From positions 310,001 through 374,000 of the forward strand of contig JAPMXV010000067.1 in NCBI GenBank assembly GCA_026936335.1: 64,000 nucleotides of DNA, read 5' to 3'. This document shows positions 1-64,000 of this stretch, piece after piece; position 1 is the stretch's first letter, and each line of letters starts with the position of its first letter. Both the position numbers and the translations under genes were made by a program. The notes under the pieces are model-generated. The model did not search any database. It was not told the DNA's origin and saw nothing but the letters and a program-made list of their open reading frames with translations. Source of the DNA: Mantamonas sphyraenae STR306. Taxonomy: Eukaryota > Protista > CRuMs.

Positions 1-1
1 C

Positions 2-1321
2 GGTGGTGGACGGCAGCGCAGCGAGAGTGTAACCAGTCAATCGTCGCAACGCTCTGCATTCCGGGGCGAGGACGGACGCGATCTGCTGTCGGAATACCTG
101 AGCACACAGGCGACGCCGGAGATGCAGGAAAAGCTGGCGAGGTCAAAGCAGGAGATTGACCAACGGCTGGGCCAAAGCGGAGGCAGTGCAGGCGACGCAA
201 AGCTTTCAACAAAGCGTCAGGCGATGCTGACACGTCTGGCCATGCAAGGGATGGGCAGGAGCGCAAGCGGCGGCGACGGGCAAAGGACGCGACCGGTGAG
301 TGGCACGTCACACGGGTCGAACGAAGCGCAAGCACAAGAATTAGAGGCAGTGGAGGAGGAAGGACAGCAGGGTGCAATTGGGCAGGACAACGGTGATGGG
401 GACGAGTATGAGGAATGGTACTCCGGGGTGGATGCACTGGAACAACAGAGCGCGCTGCGGCGACACAATGCGCTGCGAAACAGAAAGAAGAGACTGCAGG
501 AAATGATGGAAACGGGCCAAAGGAGCATGGAAATTGAGGATTATCTACGGGAGGGCCGCACGCGTTTGTCAATGCGAGAGAACGTGGAGCGTGCCAATGC
601 ACACGGACGCACGCGAGAGGAGGCGTACCGTGAAAGCATCCGAAGGCATCGTGAGAACATTCAGAGCCAAGAGAAGATGATGGCGGAGCGGAACAGGTTC
701 AAGGCGGAGCTGGACAACTACAGGATGCCCGTACGAAGGCGGATGTCTAGCGGAGGCGTACTGCCAGCAAGGCAGGAGGGGTCGAGTCTGCCACGAGTGG
801 CGGTGGGCTCGGAAGACATCCAATTGAACGAGCAGGATGCGCTGCACACAAGGAATCACAGACAAGGAGGCGGACGCAGGAGACGCAGCAGCAACAAAGA
901 ACAGAGTGGACCGGCAGGGGACGGCTCGCTGAACCGGTGGATGAAGCAGGCGCGGGAAGGCACGGGCGAGCAGTACCCGGACGGAGTGCAGCAGCCAAGA
1001 CGGCCTTCGACAAGCTCGGGCCAGGGTGCAAGCGGCGATGGAGGCGGCGGGATGCTTCGCAGACACAGGCGACGTGCTGGGCCGAGGATGTCGCGCACCA
1101 TGCGAGCTGTGATGCGTGACGAGGAGGTGCAAACGAACTTTAACGCGCAGCAACATACGGCAGATGTGTTTGCAGACTTTACCCAGTTTGAGAAGGAGCG
1201 CATCCTGGAGATATCGCGCAGGAAGCGGCGTGAGCGTCAGTACGACGTCGGCGTGGGAGGTAATCGATGGGTGGACTCGGTGCAATTCCAGGAGGACCTT
1301 GCCAAGATTTGGATGGGATGA
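2..1321 (+). CDS. Hypothetical protein, 5'-truncated (charged/coiled-coil, low complexity)
   Basis: The frame of ORF 122..1321 stays open back to position 2, so the gene starts before the window. It ends in TGA. No family recognised. Confidence 0.7.
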   Translation, partial: GGGRQRSESVTSQSSQRSAFRGEDGRDLLSEYLSTQATPEMQEKLARSKQEIDQRLGQSGGSAGDAKLSTKRQAMLTRLAMQGMGRSASGGDGQRTRPVSGTSHGSNEAQAQELEAVEEEGQQGAIGQDNGDGDEYEEWYSGVDALEQQSALRRHNALRNRKKRLQEMMETGQRSMEIEDYLREGRTRLSMRENVERANAHGRTREEAYRESIRRHRENIQSQEKMMAERNRFKAELDNYRMPVRRRMSSGGVLPARQEGSSLPRVAVGSEDIQLNEQDALHTRNHRQGGGRRRRSSNKEQSGPAGDGSLNRWMKQAREGTGEQYPDGVQQPRRPSTSSGQGASGDGGGGMLRRHRRRAGPRMSRTMRAVMRDEEVQTNFNAQQHTADVFADFTQFEKERILEISRRKRRERQYDVGVGGNRWVDSVQFQEDLAKIWMG

Positions 1322-1406
1322 AGTGTGTGTGTGTGGGGGATCGGCGGCGGACAGCGTGCAAAGCAAACAACAAATTCCAACCAACAAGGGACACCCGAGC
1401 GAGTGA

Positions 1407-1694
1407 ATGTCGTCTTCGGAGGCGGTTTCCATCAAGTTTCAGGTGTGGGGCAAAGTGCAGGGTGTGTTCTTCCGTGCAAACACAAAGAAGCAGGCCGACA
1501 AGCTGGGTGTGGTCGGCTGGGTCCGAAACAACCGCGACGGCACGGTGTCGGGCGAGGCACAGGGGTCAGAGGAAGCCATCGAGTCGTTGAAGCACTGGCT
1601 GAGCAGTGTAGGCTCCAAATCGTCACGCATCGACGACGCAGAGTTTGGCGAGATCGACCCCTTTGATGCGAGCGAGTTTGTCGTCCGTCGCTGA
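1407..1694 (+). CDS. ACYP: Acylphosphatase
   Basis: 95-aa single-exon ORF with the signatures GKVQGVFFR and GWVRN. Confidence 0.95.
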   Translation: MSSSEAVSIKFQVWGKVQGVFFRANTKKQADKLGVVGWVRNNRDGTVSGEAQGSEEAIESLKHWLSSVGSKSSRIDDAEFGEIDPFDASEFVVRR

Positions 1695-1783
1695 CGGACC
1701 AGAGGGCAACGACCACAGCAGAGGAAGGAAAGAATAAATTGGGGGAATATGAAACCATGTGAATTGCCGGTGTGCGTGAGTGG

Positions 1784-4700
1784 ATGTTGCACACATGGGA
1801 GGAGGCGCTGGAGGCGCCAGTGCCAAAGCCGAAGATGTCCGCGCAGCTGTTTGATTCGCAGCAGATTCTGGGTGGCGACTCGGAGCCCATGCATTTGACA
1901 AATTGCGGCAATATGTTTCTGATTGGGACACGTGACGGCACCATCGCCGCGTACGCAACGGGCGACACCTGCGAAATGGTCCACCAATTCTCAACCACGG
2001 CCCGATACATCGACCAGATGTGCTACGTGGCCGCTTTGGACTGGTAAGAGACTTTTCCACGCCTGTGCCTATTGGCCGGAGTGCTCTTGGTGGCTGCCCA
2101 GTGCTACCGGCTCTGTGTAGCAGAGGGGAAGAAGCTGACACGCAAAGCGGGCGGCCAGCATTGTGACTTTGGAGCGCGACGACGAAGCATCCGTGCAAAA
2201 CATGATCCGGATCTACCACGATTGGCGTGTGGACATTTTGCATCACGATGACGATGACCATGACGAGGAAGCCGAGCAGTTTGGCGTGTTGTCGTCGTCC
2301 ATCAACTCGGAGAACGACTTTAGCAGCGCCTCTCGTGTCTACTCGCTTGCCCTGCCCGTAGACACGGTGTCCACATGTCTTGCAGCGTGTGCTGTGCATC
2401 CGCGTGTGGCCGTGGGCACCCATTCGTCGGTGACACTGTGGGAAATCAGCAGGCACTCGGGCACGCAGCTGCTGGAAATCAGCACGGAGTGGCCTGTGCA
2501 ACGCCTGGCGCTGTACGACACCTACGTAGCCTACAGCAGCTTCCACGGCCAATTCAAAGCGTACAGCATCCAACTGGAGCGGACACAGGGGCTGGAGTCG
2601 CATCTGGATATCATTGACCAGTTGCTACACGCAAACGCAGACGACGAAAACGCAGACGACGGCGCCGATCCATACCCTCCCGAGCTGGACACATACTACC
2701 AGGAGTTCCGCTGTACTCCCGATTTGGCCTTTATGGAGCCGGCCAATCCGGCAGCCATTGTGTCCCTGGCGAGTGTGAGCGGTGTGCAGGACGGTGGAGG
2801 CGGCTCAGCTTCCTCCACTGGTGCGTCGTCTTCGTCATCATCATCGTCCAGCCTGGGCACGTTTGAGGTGATGGGACCCCTGCCCGACGCGGACCATGGC
2901 CTCCGTGCGTTTCCAGAATCGGGGTACGGAGTGGCCGACTGCAGGTTGCTTGTGCACAGACGCTTCCTGTCGACGTCGCACATCCACTCGTTGTGTTTTC
3001 TGCCCGAGTTTGCTCCCGTTGGAATGCGTCTGTTTGTGGGCATCCGCAAAGGGGCGTTCCTGTACTCGCTGGCGCCGGAGCCGAGGTTGTTGTTTCCGTA
3101 CAAGTTCCACACCGATGGGTGGCAAGTGGCAGTCAACCAGTCGTACGTGTATGTGGCTACAGCCGAAGGGTTGCAGGCACATGCTGTGCGATCGAGTGGG
3201 GAGCGGTACCGCGACGTGCCCAAGCCCATCCTGCTTGGGCGGCAGCCCGTGCTTGGCCTGCAGTCGCTGGCCTTGACGGACGAGTACGTGGCATTGGTCA
3301 GCAAGATGGGACTGGACGACGAGACGGCGGGCGGCTCGCCGTCCATGTTTGCAGCTGCTTCCAAGTCGCGTGCAATGTACGCCGGAGGAAGTGCACATGC
3401 ATACGACTCGAGCGGAAGCGAAGCGACATCGTGGAATCTGTACTGTCTCCACTGCACCGAGTTGTGCACTGTGAGCGGGGAAATCACGGCTGTGATCACC
3501 CAGCGGCAGGAGGAGGAGCCGGACTACACAATGAGCGAAGAATACCACCAGCTGCTTCTGGAGTCGCATCTGCTTCTGGAATCGCAGCTTCTGCGGCTGC
3601 AAGAGCAGCGTGAGCGCACACGCATTCCACTGCGCACTCCACTGGCCGATTTTAATGATCTGATGCCCGGTGGAATGGCCATGGAGGACAGTGCGATGAT
3701 TCTCAACAGTCATCTTGTCGAAAACAACTATCGGGAACATGTGATGCGGTCATCGGGACGCATGGGTGACCATCACCTGCGCATGGGGGACCACGCCCTT
3801 GCGTGTTCGTACTATCTGCGCAGCAAGCGCAGCCTGAGTGAAACGTTGCCGCTGCTGATGGAATCTCAAGCAGACATGGATGTGGTGATCATGTATCTGA
3901 ACAAGGTGCTGTTTGACCCTGAGCTGGCCGGTCTGATGGACGTCAACCCGAGCCAAGCCGACGACATCCTGATGCTGTACAGGCAAGAGGCGCCGCACAA
4001 CCTTGCACGTGTGGTGCTGGAGTCTAGCATCAACAATTATTCCTATGAGCTGGCACTCAAGTTGCTGGAGTCGCACAATCAGGATCTAGACCTGGCGGGC
4101 ACCGCCACAGTGTCGCTTGCAATCTCGCCCAAGCACTCGTTTGCACGTGCGCTTCTGTTTCTGGATCTGGGCCACGTGGCCAAGAGTGTGCAGGCGCTGA
4201 TGCTGCTGCAGTCGTCGCAGCTGATTGGCTACCTGCGCAGCAACCCGCAGCTGGTGCTGTTGGATGGGTACGACGAAGAGGCGTACACGGCGGACATGTC
4301 GCAGCGCAGCACGGTGTGGATGCCCGACCTGCTGCGTGTCTGTCGCCCTTGGTGCCTGCTGGAAGCACTGATGGGAATGGTGTGCGACGTGCTTGGCATG
4401 AGCGACGATGACGCAGAGGATGTGCCGCTGGTGGCAGCCACCGAGTCGGAGCTGCCCGAACACTTTACAACTCTGTCGTTGTTCACGAGCGGCGGCTCAC
4501 ACGTCAAATCACCACTTGCGTCGTCGCCGTTGAGTGGCAGTCCGGTGATCGGCGACAGGTCGACGACACTGTCGCCTGAGCACTGGAATCCGCAGCTGGA
4601 CGCGTCTATTTCGTCGGCCATGGGTGTGTCGCAGCTGAGCCAGGCGGTGCAGCTGATGGATGTGGAGTCGAGCAGGGGCGGGCGGGAGGTGGACGCAGAG

Positions 4701-5934
4701 ACGATGAACAGGCTGCGTGATGTGGTGATGACGGGCATGTACATCCTGCGCGGGCGTGAGGATGACCCGGATTGGTTTGTGCAACGACTGCAGACAGAGG
4801 CGGAAGAGGAAGAGGAGGAGGACCAGGATGCGCAAGTGGCACAATTGAACGCACGCAAGCTGGTGTGCAGCCTGGGAGCGCATTCAAGCAGGCAATTACT
4901 GGCCATGTGTTTCATGGAGCGTGTGATTGCGCTTGTGGAAGGGTGTGGATCTGTGGTGCTGCGCACGCGGCTACCGGAGATGCTGGATTGCCTGAACGGA
5001 TTGTATGCAGAGTGCATGGTGGACAGCTACGAGGAGGCACGTGAAAAGGAAGAGGCTGAGGCCGAGGCAGCCAGGCAGAGAGAGTCACAGGCAGCGGACG
5101 AGGCGGCCAACGCAGGGCAGACGGGCTCAGGCAGCAAAGTGACCAAGAAGGAATGGGAGCAGGAGTCGCTCAGCGCACAGGAGCGTATGGAATTGTACAA
5201 ACGGTCACTGATGCCAAAACGCAAGGGAAGCAGGGAAGAAGCAGCGCAACGCGAGCAGCGACGGGCCAGCGGGTGACGGAGGAGGGAGCAGCGGGGCAGG
5301 CGGAGGGGTGGAAGGGGAATGGACCGGACGCAACGTGGAGCTGGAGCGCAAGTGGGAGCACATGCACGAGCAGTCGTTTAGCTCGCGGCCAGACTGGCTG
5401 GCAGGACTGACGCCGACGAGCGATGAGGCATGGATGACATACCTGCACAAGATGCAATCTCTGATCAGCTACAGCTTCCGCACAGAGCTGGGCGATCTGG
5501 TGGCCATGCAGGCGTCTGTAAAGAGCGCAGTGGAGGAGAGCAGGCTGGTGGAGGACATTGGCAAGGATGTGTGCAAGTCAATCGACGTGCTGGTGGGTGC
5601 GGCGACCGACGAGCTGGAGACATGCGTGCAAAGCATGCTGAATGAGCATGCAGACATGGCGCTGGCGTTTGGCAAGATGTTCTGCACACGTGTTCAGCAG
5701 TGGCGCTTTGTGCTGGAAGAGGTGGGCAAGCGCAGTGAGGAGTCCCCGGTGTACCGGACGATCTACAAGGAGTGTCTGGAGTGGCTGGCCGACATCCTGG
5801 ACCCGGTGACGTTTGTGGACGTAATCCCAGACAATGGGAACCTGGTGTTCTTCCTGCCCATGCTGACGCGCTCGTTCAGGGCCCACGGAGCCGGGGTGCT
5901 GAAAGAGAATCTGTTTTCATTGTTGCGGCGATGA
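1784..5934 (+). CDS. HPS3: Hermansky-Pudlak syndrome 3 protein homolog (BLOC-2 subunit)
   Basis: The N-terminus (LFDSQQILGGDSEP...HQFSTT...IVTLE...IRIYHDWR) and C-terminus (SSRPDWL...KMQSLI...YKECLEWLADILDPVTFVDVIPDNGNLVFFLPML) match HPS3 termini as recalled. Intron 2044-2158 (GTAAGA...GCTGAC...CAG). A +1 frame break at about 5225-5227 joins ORFs 2163..5276 and 5308..5934. Start uncertain: 1784, 1835, or 1749 with an extra intron 1776-1846. Confidence 0.8.
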
Positions 5935-5973
5935 CTTGGTTCGGGATGGAGCAAGCTGAATGCAAAAAGTGAA

Positions 5974-6754
5974 TCAAACTGTGAATTTCATGCAGCGCAG
6001 ATCCTTGTGCACCTGTTGGCATCGCGCGGAGCAGTAGCGTTGCCTGCACCGTGAGCAGCTGTAGCTAGAAAACAAGCCGCAGATGCTGCAAAAGTGCCGG
6101 GCAGGCTTGCGTGAAGGGCGGGCACGTGCACTGAGATGCGTGGCAACGTGTTGGGGTGCCAAGTCCAGACGCTGGAACAGCGGAAGCAACGCACAGTGTC
6201 AGCGGGAGGGCAAAGGGAGAAGGAACACAGACACAGGACCCACATTGCTGTGCACTCACCTCCTTTTCCACAATGTCTGCGAGTGACAGGACTCGACGCA
6301 CGGCGACCACACGGCCAGTCCTTTCCTTGCGCTTGCGCTTGGAGCCGACAGCGAGGGAAGAGGTTTCAGGTTCGGCGTCCTCCTGGCCTTCGTCCTCGTC
6401 TGCCAGGATGTACTCGTCGTCATCTTCTTCCTCCTGTTCAGCAAGAGAGCGAGGCGTGTAATTGTCATCCTCGAGCATGCTGAGCCGCTTCATGGTCATT
6501 TCCTGGCGCGTGTGAGCGTCAACGACGGACATCCGCTTGCTGATCTTGCGCGTGCGCGCTACGAGGGGAGAAACACACGGGTCAGTGTATGAACGGCGGC
6601 GCATGGGAGGAAGTGACGGGGCAAAAGGGGCAGAAGGGCACGTACACGAGCGTGTGCGCTGTTTGTACATGTTGGTGGGGTTGGCCAGCTCGCTTCCAAG
6701 CGAGAGTGCCTGCGAGGCATGTCCCTTGGACGCACTTGTGGGCGTCCCACTTCC

Positions 6755-6794
<40 letters not shown>

Positions 6795-6904
6795 GATGAA
6801 GTCGATGACGAGCTGGCGGCAACGGTGGTGTCCACCTTGCGTCGTTTGTTGCCACCCATGGCTTGTCTGCGTCCTCCGGCGCTTGACGTGCCACTGGAAT
6901 CCAT
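5974..6904 (-). CDS. ZNHIT1: Zinc finger HIT domain protein 1 (SWR1/SRCAP subunit Vps71/Swc6)
   Basis: Contains KRLSMLEDDNY and the C-terminal HIT finger ARHFCSICGLFSSYSCSRCRQRYCSARCQQVHKDLRCMKF. Introns 6559-6645 and 6172-6259. An alternative start at 6859 is possible. Confidence 0.9.
6756..6793. repeat. (CTG)n trinucleotide run encoding poly-Ser in ZNHIT1
   Basis: About 12 tandem CTG units, read as AGC on the minus strand. Confidence 0.85.
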
Positions 6905-8771
6905 GTTTGCACGACAAGTCAAGACCAGTGGACTGGGACGCGCAGCGGCACAGGCTGTGGGCAGCACTCGCGGCTACAGCGTCGAGCTCGGCAAGGTAAG
7001 TGCGACGTGGTGGGCTGTGTGTGTGCCAAGGGGCCCTTCCTCCTCGTGGAGCACACGTCAGGCAAGGGTCTTGTGTACCCGTGGCAGAGTCGGATGGCGC
7101 AGTGCCCAGCACAAGCTTTGCATACGCCCTGCAGGATTCGGGCCTGTCTGTGTGCGCCCGAAATGCGATGGGGGTCGGTGTAGGGGAGGCTGGAGAAAGA
7201 TTTTCCCAGTTTGCGTGCATGGGTTTGGTACGCGGCAAGGGTCACAAAGAGCACTGACACGCTGTGCAGGGCAACCGAGCCATGAAGGAGAGCGACACTG
7301 AGCTGTTTGATCTGGTGGAGAAGGAACGCATGCGTCAATTCCAAGGCCTGGAACTGATTGCGTCCGAGAACTTTGCTTCGAAAGCCGTGCTCGAGGCCCT
7401 TGGCTCCTGCTTGACCAACAAGTACAGCGAGGGCTACCCGGGCGCACGGTACTACGGCGGCAACCAGTTTATCGACAAAATCGAGCGCCTTTGCCAGCAG
7501 CGTGCGCTGGATGCCTTCCACTTGGACCCGGAAGAGTGGGGTGTCAACGTCCAGCCGTACTCGGGCTCCCCGGCCAACTTTGCCGCTTACACGGCTGTGC
7601 TGAAACCCCACGACCGCATTATGGGACTGGATCTGGCACATGGAGGCCAGTAGGTTGGAATGGGGAGGGAGAGCGTGGCGATGGATGGGAGATGGATGGG
7701 AGATGGATGAGCGCTGCGTTGCTCACACAAGGCCGCACACACACATACAGCTTGACGCACGGGTACATGTCGCCCAAGAAGCGTATCAGTGCGACATCTG
7801 TGTACTTTGAGTCGATGCCGTACCGTCTCAACGTGGACACGGGCGTGATTGACTACGATGCACTGGAGAGCACGGCGGCGCTGTTTCGACCACGGTTGAT
7901 CATTGCCGGCGCGTCTGCGTACTCGCGGTTGATCGACTACGAGCGCATGAAGGAGATTGCAAACCAGCACGACGCGTACCTGCTGTCGGACATGGCACAC
8001 ATCAGCGGTCTGGTGGCTGCAGGGACCATTCCGTCTCCGTTTGACCACTCGGACCTGGTGACCAGCACGACGCACAAGAGCCTGCGTGGTCCTCGCTCAG
8101 GGCTCATCTTTTACCGAAAGGGAGTGCGCTCGACCGACGCCAAGGGCAACCAGGTGATGTACAACCTGGAGGAGGACTTGAACTTTGCCGTGTTCCCCAT
8201 GCTTCAGGGCGGCCCGCACAACCACCAGATTGCGGCTGTGGCAGCATGCCTGAAGGAGGCACAGAGCGAAGAGTTCCGCACGTACCAGCTGCAGGTGATG
8301 GCAAATTGCAAGGCCATGTGCGACGAGTTCTCTGCGCGCGAGTACAAGATTGTCAGCGGCGGCTCGGACAACCACCTGCTGATGCTGGACCTGCGCGACC
8401 GCAACGTGGACGGTGCACGTGTGGAGCATGTGTTGGAGCAGGTCAACATCACAGTCAACAAGAACGCCGTGCCAGGCGACACGAAGCCGATGACCCCCGG
8501 TGGCATCCGCATCGGAGCACCTGCCTTGACCACACGCGGCCTCAAGGAGGACGACTTTAAGCAGGTGGTTGCGTTTGTGGACCGCGGCATCGAGATCACC
8601 CGCGACCTGAAGACGTCCATTGGTGGGCGCCTGGCGCAGTTCCGCGAGGGAGCCCAGCTGGACCAGAGCAGCGACATGCAGGAGCTTAAGAAGGAGGTTA
8701 ACGAGTTTGCCAGCCAGTTTAGCATGCCTGGCCATGACCCGAACAGCATGGTCAACAAGCTGGGAGTGTGA
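6903..8771 (+). CDS. SHMT: Serine hydroxymethyltransferase with mitochondrial presequence
   Basis: Motifs [29 protein letters not shown] and [12 protein letters not shown] (PLP lysine). Exon 1, 6903-6995, encodes [26 protein letters not shown].... Introns 6996-7269 (GTAAGT) and 7650-7750. Confidence 0.95.
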
Positions 8772-8890
8772 GGCCAAAGAAAGAGCACGTGAGCAACTGG
8801 CCCCGAAGTCCTTCCCCTTCTTGTGCGCCGTGTTTGCCACACAAACGCCCCGCTGTCTCTCGTCGCATCCCATACCGTTGAAACCGCGAC

Positions 8891-8901
8891 CGTGACCAAT
8901 C
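8891..8901 (+). promoter_or_regulatory. CCAAT-box-like element CGTGACCAATC upstream of the IQ-repeat gene
   Basis: Lies 23 bp upstream of ATG 8925. The identical 11-mer occurs at 38303-38313. Confidence 0.3.
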
Positions 8902-8924
8902 GGTGGATCATCACACAGACAGAG

Positions 8925-11900
8925 ATGGCAGAGTCTGTGGAAAATGCACCCAAGTCTTCGGGTGGCGGACACAGCTCGGCGAACCACGCTGCACAGAATA
9001 GTCAGACGGACGAGTCGATTGCCAAGCGACGGGCGCAGATGACGCGGCGCGATTCCGTGGCGCTGTTTGGCAAGGGAGGCGGAAGTAGCGATCCGCGTGC
9101 GGCGCTGCGTAAGAAACTGGCCAACAAACACCATCAACAGCAAGAAGAAGAAAGTGGATTGGCGGCATCCACAAGCACATCGACCACCGACGGCTCTGTG
9201 AGCAACAACAACGGCTCAGAAGCCACAGAGAAGGCTGCGGCCGGGTCTGGTGGGGCAGTGGTTCCCCACACAGAAGTCGGCACAACCGGGAAGAGCGACG
9301 GAACGAGCAGCAAGGGCACATCGGGTGGGGGAAGCGCCGACGAATCCCTTGCACAGAGACGAGCGCAGATGAAACGGAGGGATTCGGTGGCACTGTTTGG
9401 CAAGGGAGGTGGAGGTAGCGATCCGCGAGCCGCGCTTCGGAAGAAACTGGCCAGCAAGCACCAACACACGCACAAGGAGGCAGAGACGCAGGCCAAAGCG
9501 GAACCGACACACACTCAGACATCAGGAGGCAGCGGCGAAGTAGACCTTGGGTCGTCGAAAGAGGCTGGAGAGGCGGAAGTAACAAAGGCGGGAAAAGAGC
9601 CGAATGTTGGTAAGACCTCAGGCAGCGGTTCAGCAGAAATTGCTGACCGCGCAGCAGAAAGAAGGGACACCACAGAGGCACAGGCGTCTGAGAACAACGA
9701 GGAGGGAGAAGAGGAGGCAGATGTCGAAGACGAGGTGGAGGTGGAGAAGCCGAGGCGATCTCCGCCTCCCACACCGCATGATTCGCCCATGCGGCTGCAC
9801 AGTGCTCCGGAACAAGGGCAAAGTGAGGCGATGTTGGAGGTAGAAACCCCCGAGGACGTTTCAAGTGTCCAAACACCGGTGCAGGAGGATGGCGAGGAGG
9901 AGGAAGCAGAAGAGGCGGATGACGACGAGGCAGACGAGGCGGCTGTGGAAGCTCTGGAGAAAGAACTGGAGACGCGGCCGGAGGGGTTGCAACCGGGAGG
10001 TGTGTTGGAGCTGGTGAGCGACTACCAGATGCTGATGGAGCTTATGCAGGAGAGCAACGGGGAGGTTCGGAAGTTGGCTCTGCATCATGTGCAGGAGCAC
10101 GGGATCAAGTTCAAGAGCAAGGGAAGCGGGCAGAAGAAACGAGAGGTCAAGTCACGCCTGGCACATTTGAACCGGCCGCAGTCGGCGCAGGTGCAGCGCC
10201 GGAAAAGCGCAGAGGAGGAGAACGACGGTGCAGAGGAGCCGGAAGGGGACAGACACAGAACGAAGAAAAGAAGAAGAAGGTGAAGAAATCAGGCAAGCAC
10301 GGGGGCAAGGGTGCGAACCACAAGGGTGTGCAACGGCCAGTAAGCGCAGCGGCAAAGATGGAGTCGACGCCGCCTGGATCGAATGGCTTTGGACGGGAAA
10401 AGGCGGATGCAACGAGCACTCGCCTGTTTGGCAAGGGAGGAGTGGAAGCGAAAAAGAACGGGGCTGAACAAAAGTCACCATACGAGGTGAGGCTGGAGCT
10501 TGAGGAGGGGAAGAAGAAAAGCGGGGAAAAGGCAAGGAAAGGTCGGCCAGGAAGCATCCAAACGGCGTGGGGTACCAACAGCAAGGAGAATGGGCAAAAA
10601 GGAGTGCAGGGTAAGGAGAAACAGCACAAGAGCCCGGGGAAGTGGAGGCAGCGGAGTGGTGAACCAGTTGGATAGCATGCTTTCGTCGCCTGTGCTGGCC
10701 AACGTGCTTCGATGGGACGTGCGTGAACAGCTTGCAGAACGGTTGGAAGAAGCAGAGGCGATTGAAAAGGTGCAAGCGAAGCAAGCGCAGAAGTCCAGCC
10801 CTCAGGCACTGTTTGAGCAATCTCCGCTGCGACCGCGGCAAAAGACGCTGCGGAAGCTGGAGACGCGTCTGGACGGCGTGCAGAGCAAGTACATGGAGCA
10901 CCTGCAGACATCGCCAATGAGCACCGCAAGCATGCGGGCGATGGTGGAATCTGCAAGCGAGGAGGATGTTGGCTTTGACGTGGGCGTTGTGCGCAAAAGT
11001 GGCAAGAAGAAGAAGAAGAAGAAGAAGCGCAAGGCCAGCCGCAGGCGAAAAGAGCGAGAGGAAGAGCACGCACGTATTCGTGATGCGGTGGTAGAGCAGC
11101 AGCAGCAGTCTGGCCTAGTGGTGGACTTGGAAGGGGAAACGGGGATGACAGGGTCGACGATGGGTCTTTTGAGCGTCGGACAGGAAGGATCGACGCCAAT
11201 CAAGGAAGGAAAGCGCAGTGTGGACGGAATAGAAGCATGGGAAAGCGGTGCGGGCCAAGGACGCTCTGGAGGGAGCAAGAAGCGGGGAGGAAGCGCCGTG
11301 GCGCTGGAAGCGGAATCGCCGAATCGAGGGGTGTCGTATGCTCAGGCCTCGAAGATGTTACATGTGTATACCAACAAGCAGAGCCGCAACGCAAGGGGAA
11401 AGGCGGAGCGGGAGGAGGGAGGGGAAGGAAAGAAGGAAGCGGAGGAGGAAGAGGTGGAGAATGGGGCCGGTGCACCGCTGTGCAGTGTGCAAGTGAGCGT
11501 GACACGGTGGTTCACGATGAAGGAGTTGATGGATGTGCTGCGGATGAAAGTGTTTGGCAAGAGCGAGGACGAAGACGTGCTCGGATGCAAGGTGTACCGA
11601 GCTTCGGATGGGAAAGAGCTGACGCAATTGGAGGAGGTGGAGGCAGAGATGGATGTGGTGGTGCTGAAGGGTTCTGTGGCATTTGCTGGCGATCGGCATA
11701 TGGACGCCGAACGGCGTGCAGAAGGAATGCGGGTGTGTCAGAGATGCTGGCAAGCGTGCCGAGAGTCTGATGGGCAGCAGTGGGGCGAATGTGTGTATCA
11801 CAGCGGGCGACCGGACGTGGAGAAAATTGAGCAGGAAGGTGAGGATGGAGGGTCAAGGTTCCGCCGTTGCTGGGACTGCTGCAAGGGAGAACTGGACAGC

Positions 11901-13353
11901 AAGGGCTGCACGCGTAGCAACGAACACAAGGGTCGCTTGTTGGTTCCGTGGTGCGGAGATGTGGAAGAAGGACGGGCCAAGGCTAAGCGAGAAGCCAAGA
12001 AGAAACAGGCGGGACTGGAAAAGAGCATGCGGGCAATGGAATGGAGGGAAAAGGTGCTGTTGGGGACTCCTACACCGTCGCCGAAACGGCAGGGTGCGGA
12101 GAAGGAGAGCAAGGGGAGCAAGCGAGTTTGGAAAGCAAGTGGAAAGCAGAAAGTGCTGGGAAAGGAGGTGGAGGTGGTGAAGAGCAAGTATGTGTTGAAG
12201 AATACGCCGGAGAAGCCGATCTGGGAGCGCGGAGTGGATCAGGAGGTTGTAGAACAGAGGAGGAAGGAGCGGAAAGAGCGAGAGGAGAAGCTGAAGGAGA
12301 TGCGTGTGTGGAAGGCCAGCGGGAACAAGGAGGTGCTGGGAAAGGAGGTGGAGGTGGTGAAGAGCAAGTACGTGCTGAAGAATACGCCGGAGAAGCCGAT
12401 CTGGGAGCGTGGAGTGGATCAGGAGGTTGTAGAACAGAGGAGGAAGGAGCGGAAAGAGCGAGAGGAGAAGCTGAAGGAGATGCGTGTGTGGAAGGCCAGC
12501 GGGAACAAGGAGGTGCTGGGAAAGGAAGTGGAGGTGGTGAAGAGCAAGTACGTGCTGAAGAATGCGCCAGAGAAGCCGATCTGGGAGCGTGGAGTGGATC
12601 AGGAGGAGGTTGAGCGCAAGAAACAAGAGGTGAAGGAGCTTCAGAAGCTACGGAAGGAATCGAGGAAAGATGCGTGGGGTGCTGGAGCCGCGGCCAAACC
12701 AAACCGGAGGGAGAAGGATGACGGGAAGGAGGGGGTGAGTGGGGCTCAAGGCAAGTCGAATGGCGGTGTTGTGGAAGAGGTAGGAAAACGAAGCGGAGAG
12801 GCAGAAGGAGGAAGATGCGGCGGTGACGATCCAGGCGCGCTTCCGAGGGCAGCGGGCACGCAAGGAGGTCACCGCGATGAAAGGTGATGGGAAGGGAAAG
12901 GTTGGAGAGGGAGAGAGCAGTGACAGCAGTGACGAGGTGGCGGTGGAGGAGGCGGAGGAGCAGCAGAAAGCAGCGGTGAAGATCCAGGCGCGCTTTCGGG
13001 GGCAGCGGGCACGCAAGGAGGTCACCGCGATGAAAGGAGATGGGAAGGGAAAGGTTGGAGAGGGAGAGAGCAGTGACAAAAGTGACGAGGTGGCGGTGGA
13101 GGAGGCGGAGGAGCAGCAGAAGGCGGCGGTGAAGATCCAGGCGCGCTTCCGAGGGCAGCGGGCACGCAAGGAGGTCACCGCGATGAAAGGAGATGGGAAG
13201 GGAAAGGTTGGAGAGGGAGAGAGCAGTGACAAAAGTGACGAGGTGGCGGTGGAGGAGGCGGAGGAGCAGCAGAAAGCGGCGGTGAAGATCCAGGCGCGCT
13301 TCCGAGGGCAGCGGGCACGGAATGCGCTGAAAACGTCGCAAAACAATGCTTGA
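8925..13353 (+). CDS. Large charged protein: duplicated N-terminal motif, DCX/KHA-like beta-grasp domain, Cys/His zinc module, 60-aa repeats and four IQ motifs
   Basis: Joins ORFs 8823..10283, 10280..10675, 10500..12887 and 12823..13353 through frame breaks at the G runs 10245-10248 and 10636-10639 and intron 12735-12783 (GTGAGT...TAG). Contains IQARFRGQRAR four times and CxxC...CVYHSG...WDCC...GC...H. Confidence 0.7.
9009..9464 (+). repeat. Two diverged copies (330 bp apart) of a ~41-aa coding block DES.A.RRAQM.RRDSVALFGKGG..SDPRAALRKKLA.KH
   Basis: Copies begin at 9009 and 9339. A partial third echo (RLFGKGG) lies near 10421. Confidence 0.85.
12123..12610 (+). repeat. 180-bp coding tandem repeat (~2.7 copies, 60 aa)
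   Basis: Units start near 12123, 12303 and 12483: RVWKASG..EVLGKEVEVVKSKYVLKN.PEKPIWERGVDQE.... Confidence 0.95.
12817..13320 (+). repeat. 153-bp coding tandem repeat (~3.3 copies, 51 aa, one IQ motif each)
   Basis: The anchor GCGGTGA.GATCCAGGCGCGC occurs at 12820, 12973, 13126 and 13279. Confidence 0.95.
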
Positions 13354-13371
13354 TTGTATTACCATGGGTCC

Positions 13372-14366
13372 CTATTCGCTATCTACATCCATTTCGTCTT
13401 TGCCGTGCAGGAAAAAGGTGCAGAACACGCCTTCGAGCAAGACGTGGATGACGACGACGTCCTTGGCCAAACAGATGACCACATCTTGCGGTTGGAGTAC
13501 GGTGCAGTGTAAGCATTGGGCAAGATCGGTGGCATTGAGGGTTACAGAGGCAGAGATGTCCTCATCTCTGTCCAGCTGAGGACCCTTTGCCAGCTCGGGC
13601 AGATCGAGATCGCCGTACGTGGTCCGAATGTCCAACATGTCTGTAGCCACAGACACACTGAGATGCCGCCCATGTCCGCTTCGATAGTCACCTTGTCGGC
13701 GAGGGTGCGCATGCGCTCGACGACCGTGCGCATCGGACCAAGGGCCGGCATCAGCAGCTGCACTTCGGGGTTGTCCTTCAGCACAGGCTCCCGGATGCGA
13801 GCAAGTTGTCGCGAAGGAACAACCTGTACAGGCACGTTCTGTTTCACCCGTGTGCTCGAGAACGGCGACTGGACCACAAACGTGAGGACTGGCTGCTCGT
13901 CGACTTTGCTCAGCTTCAGCACGCCATCAGTGCTTCCACTGCAGGTGCGCAGCGCCTTGCACATGAGCTTTGCATCCACTTCCAGACCAATCTCATTGTT
14001 GCACAGTGATTCGATGCGCACTCGCGACATGAACATCTCCTGTGGAAAAGTCCACCCAGGTGAGCGATGTCGGTTCCCGAGAATCCTCTCCCGCACACCA
14101 ACACACACTCACTCACCGTCGACAGCGAGCTGTACAGCTGCACACTCTCTCCAATGGTCGGATTCACAACCACATGAACCTGCGATGACGTCAACACCAA
14201 CGTCACTGGTTTCTTGCAGGCGATCTTTCCAGCAGCAGACACGAGATCTGCAAAACCCGAGCTCTGGTGTCAGCACGCTCGCATTGCACATCTCCCTCCA
14301 AAAACAAAACATGCACAGCTTACGCTGAAGGGGATCCGGGTTTGTGATGGTGGCTCGAAATCGCAT
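13372..14366 (-). CDS. HUS1: Checkpoint clamp (9-1-1) subunit HUS1
   Basis: MRFRA N-terminus, RIES..NNEIGLEV, KLSK...PVLTF, MRTVVERMRTL and TIEADMGG. Introns 14248-14323 and 14040-14116. A one-base deficit near 13666 restores DMGGHLSVSVATD. Confidence 0.85.
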
Positions 14367-14426
14367 GATCACGGTTGCAGTCGTTGTTGTGTGCCCGTGT
14401 GCGGGACGTCGCCTCGGCCACACCAA

Positions 14427-15686
14427 ATGTCTTTCAAAAAGCACAAGAGTTCGCGCTTGTTCCGAGACGCCGCTGCAGAGGAGGAAGAGGAGAGGGCCCT
14501 GTCGTTCCGCGACCCGTTTGTGCAGAAGCGGGAGCCGACAGCCATCACAGAACGCAAGCCGCTGCCTCTTGCTGTGCCCAGCACAGGCACAGACCACAAC
14601 GAGGGAGAAACGCCAGGCAAGGTGGTGGCTGCTTTGTTTTGCATTGTGGGACTTGTGGCCAGTTGGGTGGGCACGGCGCAGGTGCTGCAACTCGTGCAAA
14701 CCTCTCCTGGCAACACCACGTACAACAAGCCCGTGTTCACAACCTACCTTGTGCACAGCTGCTACACCATCATGCTCCTCCCCTGGTTCATTATCCGTGC
14801 CGTGCGCATTGCCCGCGGCACAGACGACGCGTACACGCCCATGGCCGACCAAGAACATGCACCCTCCGACCGCCACTACGGCTCATCTGCTCGCTCCTCC
14901 CTGGACACCAACGCTGCCAAAGCCCGCTTTGTGGCCACTGTCGCCGTGTTTGGGCTCATCGACTTTGCATGTGGCTGGACATGGTACGCCTCGCTTCCAC
15001 TCACAGCCGTTGGTGCAAACACCGCCATTTACCAGGGTGCAAGTGTCTGGGTCTATATTCTCTCTGTCATCTTTCTCAAAGAGCGTGCAACCTTGCTCAA
15101 GACCTTGTCTGTCCTCCTTGCTGTGGGGGGCGTTGTCCTGATCACCCTCTTCTCCGAGGGCAATCAGGTCGGCTCGGTGACCCAGACGTGGCTCGGCTAC
15201 GTGCTTGTTGTCGTGTCTACCATCCTCTATGCCATCTACGAGGTCGGCTTCAAGGTCTTTGGCCACACAGATGCAGATGCAGACGACGTCAGCGACTCTT
15301 TCCTCTTTATCGGCCTCATGGGCCTTACCAGCTTCCTGTTTTGCTGGCCCATTGTCTGGCTCTTTGATGCCATGTCCTGGGAAGCCTTTGTGTTTCCCGA
15401 TGCCACCCAATGGCCGGGTCTCCTTGCTGCTGCCGGCCTCGACGTCCTCTTCAACGTCTTCCTGCTGGCAGGCATCTACCTGTCGTCTCCGCTCTTTGTC
15501 AGCGTCGGCTCCATGCTCACTGTGCCTTTGGCCGTCCTCCTCGACTGGCTCCTCCACTCTGGCTTCCTCCCTTCCCTCTTTGTCTTTGTCGGCATGGGTC
15601 TCGTCCTTGCCAGCTTTCTCCTCCTCAATGTGGCCGAGTTTCGCAAAGCCAAGAGTGGTGAGACGGGTGATTGGGAATACAATTGA
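14427..15686 (+). CDS. SLC35F-family (EamA/DMT) transporter
   Basis: About 10 hydrophobic segments, with YNKPVF.TYL, WY.SL..T.V..NTAIY, ILYAIYEV.FK and SPLFVSVGSMLTVPLA. Confidence 0.85.
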   Translation: MSFKKHKSSRLFRDAAAEEEEERALSFRDPFVQKREPTAITERKPLPLAVPSTGTDHNEGETPGKVVAALFCIVGLVASWVGTAQVLQLVQTSPGNTTYNKPVFTTYLVHSCYTIMLLPWFIIRAVRIARGTDDAYTPMADQEHAPSDRHYGSSARSSLDTNAAKARFVATVAVFGLIDFACGWTWYASLPLTAVGANTAIYQGASVWVYILSVIFLKERATLLKTLSVLLAVGGVVLITLFSEGNQVGSVTQTWLGYVLVVVSTILYAIYEVGFKVFGHTDADADDVSDSFLFIGLMGLTSFLFCWPIVWLFDAMSWEAFVFPDATQWPGLLAAAGLDVLFNVFLLAGIYLSSPLFVSVGSMLTVPLAVLLDWLLHSGFLPSLFVFVGMGLVLASFLLLNVAEFRKAKSGETGDWEYN

Positions 15687-15739
15687 GGAATTGAAACAAG
15701 AGTGCAGCCCATGTCGTGTGTGCGCGAACATTCTCTTCT

Positions 15740-16059
15740 TCATTCGGATTTCTCCTGCGTTTCGGCGGCCATTTCCTGCACCGTCGCCCCGTCGAGCGTG
15801 TCAGTGTCTCCAGCTCAAGATCACCATGCCAATCACTGTCCAACATGCACTTGGGTCCAGCCATTGGGCACGCGTGTCGCCTCTGTTCCTCTGTGTCCAA
15901 ATGCAGGCGGCTGAAGAAACTCACCCGAGCTCGCTGTTCCGTCTTGAGCCTTGCGTATTCCTTTCCACCTCGCATGCTTACGTCGTACAGCAAGTACGCA
16001 GAAACAGCCACAAGTGAGGCAGCAGTGGCCTTCTGGGCAAGGTCGGCGAATCCGGGCAT
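15740..16059 (-). CDS. COX14: COX14-like cytochrome c oxidase assembly factor (56 aa)
   Basis: Exons 16059-15925 and 15775-15740, intron GTGAGT...ACTGAC...CAG. Protein MPGFADLAQKATAASLVAVSAYLLYDVSMRGGKEYARLKTEQRAREMAAETQEKSE has a single TM segment and a COX14-like size and pattern. Confidence 0.65.
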
Positions 16060-16106
16060 GCTGTAGTTTGCTGGTTTGGGCTGGCCGCGCCGTCGCTGGC
16101 ATCGTC

Positions 16107-18564
16107 ATGAGCAGCCGCAGCAATCCCGATCTTGAGCGCCCCGAGCGCGTCCAGGCTGTGATCATTGCCGACAGTTACAACGCCAAGCTGCGTCCCCTCA
16201 GCTTCCAGCTCCCTCGTGTACGTCCCCGAACCTTGTTCCCACGCAGCTGATCGCAAATGCGCACCACTTTGCACGCCCTTTGCACCTCGCCGTGCACCAC
16301 CCACACCTTCACATGGTGCCCTGCTTCTGCGTAGAGGCGTCATATGACTTTGGGGTGGCAAGTGCAGGTGTCATACATGCATGTGTGGTTGTGGGGCTCG
16401 CTTGTAGGATGTTTCTGGGAAAACTGACGCCGTGCTGCATCCCACTTTTCACCCCGTGCTTGTGATACACCGGGTCTCCCACCCTCGCGTACGTATGTGC
16501 CGGATGTGCGCGCCCACGTGTCCGCCGCTTGCACAGGCTCTGATGCCTGTGGTGAACACGCCGCTGCTGGACTACACCATTGAGTTTTTGGCGTCGGGAG
16601 GCGTGGACCACATCATCGTGCTGTGCACAAGCAGCGCCGAGCTGATTGAGGAACACGTGCAGAACAGCAGGTGGGGAGAGTCCAAACACAGCAGTGTGGA
16701 GGTGCAGTGTGTGGTCAGACCCGAGTGCACAAACACAGGAGACGCGCTGCGAGCCATCGACGAGCTCAAGTTGATTGAGAACGACTTTGTGCTTGTGTCT
16801 GGCGACGTGGTGGCCAATCTGGACCTCAAGTCGCTGCTGCAGAAGCACCGTGCGCGGTGTCAGGAGGACAAGGACGCCATCATGACCAGCGTGTACAAGA
16901 AGGCGACGTCTGTGCATCGCACACGCTCGTACCAGGACGACACGCTTGTGTGCCTGGACAGCGAGACGGGCCAGCTGGTGCACTACGACAACTCTGCAGC
17001 GGGCAAAGGCCTGGCATTCAACGTGTCCACAAAGATGTTTGCCGAACACCCCAGCGTGGAGATGCACTACGACCTGATGGATTGCCACATCGACATCTGC
17101 TCCCACCGCGTCCTGTTCTCCTTCTCGGAGAACTTTGATTGGGGCGATCTACGCACAGACTTTCTCAAGGGCACCCTGGACAGCGAGCTGCTCTCACACC
17201 ACATCTACACGGAGATCATCGACGCTGCCTACGCGGCCCGTGTGCGTTGCCTCCGCACGTATGCCGCCGTCAGCAGAGACATCATCCGCAGGTGGTCGTA
17301 CCCGCTGGTGCCGGACAACAACTGGGCATCCAACACAAACTACAAACTCAGCCGCGGCGGCGTGTGCAAGGACGGCAACGTGGCCATGGCACGGACCACC
17401 CGCCTGCAGATGGACACTGTGGTCGGCAGCAAGGTACGCATCGGATGGAACACTGTCATCACACGCTCGGTGATCGGCGACAACGTTGTCATTGGCAACA
17501 ACTGCGTCATTCGCGACGCATACATCTGGAACGACGCAGTGATTGGAAGCAACACAAGCATCGAACACTCGATTGTTGCCAGCCGTGCCCAAATTGGCTC
17601 CGACTGCAAGATTTCGCGTTCCTGCGTCGTGGGCTTCGACTGTGTGGTGGCAGATGGCATGCTGGTGCCGGAGAACACCAAACTGACGACGGTGGTGTCC
17701 TCGTCGTCGCAGCAGGGCATGGACGACATCAGCCAGCTGCGCTCGCGGGACTCGACGGACGTGTCCACGGACAGCGAGGACGGCGACGACGCAGAGTCCA
17801 AGACCACGCGACACGCACCCATTGAGTGGAGCGAGAATGTGGTGGGCGTGGGTGGCGTGGGCCGTGTGTGGAAGTACAAATCGAGCGTGGAGGAGGCGCA
17901 GAACATGCTGGGGTTCCAACTGCAGCAGGAGGTCACTGTGGACTACGATTCGGAAGAGGAGACCGGCGCCGAAGACGCCTCGGATGCATTTGAGGACAAC
18001 GTGGACCGGTTCGAAAGCGAGGTGCGCGACACGATGGAAGATGCAATTGCACACAACCGCAAGATGGAGAACGTGCTGGTGGGCATCCAGGGAAGCAAGT
18101 TTGCACACGACACCACGTTTAGCGACTGTGCGTGTGCCATGATGCCTGTGTTTCTGGACACGGCTGCGAAAATGGACGGCTCGGAGCGTCCACTGTATAT
18201 GGTGACGGTGAACCTCAAGGCACTGCTGGTGCAATGGAGGGAGCTGTTCAGCAAGTTTCTGTACACAGAGAACGACCAGGTGGAATTGATGTTTGCCGTG
18301 GAGGAGTACTGCGACACGAATCCGTCGTATGCTCGCGTGCTGCCTGCCGTGCTGCAGGTCATGTACGACGAGGAGGTGGACATGCTCACCGAGTCGGCCA
18401 TTTGGACATGGAGCAAGCTGACAGACGACGCACATCTGCACCAGGCCGAGCCGTTCCTCAATTGGCTGCGGGACGCCGAAGAAGACGAGGAGGACGACGA
18501 GGAGGGCAGCGAGGAAGAAGACGACGAAGATGAGGAAGAGAGTGAGGAGGAGGAAGACGACTGA
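16107..18564 (+). CDS. EIF2B5: Translation initiation factor eIF2B subunit epsilon
   Basis: VQAVIIADSYN..LRPL, ALMPVVNTPLLDYTIEFLA and WSYPLVPDNN, followed by hexapeptide repeats, a W2 domain and an acidic tail. Intron 16218-16536. Confidence 0.95.
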
Positions 18565-18589
18565 ATTCCACACACTTGCACTTGCCCCG

Positions 18590-19134
18590 TCACAACTCTT
18601 CGTTGTTCAGCGCCTCGATTTCGTCAACCCATTCAGAGAACAAGTCGATGGGCTGGCTGAGCGAGTTGATGGCCATCTGGTAGTTGGAGTGACACACATT
18701 ACACTCAACCTCTCCCAGCTGAGAGTCATAGTCCAGCGAGCATTCCACGCTCTTTTCGTGGTTGCAAAACGGGCAGCTGAACACCGTGGGTACCTTGTTG
18801 TCAGCCTTGACCTTGTGCACGGGCTTGCGACTCTTCCTTTTGCCCTGTGTGCCGGGGAAATCGACAGTGTCAGTCGCATGCGCATGCGTGCGTCCTTGTG
18901 GCACGGCCCTGTCCAACACGTGGCGGTCGGAACCGCCGGCCCACTTCCACATTCCTCGCTGGAAAACGCAAAAGGAGCCGTACACAGGGCACACACACAC
19001 ACACAGAGTGTGTTGTGTCGCTCCTGCGGCGGATATGCAAGGCATGGCTGCGTTTGGTGCGACGAGCATGTGTGCGTGTGTGTGCATTGTGTGTGTACTC
19101 GCGTGTGCGGCCCACGGCCGCGGAAACAAACCAT
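18590..19134 (-). CDS. ELOF1: Transcription elongation factor 1 (Elf1/ELOF1)
   Basis: GKRKSRK...FSCPFCNHEKSV.C...C.VC...PIDLFSEWVD. Exon 2 is 18844-18590. The first coding exon is probably just ATG (19132-19134), with intron 18845-19131. Confidence 0.9.
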
Positions 19135-19160
19135 TCTGCTTCTGCTTCGCGTTGGCGAGG

Positions 19161-21297
19161 ATGTCGCTCACGCATGCCGAGTCCGTGGACGGACCTGGGC
19201 CGCCCAACGAAGACGATCGCAACAGCACGGACAGAGGAGAGGTCAGCCCTCAGGCTAGCCGGACCATGACGTCCAGTCCCAGCCAGGGAACGTTTACAGA
19301 CGACGGCGATTTGAGAGCGCTGGTCATTTCGGAGCAGAACAAGCGCAGGGGAGAAGGCACAGACGAAGACGTGAGCCATGTGGCCGTGCCGGGCATGATT
19401 GATGGCACCATTGCAATGAGCAACAAGCGAGACCGGTCGCCCATGGTGCCGCAGATTGTGACGAACGACGAGGAGGAAGACGACGCACAAGGACGCAGCC
19501 GTCGGGACAGCGACAGTCACGCATCTCCTTCCAGGTCGCGTGAAGAGGTCGCAACAAGCCACTCGCAACTGCCTGGTCGCTCCACGTCCACCATGTCTCG
19601 CAGCAGCTTGGATGTGCCCGTCACATTCCAAAAGGTCACTACACGCACAGTGAGCACAGACACCAGCTTCAGCTACGACCACGTCTTTACACCCAACTCG
19701 GGCGAGACCATGGGCACCTGGCTCATGGACCAGATTGGCTCCTTCGACTTTGTCATTATTATCGTTTTTAAGGGCGCCTGGTAAGTTGGCCGTTTTCTCT
19801 GGAAGGATATTGTTTCTTCTTTTCGCCTCCACACCCGCGGCTGCTGGACAGACAGCGATGCGGTCCACATGCGACGGCGTTCGCTCCATTGCCCATGCCT
19901 ACGCGGATGTCCCTCGACAGCCGTCGCGCTTCCCGTGCACGATTCCCGTCGTTCGTCAACGGCTGACACGAGAAACGCACCGAAACGAATGTGTTGGTTG
20001 TTTGGGCACGACGGCAACAACTCTTCTCCACGCGCCACACGCTCCCCCAACACCCATACGCCTTGGACACTCGTCCCACAGGAACACCTATTGCCGCCAC
20101 TACCTGCGCCTGTGGAATTCTTTGTACAGCGACATCCGCAGCTTCGACGGCGAGTTGTTTGGCGTGTCCTCCCAAGGCGGCCGGGTCATGTCCGAGCTTG
20201 CGCAAGAGTTGGACCTGGACTATTGGCTCATCTCCGACGAGAAGCTGTGGTGGGCCGAACGCTTCCGCTGCGATGTACTGTGGAACGACACACCAGCTGC
20301 AGAGGCTCTGAGTGACCAGTTTGGCAGCGAGTACGAACACAAGCACGGCGTGCTCTATCCATCTGTGTTGGTGTTTCAAAAGTCCCCACGCAAACTACCC
20401 TTTTGCTGGTGGTCCTCGCCACACGAGTCCTACTTGTTGGATGCGGATGTGGGACGACCCATGCCCTCGTTTGTGTGGCACTGCGTTCAGTCCAGGCTGG
20501 GCCTCACCTCGGTCACCCTGCCCGAGTATGTGCCGACCACGGGCGTGCAGTCTGTCGACCGTTCCAAACTCAACTCCGAATGCTTCAACTGGGCCATCCT
20601 CACCTGCTGCTTCACCACAGACTCCTTCTACTGGAAGTCGAACCCGCTCGTGGAGCAAGACTTGGAACAGTACGAGCCGTTCAAAAAGACAAAGTTCATG
20701 ATTCAGATGTACCGCAACCAGCACAAGACATCGGTGGTGTCCAAGGACCAGCAGAACGCTTGCCGTGTCTTCCAGGCTGCCGTCGACGGCCTTGAGGTCA
20801 AGGCTCGGGCAAACAAGTCCACACGGCGACGTCTCAACAGCAACACAAGCGAACTACGTCGCCAAGAAGTGTCCAACCGTAGCCGACGGTCGACCAGCAA
20901 CGGCAGCAGCACGTCACGCAGCGGAAACAGTCCTGCCCTCAGTCCGCTGCCCACTCGCTACCGCCTCAGCACACAGAGTTCCCTGGACAGCTTGGCCAGC
21001 CATGCATCTCCAGCACCCGCCCAAGCCGCCCGTGGCAAGTGGGTGGTGCCACCGCGGCCCACACGCAAGGCTCCCAGCCGCTATGCCGTCTCTGCCAACG
21101 CCAACTCGGAAGCCACGTCCAAACCACAAACAGGCGGCGACGACAAAGCCAACGGCCACGAGAGCACAGAGGGGCGCAGCAACAGCTCCTCGCCCTCTCA
21201 GGCTGCACACAACGAGGTCCACGGGCGCTCTGAGCAGGACGTGTTCTCCACCTTGAGCCCAAACAAGTTGAAGAGGGCAAGGTCCGACGTGGTGTGA
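19161..21297 (+). CDS. AhpC/TSA-like (peroxiredoxin/redoxin fold) domain protein with disordered termini
   Basis: Splicing intron 19781-20081 (GTAAGT...CAG) gives IIVFKGAWNTYCRHYL...LFGVSSQ...YWLISD...YPSVLVF...GRP, resembling the FYRGxWCPxC redoxin core. Start uncertain (19161 or 19266). Confidence 0.6.
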
Positions 21298-21346
21298 ACA
21301 CACACCCCCCCCCCAGTATGTACATTTTTGGTTTTCATCAACTCCC

Positions 21347-21853
21347 TTACCCTCGATACTGCGTCAAAATCAGCTGCAGGTGCCCCACTTGTCAGCTTGG
21401 GAAAATTGGCGCCAAAGCCTGTGCCCGTCGCCCCTATTCCTACGATAAGGGTGGCTTTGGTGCAGTCCACACGTCTCGCTGCCCATCCCTCTTGTCCCAT
21501 AGGTTGGTTCCCTACCTTTTTCACAGCCTCGATGTCCTTGCGACGCAGCACGCGCGATTTGTTGGTCAGGGCGTGTGCGTTCCCTTCCTCTGCCAGCTGG
21601 CGGATAAAGATGCAGATTTGCAGATAGATCTGTGGGTCAACGGAAGAGAGGCGCGGGCGCGAGGCAAAAGGGGGAATAGGGATGTGGGAGAGAGAGAACA
21701 GATGGTCAGAGAGAGAGAGAGAGTGGACACACTTCCGGCTTGACCCACCATGGCCTCAACCTCGCCAGACCCTCCAACACGCAACGAGCCGTTCCCATAC
21801 GCACGGAGCAGCTTGCGCAATGAGCGCTGTGGAAACGATTCGTGCTTGGTCAT
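21347..21853 (-). CDS. CENPW: Centromere protein W (histone-fold CCAN subunit)
   Basis: Three exons (21853-21749, 21629-21516, 21373-21347) give MTKHESFPQRSLRKLLRAY...IYLQICIFIRQLAEEGNAHA...KDIEAVKKLILTQYRG*. This matches the CENP-W pattern (P..LKR.., L.CLLF..RLAEE, C-terminal RG). Confidence 0.8.
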
Positions 21854-21908
21854 GTTTGATTTTTTGATTGTTTCATCAGCGCTGCTTGCACCTGCACACC
21901 TCACACCA

Positions 21909-23911
<2,003 letters not shown>

Positions 23912-24418
23912 CTACAGGCCTCCGTTTCCGTGCGTTTGTGCGAAAAGCTGACGGTCGTGTCTCGGACGAAATGGCCGAACTCCGTAGTTAGGCGCCGCTC
24001 CCTGTTGTTGTGTGTGCACATGTGTCAGCCCACTCATCCCCCCATGTCATGTCCACACACCTTCCCTCCATCTGCGGGCCCTCCCAGCCACCCAGCAGCT
24101 CCGCTCGTGTCTTGTCACGCACGAGCGCGCGCCGGAATGAGCCGTTGCTCGGATTTCGCGCGGCGATTTGCTCCGACCACAAACCGCCTCTCGAGACACA
24201 TCGACATCGCATCGGGGCCATTCGACCCACTGTGGACCCTGTGGCCACCTGCAACAGACAATCACCCCGAATGTTTCCTCGTTTCACACCAAAGACATGG
24301 CAATTTCAAACCTACGAATTTTTGTTGTTGCGCGAGCGCAGGCAGGGTGTGTGTGTGTGTGCGTGTGTGTGTGGGTGGGTGGGTGTGGCTTGTCTGTATG
24401 CTCCACAATCCAGCGGAA

Positions 24419-27400
24419 TCAAATGTCTGTGGTCACCACACGGTCGCTGGCCTGTACCAGCAACAGCGGTGGCAGCGAGTCGGTCAACGTGGACAAGTCC
24501 TGATGGTACTCCTGCAGATCACGCACCTGCACGTTGGCCATGTTTGGCATGGTGATGAACAGAACCGCCGTCCGTTCGCTGTGCTTCAGAAGCAGCTCGT
24601 TCAACACCAGGTGGCGCTCGTTCGACGTCAGCGAACGGAAATTCAACTCCGGCTCTTCGCCCGAGCTCCTCTTGCTGTTGCTGTTGCTGTTGCTATTGCC
24701 GCTGCTCCCGCTGCTGTTCTTCTTGTACGAGCCGGATGATCGCTTGCCCTTGTCCCATGAGGTTGCATCCGCACCACTGCCACTGCCACTGTCACTGCCG
24801 CCGTGGTTCGCATTGGCACTCTCGCGCTGCACAACCAGACGATCGTAGCTGCGCAGATATGTGCCCTCGATGGGCACCACTACAATCTCGGCCTCGATGC
24901 GCAGATCGTCAAGCAGCTCTTGCAGGTTGCTCTTCTCCTCGGCCACCTGCTCGGGCGTGTCCACAAAATTGAGCACACGCAGGCGGGTGTTGTTCAGCCA
25001 CACGTCTGTCTGCGACACAATGTGGCCCAGCAGCAGCGCAAGGCTCACTGTGTCCTGGTCCGACCATCCTCCGTCCGACACAGCCCACACGTCGATTGTC
25101 GTCATTTGCTCACGACGCTCGCCAAAGAAGCCGCGCTCTGCACCCTGCTTGGCAATGGCTGCCTTGTCAAGCTTGTCAAAGTGTCGTGCAACCACAAGGT
25201 TCTTTTTCAGCACCGAGGCGTCGCGGACCATGGCGTAAAACTCCTCCATGTCACGAATGTTGCTGCCCTCCTCGCTGCCGCCGCCACTGCTGCTGCTGTT
25301 GTCGCGCAGGTGCGGAAACTGTTCCAGAATGGTGTACAGCTCGTCTTCCTTGCGCTTCTTGCGCAGCATCATGCTGGACGGCGTGTGTGGACGCTGGCCC
25401 TCGTTGCCCGGCTCGTAGAAGCCCACCACCACCGTGTTGGGCTTCATGCCTCCCAGACCGCACGTCAGCATCAGGTTTTGTGCACCGTTTCGCACTGTGG
25501 GCGCCACCACAACCTCTGTGAAGGCCTTGAACATGCTCAGCGACACAAGGTCCAGGTAGGCCTTTTGCAGCGAGGCAAGCTGTGCTGTGCAGTCCTCCAG
25601 CTGACCCGTGAGCACGTGGCCCAGCACAAACAGACCTCCCTTCTTCATGTTGTTGGAAAAGTCGATCAGGTTGTACGACGAGCGAGGGTTGGACACCAGC
25701 AGCAGCACCTGCGGACGCCAGTACTTGACGTGGCTCTTGCGCACGTCGAGACGCAGCAGGTACTTGCGCACCTGGTGGTAGATCAGAGCCTGCGAGATGT
25801 CGCCCCAGGACGCAGGCGGCGAGTGGTAGTGGATGTAGATGAAGAGGAGGATCATCACCACGCAGGAGAGGGCCGCGTACACGGCCTCCACGTAGAACAT
25901 GACAAAGAGGATGCCCAGCGCACCCAGAAGCGACGTTCCCCAATGGAAGTACTTGAAGTGGGGGCGGAAGTTTGGCGCACCGGTCACCGTCAATGCAAAG
26001 CACGCAAAGTTGACTGCAAAGTAGGAGATGAGAAAGAACATGGTGGCAATGGGCGCCACAATGTTCAGCTTGCCCACGACCAGGAAGGCCTGGATGAGGA
26101 ACCACGAGCACATGACCGCACGGCGCGGCTCGTCCGAGCTGCCCGAGCCCTTCTTGAAAGGTGCCAGCACAGGGATGAGATCGTCGCGGGCCAGGGCCTG
26201 CAGAATGCGAGAGGAGCCAATGATGGCGCCCAAAGCAGACGAGAGGGTGGCGCAAAAGATGCCAGCTGCAACGATCCAGGGCACAGAGACGCTCTGGAGG
26301 ATAAAGTAGTCGTGACGGAGGGCATGGTTGGTGACGGTGGATGCCAGGAGGACAACCAGAAACAGGTACATGACCAGGGTGGTGCCGATGGCGGCAAGGG
26401 TGCCGCGCGGGATGGAGCGACCCGGGTTTGCCAGATCACCACTCATGTTGGCGCCTGCCATGATGCCCGTGGTGGCCGGGAAGAAGATGGCAAACACGGT
26501 CTGGAATGACATCATGCGGCCACTCTCGTAGTCCAGGCTGTAGTTGGGGTCCAGGTTCTGGGCAAAAGTGGCGTCGCTGAACGAGGTGAAGCCGATGGCC
26601 ACGTTGGCCGGAGCAAAGATGAGCGAGCCCATGGACACGACAATGGCCACCATGAGGACGGCAAAGATGACAATGGAGGTTTTGGCAAAGGCCTCTGCGC
26701 CCACCAGGCAGATGACAGTGAGGAGTGCCAGGACCAGCGAGGCATACAGGAACTTGTACCAGTGGGTCTGGGGCAGCGTGTCGCCAAACGTGTGTGCCAG
26801 CGCATCGGTGAATCCCACCATGTACAAGGCTCCTGCAGCCACGTTGGCAAAGTAAAAGATGAGGCCGATGGAGCCTCCAAACTCGGGGCCAAGGGCACGG
26901 CTGATCATGTAGTACGCACCTCCTCCCTTCATCTTGCCATTGGTAGAAATGGCGGAAATGGAAAGGGTGGTCAGTGTGATCAGGGCGTAGCCAAGAAAGA
27001 ACATGCCAAACGTCTCGTACAAACCGGCCTACAGGCACATGGCGCACGCCGAGGCGGGCCACACATCGATGGGTGTGATTCGCACGGAAAGCACAGCCGG
27101 ACGTGTCAGTGTCGATGTTGCAAACGCGTGCGTGGCAGCGGCGGCGAGGCGAGGGAGCGAGCGTCGGAGGGAAGACCGAGCTTTGTTGCAGCAAACGGAC
27201 GCAGTGAGAGACGGCGCATGCAGCCGGCGGAGCAAGCGGTGTGTGATGAGCAGGCGTATGGGAACATGCACACAAGAAGGACACTCACCTGGCCAATTTG
27301 CCATCCCAGTCGCTCAAAGAGGATGACACCGAAAATGCTGAGCATGCACGGCACATACACACCCATGAAGGTGGAAAGACCGCCCGATGCAGCACCCTTG

Positions 27401-27589
27401 GACTGAATGGTTGAAGAACCATCTGCAGACGTTCCAGGGAGGCTCTGGTACGAATGAAAGTCGCTCTCGCTGCGGGAGAAAGGGCAAAGAGGTTGGCTGT
27501 TGTTAGCAGGTGCCAGGGGGTGGGTGTGACCTTGCTGACAAGACGGCGCAGTGGAAAACTAACGAAGAGCCACTGGTGAATTCTTGCAT
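24419..27589 (-). CDS. SLC12A9: Cation-chloride cotransporter family member, SLC12A9-like
   Basis: LSTFMGVYVPC, SAISTNG, GGAYYMISRALGPEFGGSIG, FPATTGIMAGANMSGDL and YHQVRKYLLRLDVRKSHVKYWRPQ. Introns 27470-27563 and 27029-27288. Alternative start at 27613. Confidence 0.9.
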
Positions 27590-27650
27590 TCGTCGTTCTC
27601 GTGTGGACAACATGGAATGCGTGCGAGAAGAAATCCTTGCCTCCGCTGGC

Positions 27651-29342
27651 TCAGCGTCGCCCAAACGTCGACGTGGGAAACTTGAGCTCACTGGGAGTCA
27701 CATTTGTCCCACTGATGGTCTGTTGTTCGGAAATGGCTTTGATCTCCTGCTCCATTTCAGCAAGAATCGGCGGTTTCTTGCTGCTGAGCGAAGTGGAACG
27801 TTCGCGGCGGGTGACGATCTCCACTTCTGTCTTTTTCAACTGCGGGATGGCACAGGGCAGGAACGGAGGGGCGGGGTCAGTAACTGAACACACACACACA
27901 CACAGCAGGAGCGCGGAGGACCCCGTTGCGACGTACAGATCTGCGGTTGCGCTTGGACTCTGAGCCCGAGCGAGGGCGGCCATAGGGCTGGGGGTTGGAC
28001 GAGCTGCGTGCACGCTCGCCGACAGTGATGGGTTGGTCGTCTGTGGAGACGTCGGAACTGATGGAGGAGCTGCGTGCGCGACCTCCACTGCCTGGAGAGG
28101 AGACGGACTGCTGGGTCTCTTGGAACGGGGAATCCTGCTCCGGATGGGTGATGTCATGGATGCTTGTGCGTCCCGTCTGCTGGTTGGTTTCTTTGCGCTG
28201 CTGGCGGATAAAGTACTTTTGTGCATGGCTGGCCACTTGCACCGACGTGCGTGTCTGCACAAACTCGTTTGCAATCTTTTTCCACTCGCCACGGCCGTAC
28301 ACCTGCAGGCCACGCAGGAACAACCGGTGCTCCTCCTCTGTCCATGCCTTTCCTTTGCTCGATTTTTTCTTCTCCATGCGTCGCTTGGCTTTGCGCTCGT
28401 CAATGAACGCTGCCGGCCTTGTTGCCTCCCAGTCCGACATCCACACGCTGTGACGGTACTTGGGCAAAGAGATCTCGCCGTTGAGGATGGACTGCATGTA
28501 CGCGGGTGCAAACACGGGTGCACACAAGGTGTTTGGGGCAGAGGGGCGTTCGTGTCAGTGGGTAACGGAGAATTCGCACAAGCGCAGCAGGCTGGGCGCA
28601 GGGGACGCACCTGAACATCCTTGGCGAGCTCGTCATAGCTCTCTTTGATCTGCTCCGAGGTCTTTGTACAGTTGAGAAAGGTGCTGATCTTGTCCCAGCG
28701 ATCGGTGGGGCTGAGGTCGTGGAAGATGTGCAGGCCATTTTCAAACAGCTGCTTCTCTTCGGCAGACCACACGGGAGTGGACAGGGAGATGCCATCATCT
28801 GAATTGGATGCGTGTTTCACGTCCTCCACAGAAAGAGGAAACTGTTTGCGGTCGGTGACGAGAGCGTGCGCTTGCGGAACGTCGTCTTCGTCCATGCCGT
28901 CGTCGTTGAGCCTGCTCAGCGAGTGTGTGGCTTCGTCGCCAAAGCTGCTGTCTGTGCTGCCGCTCATGGTGGACGACGTGGTCACGTTCGACTCTGTCGA
29001 ACCGACCATGGCCAGAAGTGTGGAAGGCACCGAGCTGCCTGTGCTGCCCGTCGATTCGGTGGACATGGACAACTTTAGGAAGCCGTCGTCCTCGTCTGCC
29101 AGGACACACCAACGAGACACAACCAACGCGTGTGAGCACAATCCATGGTACGCCGTTCTCCTCTCACACTTACCGTCGTTGTCCATGGACAAGCTCTGAA
29201 GAAACTGCACACCAAAGCGCACCACCTCTTTGTACGTGCGCGTGCCCACATGGCGCGTCACAGCCTCCCAGTCATGCACTCCGTACTCGCCCAGGGCTTC
29301 CAGCAAACGTGTGCGCTCGTCCGCTCGCAATGGATTGGACAT
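27651..29342 (-). CDS. MYB transcription factor, DIVARICATA-like (SHAQKYF class) with an extra N-terminal SANT repeat
   Basis: [13 protein letters not shown]...DRWDKI and [21 protein letters not shown]...[15 protein letters not shown]...RTSIHDIT. Introns 29096-29173, 28492-28610 and 27840-27936. Confidence 0.85.
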
Positions 29343-29863
29343 GAACCCCAAAGGAGATGGCTTTTGCGATGCAGCGCGACGTCGGCCAGCTATATTTAAC
29401 ATGCTCGGGCATACGGTCGAGATGCGGGTCATAAACGTACCCGAACATTCTCAACATGTCACGAGCTAGATTCCAAGACATGGCAAATGCGCCAGGACGG
29501 ACCTGGGGCAATTCGCGGACTGCCTGCGCCTGTGTTGCCTCCCTACCTCTTTGATTCACCTTGCCTTGTCTCTCTGCATGTGTCCAGTGTCCCGTTTGTG
29601 TATGGTCCCCACCCAATCGTGTGTGCACCCCTGCTTCTGGCTTGCTTGCGCCCGGTAGCCGACGCCAAAAAGGAACATGCAATTCGCGCTCAGCTCCATT
29701 CCCTCTCCACCTCCCCTTGCCCCTCGTTCGCCATGCTCCATGCACCGCGTGCGACGGGAAAGCACCAACGCAAATGAAACACAAATCAAACCACAAGAAG
29801 AAGCTCCCGCACGATCTTGATTTGATGATGGTTCATTTTCAGAGAGAGGAACGATGGCGGAAA

Positions 29864-32800
29864 TCAAGCGTCGCCGACACCCTGACCCTTGGTGGCAGCA
29901 CCGTCTTCGTTGTTGACAGACAGGGTAGCCATCTCGGTCTGCATAGCGTCGTCGAGCTTGCCGCGAGCGCGCAGGTTCTGCAGGATCTGCGCGTCGGTGG
30001 GGCGGTAGTTGCGGAAATAGTAGGAGAGCACGTAGTCGGGGAGCAAGCACATGACAGGCACCAGCAGCAGCATGAGGTAAAAGAGAGGCTGGTCGATCCA
30101 CATGGCCCACACGTTGTACATGTTGGGGAAGGCCTGCAGCGAGTTGAGCACGCTGATGAAAAACACGTAGAAGGCCAGCGAGCCCCAGATGCCAAAGTGT
30201 GTCAACTTTGTCCAGTACTGCGTGACCAGACACAGCTTCAGGGTCACTGTCAGCACGGCGTATGTGCAGGTCAGCGTTCCCATGGACCACATGCCTACAG
30301 ACAGGCCGTCGCTGCGCACAATGTCGTTGAAGTCAAACACGTAGTAGGTGCTGAAGAACAGCACAAACGAGTGCCAGATGGCCGTGCCCAACCAGATGAG
30401 CAGCGAGCGCGCATTGAACATCTTCCCTTGCTGGATCTCCCGGTATGCAAACGGGAAGCGCTGGATGAGCTCCCGGCTCAGATCCTGCTCGAAGCAGCCG
30501 GTCAGGAAGATGGGAAGAGAGGTGAAAAAGATGTTGAACGCAGACAGGAGGTAGGAGTGGTACAACGTCTGGCCCGTCCAGCCGTCGTAGATTGAAAACC
30601 AGAACTGCGGAAAGGTGAAGGCCAGGTTCTTGTAGAACGAGTACTGGATGATCATCACAATGCGCAGGTAGGACCAGCGTCCATGCTTGGCCAGCAGCGG
30701 GCGCAGGTGGCGGAACTCGGTGATGGCGTAGTCCGACGCACGCGCGGCCTGAGTGCCCTCGCGTCCAAAGATGCCCACGCCCACGTGTGCCTCCTGGATC
30801 ATGGACACGTCGTTGGCGCCGTCTCCCACGGACAAACAGATCGTCTTGCCCCAGGTCTTGATGAGACGCACGACCAGCGCCTTTTCCAGGGGGGTCACAC
30901 GGCAACAGATGACACTCTTGCACACGCTGGTCAGCTGCATCAGCAGAGGAGCACGCTCACGCAGGGCCCAGCCCAGCGAACGGCCACCAATCACGAGTGC
31001 GAGCGGGTTCTTGGGCGGCTTGTCCGGGTTGGTGTACATCTTGGCCCACTTGAGAAGCATTTTGCCGACGTCTTCGGTGGCAGGGCCCGCAGGCACTTCC
31101 AGAAGCTCCATGTCGTCCACGAGCAGCTTGGAGCTGTAGCCAATGTTGATGGCCGTCTCCTGCTTGTCGCCCGTGAGCACCCACACGTGGATGTTGCAGT
31201 CCAGCAGGTACTGGATGGTCTCAGCAACCTCCTCCTGCAGCTTGTCCTCGATGGCCGTGGCACCGAGCAACTTAAAGTCACGCTCCATCACATCCGACGC
31301 CGTTTCCATCTTCTGGCGGCGTGCGTCGATGCTGGCGTTGGCTTCAATCCACATGCGTTCCCAGTCCAGGAACTCGCGCTCGGACAGCTCACGCATGCAT
31401 ACAACCAGGGTGCGCAGACCCTCCTTGGCCATGGTGGCCAGGTGCTCGTCTGTGTTGCTCTGCAGCTGCTGGTTCGAGTCGTTGGCCAGGCGGTCAAACA
31501 TGATGTTGTCGGCGCCCTTTGCGTACAAGGTCACGGTGCCGTTCTCATCCCGCACAATGATGCTCATGCGACGACGGGCCGAGGAAAACTCGATGATGGC
31601 CAGCACCTCAAAGATGTGTTCCTGGCCGTGGATTTCCACCGTCAGGGTGGTGGTGGTCTTGCGCGTCAGAGCGTAGCCACACGACTCGGCTGCACGCAGC
31701 AGGGCGGCCTCGTCGGGCGACTGGGCCTGGTAGATGATTTGATCGGTCTTGGGGTCGCGCTCGGGCACGGCGGTGTGGCAGAGGCAAAGGCAGAGCAAAA
31801 AGTGGTGGATTTGAGCCTGCAGCTCTGCGTTGCCGCTTGCGTGTGCACTGGCGATGGTACTGGCAGAGAACATGAGACCATTGATGGAGCACTTGGCAAA
31901 CTCCATCTTGTTTTCCGTCAGGGTGCCGGTCTTGTCTGAAAAGATGTACTCGATCTGGCCGAGCTCCTCGTTGAGGTTGGACGTCTTTGCAGTCATGTGC
32001 ACGACCTGCTTGCCTGCACGTGAGGCATCCAGTTCGATCTTGCCCTTGCTCTTGTTCTTGCGGATCTTGCTCAGGCGCGAGGGCTTCTGGGCAATCAGCG
32101 GGGCGTCGCCCTCGTCAAACTCGGTGGTGAGATCGAGGTCGACCTCCATAAACTTGACCTGCACCAGACGCACCAGCTCAAGGGTAACGACCAGCGAGAT
32201 GGGAATCATGGTGTTGAACAGGATGAAGTAGGTGAAGAAGTTGCGAATGGCAAACTGGACGGGCTCGAGCTCGAGGCCACCGATGTAGCCCATAACGCGC
32301 ACCTCCTGGTCCTGGAAGAAGCCCGAAAAGACGGCGGCGACGAGGCAGCAGGCCATCTGGAAGGCAAAGATGAGGATGACGTACTTGTTGAGGCGGCGCT
32401 CGGTTGTGGAGAGCTTGGAAGGCGAAGGCTGCTGGTTGAGGAAGATCTTTGTGTCGACACCGGTGTAGACAACAATGCCGTAGGCAAAGGCGGTGTTGCG
32501 CAGACGAGCGCCGCGCAGAAGCAGATTCTTTGCGCTGAGGGGCTCGTAGCTGACCACGGCCTGCGAGACCACAGCGCTATCGGCCTCGACACTGGCCATC
32601 TGAGCATGGCTTGGGCGCACGAGCTCGCTGCTGAAGCGGCCATTGAACTCAAAGAGGTGCTCGTTGGGCGGCTCGCAGCTGATACTGCCTTGGATCTGAG
32701 TGACCTCCTGCTCGGTGCGGAAACGCAGAGTCGATGTCATGGAACGGCGCATCTTGAGGTTTGTTTCGCTGCAGATAGACGCGTGCGGGAGGTAGGAGGT

Positions 32801-33664
32801 GTGTGGAGGGTGAACGGGGGAGCGTGTGAGGCGCGCGGACCGGGTTGGGGTGGGGGCGTGGAGCGAGCGGACCGGAGGAGAAAAGAAAAAAACGGCAAAC
32901 GCGCTCAAGGAAGGAAAAACGCACCCGTCAAGATTGGCTGTTTCGATGTAGCAGATGCCTTCATCGTCGTTGCTGCTGACGGTGATCATGTCTGCGGGGA
33001 AAGTCTGGCCTCGCTGGACGTAGACGATGTCTCCCACGACGATGTCCTTGGAGAAAACGGTTTGCAAGGTGCCGTCGCGAAGCACCTCGTACTGGGCGTA
33101 GTTTGTGGCGTGGTCAGCCTTGTAGCGACCCTGTGGTGGGCAACAGGTGAAGCAAGGATGGTCAATGGGCACGAGGGTGAGCATGGGGACGGAGTCGGTT
33201 TGGGGTCGGGGCCGGTGTGGGGCGGGCAAGGAACAAATCGAGCGTATGGGACGACGAGGCCGCAAGGAAGAAAAACGCACGTAGTCCTCGATGGCTTCCT
33301 TGATGGCCGAAAGAGTCAACACAAAGATGAGAGGCACCAAGGAGGTGATGGGTGGTAACGGTGAGATGATTCGGATGGATTGAATAATCACGACGACCAA
33401 AAAGTAGAAGTTGGAGACTCGTCGGAACTGCTCGAAAAGATTCTTGGGCAGGAAGGTGAGTGGGGTGTACTTGGTGGTGCGGATGATGTTGCTCGGGTAG
33501 CCACGCTCATCATTGGCCCGCGAGTTGTTGAACTCGACCATGTAGTCCTCTTCGTCCTGTGTGTGGGCAAGGGTTGTGTGAGGTGTTTGCACGCGGAGGA
33601 AAAAGAGGGGCCCCACAAACCAAAACACTCGGTTCCAACCACATACCATTGCCAGATCCACCAT
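29864..33664 (-). CDS. P4-type ATPase (phospholipid flippase)
   Basis: TTKYT..TFLPKNLFEQF, IETANLDGETNLK, PISL, DKTGTLTEN, SPDE, TGDKQETA and GDGANDVSMIQ. In-frame introns 33557-33646, 33131-33280 and 32769-32924. Confidence 0.95.
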   Translation of the reverse strand: MVDLAMVCGWNRVFWFVGPLFFLRVQTPHTTLAHTQDEEDYMVEFNNSRANDERGYPSNIIRTTKYTPLTFLPKNLFEQFRRVSNFYFLVVVIIQSIRIISPLPPITSLVPLIFVLTLSAIKEAIEDYVRFSSLRPRRPIRSICSLPAPHRPRPQTDSVPMLTLVPIDHPCFTCCPPQGRYKADHATNYAQYEVLRDGTLQTVFSKDIVVGDIVYVQRGQTFPADMITVSSNDDEGICYIETANLDGCVFPSLSAFAVFFFSPPVRSLHAPTPTRSARLTRSPVHPPHTSYLPHASICSETNLKMRRSMTSTLRFRTEQEVTQIQGSISCEPPNEHLFEFNGRFSSELVRPSHAQMASVEADSAVVSQAVVSYEPLSAKNLLLRGARLRNTAFAYGIVVYTGVDTKIFLNQQPSPSKLSTTERRLNKYVILIFAFQMACCLVAAVFSGFFQDQEVRVMGYIGGLELEPVQFAIRNFFTYFILFNTMIPISLVVTLELVRLVQVKFMEVDLDLTTEFDEGDAPLIAQKPSRLSKIRKNKSKGKIELDASRAGKQVVHMTAKTSNLNEELGQIEYIFSDKTGTLTENKMEFAKCSINGLMFSASTIASAHASGNAELQAQIHHFLLCLCLCHTAVPERDPKTDQIIYQAQSPDEAALLRAAESCGYALTRKTTTTLTVEIHGQEHIFEVLAIIEFSSARRRMSIIVRDENGTVTLYAKGADNIMFDRLANDSNQQLQSNTDEHLATMAKEGLRTLVVCMRELSEREFLDWERMWIEANASIDARRQKMETASDVMERDFKLLGATAIEDKLQEEVAETIQYLLDCNIHVWVLTGDKQETAINIGYSSKLLVDDMELLEVPAGPATEDVGKMLLKWAKMYTNPDKPPKNPLALVIGGRSLGWALRERAPLLMQLTSVCKSVICCRVTPLEKALVVRLIKTWGKTICLSVGDGANDVSMIQEAHVGVGIFGREGTQAARASDYAITEFRHLRPLLAKHGRWSYLRIVMIIQYSFYKNLAFTFPQFWFSIYDGWTGQTLYHSYLLSAFNIFFTSLPIFLTGCFEQDLSRELIQRFPFAYREIQQGKMFNARSLLIWLGTAIWHSFVLFFSTYYVFDFNDIVRSDGLSVGMWSMGTLTCTYAVLTVTLKLCLVTQYWTKLTHFGIWGSLAFYVFFISVLNSLQAFPNMYNVWAMWIDQPLFYLMLLLVPVMCLLPDYVLSYYFRNYRPTDAQILQNLRARGKLDDAMQTEMATLSVNNEDGAATKGQGVGDA

Positions 33665-33883
33665 GTTCGAAGCTGGAGCAGAGCGACAAGACGGTGCGGA
33701 GCACAGGACAAGTGGCGATGGGTGCTGTGTCAGTATGTGGCTGGCAAAACGACGAAAGAGAAACCGGTGAGCAAAACGCGTCTGGAGCGTGGCAAACACA
33801 CAGAATGATTCACGTTGACCTGCGAGCGCAGACGCTGCACACACACAATTTCATCGAATTTCCCACGCACATCGCTGCGAATC

Positions 33884-36800
33884 TCACGCAGGCTTGGTCT
33901 GATAGTGGTAGATGTAGCTGCCGAGAAGGATGAAAGCAAAGAGAACGCTGGTGACGCTGATGAGAATCCACAGCGTCTCGAGGCGCAGCGGAGGCTCGTA
34001 GACGTAAACCTTAAAGTAGGCGTCGAGCTCGCACCTGCTCTCGCTGACAAAGACGGCGCGGAAGTGGTAGAGCTGCTCGCCCTCGAAGCGGATGCCATGG
34101 AACTGGGTTGGGTCGAGGACGACGGCGGCCTGTCCGGCGGGATCATTGGCGCAGTTGAGGGTCTCGGTGTGGTTGAAGCAGTAGTCACGACGACCATTGA
34201 TCTCTTCAAGGCGGTACAGGGAGGTGGAGGGCAGCTGGCGGCCATCTTGCTGGATGACAAACTTGGGCGCATAGGCGTTCTGGTAAAACACGCGTTCGAC
34301 CCGATCCACACAGTCTGTGTCACGCGGCAAGTTGGAGAAGCGCAGAGCGTCTGTGCAGCCACACTGAGCTCGGTTGGCCGCGCCTTCACAGCGACCGTAT
34401 TGGCCGGTGCGCTTGGAAATGGACCAAATATCGTTGTGGCGGGGTTTGGATGGGTCGGCATGGTATATGAGCTTAGTGATGGGCACAGCGGTGCCATTGA
34501 TGCTGGGAGGGCGGTAGTTGATGGGCAAGGTCTCTGCGACAGGGGTGCCGTCGGCGGCGGTGAGGTCGCTGTTGAGAAAGTCATCGCGGCTGTACGGGAC
34601 GCTCAGGGCAATGGTTTTGGATGGGGGGCAGCCTACCACCACCGTGCGCACAACCTTGTTCTTGTTGAGACACTGGAGTGAGGGCGAAAGCGTGCTGACG
34701 ATGAGGGAGGTTGTTCCGCTCTCGGCAAAGCTTGTGATGGAGAGATTGAGCAGCTGGTACGACGTGCCGTTGATGGTGGCTCGTACTCGGCCTTGGGTGA
34801 CGCGAACCAGTTTCGGATTGGTGACGCTGACCAGAAACTCGACCGATTCTGGAGCCACGGCAAAGGTGAGCTGAAGGACGTCGCCGACATCCAAGTAAAC
34901 GACGCGGACGCCCTGAAAGGTGGATTCGAGTTCCAGAAACTCGATGACGTCGCAGGTGACCTCACGACGGCTGTACACGCGCTGGCGGGAATGCAGCGGC
35001 CAGGCGTAGGCGTCAAAGCCTGGTTCAGGGTTCCACAGGTGCCACTGACCGGGCGAATACACTGTTGGTTGACCCAGTGAACGGACCACGGCCAGCTGTG
35101 CATGTGTGGTGTTTGCTACGTGTTGTACACGCGCCCATCCGGTGGATGGTACCTCAAGGACCATGCCCACGTGTGCTTGGAGCCAGACAAAGTCGACATC
35201 CGGAACACCGGTGTCAACCACGGCCCACACAGCCCCTGAGGCTTCGGCCGCAAGGAGGCGCAGCTGCTGCCAGGCGACAGCGGCACTGTCGTTGTAGTCG
35301 CGCATGTCGTACAATGCCCACTGCTGTGCAGGGACAGCGGCGTAGGAGCGGGGCACGAGAACAGTGCGCACGTCCATGTGGCTGGCATTGACAAAGCGCA
35401 GGAGCACAAAAGAACCATAATTGGCCACGATAGTCTTTCCCACGTCGGCTGCGGTCCAGCCACAGGTACGATTGGTGGACTGTGCAAGCGAGGCACACAA
35501 GGAGGTCGAACCAGGGTTCCTGAGACGGACGCGCAACAGCTGGCCGACTGCATCTTGGGCCCCGATGCTGGCGGAGCGATTGCCAAAGTCGAGGCCAAAG
35601 CCAAACACGGGACGGCCACTCTCGGGAGCAGGGCTCTCGGACAGAGTGTCGGCCAGGAGACGCAGGGTGCTGATTGCGGCGTCGCTGCGCACAGCCATGT
35701 TGAGACTGGGCTGGCTGGACCGTGAGGACAGGGTGACTGTGGATGCGTCCACGTTTGTGTCTGTGTCTTGTGTGGTGGTGGTGTAGAAGCCGCCAGCCAT
35801 GGCAAGCTGCGTGAGGCGGCGCTGGTTGGGCGAGAGCTGCTCGCCGTGCACGAGAAGGGATCCGCTTTGGGTGGTGAGAATATCGTTGTCCAGCGTGACC
35901 AATGAGCCGTTGGACACGACGCTGCTCCTATGGGTCATGACCGCCATGGCCAGCATGTCTGTGCGTGACAGTGGCATGGCAGCCAGGGCATAGCGTTCAC
36001 TGTCGTAGCGGATGGAGTTTGTGGGCGCCAGGATGGCAGCCTCGGTGGACAGAGCAGTGACGCGCAGCCAGTCTGCGTGCAGGGCCGTTGCACCTGGTGT
36101 GGCCTGGAAGCCCAATGGATAGCGTGACAAGTGTACCCCTGCGTATGAGTGGCGAGGAAAGCGTGCTTCGAGGAGACGCAGGACGCCCAGGTCGTCGTAG
36201 TGGATGGCACGCATGGAGCGGACCTGGACGTCGTCAAAGCCATCGGGCTGGGTGGGCATGGTCACTTGGGCCACTCCAGACGCACCGGGGCAGCTATGGA
36301 TGACGCGACCACGTGTGGTGGAGGCGGCGAAGCAATCGTCAGCACGGTTGGTGGTGACCTCATCAAAGAGCTCGTCGGAGCCCTCGGGAAGTATGTACAG
36401 AAGACGGAAGTTGTAACCCGAGGATGTGGAGAGCCACAGGTGGTTCCCGTAGGCGAGAATGAGTCCGGCAGTGCGTGAGGATTGGACGATGCCACGCGGG
36501 TAGAAGGTGGCAGGGAACCGGAAACCACGATGCCAGCCGACGGTGGTGTTGTCCGATGCATGTTCGTGGAGCAACACCTGTGCCTGATCCGTGCCATTGG
36601 TCACCAGATACACAGAAAGATCGAGGTCGTAGTTGCGCGCCGCGCCCAGAAACCAATGGTTGGTTTCGAGATGGCCGAGGTCCAACGATGTCCATGGGAC
36701 ATGCAGGCGGTACCAGCGGTCGTGGCTGCGTGTGCCACTAAACACCAAATGTGCACCGCGACCCTCCTGTTCAGCCTGCCCTGTGGGTGCCCCAAAAGCC

Positions 36801-38240
36801 AGGTAAACAAACTCCTCGTCACGCTGGTAGACAGACGTGACGCAATAGCGGGCGAAATAGATTGAAAGGGCAGTGGTGGCGTTGATGGAAGAGGACGAGT
36901 CAGTCCATGGCGACAGCTGCTGCACAATGAGGGCAGTGAGATTTGTGGCCAGGGTCTGTGTGACGGAGCTGCCGTGTGGGCGCAACAGGAGTCCGGCAGA
37001 TGTGTGGAGCAGCAAGCCGTTGTTGAGAAAGTGGAGACGGCGCAGAGTGAGAGAGGCACAAAGTGGGTCGTTGGGGGCGGTGGAGAGGTCACACACGGTG
37101 TGGTTTGCACCTGTGAGGAGGTTCAACAAACGAGGCGGCTGCTGAAACGCAGTTTCGGTCTCGGCGACGACCATGCCCAGGCGCTGAGCAGATGAAGAGG
37201 CAGGCACAGAGAAAGAGAGGACGGAGGAGGCTGCTGTGCAGGCGTGGGCGGCGACATGGATATCGATGGGCAGAAGGGCGTCGGAAGCGAGGGTGGAGGC
37301 GTCGTTGAGTGGGGAGCCCCATGAACGCAGAGAATCAAGAGTGCTCACGCTGACCATGGAGTCTGCGACGACGCAACCGAGCACTTGGATGTTGTTGGAT
37401 CGCACAAGGATGTCGATGGGCGAAGCAATCTCGCCCGTGGAGATGGTGGCGCGCCAGTGCGGATCGGAGGCGTTGGTGGTGACCACGGTGAGGGCCGAAA
37501 CGCGCAACGATGTGGCCGAGGTGTCCATGTCGAGGGTGGGAAACTCGCCGACGCGAAGGAAGCTTGTGGTGACCTGTTCGGAGGCACGCAGAGAGGACGG
37601 GTCGACAATGCGCAGACGCACAGCCAGAGACGAGCGGTTTGCAGGCAACACCAGCGTCTGTGTGTTTCCGCTGGAGGTCACACGGGCCGCACTGTCATCT
37701 ACGTCGATGTGAAAGCGGTAGCAGCCTGTGGCAGAGGCGTAAGGAGACAGCGGTGAGGGCAAGAGAGTGTCAGCGGGAGAGAACGGCTTGCAACGGCTGG
37801 GCAGGGACGGGCGAACGGCAGAACGCACCAGAGACGGCACGGACAATGATGTGAAAGACAGCAACTGGACAGGCAGTGCCCGAAGCAAGGAGACCGTGGG
37901 TGGCGGTGTTGTTTGAGTCGCAGAGCATGATACGGGCGGGTTTGACGCCTGTGGAGGAGTAGGTGTGCACGAGGCGGCTGCTTGTACTGGCACGCACGTC
38001 CCACGTGCCGCCAGCCTCGCCGTCGCCGTAATCGAAAGAATAATACAAAGAGCCGTTGCGTGGATGGAAGCTACGCGAGGCATCGAGGACCACAGGACGT
38101 CCGACCTGTGCGATCTGTTCGCCAGAGACTGTGCTGTAGTGTGCACGCAGTACAGGGTCCTGATTTGTGTATGCGCGTGTGTGCGGCACCCAAAGGGCCA
38201 CCACAAGCAGAGCTATGAGAAGCAGGTGTGCCTGCTGCAT
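33884..38240 (-). CDS. CATSPERB: CatSper channel auxiliary subunit beta-like type I membrane protein with N-terminal PKD-like domain (~1417 aa)
   Basis: Signal peptide MQQAHLLLIALLVVALW. CatSper-beta motifs FRFPATF...LAYGNHLWLS.SSG.NF, TLPINYRPPS..G.AVP.T...YHADPSKP, C..A.NRA.CGCT...DC and GEQLYHFR......S.CEL...F.VYV.EPP, then a C-terminal TM helix. Intron 37726-37828. Confidence 0.85.
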
Positions 38241-38288
38241 GTGTGTGGTCGGAGTTGGGCCCTGGAGACGGTGCTGTGTTTTGGCTGC

Positions 38289-38303
38289 GTTGCCAGAGGC
38301 AAC
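38289..38303. promoter_or_regulatory. RFX X-box-like palindrome GTTGCC-AGA-GGCAAC
   Basis: Fits the consensus GTNRCC(N0-3)RGYAAC exactly. Lies in the 81-bp divergent gap, 48 bp from the CatSper-beta ATG, with a CCAAT motif immediately adjacent (38308-38312). Confidence 0.55.
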
Positions 38304-38321
38304 GTGACCAATCACCAGAGC

Positions 38322-40004
38322 ATGGACCTGAGTAAGTGGGACCCGTGGGGCAGAGGAGACGTGTGGTATGGAAAGGGGCATGGGTGCGGGACGGGACAAC
38401 GCAAGGCTGGCGACGCAGTGACGGACCAAGCGGAAGGCGCGCGTGGCGAGACTCCGCTGTGCAGAGACCGGGTGAGGCACGTGAGGGAGGACACGGGCAC
38501 TGACACCCACTTTGCGTTGTGTGTGAACACAGCTGTTGCCACACAGGCACCCGTTCAGGTCAAGGGTGGGTCCAAGGGCCGCAAGAAGAAAACCAAGGGA
38601 CGGCGACGACCCGAGGCGCCTGTACAGAGCAGCAGGGAGGCGGAGGCGGAGGATGCATCCAACGAGATGAGCCTTGAAGGCGTGGATGCAGGCACAAACA
38701 GGATGTCGACGGGGGAGCAAACGGGCGTGGACGAGACCGGCGGACAGGAGCGTGGGAGCAGCATGTCCGCGAGCAGGTCAGCTGGCCTGGCACCAACAGA
38801 CACTTCCAGCAGCCTGACGGTGGTTGCCAGCGGGCAAGGCATGCCTGTGCCCAAGGCATCTGCACGAAGGCGGCGGTCGAAGCGCACGTTGAGCACCAAC
38901 AGCGCGCTGACGTCGTCGACAAGCGGACCGGGGCGGGCCGAGACGCAAGACGCGTTGGAGCGCGAAGCGGGCCCCGAAGCAGCGTCGTTGCAATTGTCGA
39001 CAGGTAATATGCTCACAGCAGGCAGCATGATCTCCAGCAGCCTGTTTCAGGACAAAATGTCAGGGCCGGTGGTGGCGTCGGGGTTGTCGACGTCTGCGTC
39101 TTTGGTACCTGCGGCAAGGTCAGTAGGGCCGAATGAGCAGACGCATGGGGCGTCTGGTTCGGCACGAGGCACCACCAAGAGGAGGCCTGCAGCGGCGGGT
39201 CTCACGGAAAGTAGGGGAGCAAGGAAACGGACGCACGAGTCAATGAGCAGCACGCCATCGGTTGGAAGCAGCGAGACACAGCAAACGGAACGACAGACGG
39301 GACAACGAGCAACACAACGAAGCACAGGGGTGGGAGCGACCAGCACCAGAACCAGCACCAGCACCAGCACCAGCACCAGCACCAGCACCAGCAGCGTGAG
39401 AGCGGGTGGCTTAGGAGGCAGCAGGGGCGGCGGTGGAGCGTCCACCAACTCGTTGGCACGCATTTCGTCAGCCAGTAAGATCAAGAAACGGCGTGTGGAC
39501 GCAGGCAGCAGGACACAAAGCACAACATCGGTGAGCTCGAGTCGGGGAGGCAGCAGCAGGCGCTTGGCGCGTCAGGTGGACGAAGGAGCTCAATCGGTGG
39601 TGGCCACCGTGGCCATGGCAGACGACGGGACGTTTATCATCGACAGCAGTTCGCTTGTGGTGACGCTGCCAACGGAGAGCAGCGGAATCGGGCCGTCAAA
39701 CGAAAACACAGCACCGATCAGCTACCGTGATTCGACGAACCAGCGACGGACATTTGCAGCACGGTGGACTCCAGAAGAGACTGCGGATTTTTACACCGCC
39801 CTGCGCATGTGTGGCACAGACTTTTCGCGCATGGCCACGCTGCTTCCTGAACGCAACCGCAACGCCATCAAACGCAAGTTTAAACGGGAAGAAAAGATCA
39901 ATTCAGTGCTGATAGAGCGAGCCCTGGCGTCGCCACTTGTGTACGACCCATCGCAAATGGCCGAGGAACGAGGAACGTCGATGAGCTGGGTGGAATTCAG
40001 ATGA
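38322..40004 (+). CDS. BDP1: TFIIIB subunit B'' (Bdp1) SANT-domain protein
   Basis: DGTFIIDSSSLVV and RWTPEETADFYTALRMCGTDFSRMATLLPERNRNAIKRKFKREEK. Probable exon 1 is 38322-38331, intron 38332-38532. Confidence 0.85.
   Translation: MDLSKWDPWGRGDVWYGKGHGCGTGQRKAGDAVTDQAEGARGETPLCRDRVRHVREDTGTDTHFALCVNTAVATQAPVQVKGGSKGRKKKTKGRRRPEAPVQSSREAEAEDASNEMSLEGVDAGTNRMSTGEQTGVDETGGQERGSSMSASRSAGLAPTDTSSSLTVVASGQGMPVPKASARRRRSKRTLSTNSALTSSTSGPGRAETQDALEREAGPEAASLQLSTGNMLTAGSMISSSLFQDKMSGPVVASGLSTSASLVPAARSVGPNEQTHGASGSARGTTKRRPAAAGLTESRGARKRTHESMSSTPSVGSSETQQTERQTGQRATQRSTGVGATSTRTSTSTSTSTSTSTSSVRAGGLGGSRGGGGASTNSLARISSASKIKKRRVDAGSRTQSTTSVSSSRGGSSRRLARQVDEGAQSVVATVAMADDGTFIIDSSSLVVTLPTESSGIGPSNENTAPISYRDSTNQRRTFAARWTPEETADFYTALRMCGTDFSRMATLLPERNRNAIKRKFKREEKINSVLIERALASPLVYDPSQMAEERGTSMSWVEFR
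39339..39392 (+). repeat. (ACCAGC)n hexamer run encoding Thr-Ser repeats
   Basis: Tandem ACCAGC units inside BDP1. Confidence 0.8.
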
Positions 40005-40068
40005 GCAGAGCAGGTCACAGAACGCACAGGAAGACAGAGAGAGAGAGAGAGCACGAGCAATGGAAGCA

Positions 40069-42231
40069 TCATTCGTTGGCACCCACAAGCTCCACACCCA
40101 GGTCCTTGGCAACCATCTTGGCGGCAATGCCGTGGTAGATGCGGTAGTTTGCGTTGAAGGTGTCGACCGCAAGCTTCTTGCCGGCTTCGCTGGCGTAGAG
40201 CTGGCGGTAAAGAGGGCGCACAAACTTCATGCGACCCTGTTCGAGCAGGAATTCGACAATGGCGGGAAAGTGTTCGACGTTGCCCGAACGGATGCTGAGG
40301 CTGGCGTAGCGGAAGCGGATCTCGCTGTTGCCGTATTTCGAGAGGGAGTAGAGCTCGTTCATCTTGAGCAGAGTTTCGAGGGCCAGCGGGTTCTCCTCGG
40401 TTGCAGTGAGGAGAGCGTTGAGAAAGTGGATGATTTGCTCGATGTGCCAGCCCTGCATGTCCTCGGCAGTTGCACCCTCGCCGTTGTCGTTGACCCACTT
40501 GGAGGCCAGTTTGTCGGCGACGTCGGACAGCGTGGTGTCAAACTCGGGGTCTACAGGAGGCATACCCGGGGCAAAGAACCAGGCGTCCCAGTCGATTGCG
40601 TCCAGGGTCTCCTGGCTGACCGAGTCTGCGAAAAAGTCGAGGAAGGTCTGCTTCCACTCGTCGGTGGTCACAGTGCCATACGCAAACTTCTGCACGTAGG
40701 TCTTGAGGAAAGGCTCAAACTTCTCCGGGCCACCCACGAGCTTCTCGAGGTAGAAGAGGAGGTTGAAGCCCTTTTCGTAGGGCACGGACGAGAAGGCGTC
40801 ATCGGGATCGATTCCTGTGAGGCTGTGACACGACATGAGGAAATGAGGTTGGGACAAGGAGATGTGAGCGCGGAAAGGTCGAGGGAGGGGGGGGGGGCAG
40901 TGAGGGAGGGAGGGAGGAACTCACTCGGGCACGAGGGCGGTGAGCTGGGACTCGGCGCCAAAGTGGTCAACCGAGTCCTTGAGGGCACGCCAGCCAGTGA
41001 GGGCAGACAGGTGGCGGAACTCTTCGCCATGCAGACGCTGGAGGATCTTGCGCTCGATAAAGACAGTGTGACCCTCGTTGAGCCAGAAATGGGTCCAGGT
41101 GCGGTTGGTGACAAGGTTACCCATCCAGGAGTGAGCAATCTCGTGGGCAACGACGTTGGCAAGGGACTTGTCGCCAGCCAGGAGGGTGGGGGTCACAAAG
41201 GTGAGGGTGGGGTTCTCCATGCCGCCGTAGGGGAAGGAAGGCGGCAGGAGAAGGATGTCGTACTTGCCCCAGCAGTACTCTGTGAGGAGCTCCTCGCCCG
41301 TGGCAATGAACTTTTCGGTGTCTTCAAACTCGTAAGCACCTGCTTCGACCATTTCGGGTTCGCTCCAGACCTTGCTGCGCGGCCCAATGTCCCTGCTCTC
41401 GAGGTGGCCGATGGCGAGGGCGGTGAGGTAGGACGGGATGGGCACATTCTGGGCAAAGGAGTAGGTGATGGTGTTGTCGTCACCCTGAGCATCGCCTGTG
41501 GAGATGGCGCTCATGAGGGCCACGAGCGGGGCCGGGACGGTGACCTTTGCGTCGTAGGTGATCTTGCGGGACGGAGAGTCCTGGCAGGGCATCATGGAGC
41601 GGGCGTGGATGGCCTGGCACTGGGTGAAGAGGTAGGGGTGCTTCTTGCCTGCAGTCTGGCTCGGTTCCAGCCACTGGATGGCCGGGGCGTTGGGAGTCGT
41701 GTTGTAGGAGACGGTGACTTGGAAGGGCGTGTCAACCTCGACCGCGTTGGGGAGGGTGATTGTCAGGGGCACACCAAAGGCCTCGGACTCGGTGCCCAGG
41801 GAGAACTGGGAAAGGTGTTTAACGAGTGGGAGGGTTGTGTGTGGGTGTGAGCAATGTGGGCTGGGAGGCGGACGGAATGTGACGAGAGGGAGGCCGGACC
41901 TGCGGCACAACGAAAGGGCAACGGCAGAGGACAGGGCGGAAGGGAAAGGGCAATGAAAGGCGGTGGAGTCAGTGCATACCTCTGCATCTGCACCGTCGAC
42001 GGTGACAGACTGGATGTCGAGGGCACGGGTGTCGAGAACGACGGTGGTGACGCCGGCGACGAGGGCCTGCGTGGACAGGGTGACGCTGCCCTTGAGGCTC
42101 TTGGCCTCAAAGTCTGCGGTCCAATCGATGGACACGTGGGTGACAGCCACCTCGTTGAGGTTGGCTTGCGTCGAGAGGTCGTTGACGTCGGTGACGATGG
42201 GTGCCTGCTTGGGGGTGTCTGTGGATGACAT
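40069..42231 (-). CDS. LTA4H: Leukotriene A4 hydrolase / M1 aminopeptidase
   Basis: YLFTQCQAIHARS, PSFPYGGMEN, HEIAHSW...WLNEG, SSVPYEKG and QGRMKFVRPLY. Introns 41806-41979 and 40823-40924. Confidence 0.95.
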
Positions 42232-42395
42232 TCTTGGTTGGGGTGGGTCCCAAGGCGCTTCATTGCACACAGGCGAGAGCAATGACGGACACATGTGTCG
42301 TACAGGCATGAGGGAGAATCCGAAGGCAGTGGAATGCGTGGGGTTGGACTTGGGGCACGGAGCAGCCACGCCATGGGTGCCAACCGAACGGGAAG

Positions 42396-45300
42396 ATGGA
42401 ATCGCTGGTTGAGCTGTTGGCAGCAAAGGGTACGTACGAACGGCGTCGAAATGGGTGGGATGGGGGAGGTTGACATTGGACGCTGACACGAATCACACAC
42501 AACATGCAGACATCAAGAGCATGACTGCCGGGGTGGAACAGCTGGAGGAGTACCTGGAGAGTGGCGAAGAGCTGGACGTAAGCGACACGGGCCGTTTTCC
42601 TACACACACACAGCATGCACAGACGCTGACACGTGACGTGGGCTGGGTTACACGCGTGTGAATGGGCAATCGCACAGCACGAGTGGGTGGACGTGCTCTT
42701 TGACGCGCTCAGCAGCGTGATCGCCTCGTCGAACTTCAAGTTGAGCCGGGCGGGCTTGCAGCAAACCGCGGCGCTGATCGAACGCATGGGCGACTCGTCC
42801 ACCATCTACTTTAACAAAATCATCAAGCCCAGCATCGACCGGTAAGGGAACGGGAGGAGGCTGGGCGAGGAGAGGGGAGCAGACGTTCCGGCAGGCGGGG
42901 GACGTGAGCGGGCACTGACCAGCGACCGGCGCGCGCTCACAGGCTGGGAGACGGCAAGGAGCCCGTGCGTGACGCTGCCGTCGACCTGTTTCTGGTCATG
43001 ATGGGCATTGTGGAGCCATCGGAAGTTTTCCACCGCGTAAAGCCTGCGTTTAAGCACAAGAACTGGCGTGTGCGCGAGACGGTTCGTTCAAGAGAGAAAT
43101 CTCGCGCCCTTTTTCACCTGCCGAACTCCACCGCACTGCGTTCGCCACCATCGAGGCCGCTAGGTGCAGCATGCACACGGCCGTGGCCACGCAACCCCTT
43201 TTATGAGGATATGGCGTGGTGGCAGCTGTTGCACACGGTCGCTGCTGTGGGGAGGCCAGAGCAGCGGGGAGCGGGCAAAATGGAGCGGTGGAATTGCGGC
43301 GAGGTAGAACAGGGCACACAGGGCACATGGGGCGTCTTACTGACACATGGAACCCGGACGGTCGGTTGCGTATGGTTGTGTGTGCACAGGTTCTGCTGCT
43401 GTTCAATCGCACAGTGGACATGTTTGGCGGCGACTCGCTGGATTTTGACGAGGTGCTGCCGCTGGTTGCGCCGTTGTTGGCCGACCAGGCAGCAGGGGTA
43501 CGTGACAACGCCTTTTCGTCCATGGAGCTCATGTACAGTGTCCAGGGCTCGTCGTTCATCACGGCAGTCAAGGGCAACAAGCAGATCCACGCACGCACAC
43601 TGAAGATCCTGCTCGGGCGGTTTGAGCAGGTGCAGGTGGAGGACTCGCCCGGGTCCGCAGGCAGCAGTGGCCACCTCTACGACGTCAGCAGCGAAGCAGG
43701 CGCACTCAGTAACAACACACGCAGCCCCAAGGTGGCGCGCAGCTCCAGCCGTTTGCGCGAGGGCGATCTGGACATGGGTTCCACAGGAGGCACCGGCGGC
43801 GGCTCCGGAGGCGGAGGTCGGCCCAGCTCGGGCTCGCGCTCGGTGGCCAGCGGCGGCTCGTCCAACAGCAATCTGGACTTTAACATGGACACTTTCTTTG
43901 ACAAGGACTTTGGCGTGCAGAGTTTCCGCAACGAGCGCGACCTGCAGAAGCAGCTGGACGAGATTGCAAACAACATCAAGAACACGACGGACGATTGGGA
44001 GGTGCGCAGGGCGAACGTGCGCAAATTGGGCGCCCTCATCAACGGAGGCGTGCTGGACGAGCACTACGATGTGTTTATCCAATACCTCAAGGACATCCGC
44101 AGCAAGCTGAACAAGCAGATCAGCGACCTGCGCTCAGCCGTTGTGCGCGACACCTGCGCCACCTGCGTCTTTATTTCCGAGAACCTGGGTGATGCGTTTG
44201 CGCCCATCTTTGAGTATCTGATGCCCTCGTTGCTCAAACAGTGTTCTGTGCGCACCAAGGTCATTGCCAGCAGCGGCCAGCTGTGCATCCAGAGCGTCAT
44301 CCTGAACACCACAGCGCCACGAGCCATCACCAAGGTCATCGAGGGGTTGCAGACACGCAGCAAAGACCTGCGGGAACGCTGCATCGAATACCTGCTGCTC
44401 ATGCTCGAGGCATGGCAGCGAGAGGCTTTTGCCAAGCACGCCGACGCTCTGTACACATGCATCAAGGACTCCATCAGCGACTCGTCGTCGTATGTGCGTG
44501 TGCGTGCACGTCGTTGCTACTGGGCCTACAAGCAGCATTTTGTGGACCGGGCCAATCGCATGATGAAGGGTCTGGATTCGTCGCAACAGAAATACCTGTA
44601 CGACGAGCTGCAAGGAGGAGGCTCGTCGTCGTCGTCATCATCGTCTTCGTCGTCATCCTCTTCCTCATCGTCGTCCACACGTCAGCGGCCAGGCACAGCA
44701 CCGGCGCGCAAGAGCAGGCCGTCGAGCGGATCGTCGCGCAGCGGCAGCGGCCTGTCGTCGACAGGACGGGGCAAGCGACCAAGCAGCGGTTCTGCAGGAG
44801 GCAACAGCTCGACACGTACGCGGCCAGCAAGCAGCAAGGGCTCCAGCGGAGGTCTGCGCAACGGAGGCGGAGCCAAGCGCGTAGGCAGTGGAGGCAGCAG
44901 GGGAGGCTCTGCAGGCGCGTCGTCGTCGACGACAACGTCGTCCAACACCGTGTTGGCGACGGGTGCGTCACGTGTGGTGCACAGTCTGGCGTCGGAAGGG
45001 TCGGAGGAGCAGGAGGACGAAGGCCTTGGCCAAGAGAGGGAAAAGTCGGTGTACGATACGAGCATCAAGTCGCTGTTGCGAAAGGCACAAGGGAACGACT
45101 GGTCTCTGCGATTGCAGGCGTTCAACACGCTGGCGGCGCTATACAAGTCGCAGCAAGGTCAGACCAAGATCATGAGTGGGTCCAACCTAGACAAGCTGAT
45201 GGTTCTGTACGAAGACAAACTGAGCGAAAGCCACGCAAAGGTGGCTTTGGTGGTGCTGCACTCGTTCAGCGACCTGGTGGTGCAGTTCAACGAGCACATG

Positions 45301-46662
45301 GAAGGCCAGATGGACCGGTTCCTGGGCAAACTGTTCTTGCGCCTGAGCGACACCAAGGAGAGCCTGCGCACGGCGGCATCCAACGTGCTCAAGCTCATTG
45401 CCGACCTGTTTACACCCAACTCTCTCATGCCCTCTCTGTTCAAGGCGCTGGCGGACGAAACGAGTGCCAGTGTGCGCCTGAGCACGGTCAAGTACATTGT
45501 GGACTTGCTGCCGGCCTCGCACGAGTACCTGTACATGGGCAACCACATGAAGTTCTTTGTGTACAAGTTCTTGGAAGTGAGCAAGGACCGCAACCAGGAG
45601 CTGCGTCACGCCGGCGTGGAGGCGCTGCTCAACTTGTACGACGTCAACGAAGAACACTTTCTCAAGCAGGCAAACACCTTGTCACCGACCAACGTGCTTG
45701 CCCTGCGCAAAACGCTGGCCAAGCACATCGAGGGCATCGAGTACGTGCTTGGCCCAGAGCCCGACGAGGAAGATGATGAGCCTGAGGAAGGCGATGTCGA
45801 TGTGCAAGAGGAGACGACACAACAGCAGCAGCAGGAACAACAGCAACAACAACAACACAGTGCGTACAACCCGCATGCTTACCATGAGGGCGTCAGGAGT
45901 GGTGACGAAAACACCATGCCATCTGCATCAGGCGGCGGCATGGCCAACAGCAGCGCGAGCCACAAGGCGCTCGTGGACGACGGCAGCATGCCGGACTTTG
46001 TGGCAGCGGTGGCGAGGAGCGTTGGGGACGAGCGTGTGGACGCGCTGCACAAGGTGATTGCGGTGAGCCGCGAAAACGACGTCGGCTTGTGGGAGGAACA
46101 CTTTGACCTAGTGCTGTCCGAGGTGCTCAACGCTCTCAGTGACTCCGTGGGGGAGGTGCGAGAGATCGGATGTGTGGTGATCAAGGAGCTTGCAGAGAAC
46201 CAGCCAGACGGGTTTGGCGACGTGTTGGCCACAGTCGTCAACCACCTGCTGCTTCTGTACGCAGACGACACACGAGAGGTGAGCCAGGCTGCGGAAGAGG
46301 CGATGGAGGCAGTGTTGGAGGCATGTGAAACCCAGGCGTGCCTGGAGCTTCTGAATCCCCTCGTCAGCGAAGAGGACGGCGCCACACTGCAGCTCAGCAT
46401 CCGCTTGCTGTCCAGTGTACTCTCGCGTATCCAAAACCGGGACGAGCTGCACGCCGAGCTCCCGTCGATCTTGCCGGGTATCTTTGCGGCGTTTAACAAC
46501 CCGGTGGCGGATGTGCGCAAAGCGGTGGTTTTCTGCCTTGTCGACCTCTACATGCGTCTCGGCGACGACTTTGCACCCTACCTCACCAACCTGTCCACCT
46601 CTCAGCTCAAGCTAGTGACCATCTATGTCAACCGAATGCGAGCAAAGCAGCAAGGTGACTGA
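42396..46662 (+). CDS. CLASP: CLIP-associated protein (CLASP; TOG domains)
   Basis: MESLVELLAAKDIKSMTAGVEQL, RLGDGKEPVRDAA, HKNWRVRE, DLRSAVVRDTC and C-terminal ADVRKAVVFCLVD...QLKLVTIYVNR. Introns 42430-42509, 42578-42677, 42842-42942 and 43082-43389. Confidence 0.95.
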
Positions 46663-46729
46663 GAGTGGGAGAAAGCAATGGAGAATTTTTCGACTTGAGT
46701 TGCGTTTTCATTTTCCTTGCAGGTCACGA

Positions 46730-49714
46730 TCATTCGGCGGCCTTCTTCTTGCCCTTCTTGCCCTTCTTGCCAGGCTTGCCAAGCATGCTGGTGTGACGCG
46801 TGGCGGGGCCGAGAACAACGTTGCGCACGCGTGCGCCAAAGTCGAGGCTGCAAATCGTCTCGCCAACGTTCGCTGTGGCCGGACTGACGCAAAGGAACAT
46901 GAGAGTCTTGCTGTCACCTCCGAGAGAGTCTTGCAGAAGGTAGGTGAGCTTGCTGTTGCGGTAAGGCACGTGGTCCTTCTTGCTCTGCAGAGAGGCAATG
47001 ACGGTGCCGAGGTTGGACAGCGAGTTGTTGATGGCCGCGGCCTCGACAAGGCGCTGGCCCTGTGCCTGGGAACGCGACTGGCGTTCGCTGCCTGCCAGAT
47101 CGACCAGTGTCAGACGGCCGTTTGTCTTGACGCCGCTGATCTTGTTGCGGCTCTCTGCGCGAACCTGCAGCATGGAGTGCGAACGAGAGCTGCGTGCGTT
47201 CATCGAGGTCTCGCCAGTGGTTCGGTTCTCTTCGGCCACGGCGATGAGGTCTTCGATCTCCTCCATGGAGGTGACCAAACGCTCGGTGAGGCCCGGCACG
47301 TAGTTGCCCGAGGGGCCTTGGCGCACCTCGAGCGTCTTTTCGTCGTCCGAGTCGAGCAGATCGTGGATTTTCTCGTTGTAGATCTCCAACGAGGCCACGT
47401 AGATGTTGTACTCATACTCGTCGGCGCGCTCGGTGGTGAGGTTGAACAGCTCCTCCAGTGCCTGGAAATTGACGCCGCGAGCGTCCTTGGGACCCATCAT
47501 GGTGTATGTCTTGCCTGCGCCTGTCTGGCCGTATGCAAAGATGCACACGTTGTAGCCGTCCAAACACGAGGTGATGGTGGGTGCGGTGTCCTGGTAGACG
47601 TCCACCTGGGTGGCCTCGGGACCGTAGACGTTGTCAAACTCGTAGTCCTGGGTGTCGCCACGCTCGTTGGTGACGCGTACGGTGCTGTCGTCAATGACCT
47701 CCACGCCAATGGTGTCGTTCTCCGAGATTTCCTTGTCGTTGAGGCCACGGCAGCGCAGAAAGACGCGGATGTTGCCGCGCATCTCTTGGATCTTGTTGTA
47801 CAGCATCTTGCGCTTGAGGTTCTCCGCACGGTACTTGGCCTTGTACATATCCAGGGCCTTGCCCATGTTCTTGATGACCTTGCCGACCTCCTTCTCGTTT
47901 GTGGTAAAGAGGGGCGTAAACTCGGTGATCTGAGTGCGGGTGAGGGCCTTGAGTTCGTCGTAGTCGGGCTTCAGTTTCTGGTACTCCATCTGCACGGCGC
48001 GCACCTTTGTCATGAGGGCAGCCACGGCTCCGGCTTTGTTCTGGGACTCCTCGCGCTTGGCCGACAGTTCGGCCTTGGTGCTGTCCAGCTGTTCCTGCAA
48101 CTCGGCGATGGAGGCGTCTCGAGCCTGGATGGTTTCGCGAGCGCTGTCCAGCTCGTGCTTGGCGTCCGAAAGGGCCGCATCCTTCTCCTGAGCCTCCTTT
48201 TGGGCGCTGTCGAGGGCGGCGTCCTTCTCGGCAATGACTGACTGGAAGGAGGCCTCGCCCTGGGTGCGCATGACTTCCAGCTCCTTGTTGAGTTCTTCCA
48301 CACGCTCGTTGACGCTCTTGGCCTCGATTTCGGCCTTGCTGCGTGCCTTTTCCGTCTCCTGCAGGGAGCTCTTTGCCTGCTCAAGCTCGGCGGCCAGACT
48401 GGTTGCCTTGGCACGGCTCTTCTCTGCCTCGGAATTGGCTGTGTTGAGATCCTCCTTGACACTGCGCAGGTCGTTCTCCAGGGTCTGGATGCGCTCCAGA
48501 CCTGCGTTCTGGCTCTTGCCCAGCTGCGAGGAGGCTGCCTCGAGGCTGTCCAGCTTGCCCTGAAGGCGGGCCACCTCCTTGGTGGCGTCGTCCAGCTTGC
48601 GCTTGAGTTCTGCGTTCTCGCTCTCCATTTCGGACAGCTCGCGCTCGCGCTCCTCAACCTGCTCCTCCAGCTGCTTGCGGGTGGCAGTGACGCTGGAGGC
48701 CGAGTCGAGGCCTTGGTTGCCGAGGCCGGCTTCCTCGAGGGCGACCTGCAGCTCTTCGACCTGCTCTTCCAGCTGCAGGATCTTCATCTTGTCTTCGTTC
48801 ATGTCCTTGACGGTGGATTGGCGGGTGAGGCTCTTGCGAAGGTCGACCGGCTCGCTGCTGCCGGTGTCTTTCCAGGCGTCGGGGAATTTGACCCAGGTGT
48901 TGAGTTCTTCGTCGAAAAAGTAGCGGACCTTGACCTCCTCGAAGCCGTAGCAGGTGGTGTAGGTGTGGCCCTGGGCGTCTGTGTAGGTGCCGTACTCCTC
49001 CTCGTCGTCTTCGTCCTCGTCTTCCTCGTCGGCAGCGACAAAGGAGCCGTTCTTGAGAAGCTCCTCCGGGAACGGCTCCCACTCGCTCTTTTCAAAGTTG
49101 ATGTAGTAGCGGTTGCCGTCTTCGGCGAGGTAGGTGAAGTATTCGGTGCCGTCGTTGCTGACAAAGCGGTCGAATTGGATGTCGTTCTGGTCCGTCTCTT
49201 CCTCGGCCTCGCGAAGGACGCCTGCGGCTTCCATTTCCTTGGGCAGGGGCTGCCAAGACATGGACTCGAGATCCTGGTAGTACAGGTCGCCGTCTTCGTT
49301 GCGGTAGACTGTGTGTTCGTCGCCGCTGTCCATGGTGAGGACGTAGTAGGTGACGCTGGGCTCGTGTTCGCTGTCGTGGTTGTCGATCGGCGTGGCCTGC
49401 GTGCTTTCTGCGGGAATGCTCATCGTGCTGTTCTTCTGTTGCTTGTTGCTTGGTTTGTTGTTGTTGGTGGTGGCTTGCGTGTTGTTGCTCTGTGTGCCAC
49501 TGGATGTGCTTGCGCTGCTTGCTGCTGCGGTGTTGCTGTGCGCAACGGCTTTTTCAGCCGTTGAACCGGCTTTTCCGGCTTCTCCGCCGCTGGCGGTGTC
49601 CTTTGCGCTGTTCTGGCTGGGGTTTTGCTTCTGGTTTGTTTCCGGGTTTGTTTGCGGGGTGTTCTTGTTTGTGGTCGAGGTGTTGCTAGTGTTCTTGCTT
49701 GTTCCGCAACCCAT
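46730..49714 (-). CDS. Kinesin-14 (C-terminal motor, KIFC3-like) with N-terminal MGCxxS acylation motif and WW-like repeats
   Basis: Neck LYNKIQEMRGNIRVFLRCR, P-loop GQTGAGKT, NARSSRSH and LVDLAGSER. Long coiled coil. Single-exon ORF. Confidence 0.92.
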   Translation of the reverse strand: MGCGTSKNTSNTSTTNKNTPQTNPETNQKQNPSQNSAKDTASGGEAGKAGSTAEKAVAHSNTAAASSASTSSGTQSNNTQATTNNNKPSNKQQKNSTMSIPAESTQATPIDNHDSEHEPSVTYYVLTMDSGDEHTVYRNEDGDLYYQDLESMSWQPLPKEMEAAGVLREAEEETDQNDIQFDRFVSNDGTEYFTYLAEDGNRYYINFEKSEWEPFPEELLKNGSFVAADEEDEDEDDEEEYGTYTDAQGHTYTTCYGFEEVKVRYFFDEELNTWVKFPDAWKDTGSSEPVDLRKSLTRQSTVKDMNEDKMKILQLEEQVEELQVALEEAGLGNQGLDSASSVTATRKQLEEQVEERERELSEMESENAELKRKLDDATKEVARLQGKLDSLEAASSQLGKSQNAGLERIQTLENDLRSVKEDLNTANSEAEKSRAKATSLAAELEQAKSSLQETEKARSKAEIEAKSVNERVEELNKELEVMRTQGEASFQSVIAEKDAALDSAQKEAQEKDAALSDAKHELDSARETIQARDASIAELQEQLDSTKAELSAKREESQNKAGAVAALMTKVRAVQMEYQKLKPDYDELKALTRTQITEFTPLFTTNEKEVGKVIKNMGKALDMYKAKYRAENLKRKMLYNKIQEMRGNIRVFLRCRGLNDKEISENDTIGVEVIDDSTVRVTNERGDTQDYEFDNVYGPEATQVDVYQDTAPTITSCLDGYNVCIFAYGQTGAGKTYTMMGPKDARGVNFQALEELFNLTTERADEYEYNIYVASLEIYNEKIHDLLDSDDEKTLEVRQGPSGNYVPGLTERLVTSMEEIEDLIAVAEENRTTGETSMNARSSRSHSMLQVRAESRNKISGVKTNGRLTLVDLAGSERQSRSQAQGQRLVEAAAINNSLSNLGTVIASLQSKKDHVPYRNSKLTYLLQDSLGGDSKTLMFLCVSPATANVGETICSLDFGARVRNVVLGPATRHTSMLGKPGKKGKKGKKKAAE

Positions 49715-50040
49715 GCAGGGGCTGGTTTGTCGACGTGGGTGAAATCTGGGCCGCTGTGCGGCTGAAAAGACGTTTAGCTTGAAGGGCTAAAAGGAGGGCA
49801 GCAGGCTCAGGGTGTGCTGCGTTCGACTCGGCGCTCTAAAGCTGGCACGGAGTAGAGAGGTGTGCAATGAATAATGCGATGGCGGGGCCGTGGTTTTGAG
49901 ACGCTGCGGGCACAGGGGAGGGGACTCCGGAGCAGGTGACGGCAAACGGGTATGCGATGGGCGAGTGAACGCGATGTGCGCATGCAGATGCAAAGCAAGG
50001 AACGCATCGATTCGAGTGCTACAGATCTGAGAGAGCACAC

Positions 50041-52554
50041 ATGACGACGCGCAGGATCAAAGCATCGACGCTGGCAGCTAACGGGCGACTGCCTGTGGCG
50101 AGCGGCAACAAGGGACACGGCGGAGGCAAGAGCGGGCCGAACGACGACGACGGCGGGGCAGGACACATGGTGGGCGCAAACGACATGGGAGGGCAAACAG
50201 CAGCGTCAGCATCCAAGGACGCAGGCGCTCTGAATGGCAACTGGAGCAACGTGGGGCTGGGTGGCGTGTTTTCGGCCGTCTACGGCGATGTCTCGTTGCG
50301 CGACGAGGTGATTCACGACCTGTACATGGCACGGTGTCGCGATGTGGGCGAATTGGCAAACAACGACGCCATGAAGGGGTTCAAGGACCATGTGGCCACG
50401 CACTGCAAAGGTGGGTAGAGTGGGAGAGCGCGGTGGGGCCGGTGAACGCGAACGGCTCAACGGCTAGCGCGGCGTGGATGAGGAAGGAGACGCGCGTAGC
50501 ACGGACACACGATGCACCACGGAGTAGACACTGACACGTCGAGGTGCACACACACACACACACACACACATGCTTGGACGGTGCTGGTACAACCCCCAAT
50601 GGATGGGTGGGCATGACTTGGGACTCTGGCTGCTGCAACGAACACACAGGCACGGAGATCCACCTGCGTGGCTCACGACTGGGGTCACAGTGTGCCATTG
50701 TGCTGGCACGCAACTGCAAGGCGGACAAGTTGACGCACGTGGACCTGCATGCAAACTGTACGTGGGTGAGGGGCGGCGCAGGGCAGGGTTGGAACGAGAG
50801 CGCGACATGCTGACACACCCCGTGTATATATCTCAGTTATGAGCGATGCAGGTGTAGAGGCACTTGTGGAGTTGATGAAGGACAACGGCCACATCCGACA
50901 CATGAACATCGGGTGCAACGGGATCCGGACAAAGGGCGGGATGCTGCTTGCTGACCTGCTGAAGGCAAACACGACGCTGCGGTCGCTGGAACTGGGTGTG
51001 GAGCACGAAGAGAGGTATGCAAACAAGATCGAGAACAGTGGAAGCCACGCGATCATCAAAGCACTGCGGTACAACACGACGCTGCGGTCGCTGGGCCTGA
51101 ACAAGAATGAGATGTCGACAGACAACGATAAGGAGCGACAGGCGTACCACACACTGGCCAAGGTGCTGCGTGCACACAACAACACGCTGAGTGCGCTGCG
51201 GCTGGGTCGCACGGATCTGGGCACAACGGGAGGCGTGGAGATTGTGGAGGCGCTGAACAAGAACACAGGCATCCAGCAACTGGATTTGCACAACAACAAC
51301 ATGGGAGCCGAAGTGGGCAAGGCTGCAGGGTACATGTTGCAGTACAACAGGACGCTCTTCAATCTGTCGATGGCACACAACAACGTGGGCGTTCGCGGAT
51401 GCAAAGCCATCGGCAATGCATTGCGCGTGAACGAGACTCTGGCTGTGCTGGACCTGGAGAACAATGGCATGGGCAACCCAGGCGTGCTGGAGATCGCGGA
51501 GGCCCTGGAGACAAACCGTACTCTGACGATGTTGAACCTGAGCAACAACGGGTTTGACACGGAGGGCGGCAATGCGCTGGCGGAAGCGGTGCTGGTGAAC
51601 GATGTGCTGATCTCGCTGAAAATCAACGGGAATGAGCTGCGAGACGAGACGGCGTGCGCGTTTGCATTTACGGTGTCGCAGAATTCTGTGCTGCTGCATC
51701 TGGAAATGAGCAGGTGCAAAGTGGGCGACACGGGCGCGTTGGATCTGGCCAGCGCGTTGGAGGTGAACGACACGCTCCTGACGCTGAAGCTGGCGGGCAA
51801 CTACGTGACGGACCATGCTGGAAAGGTGCTCACGGAGTCGCTGAAGCAGAACAGGAGAGTCCGGCTGGTGGAACTGTCGGGCAACCAAATCGACCACACA
51901 CACATGTTGATCACAAAGCGCATCTGTCAGAGGAATCGGGAGCTGGCCAAGAATGCCAAGGCAGCCCCGTTGTTGCGGAAGATCATGCGGCTGACGCACG
52001 AGCTGAGTGCGCTGTCGGAGACGGAATCAAAGCTGCAGAAGGAGCGGATGACGTGTTTGCAGCACCGTGAAGAGATCAACAACATCGAGGAAGCGATGGA
52101 GATCCTCAAGATTGACCAGGCAAAGCAGGAGGAACAACTGCGGTTGCAATTGGAGAACCAGGCCAAGTTTACACAGGACGCCATTGCGGCCAACGCAGAT
52201 CGGGTCAACGACCTGAAGACGCTGGAGGAGGAGAGTGAGCAGAAGCTGAAGGAGATCAGCGAGTCGATCGAAGAACAGGTACAGATGCGAAACTACTACA
52301 CGGAACGGGCTGAGAAGCTGGAGGCACAGCTGGAGAGCATGAAGGAGGCACTGCCACGCACGGTGGAGGAGCTGGAAAAGAAGATTGAGGCGGTGAAGGA
52401 AGAGCGTGCCAAGTTTGAGGAAATGGGCAAAGAGCGCCGTGCGCGACTCGCTGAGGAGGCCGCCAAGGCAGAGGAGGCGCGTGCAGCACGGTCGCGCAGG
52501 CGAGGGCGACGTGGACGGTCTCGCACGTCGGGGCGACGCACACGGAACACGTGA
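50041..52554 (+). CDS. RNI-like leucine-rich-repeat protein with C-terminal coiled coil (NLRC3/LRRC45/LRRC74-like)
   Basis: Multiple 28-aa repeats (N.TL..L.L..N.....G...LA.AL) followed by a coiled coil. Introns 50411-50649 and 50758-50836. Confidence 0.8.
50546..50570. repeat. (CA)n microsatellite in intron
   Basis: About 12 CA units. Similar CA/GT runs occur near 18990, 24345 and 27888. Confidence 0.85.
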
Positions 52555-52602
52555 GGCGGGGAAAGTGTTTGCGGCCGCTTTGGCAAAGGAAAATCCGCAT
52601 CG

Positions 52603-54443
52603 ATGTCCAAGCGAAAAGCCGAGCAGGAGGCACTGACGACGCATGTGAAGAGGGTGGAAACCATTTTGGAGAATGTACAAACGTCAAAGGGAGGCACGGA
52701 GAAGCTTGCACGGCTGCTGAAGATGGAAGGTGTGTTGTTTTGGGGCGGGCAAGGGTGAAGCGCGCGGAAACGGTCGGTTCGCGCGTGGGCTGACACGGCG
52801 AGGTGGCAAACGCAGGGTTTGTGGACGAGCTGCTTGCATGGACAGAAGCCAGCCACCTGGCAGCAAACAAGGGTGTGTTCCTGGTGAAGAAGGCGATCTG
52901 GGACAAGGGGTTGGGACGGGAGTTGATGAAAGCGGTGCGAGCGAGCGGGAAGTTTGAACCAAGCATTGCGGAGCGGCTGTTTACGGTGCTGCAATTTGTG
53001 CTGCAGACCAAAAAGTCGACGGCCGAGATCCTGAACGAGAATGTGGTCGTGGATCTACTGCAGCTGGCAAGCAAAGAGCACGAGAACAAGGAACTGGGCA
53101 AACTCGCTGTGGCAGCGCTGCAGATGGCAGCGCAGCAGAGCGCAGATCTGTGCTACGAAATGTGCAGCCACCCAGAGCTGATGGTTCAGGTGCAGCGTCG
53201 CATGGAGGCAGAGGATAAGCAGTTGGTGCGCTGGCTGGGGCTGGTGCAAACGGTGGCGCAGGTGGGCGGCCAGGAATGTTTGGAGCCGCTGATGGAAGCA
53301 AACACAGGGGAACATGGAGACCAGCTTCTGGTGGGCATGTTGCAGCTGTTGAGTGCAGAGGAGTCGTTGAGTCTGGTGCAGGAGGTGCTTGCGACGCTGC
53401 GGAGTCTGGTGAACAACTCTACACAGGCGGTGGCGTCGATGAAGCACCTGGACACACATGGGATGCTAATGCGTCTGGACCAGGACATGCAAGATCTGAT
53501 TGCGGCTGGCGTGCAGGTGGCAGACGCGCGGCGTGTTCAGAACGGAATCGAGGCGGTGCTGCAAGACAGCGGGATCAAATTGCAGGTGTACGACGAAGAG
53601 AGTGCGGCGCTGAAGCTGCAGTCTGTGTACAGGTCACATCGAGTGCGGCAGGAACTGGCAAAGGAGGAGGAAAAGCGCCACGCGGCCGCAAGAACGATCC
53701 AAAGGCGAACGCGCGGCCTGCTTGCGAGGCGAGCAATGGATGAACGGCGGCAGGACGACGCATTGGACCAGGAGAGGAGGAAGCACGAACGGGCAATTGC
53801 AAAGCAGGAGCATCGGTTGCGGGAGCTTGAAACGATGCCATCGTCACAGGTGTCTGCATGGAAAGGCATGCAGACACACCTGACGGTGATGCGTGTGCAA
53901 GCACACTGGCGAGGGTTGGTGCAGCGGCGCAAATACCGGGAGATGCGAGCGCAGGAACGGGAGAGGAAACGGCACGAAAAGGCAAAGGCCATTCAGCGCA
54001 CGTTTCGGGAGCACAGGAAGCGCACACAGCTGCGGATGGCGATGCAGCAGCTGAGTCAACCAAAGATGATGGCACGTGCAACTGTGCGTGCTCACCAAGA
54101 CAGAATCCTTGTGCAGCGTAACCTGAGGAACCACCACACGGAAGATGATTATTATGCGTCGCTGGCGCAGCTGAAACGCAAGGTGGCTGCCAACGAGAGC
54201 GCACGGATCCAGCAGCTGATTGGGGCGCAACGACGCAAGAATGCCATGGAAGAGCTGGACAAGGATGTGGAGGCTCTGCACACGGTGACGTCGCTTGAAA
54301 ACCTGTCGCTTGCAGACCTGGACACCATAGTGTCGAGCATGCCGTCTGTGCACGCTGTGGACGACGAATCGCGACTGGACTTTGAAAACAGGTTGGAGTT
54401 TGTGCGCATGAGCCACGCACGGCATCGGTATGCGGATGTGTGA
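52603..54443 (+). CDS. IQCB1: IQ calmodulin-binding protein IQCB1/NPHP5-like (ciliary transition zone)
   Basis: Helical/ARM-like N-terminal half, then IQ motifs (LQSVYRSHRVR, IQRRTRG, VQAHWRG..QR, IQRTFR) separated by a coiled coil ending in LETMPSSQV, the NPHP5 layout. Exon 1 is 52603-52729, intron 52730-52815. Confidence 0.7.
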
Positions 54444-54488
54444 GCAAATGGGGGGGGGGGGCAAATGAAGGTGGGGCATCCAGTCAGT

Positions 54489-57400
54489 TCATTTCCATGC
54501 GTGGGTGCGACCCTTGCTGCTGTGCCGCAGCGAAGAGGAAGAGGAGGAGGAGGAAGAGGAAGGACGAGTTTGGCGCCTGGGACTGCGAGGCGCAGGGACG
54601 CTGCTTTCGCCAAAGAGGAAGCCAACTTTGATGCTCTGGACGACGTCTTGCTCGTCGTCGTCGTCGTCGGAGGAATCGTCATCGGAACCGTCGTCCGAGG
54701 TGTCCGAGTCAAGGGCAGAGTCTGAGTCGTTGCTGTGGCGACGCTTGTGCGAGGTGTAGTGTACATGCGGGGCAGCAGGTGCAGCAGCAGGGGCAGCGGA
54801 CTGCTGCTGCTGCTGTTGCGTAGGCTTTGCTTCTGCAGGCTGCTTAGGCTGGTCTGCGTTGCGTAGCTGCTCGAGCTCGCGCTTGATCTCCTTGAGCTCG
54901 TCCTTGTCGTGGCGAAGGAGCACATCCTTCTCCGCAGTGGCAATGTACTGCATGCGCATGTTTTCCAGCTCCTCCTTTTCGCGGCGGACCTCTGCGCGCT
55001 CGTGGCGCTCGAGGCGGACACGCAAGGAAGAGATCTCCTGGAGAGCTCTGGTGAGTTTGTCTTTGTACAGTTGGCGGCCTTCGTTGGCCTCGGCAAGCTT
55101 TGTGTGGAGCATGTCGTTGGCAGCCTTCAGGCGTGCGAGTTCGGTCTGCAGCTCGATGCTTGGGTTGAGGTCGACGGTGGCCTTGCGTTGGGATGCGCGG
55201 AAGCGTTCATAGTCAGCTTCGACATCATTGAGGCGAGACTCGGTTTTGACGAGCTTCTCGCGCAGGGTTGCCCTTTCGGCCTGGAGCTCGCTGACTCGGC
55301 CGCGCTCGAGGGTGACCTTGTGTTGAAAGTCATCACGGATGCGCTTGGCGACCTGGGTCAGTTCAAACACCTTTTGGTCTTGATCATGCTTCATGTTGTC
55401 TGCGCGTCGATTCAGCCTTGCCTCGAGCGCCTCGAGATCCTGGGCTTTCTTCTCCACAGCAGCCATGGCGCTCTTGAGCTTCTCCTCCATGCTTGCGTGC
55501 TTGCTCTTCCACTGCTTGTGGGCACTCTCGCGCTCCAGCTCACGCTTTTTCCATTCCTCGCGCAGAGTCTTCATGAGTTCGGCCTCGCGTGCCTGCAGGC
55601 CGTCGAGAAACTCGAGTCGCTGGCGCTCCTTCCAGCGCTCGACCTGCACCTTGGCCTTCTTCTCTGCTTGTTTGATGTTGAACAGCGCCTCTTGTTCCTT
55701 GATTTCTGCCTGCTGCTTGGCAAAGTACTCCTGGGCGAGCAGAGGGAGGCGCATCTTGCCGTCACTGCTCATGGTTTGCCACTTTGGGCCGAAACGCACA
55801 TTGGATTGGCCGGCCTGGGCCTGGAAGGGTTGCTGCGCGTGTTCTTGATGTCTGGTTTGCTCGTAGAGAGGTACAGGTGGGATCTTGGGTTGTTTGTGGT
55901 GCCTTTGGTGCTTGTGGTCGCGTGGTGAGGAGGGGATGTCGGCGGTAGATGAGGATGAAGAGGTCGCGGTGTTGTCTTGCTTGCCCGTGCCGTGCGACTG
56001 CTTGGGTCGCTTTTGCTTTTGCTTGCCTCTGCGATCAGAGGAAGCAGCTGTGGCGTTTTTCTTGGACGCTCTGTGTTCTGCGCGAGCTTGGGCGCCGTAG
56101 AAGCTGTCTTCGAGATGGAGGGAGTTCATGGAGTCGCCCAGCGGGAGGTTGCGGGAGCGGGGATTGTCTCCCATGATGCCACAGTCCTCAAGGCACAAGG
56201 TGACGGTGAGAGAACCGATGCTGCGAGGAGTTTGAAGGTCGGCAAGGTCGCCGCTGTAGGCGGCAATGCTGACTTCTGTCTGGACCATCTGCATGGAGAG
56301 GGCAGGCGGGCGGTCGATGGACTGATCGAGGGCGACGGGAGGGAGGGCGGGCGAACGGAGAACCTCGGCGAGGCTGATTGTGGCAAGGCCGATGCGTTGG
56401 TTGGGGCGGTAGTTGTCAGGGTCTTTGTGGATGACCTCGACAATGAGGGGGACCTCGACGAGAGTCTGCAAGAACTCGTTGGGGTGCATGGCAAATTCAA
56501 AGGCACAGTAGCCGTTGTTGATGGGTGTGGTGCTGTTGTGACCGTTGGTGAGGGCGGCGGGAGGTTGAGCCATCACCGAGGTGGCGGTGCCAAAGTTGGG
56601 GTATGTGTAGCGGCAAAAGAGGTTGAGAGCATGCGGGGCTCCATGGGCGGCCAGATCGTTGATGGATTGGAGCTCAATGGCATACTGAAAGTGGCGAAGA
56701 CCCTTTGCGCGGTGCCAGGTTGGCGCCTGAAGCTGCGGGGTATCTTCTTGATCTTGGAGGTGGTCGTCATCGTCATCGTCATCGTCGTCGTCATGGTCGT
56801 GTGCGGAGGCGGGAGCAGAGGAAGAGTGCCTTAGCTGGCTGCTCTGCAGTTGGTTGTGCTCCTGGTCGACGGCAAAGGAGAAGGCCGAACCGTCGGTGCT
56901 GGAGGAGGTGGAAGAGGCGTTGAGCTTGGTCCACTCGTCGCTGGCAAAAGGAGAGGCGTTGTCCTTGCGTGCGAGGTGGAGGTTGATGGAGATGGAGGAC
57001 TGGCGCGGGTTGGAGGAGTTGGTGAGGATCGAGGTGGGCTGGTCGTCCGAGTTGTGAACGGGTGGTTGGAGAGTCCAGGTGCCGTGGAGGCGCTGGTCGT
57101 CGAGGAGGACGTCCAACGGAAGCACAGCGACAGCGAGGACACGCGAGTCTTGCTTGAGGTTGATGCAGAGGCCGTTGGACGGGGAAAGGGAAGCAAAGTA
57201 GGCGCGAAGCTCGCGAGGCGAAGAGCGCATGGTGACGTGCATGTTCTGAGGCGTGCTGAATTGAATGCTCTTGCTGAGTTCAGAAAACTCTGTGCTGTGC
57301 ATCTCGTGGCCGGCAAACTGGACGGCGAGATGAAAGGGACGGTTGCCGCGGGCTCCGCCGATTTTGTCTGCTTGATGCACCTCTGTGATGTCCAGGGAGA

Positions 57401-58182
57401 ATGAGAATGCCTCGACGCCACGACCAATCTGTACAATGGTGCTGGGCCCCGTGCTCATGGTGCTGAGCTCGGTGACATCTTCGTTGCTCCAGTCTGAGTC
57501 GTAGTCGTCGTCGTCGTCGTCGTCGTCGTTATTGTCGTCGTCGTCTGCAGCGTCCTTTGCACTGCGGCTGCTGCTGCTTCCCCTGGACGGCCCATTGGTG
57601 GATGTGTGTGTTGTACCGTGCGTCATGCTGTTGCTGCCGACCTCTTCCTGAGACTCGGCGCGATCTTCGGCAGTGCTCTGCGCGCCAAAAAATCCAAACG
57701 GATCGTCAGCGGAAACGGCCGGGGCGCGGGGAACAGGCAGGGGAGGATGCGCAGACACAGAGTTTGTCACTCACCTCGCGCAATTCAAACTTGATCTTGA
57801 TCTGGGGAGTCTCGCGCTCCTTGCTGCGCTCGAGCTTGTACCAGCGCGCACTGGTGTTGTTCTTGGCGTTGAGCTCGGCAGAGCGGATGTCCAGCCGCAG
57901 GCCACCGAGGGTGCGCTTGGCGGTGGTGCTCTCGGGTTCGGCGAGCTTGAGGGCCACGCAGTCGACTCGGATCTGCTCGTTGCTGCTCTTGAGCTTCTTG
58001 AGCTGTGCGCGGGACAAGTGCCATCGGAGCGGCTGTGATTTCCAGCTCGGGGTAGAGGAATCCACGGGCCTCGTCTGCTTTGTCTGGCCATTGAAAGTTA
58101 GTTGCAAGGCCATGCCGTGGTTGGCAATACGGGGAAAGCTCTGGCCGCCCACTGCGCGGAATTCGAGAGTGAGTTCGGCCAT
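54489..58182 (-). CDS. CEP120: Centrosomal protein CEP120 (C2 domains + coiled coil)
   Basis: C2A (GQSFP...TFNGQ..QT.PV...L.W...IRVDC...LG.L.LDIRSA...WYKL), third C2 domain (CRYTYPNFGT...NGYCAFEF...PLIVEV.HKD) and coiled coil (ERWKE..., L.EEWKKRE.ERE). Intron 57678-57774. Confidence 0.85.
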
Positions 58183-58293
58183 GGGCAGTCTGATGATGAT
58201 TTTGTTGGATCCCAGGGTGCTTGGAGAGCAGCAGATTCTTCATTGCGTGTTTGCAAAGGTGTTTCACTCCTCTCTCTCTCTCTTTCACCCAGC

Positions 58294-61200
58294 TCACAGA
58301 CCACGGAGGAGTTCACGGATGTCTTCGCTGGCAACAGAGGAGCTGCCGAGGTCGTCGCTGTCTAGGAGATCGCTGAGCGCGACGCTGGCTGCATCGTCAT
58401 CCAGAAGGGCATCGTCGAGGACATCGCCACCGTCGTAGCTCGAAGTGGTGCCAGTGGCTTGGAACCCAGCCATTTGCAGGCGGACAGAGCTGGGCGGGCG
58501 AGTGGAGACGCCGAGGATGTGCTTGCGTTCGACGTTGTCCGACTCGTTCATGGTGGTGCGCAGACGGCGAGCAATGTGCTGGCGTGGATCGTCCCCAGGC
58601 TCCAGGGGAGAGTGCTTGTGTGTGGCAACACTTGCTTCGAGCTCGGCATGGAGCTGGGCGAGCTGTTCCTGCTCTTGCTTGCTCCATTCCTGGACTTCGC
58701 GCGTGTAGTTGGTGCCGTCCTCGAGATGGTACTTCATCACTTCTTCCATGTTGCGCATGGAGCGCGGGTTGTGCATGGTGTACTTGATGGGCATCTTGCG
58801 CGAGGCAGGCGAGGAGGACGTGATGTCATTTGTGCGGTCGCCAAGCACACGCTGCTCCCTCTGGCGTCGCCGCTCCTTCTGCTCTGACTCGAACTGTTCT
58901 TGGATGCGCTTCATGTGTGCTTCATAGCGCCTGGCTGTGGCCGAAACCGCCTCTTGGGGCGTACGCGGCTCGTCGGAGGGTCCCTCGCGGCGTCGAAGCA
59001 CATCTGCGTAGAGGCGATCAATGGCCTGCTGGCGCTGCGCCTCTGACATTCGCTTGCGATTCGACTGTTCCCACGACACGCTACCGGATTGCAAGGGGAG
59101 GGCACCGCGCGACGAGCTGCCCTGCGCGGCTGCGGATCGGTCGAGGGAGTTCAGTCGTCGCAGCACCTCTGCCTGGTCACCGCTTTCGTCCAGATTGGAC
59201 AGAGTGCGAGTGGTGATGTCGTCCTGGTCAAGCTGACCTGCAGCGTTGGCCAGGGCATCGACACGCTCCAGCAGGGTCTCCAGCTTGTTTTTGTGCACCT
59301 CTTCGTGATGTTCGGTGTGGATGTGTGTGAGCGAGTCCAGGGCGCCGAGATCCTGCTCGAGGTCGGTGCCCATGGACTCTGCGGTGCGCTGGATCTCGGC
59401 CAGCTTGTCGGTGATGGACTGGAGACGGTCGCCGAGTTGTCGCTCTCGCTTTTCCTGCGCGGTACCCGGGCGAAGATGGGCATCAATGTCCATTTGATGC
59501 ATGTTTCGACGCACGGCATCGTTGACACGGTCCTCTTGTGCGCGCTGGCGCTCGAGCTGGCGCTCCTTCTCTGCATGCTCGTTTTCCAACTCGCGAAAGG
59601 CATCGAGGATGCGATCTCCGTAGTGGCTCATGCCAGGAATGTGAAGCTCCTGGCTTTGCTGAGCTCCACCTTGTGCACCCTGCTGAGGACTGGGTAGGGG
59701 CTGGTCGCCGTCTTCTGGAACGAGGGAGCCGTCGAGCTCAGCCACAGCAAGAAACGAACTGCCTGGGCTTCCGCCCTGTTGCTGCAAGGCCAGCATAAGA
59801 TCAGACGGAAGCGTGGGCATGAGGTGTTCTGTGATTTGCTGCGCAGCTGCAAGGAGCTCCTGCGTGCCCTTGTACATGTCAGCACGGTCTGCGGGCTGCT
59901 CCGTAGCCGTCTGACGTTGCGGCTCGGGCTGTGTCGGCTCGTTGAGCTTTGGCAGTGGCTGCTGTGCATCCTGAAGTGAAGCATCACTGGTGGTGGTGGA
60001 GGGGCGTGGCGTGGATCGTGCAGCATCTGCCTCTCTGTCACGCCTGCGCTGCTCGGCTGCGTTTTCGTTGTCAGATGAGTTCATGGTACCACGCAGAATG
60101 GTGTCGTACAGCTTTTGGGTGACATCGTCGCGGTTTCCTAGGTTCTCTTCGATCTTGGCCTGCAGCTTTTGCTTCTCAGCCTCAATCTCTGAGATCTGCT
60201 TGTTGCGTTCGGAGATGCGCTTTTCCACCTCGCCGTCCTCGTCAGAGGGAGCCTCATCGTGCTCAGCGGACTTCTCTTCTGGTTCTTCTGGTTCCTCTGG
60301 TTCTTCTTCCTCTTCTTGCGGTGCGGTCTCATTGGCATTGTCGGTTTGAGGAGATGCGGCGAGTTCGTTGTCGGTGGTCGCGTCGGAATGTGAGTCCTCT
60401 TGCTCCTGGGATAGCTCGAGGACGGGCTGTGGCGCACGTGCGGGTACAAGTGCTCCACTCTGGAGCAGTTGCACAATCTGGGCCTGCATCTGCATCATTT
60501 CCGTTTGCTGCTTGCGGAGCAGGGCAAGCTCTGTGGACTCCCGCTCACGGCGTTCTGCGTCCATGTTGTCCTTTGCACGCGGCAGCTTGATAAGCTGCAC
60601 CGATGGCAGTCCATACATCTGCTGAGCCATCTTTGCTCGCGAGCTGCTTGTGGCTACACGTGAAACGCCTCCAGGGGCACCTGAAGGACCGGTGGACAGC
60701 GAGAGCAGCTTGGGGCGGCCTGGTTGCGCTCCCATACGGCCCGTGGATGCAGCTGCGCGTCGAACCATGTTTGGTGGTACATACATCGCCGGCTGAGGAT
60801 TTGCCTGAGGATGAATGGGCATGCTTGCGCCCAGGTAACGGGGGTCGATGGGCGGCAAATGCACGCCCTCCTGCTGGGTGTTTGCCTGAGCCTGGGCGTG
60901 CTCCAGCATGCGTTGCTGCAGCTCATGTTGGCGTTGCACAGCCTCCATCAAACTGGGGGTAGTCTGGGCCCCTGCGGACTGGATGGTGATCGGCGCTTTC
61001 CCTTTGCTGTCAGCAGGGGTCTGCGGCGTTTCGGTGGACTGATGCTTGGGAGTGATGGCTGTCCAGGCATCGCGGCGCTGTGGCGAAGAGGTGTCTGTGT
61101 GCGGATGCATGGGCGAGGTGGCTGTGTTGACGCTGAGAAGGTGCGGCTTGTCCTTCTTTGCCCGCTCGTGTTGGTATTGGTGAAGGCGCTCCTGTGCGGC

Positions 61201-63999
61201 GGCGTACTGCATGACCAGCAGCTGTTCGTTGAGGTCCTTGGGCCGGTGGTTGCTGAGTGCTGAGGAGCTGGAGCTGGAGGAGGACTCGTAGTAGCGATGG
61301 CCGGCGGGCGTGGACGCAGCTCCGCTGGCCATCATCGGGTCCGAGACTGCGCCGGACGAGCTGGAGATGGTCAAATCGCTGATGGAAGAATGCTCTGGCG
61401 TCTCTTCAAGCTCCGGGATGTTTGTATGTGTTCCGTCTTGGCTTTGCGGCGTCTTGGTGGGGGTCTCGAGCACGAGGACCTCCTCCACCTCGTCATCCTC
61501 CAGCTCGGGCTGTTCAGGCGAGGGGTCCACACGATGTGCAGCCACAATCTCTGTGTCTTCCCAGGGAATCTCTTCCATGCCGTCGTCTTCGTCCTCAGGT
61601 TCGAGGGAGGGCGGAGCTTCTTGGGGTAGCGATGGGGCAGGCTGCGGCTCTGGGCTGATGGGCTCCAGATCTGCAGGCTGGACCATGACTACAGCTCCTT
61701 GCTCGTCGTCTTTTGCGTCGTGTTGTGAGTCATCGTGCGGAGACACCGGGCTCTGGATGCGAACAACCTCGTAGACCACCTTGGGCTGGGACGACGTGGA
61801 CTTGGACGGAGTGGCCGAGTCCGCCGGCGAGTCCGAAGGATCGAGTGCGTCATCGCTGACGCTGACGCTGAGGGCGACGGCAGGCGACTTGCCACCGGAG
61901 CGGCGCGTCATGCTGTGTTCCATGCTGTTGCGCAGTGGGCTGGGACTGCCCACGGGGCTGCCACTGCTGTGTGGAGAGTCGCGTGCGTTGGGTGAACGCA
62001 GCACAGTGCGCGTGCTCTCGGAGATGGTGTCCAGAGAACGGTTGCGACGATGCCCTTTCGTTTTGCCGGCGGCTTTTTCACGGCGCACATCCATCGAACG
62101 CGAAAGAAGAGGCATGCTGCCGCGCTTGTGCATGTTTTGAAGCTGTGTCGGGGTGCTGGGAGATAGAGGAAGCGACGATGACTCGTGCCAACTGACACTT
62201 TGGGTAACTGTGCGGACATCTGACGCGCTCGAGGCCATTGCGCCTCCCTGTGCGTCCTCTGCTTCATCCCCGTCCCAATCGCGGTCCAACTGAAAGCCAG
62301 CCGCCTCCATGGGGTCGAGGGGCTTGCGTGGGCTGACAGGAGCGCTATGTGTCGAGGTGATGGAGCGGTTCGCGTTGTTGTTCTTCTCGTCGAGGAAGCG
62401 GGTTTCGTCCATGGAGATGTTGCTGGAGGTGACGCGGTTGACAAAGGACTGCCGAAGGAAAGATTGGGAGGTGGAGGATGTGGCAGCGCTGCGGCTTGCG
62501 CCGGCAAAGTTGTTGCTGGACACACGACGCTGGATGACTGGCCTGCTGAAAATGCTGAGCTTCTCACGCAGATGCGCGAGGCTCTGTCGAACGCCCGTGT
62601 ACGTGTCTGTGTGTGCGCTCGTGATGTCTGTGGTGCGCAGGAGATGGAACATGGCGGTGGCAAAGGCCTGAAAGTCGGGGTCGAACTCAAACTCCCAGTG
62701 GACGGCCGGGCGTGCACCCAGCAGGCGGTCTGCTTCGTAGACGTCGGCAACGGTAAGAAACTCTTCCGAGCTGAACATGGTGTTTGTGTCGACTTCGACC
62801 GGCCGGAGAACGGCGGGCAAGTCACCCGGGAGCTGGCTCTGCAGTTCTTGCAGTTGGCGGCTGACCAGTTTGGACGGAATGACGGACGGGTGCACGTGTC
62901 CACACAGGGTGTCGTACATGGCCTGCACATCGTTGAGCTCCGAGGTGGAGGAGATGGCGACCTGGTGGAGCAGCTTGGACGGCGTAAAGTCGCCAAAGGG
63001 AACCAGCTTGACGGCCCAGGAAGCAATCTTTTGCTGTCTGAGGATGCCATCCTGAGGATCGATGCGGCTGTTGGGGTGGGACAGCTTTTCGCGTGTGCTG
63101 TAGCTGACCATGTCGCGGATATGCATGTACCAGAGGACCCGGAGGAGGACACGCAACGCAGCAAGCATGCGAGGCTGGACAGCGCCGGAGGTGCGGGTGG
63201 ATGAGGATGAGGATGAAGAGGAGGAGGAGGAAGCAGTGGCGGATGACTTTCCGAGTGCCAGGTGGTCACCAGAGATGTGGTCACGAGCGATCTGGTTTTT
63301 GTGTGCGAGCGTGTCCTCGTAGCTTGCGACACAGCTTGCGATCTGCGGTTTGATGATGAAAAGGATCTTGTTGATCACGTGGCGTATGGTATTGCGGGCA
63401 AGGAGTTCCGCGGAGGTCTGGGAGGTGCCTGTGCCAAGGCCGTCTTCGGAGAGGATGTCGCTGTCCTGGGAGGCGAGGCTGAACTGATCGTCGGAGAGAG
63501 GGGCGTTCGAGGCGGAGGCAGAGGAGGAAGAGGAAGAGGAGTTGATGTTTTGGTGGAGGATGGCACCTGCGTCTTCGATCACTTGGTACTCTGTGGCGCT
63601 GAGATCTGTCGCGTCGCTGAGGACCGAGTCTGTGTCGAGCGAGAGGAGAGAATGGTAGGAACGAGCCATGACCGCAATGGTGCGTTCGATGGTGGAGGAG
63701 TCGAGAGAGGCCATCTGGAGGGTGGACTGGTCGAGGAGGGGCGTCTGTGTGGGCAGAGCAAAGTCCGCGGGCACCTGGAGTGGCATGGCGCGGACGAGGC
63801 GGATGAGCTGTTGGAGGTGGTGGAGGACGGAGGTGCGGCGAAATTGAAAGGCGAGGTGGCGCATGTTTGCGTCTTCAGCCATGGCAATGACGCCAATCAT
63901 GTCGCGAAAGTTGTCGCCAATGAGTGCCGAGTTGAGCTTGGCCTGGAGGATCTGCTGGGGTTGACGCATGTGCTGGTCAAAGTCGGCGATGAAGGAAGG
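58294..63999 (-). CDS. CPLANE1: CPLANE1/JBTS17 (C5orf42)-like protein, 5'-truncated
   Basis: Motifs recalled from CPLANE1, in the same order: LWYMHIRDMVSYSTR, WAVKLVPF.DF...L.QVAIS..SEL, WEFEFD.DF, FLAVAELD and LQSITDKLAEIQRTAESM..D. The frame is open to the window edge. Confidence 0.7.
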   Translation of the reverse strand, partial: PSFIADFDQHMRQPQQILQAKLNSALIGDNFRDMIGVIAMAEDANMRHLAFQFRRTSVLHHLQQLIRLVRAMPLQVPADFALPTQTPLLDQSTLQMASLDSSTIERTIAVMARSYHSLLSLDTDSVLSDATDLSATEYQVIEDAGAILHQNINSSSSSSSASASNAPLSDDQFSLASQDSDILSEDGLGTGTSQTSAELLARNTIRHVINKILFIIKPQIASCVASYEDTLAHKNQIARDHISGDHLALGKSSATASSSSSSSSSSSTRTSGAVQPRMLAALRVLLRVLWYMHIRDMVSYSTREKLSHPNSRIDPQDGILRQQKIASWAVKLVPFGDFTPSKLLHQVAISSTSELNDVQAMYDTLCGHVHPSVIPSKLVSRQLQELQSQLPGDLPAVLRPVEVDTNTMFSSEEFLTVADVYEADRLLGARPAVHWEFEFDPDFQAFATAMFHLLRTTDITSAHTDTYTGVRQSLAHLREKLSIFSRPVIQRRVSSNNFAGASRSAATSSTSQSFLRQSFVNRVTSSNISMDETRFLDEKNNNANRSITSTHSAPVSPRKPLDPMEAAGFQLDRDWDGDEAEDAQGGAMASSASDVRTVTQSVSWHESSSLPLSPSTPTQLQNMHKRGSMPLLSRSMDVRREKAAGKTKGHRRNRSLDTISESTRTVLRSPNARDSPHSSGSPVGSPSPLRNSMEHSMTRRSGGKSPAVALSVSVSDDALDPSDSPADSATPSKSTSSQPKVVYEVVRIQSPVSPHDDSQHDAKDDEQGAVVMVQPADLEPISPEPQPAPSLPQEAPPSLEPEDEDDGMEEIPWEDTEIVAAHRVDPSPEQPELEDDEVEEVLVLETPTKTPQSQDGTHTNIPELEETPEHSSISDLTISSSSGAVSDPMMASGAASTPAGHRYYESSSSSSSSALSNHRPKDLNEQLLVMQYAAAQERLHQYQHERAKKDKPHLLSVNTATSPMHPHTDTSSPQRRDAWTAITPKHQSTETPQTPADSKGKAPITIQSAGAQTTPSLMEAVQRQHELQQRMLEHAQAQANTQQEGVHLPPIDPRYLGASMPIHPQANPQPAMYVPPNMVRRAAASTGRMGAQPGRPKLLSLSTGPSGAPGGVSRVATSSSRAKMAQQMYGLPSVQLIKLPRAKDNMDAERRERESTELALLRKQQTEMMQMQAQIVQLLQSGALVPARAPQPVLELSQEQEDSHSDATTDNELAASPQTDNANETAPQEEEEEPEEPEEPEEKSAEHDEAPSDEDGEVEKRISERNKQISEIEAEKQKLQAKIEENLGNRDDVTQKLYDTILRGTMNSSDNENAAEQRRRDREADAARSTPRPSTTTSDASLQDAQQPLPKLNEPTQPEPQRQTATEQPADRADMYKGTQELLAAAQQITEHLMPTLPSDLMLALQQQGGSPGSSFLAVAELDGSLVPEDGDQPLPSPQQGAQGGAQQSQELHIPGMSHYGDRILDAFRELENEHAEKERQLERQRAQEDRVNDAVRRNMHQMDIDAHLRPGTAQEKRERQLGDRLQSITDKLAEIQRTAESMGTDLEQDLGALDSLTHIHTEHHEEVHKNKLETLLERVDALANAAGQLDQDDITTRTLSNLDESGDQAEVLRRLNSLDRSAAAQGSSSRGALPLQSGSVSWEQSNRKRMSEAQRQQAIDRLYADVLRRREGPSDEPRTPQEAVSATARRYEAHMKRIQEQFESEQKERRRQREQRVLGDRTNDITSSSPASRKMPIKYTMHNPRSMRNMEEVMKYHLEDGTNYTREVQEWSKQEQEQLAQLHAELEASVATHKHSPLEPGDDPRQHIARRLRTTMNESDNVERKHILGVSTRPPSSVRLQMAGFQATGTTSSYDGGDVLDDALLDDDAASVALSDLLDSDDLGSSSVASEDIRELLRGL

Positions 64000-64000
64000 C

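What the first reader, a model, noticed from the sequence alone, without database searches (positions are those of the whole stretch)
33884..38240. Full-length CatSper-beta-like subunit in a non-animal flagellate
Seen: a ~1417-aa type I membrane protein carrying several ordered CatSper-beta signature blocks (LAYGNHLWLS, LPINYRPPS...YHADPSKP, C..CGCT..DC, LYHFR..CEL..VYV.EPP plus TM). Known: CatSper is the sperm flagellar Ca2+ channel complex and has been reported in only a scattered set of non-metazoan eukaryotes. Inference: this organism runs a CatSper-type flagellar Ca2+ channel for motility or sensing, which would be a new lineage or context for the system.
Basis: partly seen in the sequence, partly recalled or inferred. 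Interest (0 to 1): 0.85.

Follow-up and report, generated by a model that had tools for sequence, protein, structure and literature searches.

The report
Sperm calcium-channel subunit in gliding protist
This gene encodes a genuine beta subunit of CatSper, the calcium channel that powers animal sperm tails, in the gliding marine flagellate Mantamonas sphyraenae, whose genome also holds all four pore subunits and several partners; the channel was already known to be ancient, but I found no report of it from this branch of eukaryotes or of the extra front-end domain that non-animal versions carry.

Summary
Confirmed. A two-exon minus-strand gene (38240-37829, 37725-33884; 1417 aa) encodes a full-length CatSper-beta: CATSPERB_C 152 bits (cut-off 27), and the predicted fold matches mouse CatSper-beta end to end (Z 32, 743 residues). 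The assembly matches Mantamonas sphyraenae (CRuMs) in size, contig number and longest contig. Its genome also encodes CatSper1-4 (filters TLDNW/TLDQW/TVDGW/TQDGW), gamma, epsilon, theta (TMEM249) and two sAC-like cyclases. No delta, ARMH2 or SLC9C was found (weak negatives); EFCAB9 and eta were not tested. So beta is not an orphan. CatSper in non-animals is published (Thecamonas, chytrids, Aurantiochytrium, Carpediemonas), and I found unannotated betas in Diphylleia (also CRuMs), Gefionella, Chromosphaera, Cyanophora and Chlorokybus. This is a new lineage record of an ancient system, not a new system. Two extras: exon 1 is a PKD domain shared by non-animal betas and absent from 38 animal ones (likely ancestral, lost in animals), and the His-rich N-terminus appears on CatSper3, not CatSper1 (gene model unverified by RNA). 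Function and flagellar location are inferred. This scan noted this gene, gamma and epsilon earlier in the same genome.

The parts
37829..38240 (-). Exon 1: ATG, signal-peptide-like stretch and PKD domain
38172..38240 (-). Predicted signal peptide (about 23 aa; from hydropathy, no dedicated predictor run)
37830..38174 (-). N-terminal PKD domain, shared with non-animal CatSper-beta, not found in animal beta
   Evidence: Pfam PKD_4 32.7 bits, cut-off 27; model pLDDT 87, best matches collagenase PKD domains E=1e-6; distribution
37726..37828 (-). 103-nt GT..AG intron (phase 1), inferred
   Evidence: homologues carry PKD joined directly to the next domain; no RNA check possible
33884..37725 (-). Exon 2: the whole conventional CatSper-beta body, with stop codon
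37334..37723 (-). CatSper-beta N-terminal beta-sandwich domain (approximate limits)
   Evidence: model residue 1 aligns to mouse beta residue 30; conserved G-x-x-P with animal betas
36011..37279 (-). Beta-propeller domain, holding the LAYGNHLWLS block
   Evidence: model residues 149-571 match propellers; weak CATSPERB_2nd hit
35510..35929 (-). Poorly modelled stretch (pLDDT mostly under 50) between propeller and the recognised part of the head; probably a lineage-specific insertion
35291..35488 (-). Recognised part of the head domain
   Evidence: CATSPERB_head E=4e-4, below cut-off; conserved in alignment
33908..34630 (-). CATSPERB C-terminal (stem) domain with NYRPPS and cysteine motifs, ending in the TM helix
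   Evidence: 151.8 bits, cut-off 27
33908..33985 (-). Single C-terminal transmembrane helix, followed by a very short cytosolic tail
38289..38303 (.). X-box-like palindrome about 50 nt upstream of the ATG; function not supported

Best explanation
The gene is the single CatSper-beta orthologue of Mantamonas sphyraenae, inherited vertically from an early eukaryote. SHOWN: sequence, fold and topology of beta; a genome with CatSper1-4, gamma, epsilon and theta. INFERRED from the mouse complex: the secreted ectodomain (PKD, N-terminal domain, propeller, head, Ig-like, stem) joins gamma and epsilon in a canopy over a CatSper1-4 heterotetramer, its single TM helix anchors it beside the pore subunits, and it is needed for assembly; its propeller may link neighbouring channels into rows. 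The pore has aspartate filters in all four subunits and arginine-rich S4 segments in all four, so it should be a voltage-gated Ca2+ channel. It most likely sits in a flagellar membrane and gives Ca2+ pulses that change flagellar or gliding behaviour (stops, turns) in ordinary vegetative cells. The extra PKD domain is an ancestral part of beta that animals lost; I guess it is an outward-facing adhesion or array-spacing module, which is untested.
For: Pfam and PDB sequence hits; AlphaFold pTM 0.75, Foldseek top hits mouse beta (E 3.6e-44) then epsilon, gamma, delta; VIA Z 32.5, 743 residues, rmsd 4.2, next hit Z 18.5. Alpha subunits: C6 best named homologues CatSper4, 43-56% identity, and in the CatSper4 clade; C34 top PDB hit CatSper3 E=2e-42; C54 best single-domain hit CatSper2 E=1e-29; C23 best named homologues sponge CatSper1. 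Gamma at C61, epsilon at C7, TMEM249 at C8. About 15 dynein heavy chains, so a full motile axoneme toolkit. Beta tree places the protein outside the animal and fungal clades as a deep branch; GC3 0.72 against 0.72-0.81 for neighbours. Role of beta in mouse assembly and arrays: PMC13484710, PMC12799140.
Against: No expression or localisation data. No fourth canopy subunit found, no ARMH2, no SLC9C among five NHE-family genes. Mantamonas flagella hardly beat: the posterior one trails, the anterior one is thin and stiff (PMC10492846), so a sperm-like waveform role is not obvious. Deep nodes of the tree are unresolved and the protein does not group with Diphylleia. No non-animal CatSper current is known to me from the papers searched.
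Confidence: 0.75

Rival explanations
1. The complex is real but reserved for a rare, unseen sexual or swimming stage (gamete-like use, as suggested for Carpediemonas), not for everyday gliding cells.
For: CatSper is gamete-specific in animals; the Carpediemonas paper suggests a sexual role; vegetative flagella barely move.
Against: No HAP2/GCS1 found in this genome (weak negative); no sexual stage, cysts or even division was seen in culture of this species; several homologues come from transcriptomes of ordinary cultures (Diphylleia, Gefionella TRINITY models).
Confidence: 0.15
2. The complex assembles but works outside the flagellum (cell body or ventral gliding surface), for example coupling surface contact to Ca2+ entry through the PKD domain.
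For: Gliding cell with near-passive flagella; PKD domains occur in adhesion and surface proteins.
Against: The PKD domain is also present in free-swimming lineages (chytrids, Cyanophora, Diphylleia), so it is not a gliding adaptation; in fungi CatSper is restricted to flagellated groups (PMC13358043).
Confidence: 0.07
3. Beta is an orphan or decaying subunit, or the contig is a contaminant or a recent transfer from an animal or fungus.
For: Low identity (about 20-27%) to all homologues; a poorly modelled insertion.
Against: Uninterrupted 1279-codon exon with all invariant residues kept; seven partner genes on six other contigs; native codon composition and neighbours; outside animal (92) and fungal (96) clades.
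Confidence: 0.03

Closest known systems
Mouse CATSPERB (PDB 7EEB chain E, 9UBW chain E)
   Same: Type I topology, domain order (N-terminal domain, propeller, head, Ig-like, stem, TM), NYRPPS and cysteine motifs; fold aligned over model residues 1-1200 to chain residues 30-1011.
   Different: Extra N-terminal PKD domain; about 300 aa longer with a poorly modelled insertion; about 20% identity; encoded in 2 exons.
Non-animal CatSper-beta (Carpediemonas membranifera, Allomyces macrogynus, Cyanophora paradoxa, chytrids; unannotated Diphylleia rotans, Gefionella okellyi, Chromosphaera perkinsii, Chlorokybus atmophyticus)
   Same: Length 1200-1500 aa, PKD at the N-terminus, same conserved blocks; closest scores E 1e-60 to 1e-81.
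   Different: Only lineage; Mantamonas forms its own deep branch with no supported sister.
CatSper complex of the apusomonad Thecamonas trahens and of Aurantiochytrium limacinum (Cai et al. 2014, cited through PMC5362262 and PMC6660944; full text not held)
   Same: Alpha 1-4 with beta, gamma, epsilon in a unicellular flagellate; delta appears later; no SLC9C.
   Different: Different supergroup (CRuMs); theta detected here; His-rich segment appears on CatSper3.

Membership tests
CATSPERB | CATSPERB_C domain above the Pfam cut-off | tested here: met
   151.8 bits against 27
CATSPERB | Full ectodomain architecture of beta (N-terminal domain, propeller, head, Ig-like, stem) | tested here: met
   Foldseek E 3.6e-44, TM 0.52/0.59; VIA Z 32.5 over 743 residues. 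Pfam N-terminal models alone score below cut-off.
CATSPERB | Closer to beta than to gamma, delta or epsilon | tested here: met
   Fold E-values 1e-44 (beta) against 1e-16 to 1e-12; separate gamma and epsilon genes exist
CATSPERB | Signal peptide and one C-terminal TM helix | tested here: met
   hydropathy; signal peptide by inspection only
CatSper channel complex | Four distinct single-domain pore subunits CatSper1-4 with aspartate filters | tested here: met
   CatSper1 and 2 assignments rest on best hits and C-terminal tails, the small tree did not resolve them
CatSper channel complex | Auxiliary gamma and epsilon | tested here: met
   CATSPERG_C 69.6 bits; CATSPERD-E_C 124 bits plus CATSPERE_NTD2
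CatSper channel complex | Fourth canopy subunit delta (animal complex) | tested here: inconclusive
   not found in three searches, but the same tool missed the gamma propeller; delta is reported to be younger
CatSper channel complex | Theta (TMEM249) | tested here: met
   82 bits against 25
CatSper channel complex | ARMH2 and tau (C2CD6) | tested here: inconclusive
   ARMH2 blank; tau hit only at the cut-off, 24-26 bits, may be another C2 protein
CatSper channel complex | EFCAB9, eta (TMEM262), SLCO6C1 | not tested
   no specific profile or tool-supplied query was at hand
CatSper channel complex | Flagellar localisation, physical assembly, Ca2+ current gated by voltage and pH | not testable with these tools
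   needs proteomics, imaging, electrophysiology
Metazoan CatSper-sNHE-sAC module | SLC9C exchanger with voltage sensor and CNBD | tested here: not met
   five Na+/H+ exchanger genes, none showing VSD or CNBD in the frames read; agrees with PMC6660944
Metazoan CatSper-sNHE-sAC module | Soluble adenylyl cyclase architecture (two cyclase domains plus AAA_16) | tested here: met
   same open frames at C37:213-215 kb and C73:197-200 kb; sequences not read, orthology to ADCY10 not tested

The most novel reading that the evidence does not exclude
Mantamonas keeps an ancestral form of CatSper that differs from the sperm channel in build and control: a canopy made of only three subunit types (beta, gamma, epsilon) with a PKD domain on beta that animals lost, a histidine-rich pH-sensing tail on CatSper3 instead of CatSper1, no sNHE, and a job in a non-beating, gliding flagellum. 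With so few genes, mostly intron-poor, it could be a simpler CatSper to reconstitute than the mammalian one, which has resisted heterologous expression.
Probability: 0.25. Interest if true: 0.75.

Novelty: new member of a known kind. Interest (0 to 1): 0.45.

Why it matters
It fills the CRuMs gap in the distribution of CatSper and, with the malawimonad, ichthyosporean, glaucophyte, streptophyte alga and metamonad homologues found here, supports a multi-subunit CatSper near the root of eukaryotes, long before sperm. The PKD domain shows what the ancestral beta looked like and points to a change on the animal stem. What CatSper does in non-animal cells is an open question (PMC6660944), and a cultured flagellate with a near-complete genome and a compact subunit set makes it testable.

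Tried and rejected
The single long ORF from TTG 38206 (1440 aa) is not the gene start: its first 160 codons lack a signal peptide and overlap the PKD exon in another frame. The spliced protein was not searched as one piece; following the operators' note each exon was searched by reference and the joined step was left out (the 1417-aa length is arithmetic on coordinates). The look-up of sequencing runs listed no RNA run. The idea that the segment after the PKD domain is epsilon-like was rejected: it superposes on the mouse beta N-terminal domain. RFX control through the X-box-like palindrome is not supported: no RFX DNA-binding domain found, the strict motif occurs 14 times genome-wide against 37 for the reversed control, and no strict copy lies upstream of the other subunit genes read. 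Two further single-domain channels with TLEDW filters (C70, C73) group with bacterial-type channels, not CatSper. A metagenome scan for CatSper3 relatives, to see if the His tail is shared, found none. Cai et al. 2014 is not held. The careful beta tree did not finish; the quick tree is cited.

Full report
OBSERVATION. The feature is on the minus strand. A long stop-free frame covers 33884-38206, but the credible start is the ATG at 38240 in another frame, which opens with a hydrophobic signal-like stretch. The joined protein was not used in any search; exons were searched apart. Only one further hydrophobic stretch exists, at the C-terminus, so the topology is type I. No RNA run was listed, so the intron is inferred; homologues from transcriptomes carry the same two parts joined.

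IDENTITY. Exon 2 scores 151.8 bits on CATSPERB_C (cut-off 27), with weak hits to the head and second-domain models. Mouse CatSper-beta is the only hit in solved structures by sequence (E 2.5e-36). A model of the first 1200 residues of exon 2 built on 50 homologues (pLDDT 74.6, pTM 0.75) finds mouse beta first (E 3.6e-44), then epsilon, gamma and delta, and aligns over its whole length (Z 32.5, 743 residues, rmsd 4.2; next unrelated hit Z 18.5). It is therefore a full-length beta, not just a C-terminal match. Residues about 600-740 of the model are low confidence and probably an insertion. It is the only beta in the genome.

ORGANISM. The assembly has 25,061,354 bases in 78 contigs and a contig of 751,365 bases. 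The Mantamonas sphyraenae genome is given as 25.06 Mb, 78 contigs, longest 751.365 kb, 59% GC (PMC10492846). I take the genome to be that one: a marine gliding biflagellate of the CRuMs supergroup. No rRNA check was made.

THE REST OF THE COMPLEX. Among 92 ion-transport matches, four single-domain channels carry CatSper-type filters: C23 TLDNW, C54 TLDQW, C34 TVDGW, C6 TQDGW. C6 has CatSper4 proteins as its best named homologues at 43-56% identity and falls in their clade (97). C34 has mouse CatSper3 as top hit including the C-terminal tail (E 2e-42). C54 has CatSper2 as best single-domain hit (E 1e-29, a lead only). C23 has sponge CatSper1 as best named homologues (E 5e-23) and matches mouse CatSper1 over pore and tail. 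Four-domain Cav channels rank higher in some lists only because four repeats are summed. All four S4 segments are arginine-rich, which suggests clear voltage dependence (inference). Gamma lies at C61 in three frames, epsilon at C7, theta/TMEM249 at C8. Two long frames have the soluble adenylyl cyclase layout. Not found: delta or a second epsilon, ARMH2, SLC9C. These blanks are weak, since the same search missed the gamma propeller. Tau gave a borderline C2 hit. EFCAB9 and eta were not tested. The subunits are scattered; the window's neighbours are a P4-ATPase downstream and a BDP1-like Myb gene head to head.

DISTRIBUTION AND ORIGIN. A profile search found 394 relatives. Named ones include chytrids, Allomyces, Blastocladiella, Rozella, Chromosphaera, Diphylleia (CRuMs), Gefionella, Cyanophora, Chlorokybus, Carpediemonas and two further unnamed-lineage isolates (TZLM strains). 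In a quick ML tree the Mantamonas protein is a long deep branch outside the animal (92) and fungal (96) groups, with no supported sister and not resolved with Diphylleia. Codon composition resembles the neighbours. Contamination or recent transfer is unlikely; old vertical inheritance with many losses fits best, as published for CatSper generally.

THE PKD DOMAIN. Exon 1 matches Pfam PKD_4 above cut-off and folds confidently as a PKD domain (pLDDT 87; best matches collagenase PKD domains). The betas of Diphylleia, Gefionella, Chromosphaera, Cyanophora and Carpediemonas start with the same domain, those of Nematostella and Owenia do not. A profile of this domain hits 34 betas at their N-terminus, including sequences not used to build it, and none of 38 animal betas, 34 of them over 1000 aa (a few of the 38 were assigned to animals from the tree or by score, not by name). 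The simplest reading is an ancestral domain lost on the animal stem after the split from ichthyosporeans. A full-text search for CatSper with 'PKD domain' listed three papers whose titles and abstracts concern other channels; I did not read them, and the library lacks most subscription papers, so 'undescribed' is provisional.

HISTIDINE TAIL. The exon just before S1 of the CatSper3 orthologue has 26 His in 120 codons, with a run of 15 in mixed CAC/CAT codons, while the CatSper1 N-terminal exon has 1 in 109. A 2026 paper states that His enrichment is confined to CatSper1 (PMC13674862). This could be an independent pH sensor. Caveats: His runs also occur in an NHE tail in this genome, the exon is unverified by RNA, and no close CatSper3 homologue could be checked.

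MECHANISM. By homology with the mouse complex, beta is a structural canopy subunit needed for assembly, and beta-beta propeller contacts link channels into rows. The best-supported reading is a voltage-gated, Ca2+-selective CatSper1-4 channel capped by beta, gamma and epsilon in a flagellar membrane, giving Ca2+ signals that alter behaviour. The genome has about 15 dynein heavy chains, yet the posterior flagellum trails and the anterior one is stiff, so the output may be turning, stopping or sensing more than waveform change. [quoted passage not shown] A gamete-only role is a rival; HAP2 was not found (weak). None of the functional steps was tested.

NOVELTY AND SCORE. CatSper outside animals is known (Thecamonas, Allomyces, Aurantiochytrium; Carpediemonas; flagellated fungi). 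No paper held both CatSper and Mantamonas or CRuMs. This is a new member of a known kind in an informative lineage, with an ancestral domain I could not find described and one odd feature on CatSper3. A specialist would be pleased but not very surprised. Interest 0.45.

Noticed in passing
L033:3295-3654 minus (G000:C34, about 360.8-361.2 kb): CatSper3 orthologue has a His-rich N-terminal exon (26 of 120 residues, run of 15), whereas CatSper1 has almost none; the literature places this feature on CatSper1 only.
   Followed up: partly
L039:918-3057 minus (G000:C11, about 65.4-67.6 kb): Voltage-sensor domain followed by PTEN-like phosphatase and C2 domain: a voltage-sensing phosphatase (VSP/TPTE-like), another protein known from sperm tails.
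   Followed up: partly
L045 (G000:C70:54855-55739) and L046 (G000:C73:88083-89067): Two single-domain channels with TLEDW filters that group with bacterial-type (BacNav/EukCat-like) channels, not CatSper.
   Followed up: partly
G000:C46, C60, C4, C11, C39: At least six four-domain Cav/Nav-type channel genes, plus two-pore-like, TRP/PKD2-like and IP3-receptor-like channels: a rich excitability toolkit for a 25-Mb genome.
   Followed up: no
window 38289-38303: Perfect X-box-like palindrome with an adjacent CCAAT box between the beta start and the divergent BDP1-like gene; rare in the window (2 of 100 shuffles) but not enriched genome-wide and no RFX domain found.
   Followed up: yes
G000:C37:213076-214923 and C73:197537-199750: Two soluble-adenylyl-cyclase-like open frames (tandem cyclase domains plus AAA_16).
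   Followed up: partly
L067:938-2085 minus (G000:C29, about 398.2-399.4 kb): C2-domain protein scoring at the cut-off of the CatSper-tau model; may be a distant tau or an unrelated C2 protein.
   Followed up: partly
window 29864-33844 minus: P4-ATPase flippase directly downstream of beta whose introns appear to be in frame and stop-free, giving one long ORF.
   Followed up: no
window 54489-57770 minus and 58294-63969 minus: A Cep120-like centriolar protein, and a 1891-aa ORF with no significant Pfam family.
   Followed up: no
P0073, P0085, P0065, P0105: Unannotated CatSper-beta proteins in EukProt for Diphylleia rotans, Gefionella okellyi, Chromosphaera perkinsii and Chlorokybus atmophyticus; CatSper4 also in Paratrimastix pyriformis and Mesostigma-labelled and other EukProt entries.
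   Followed up: partly
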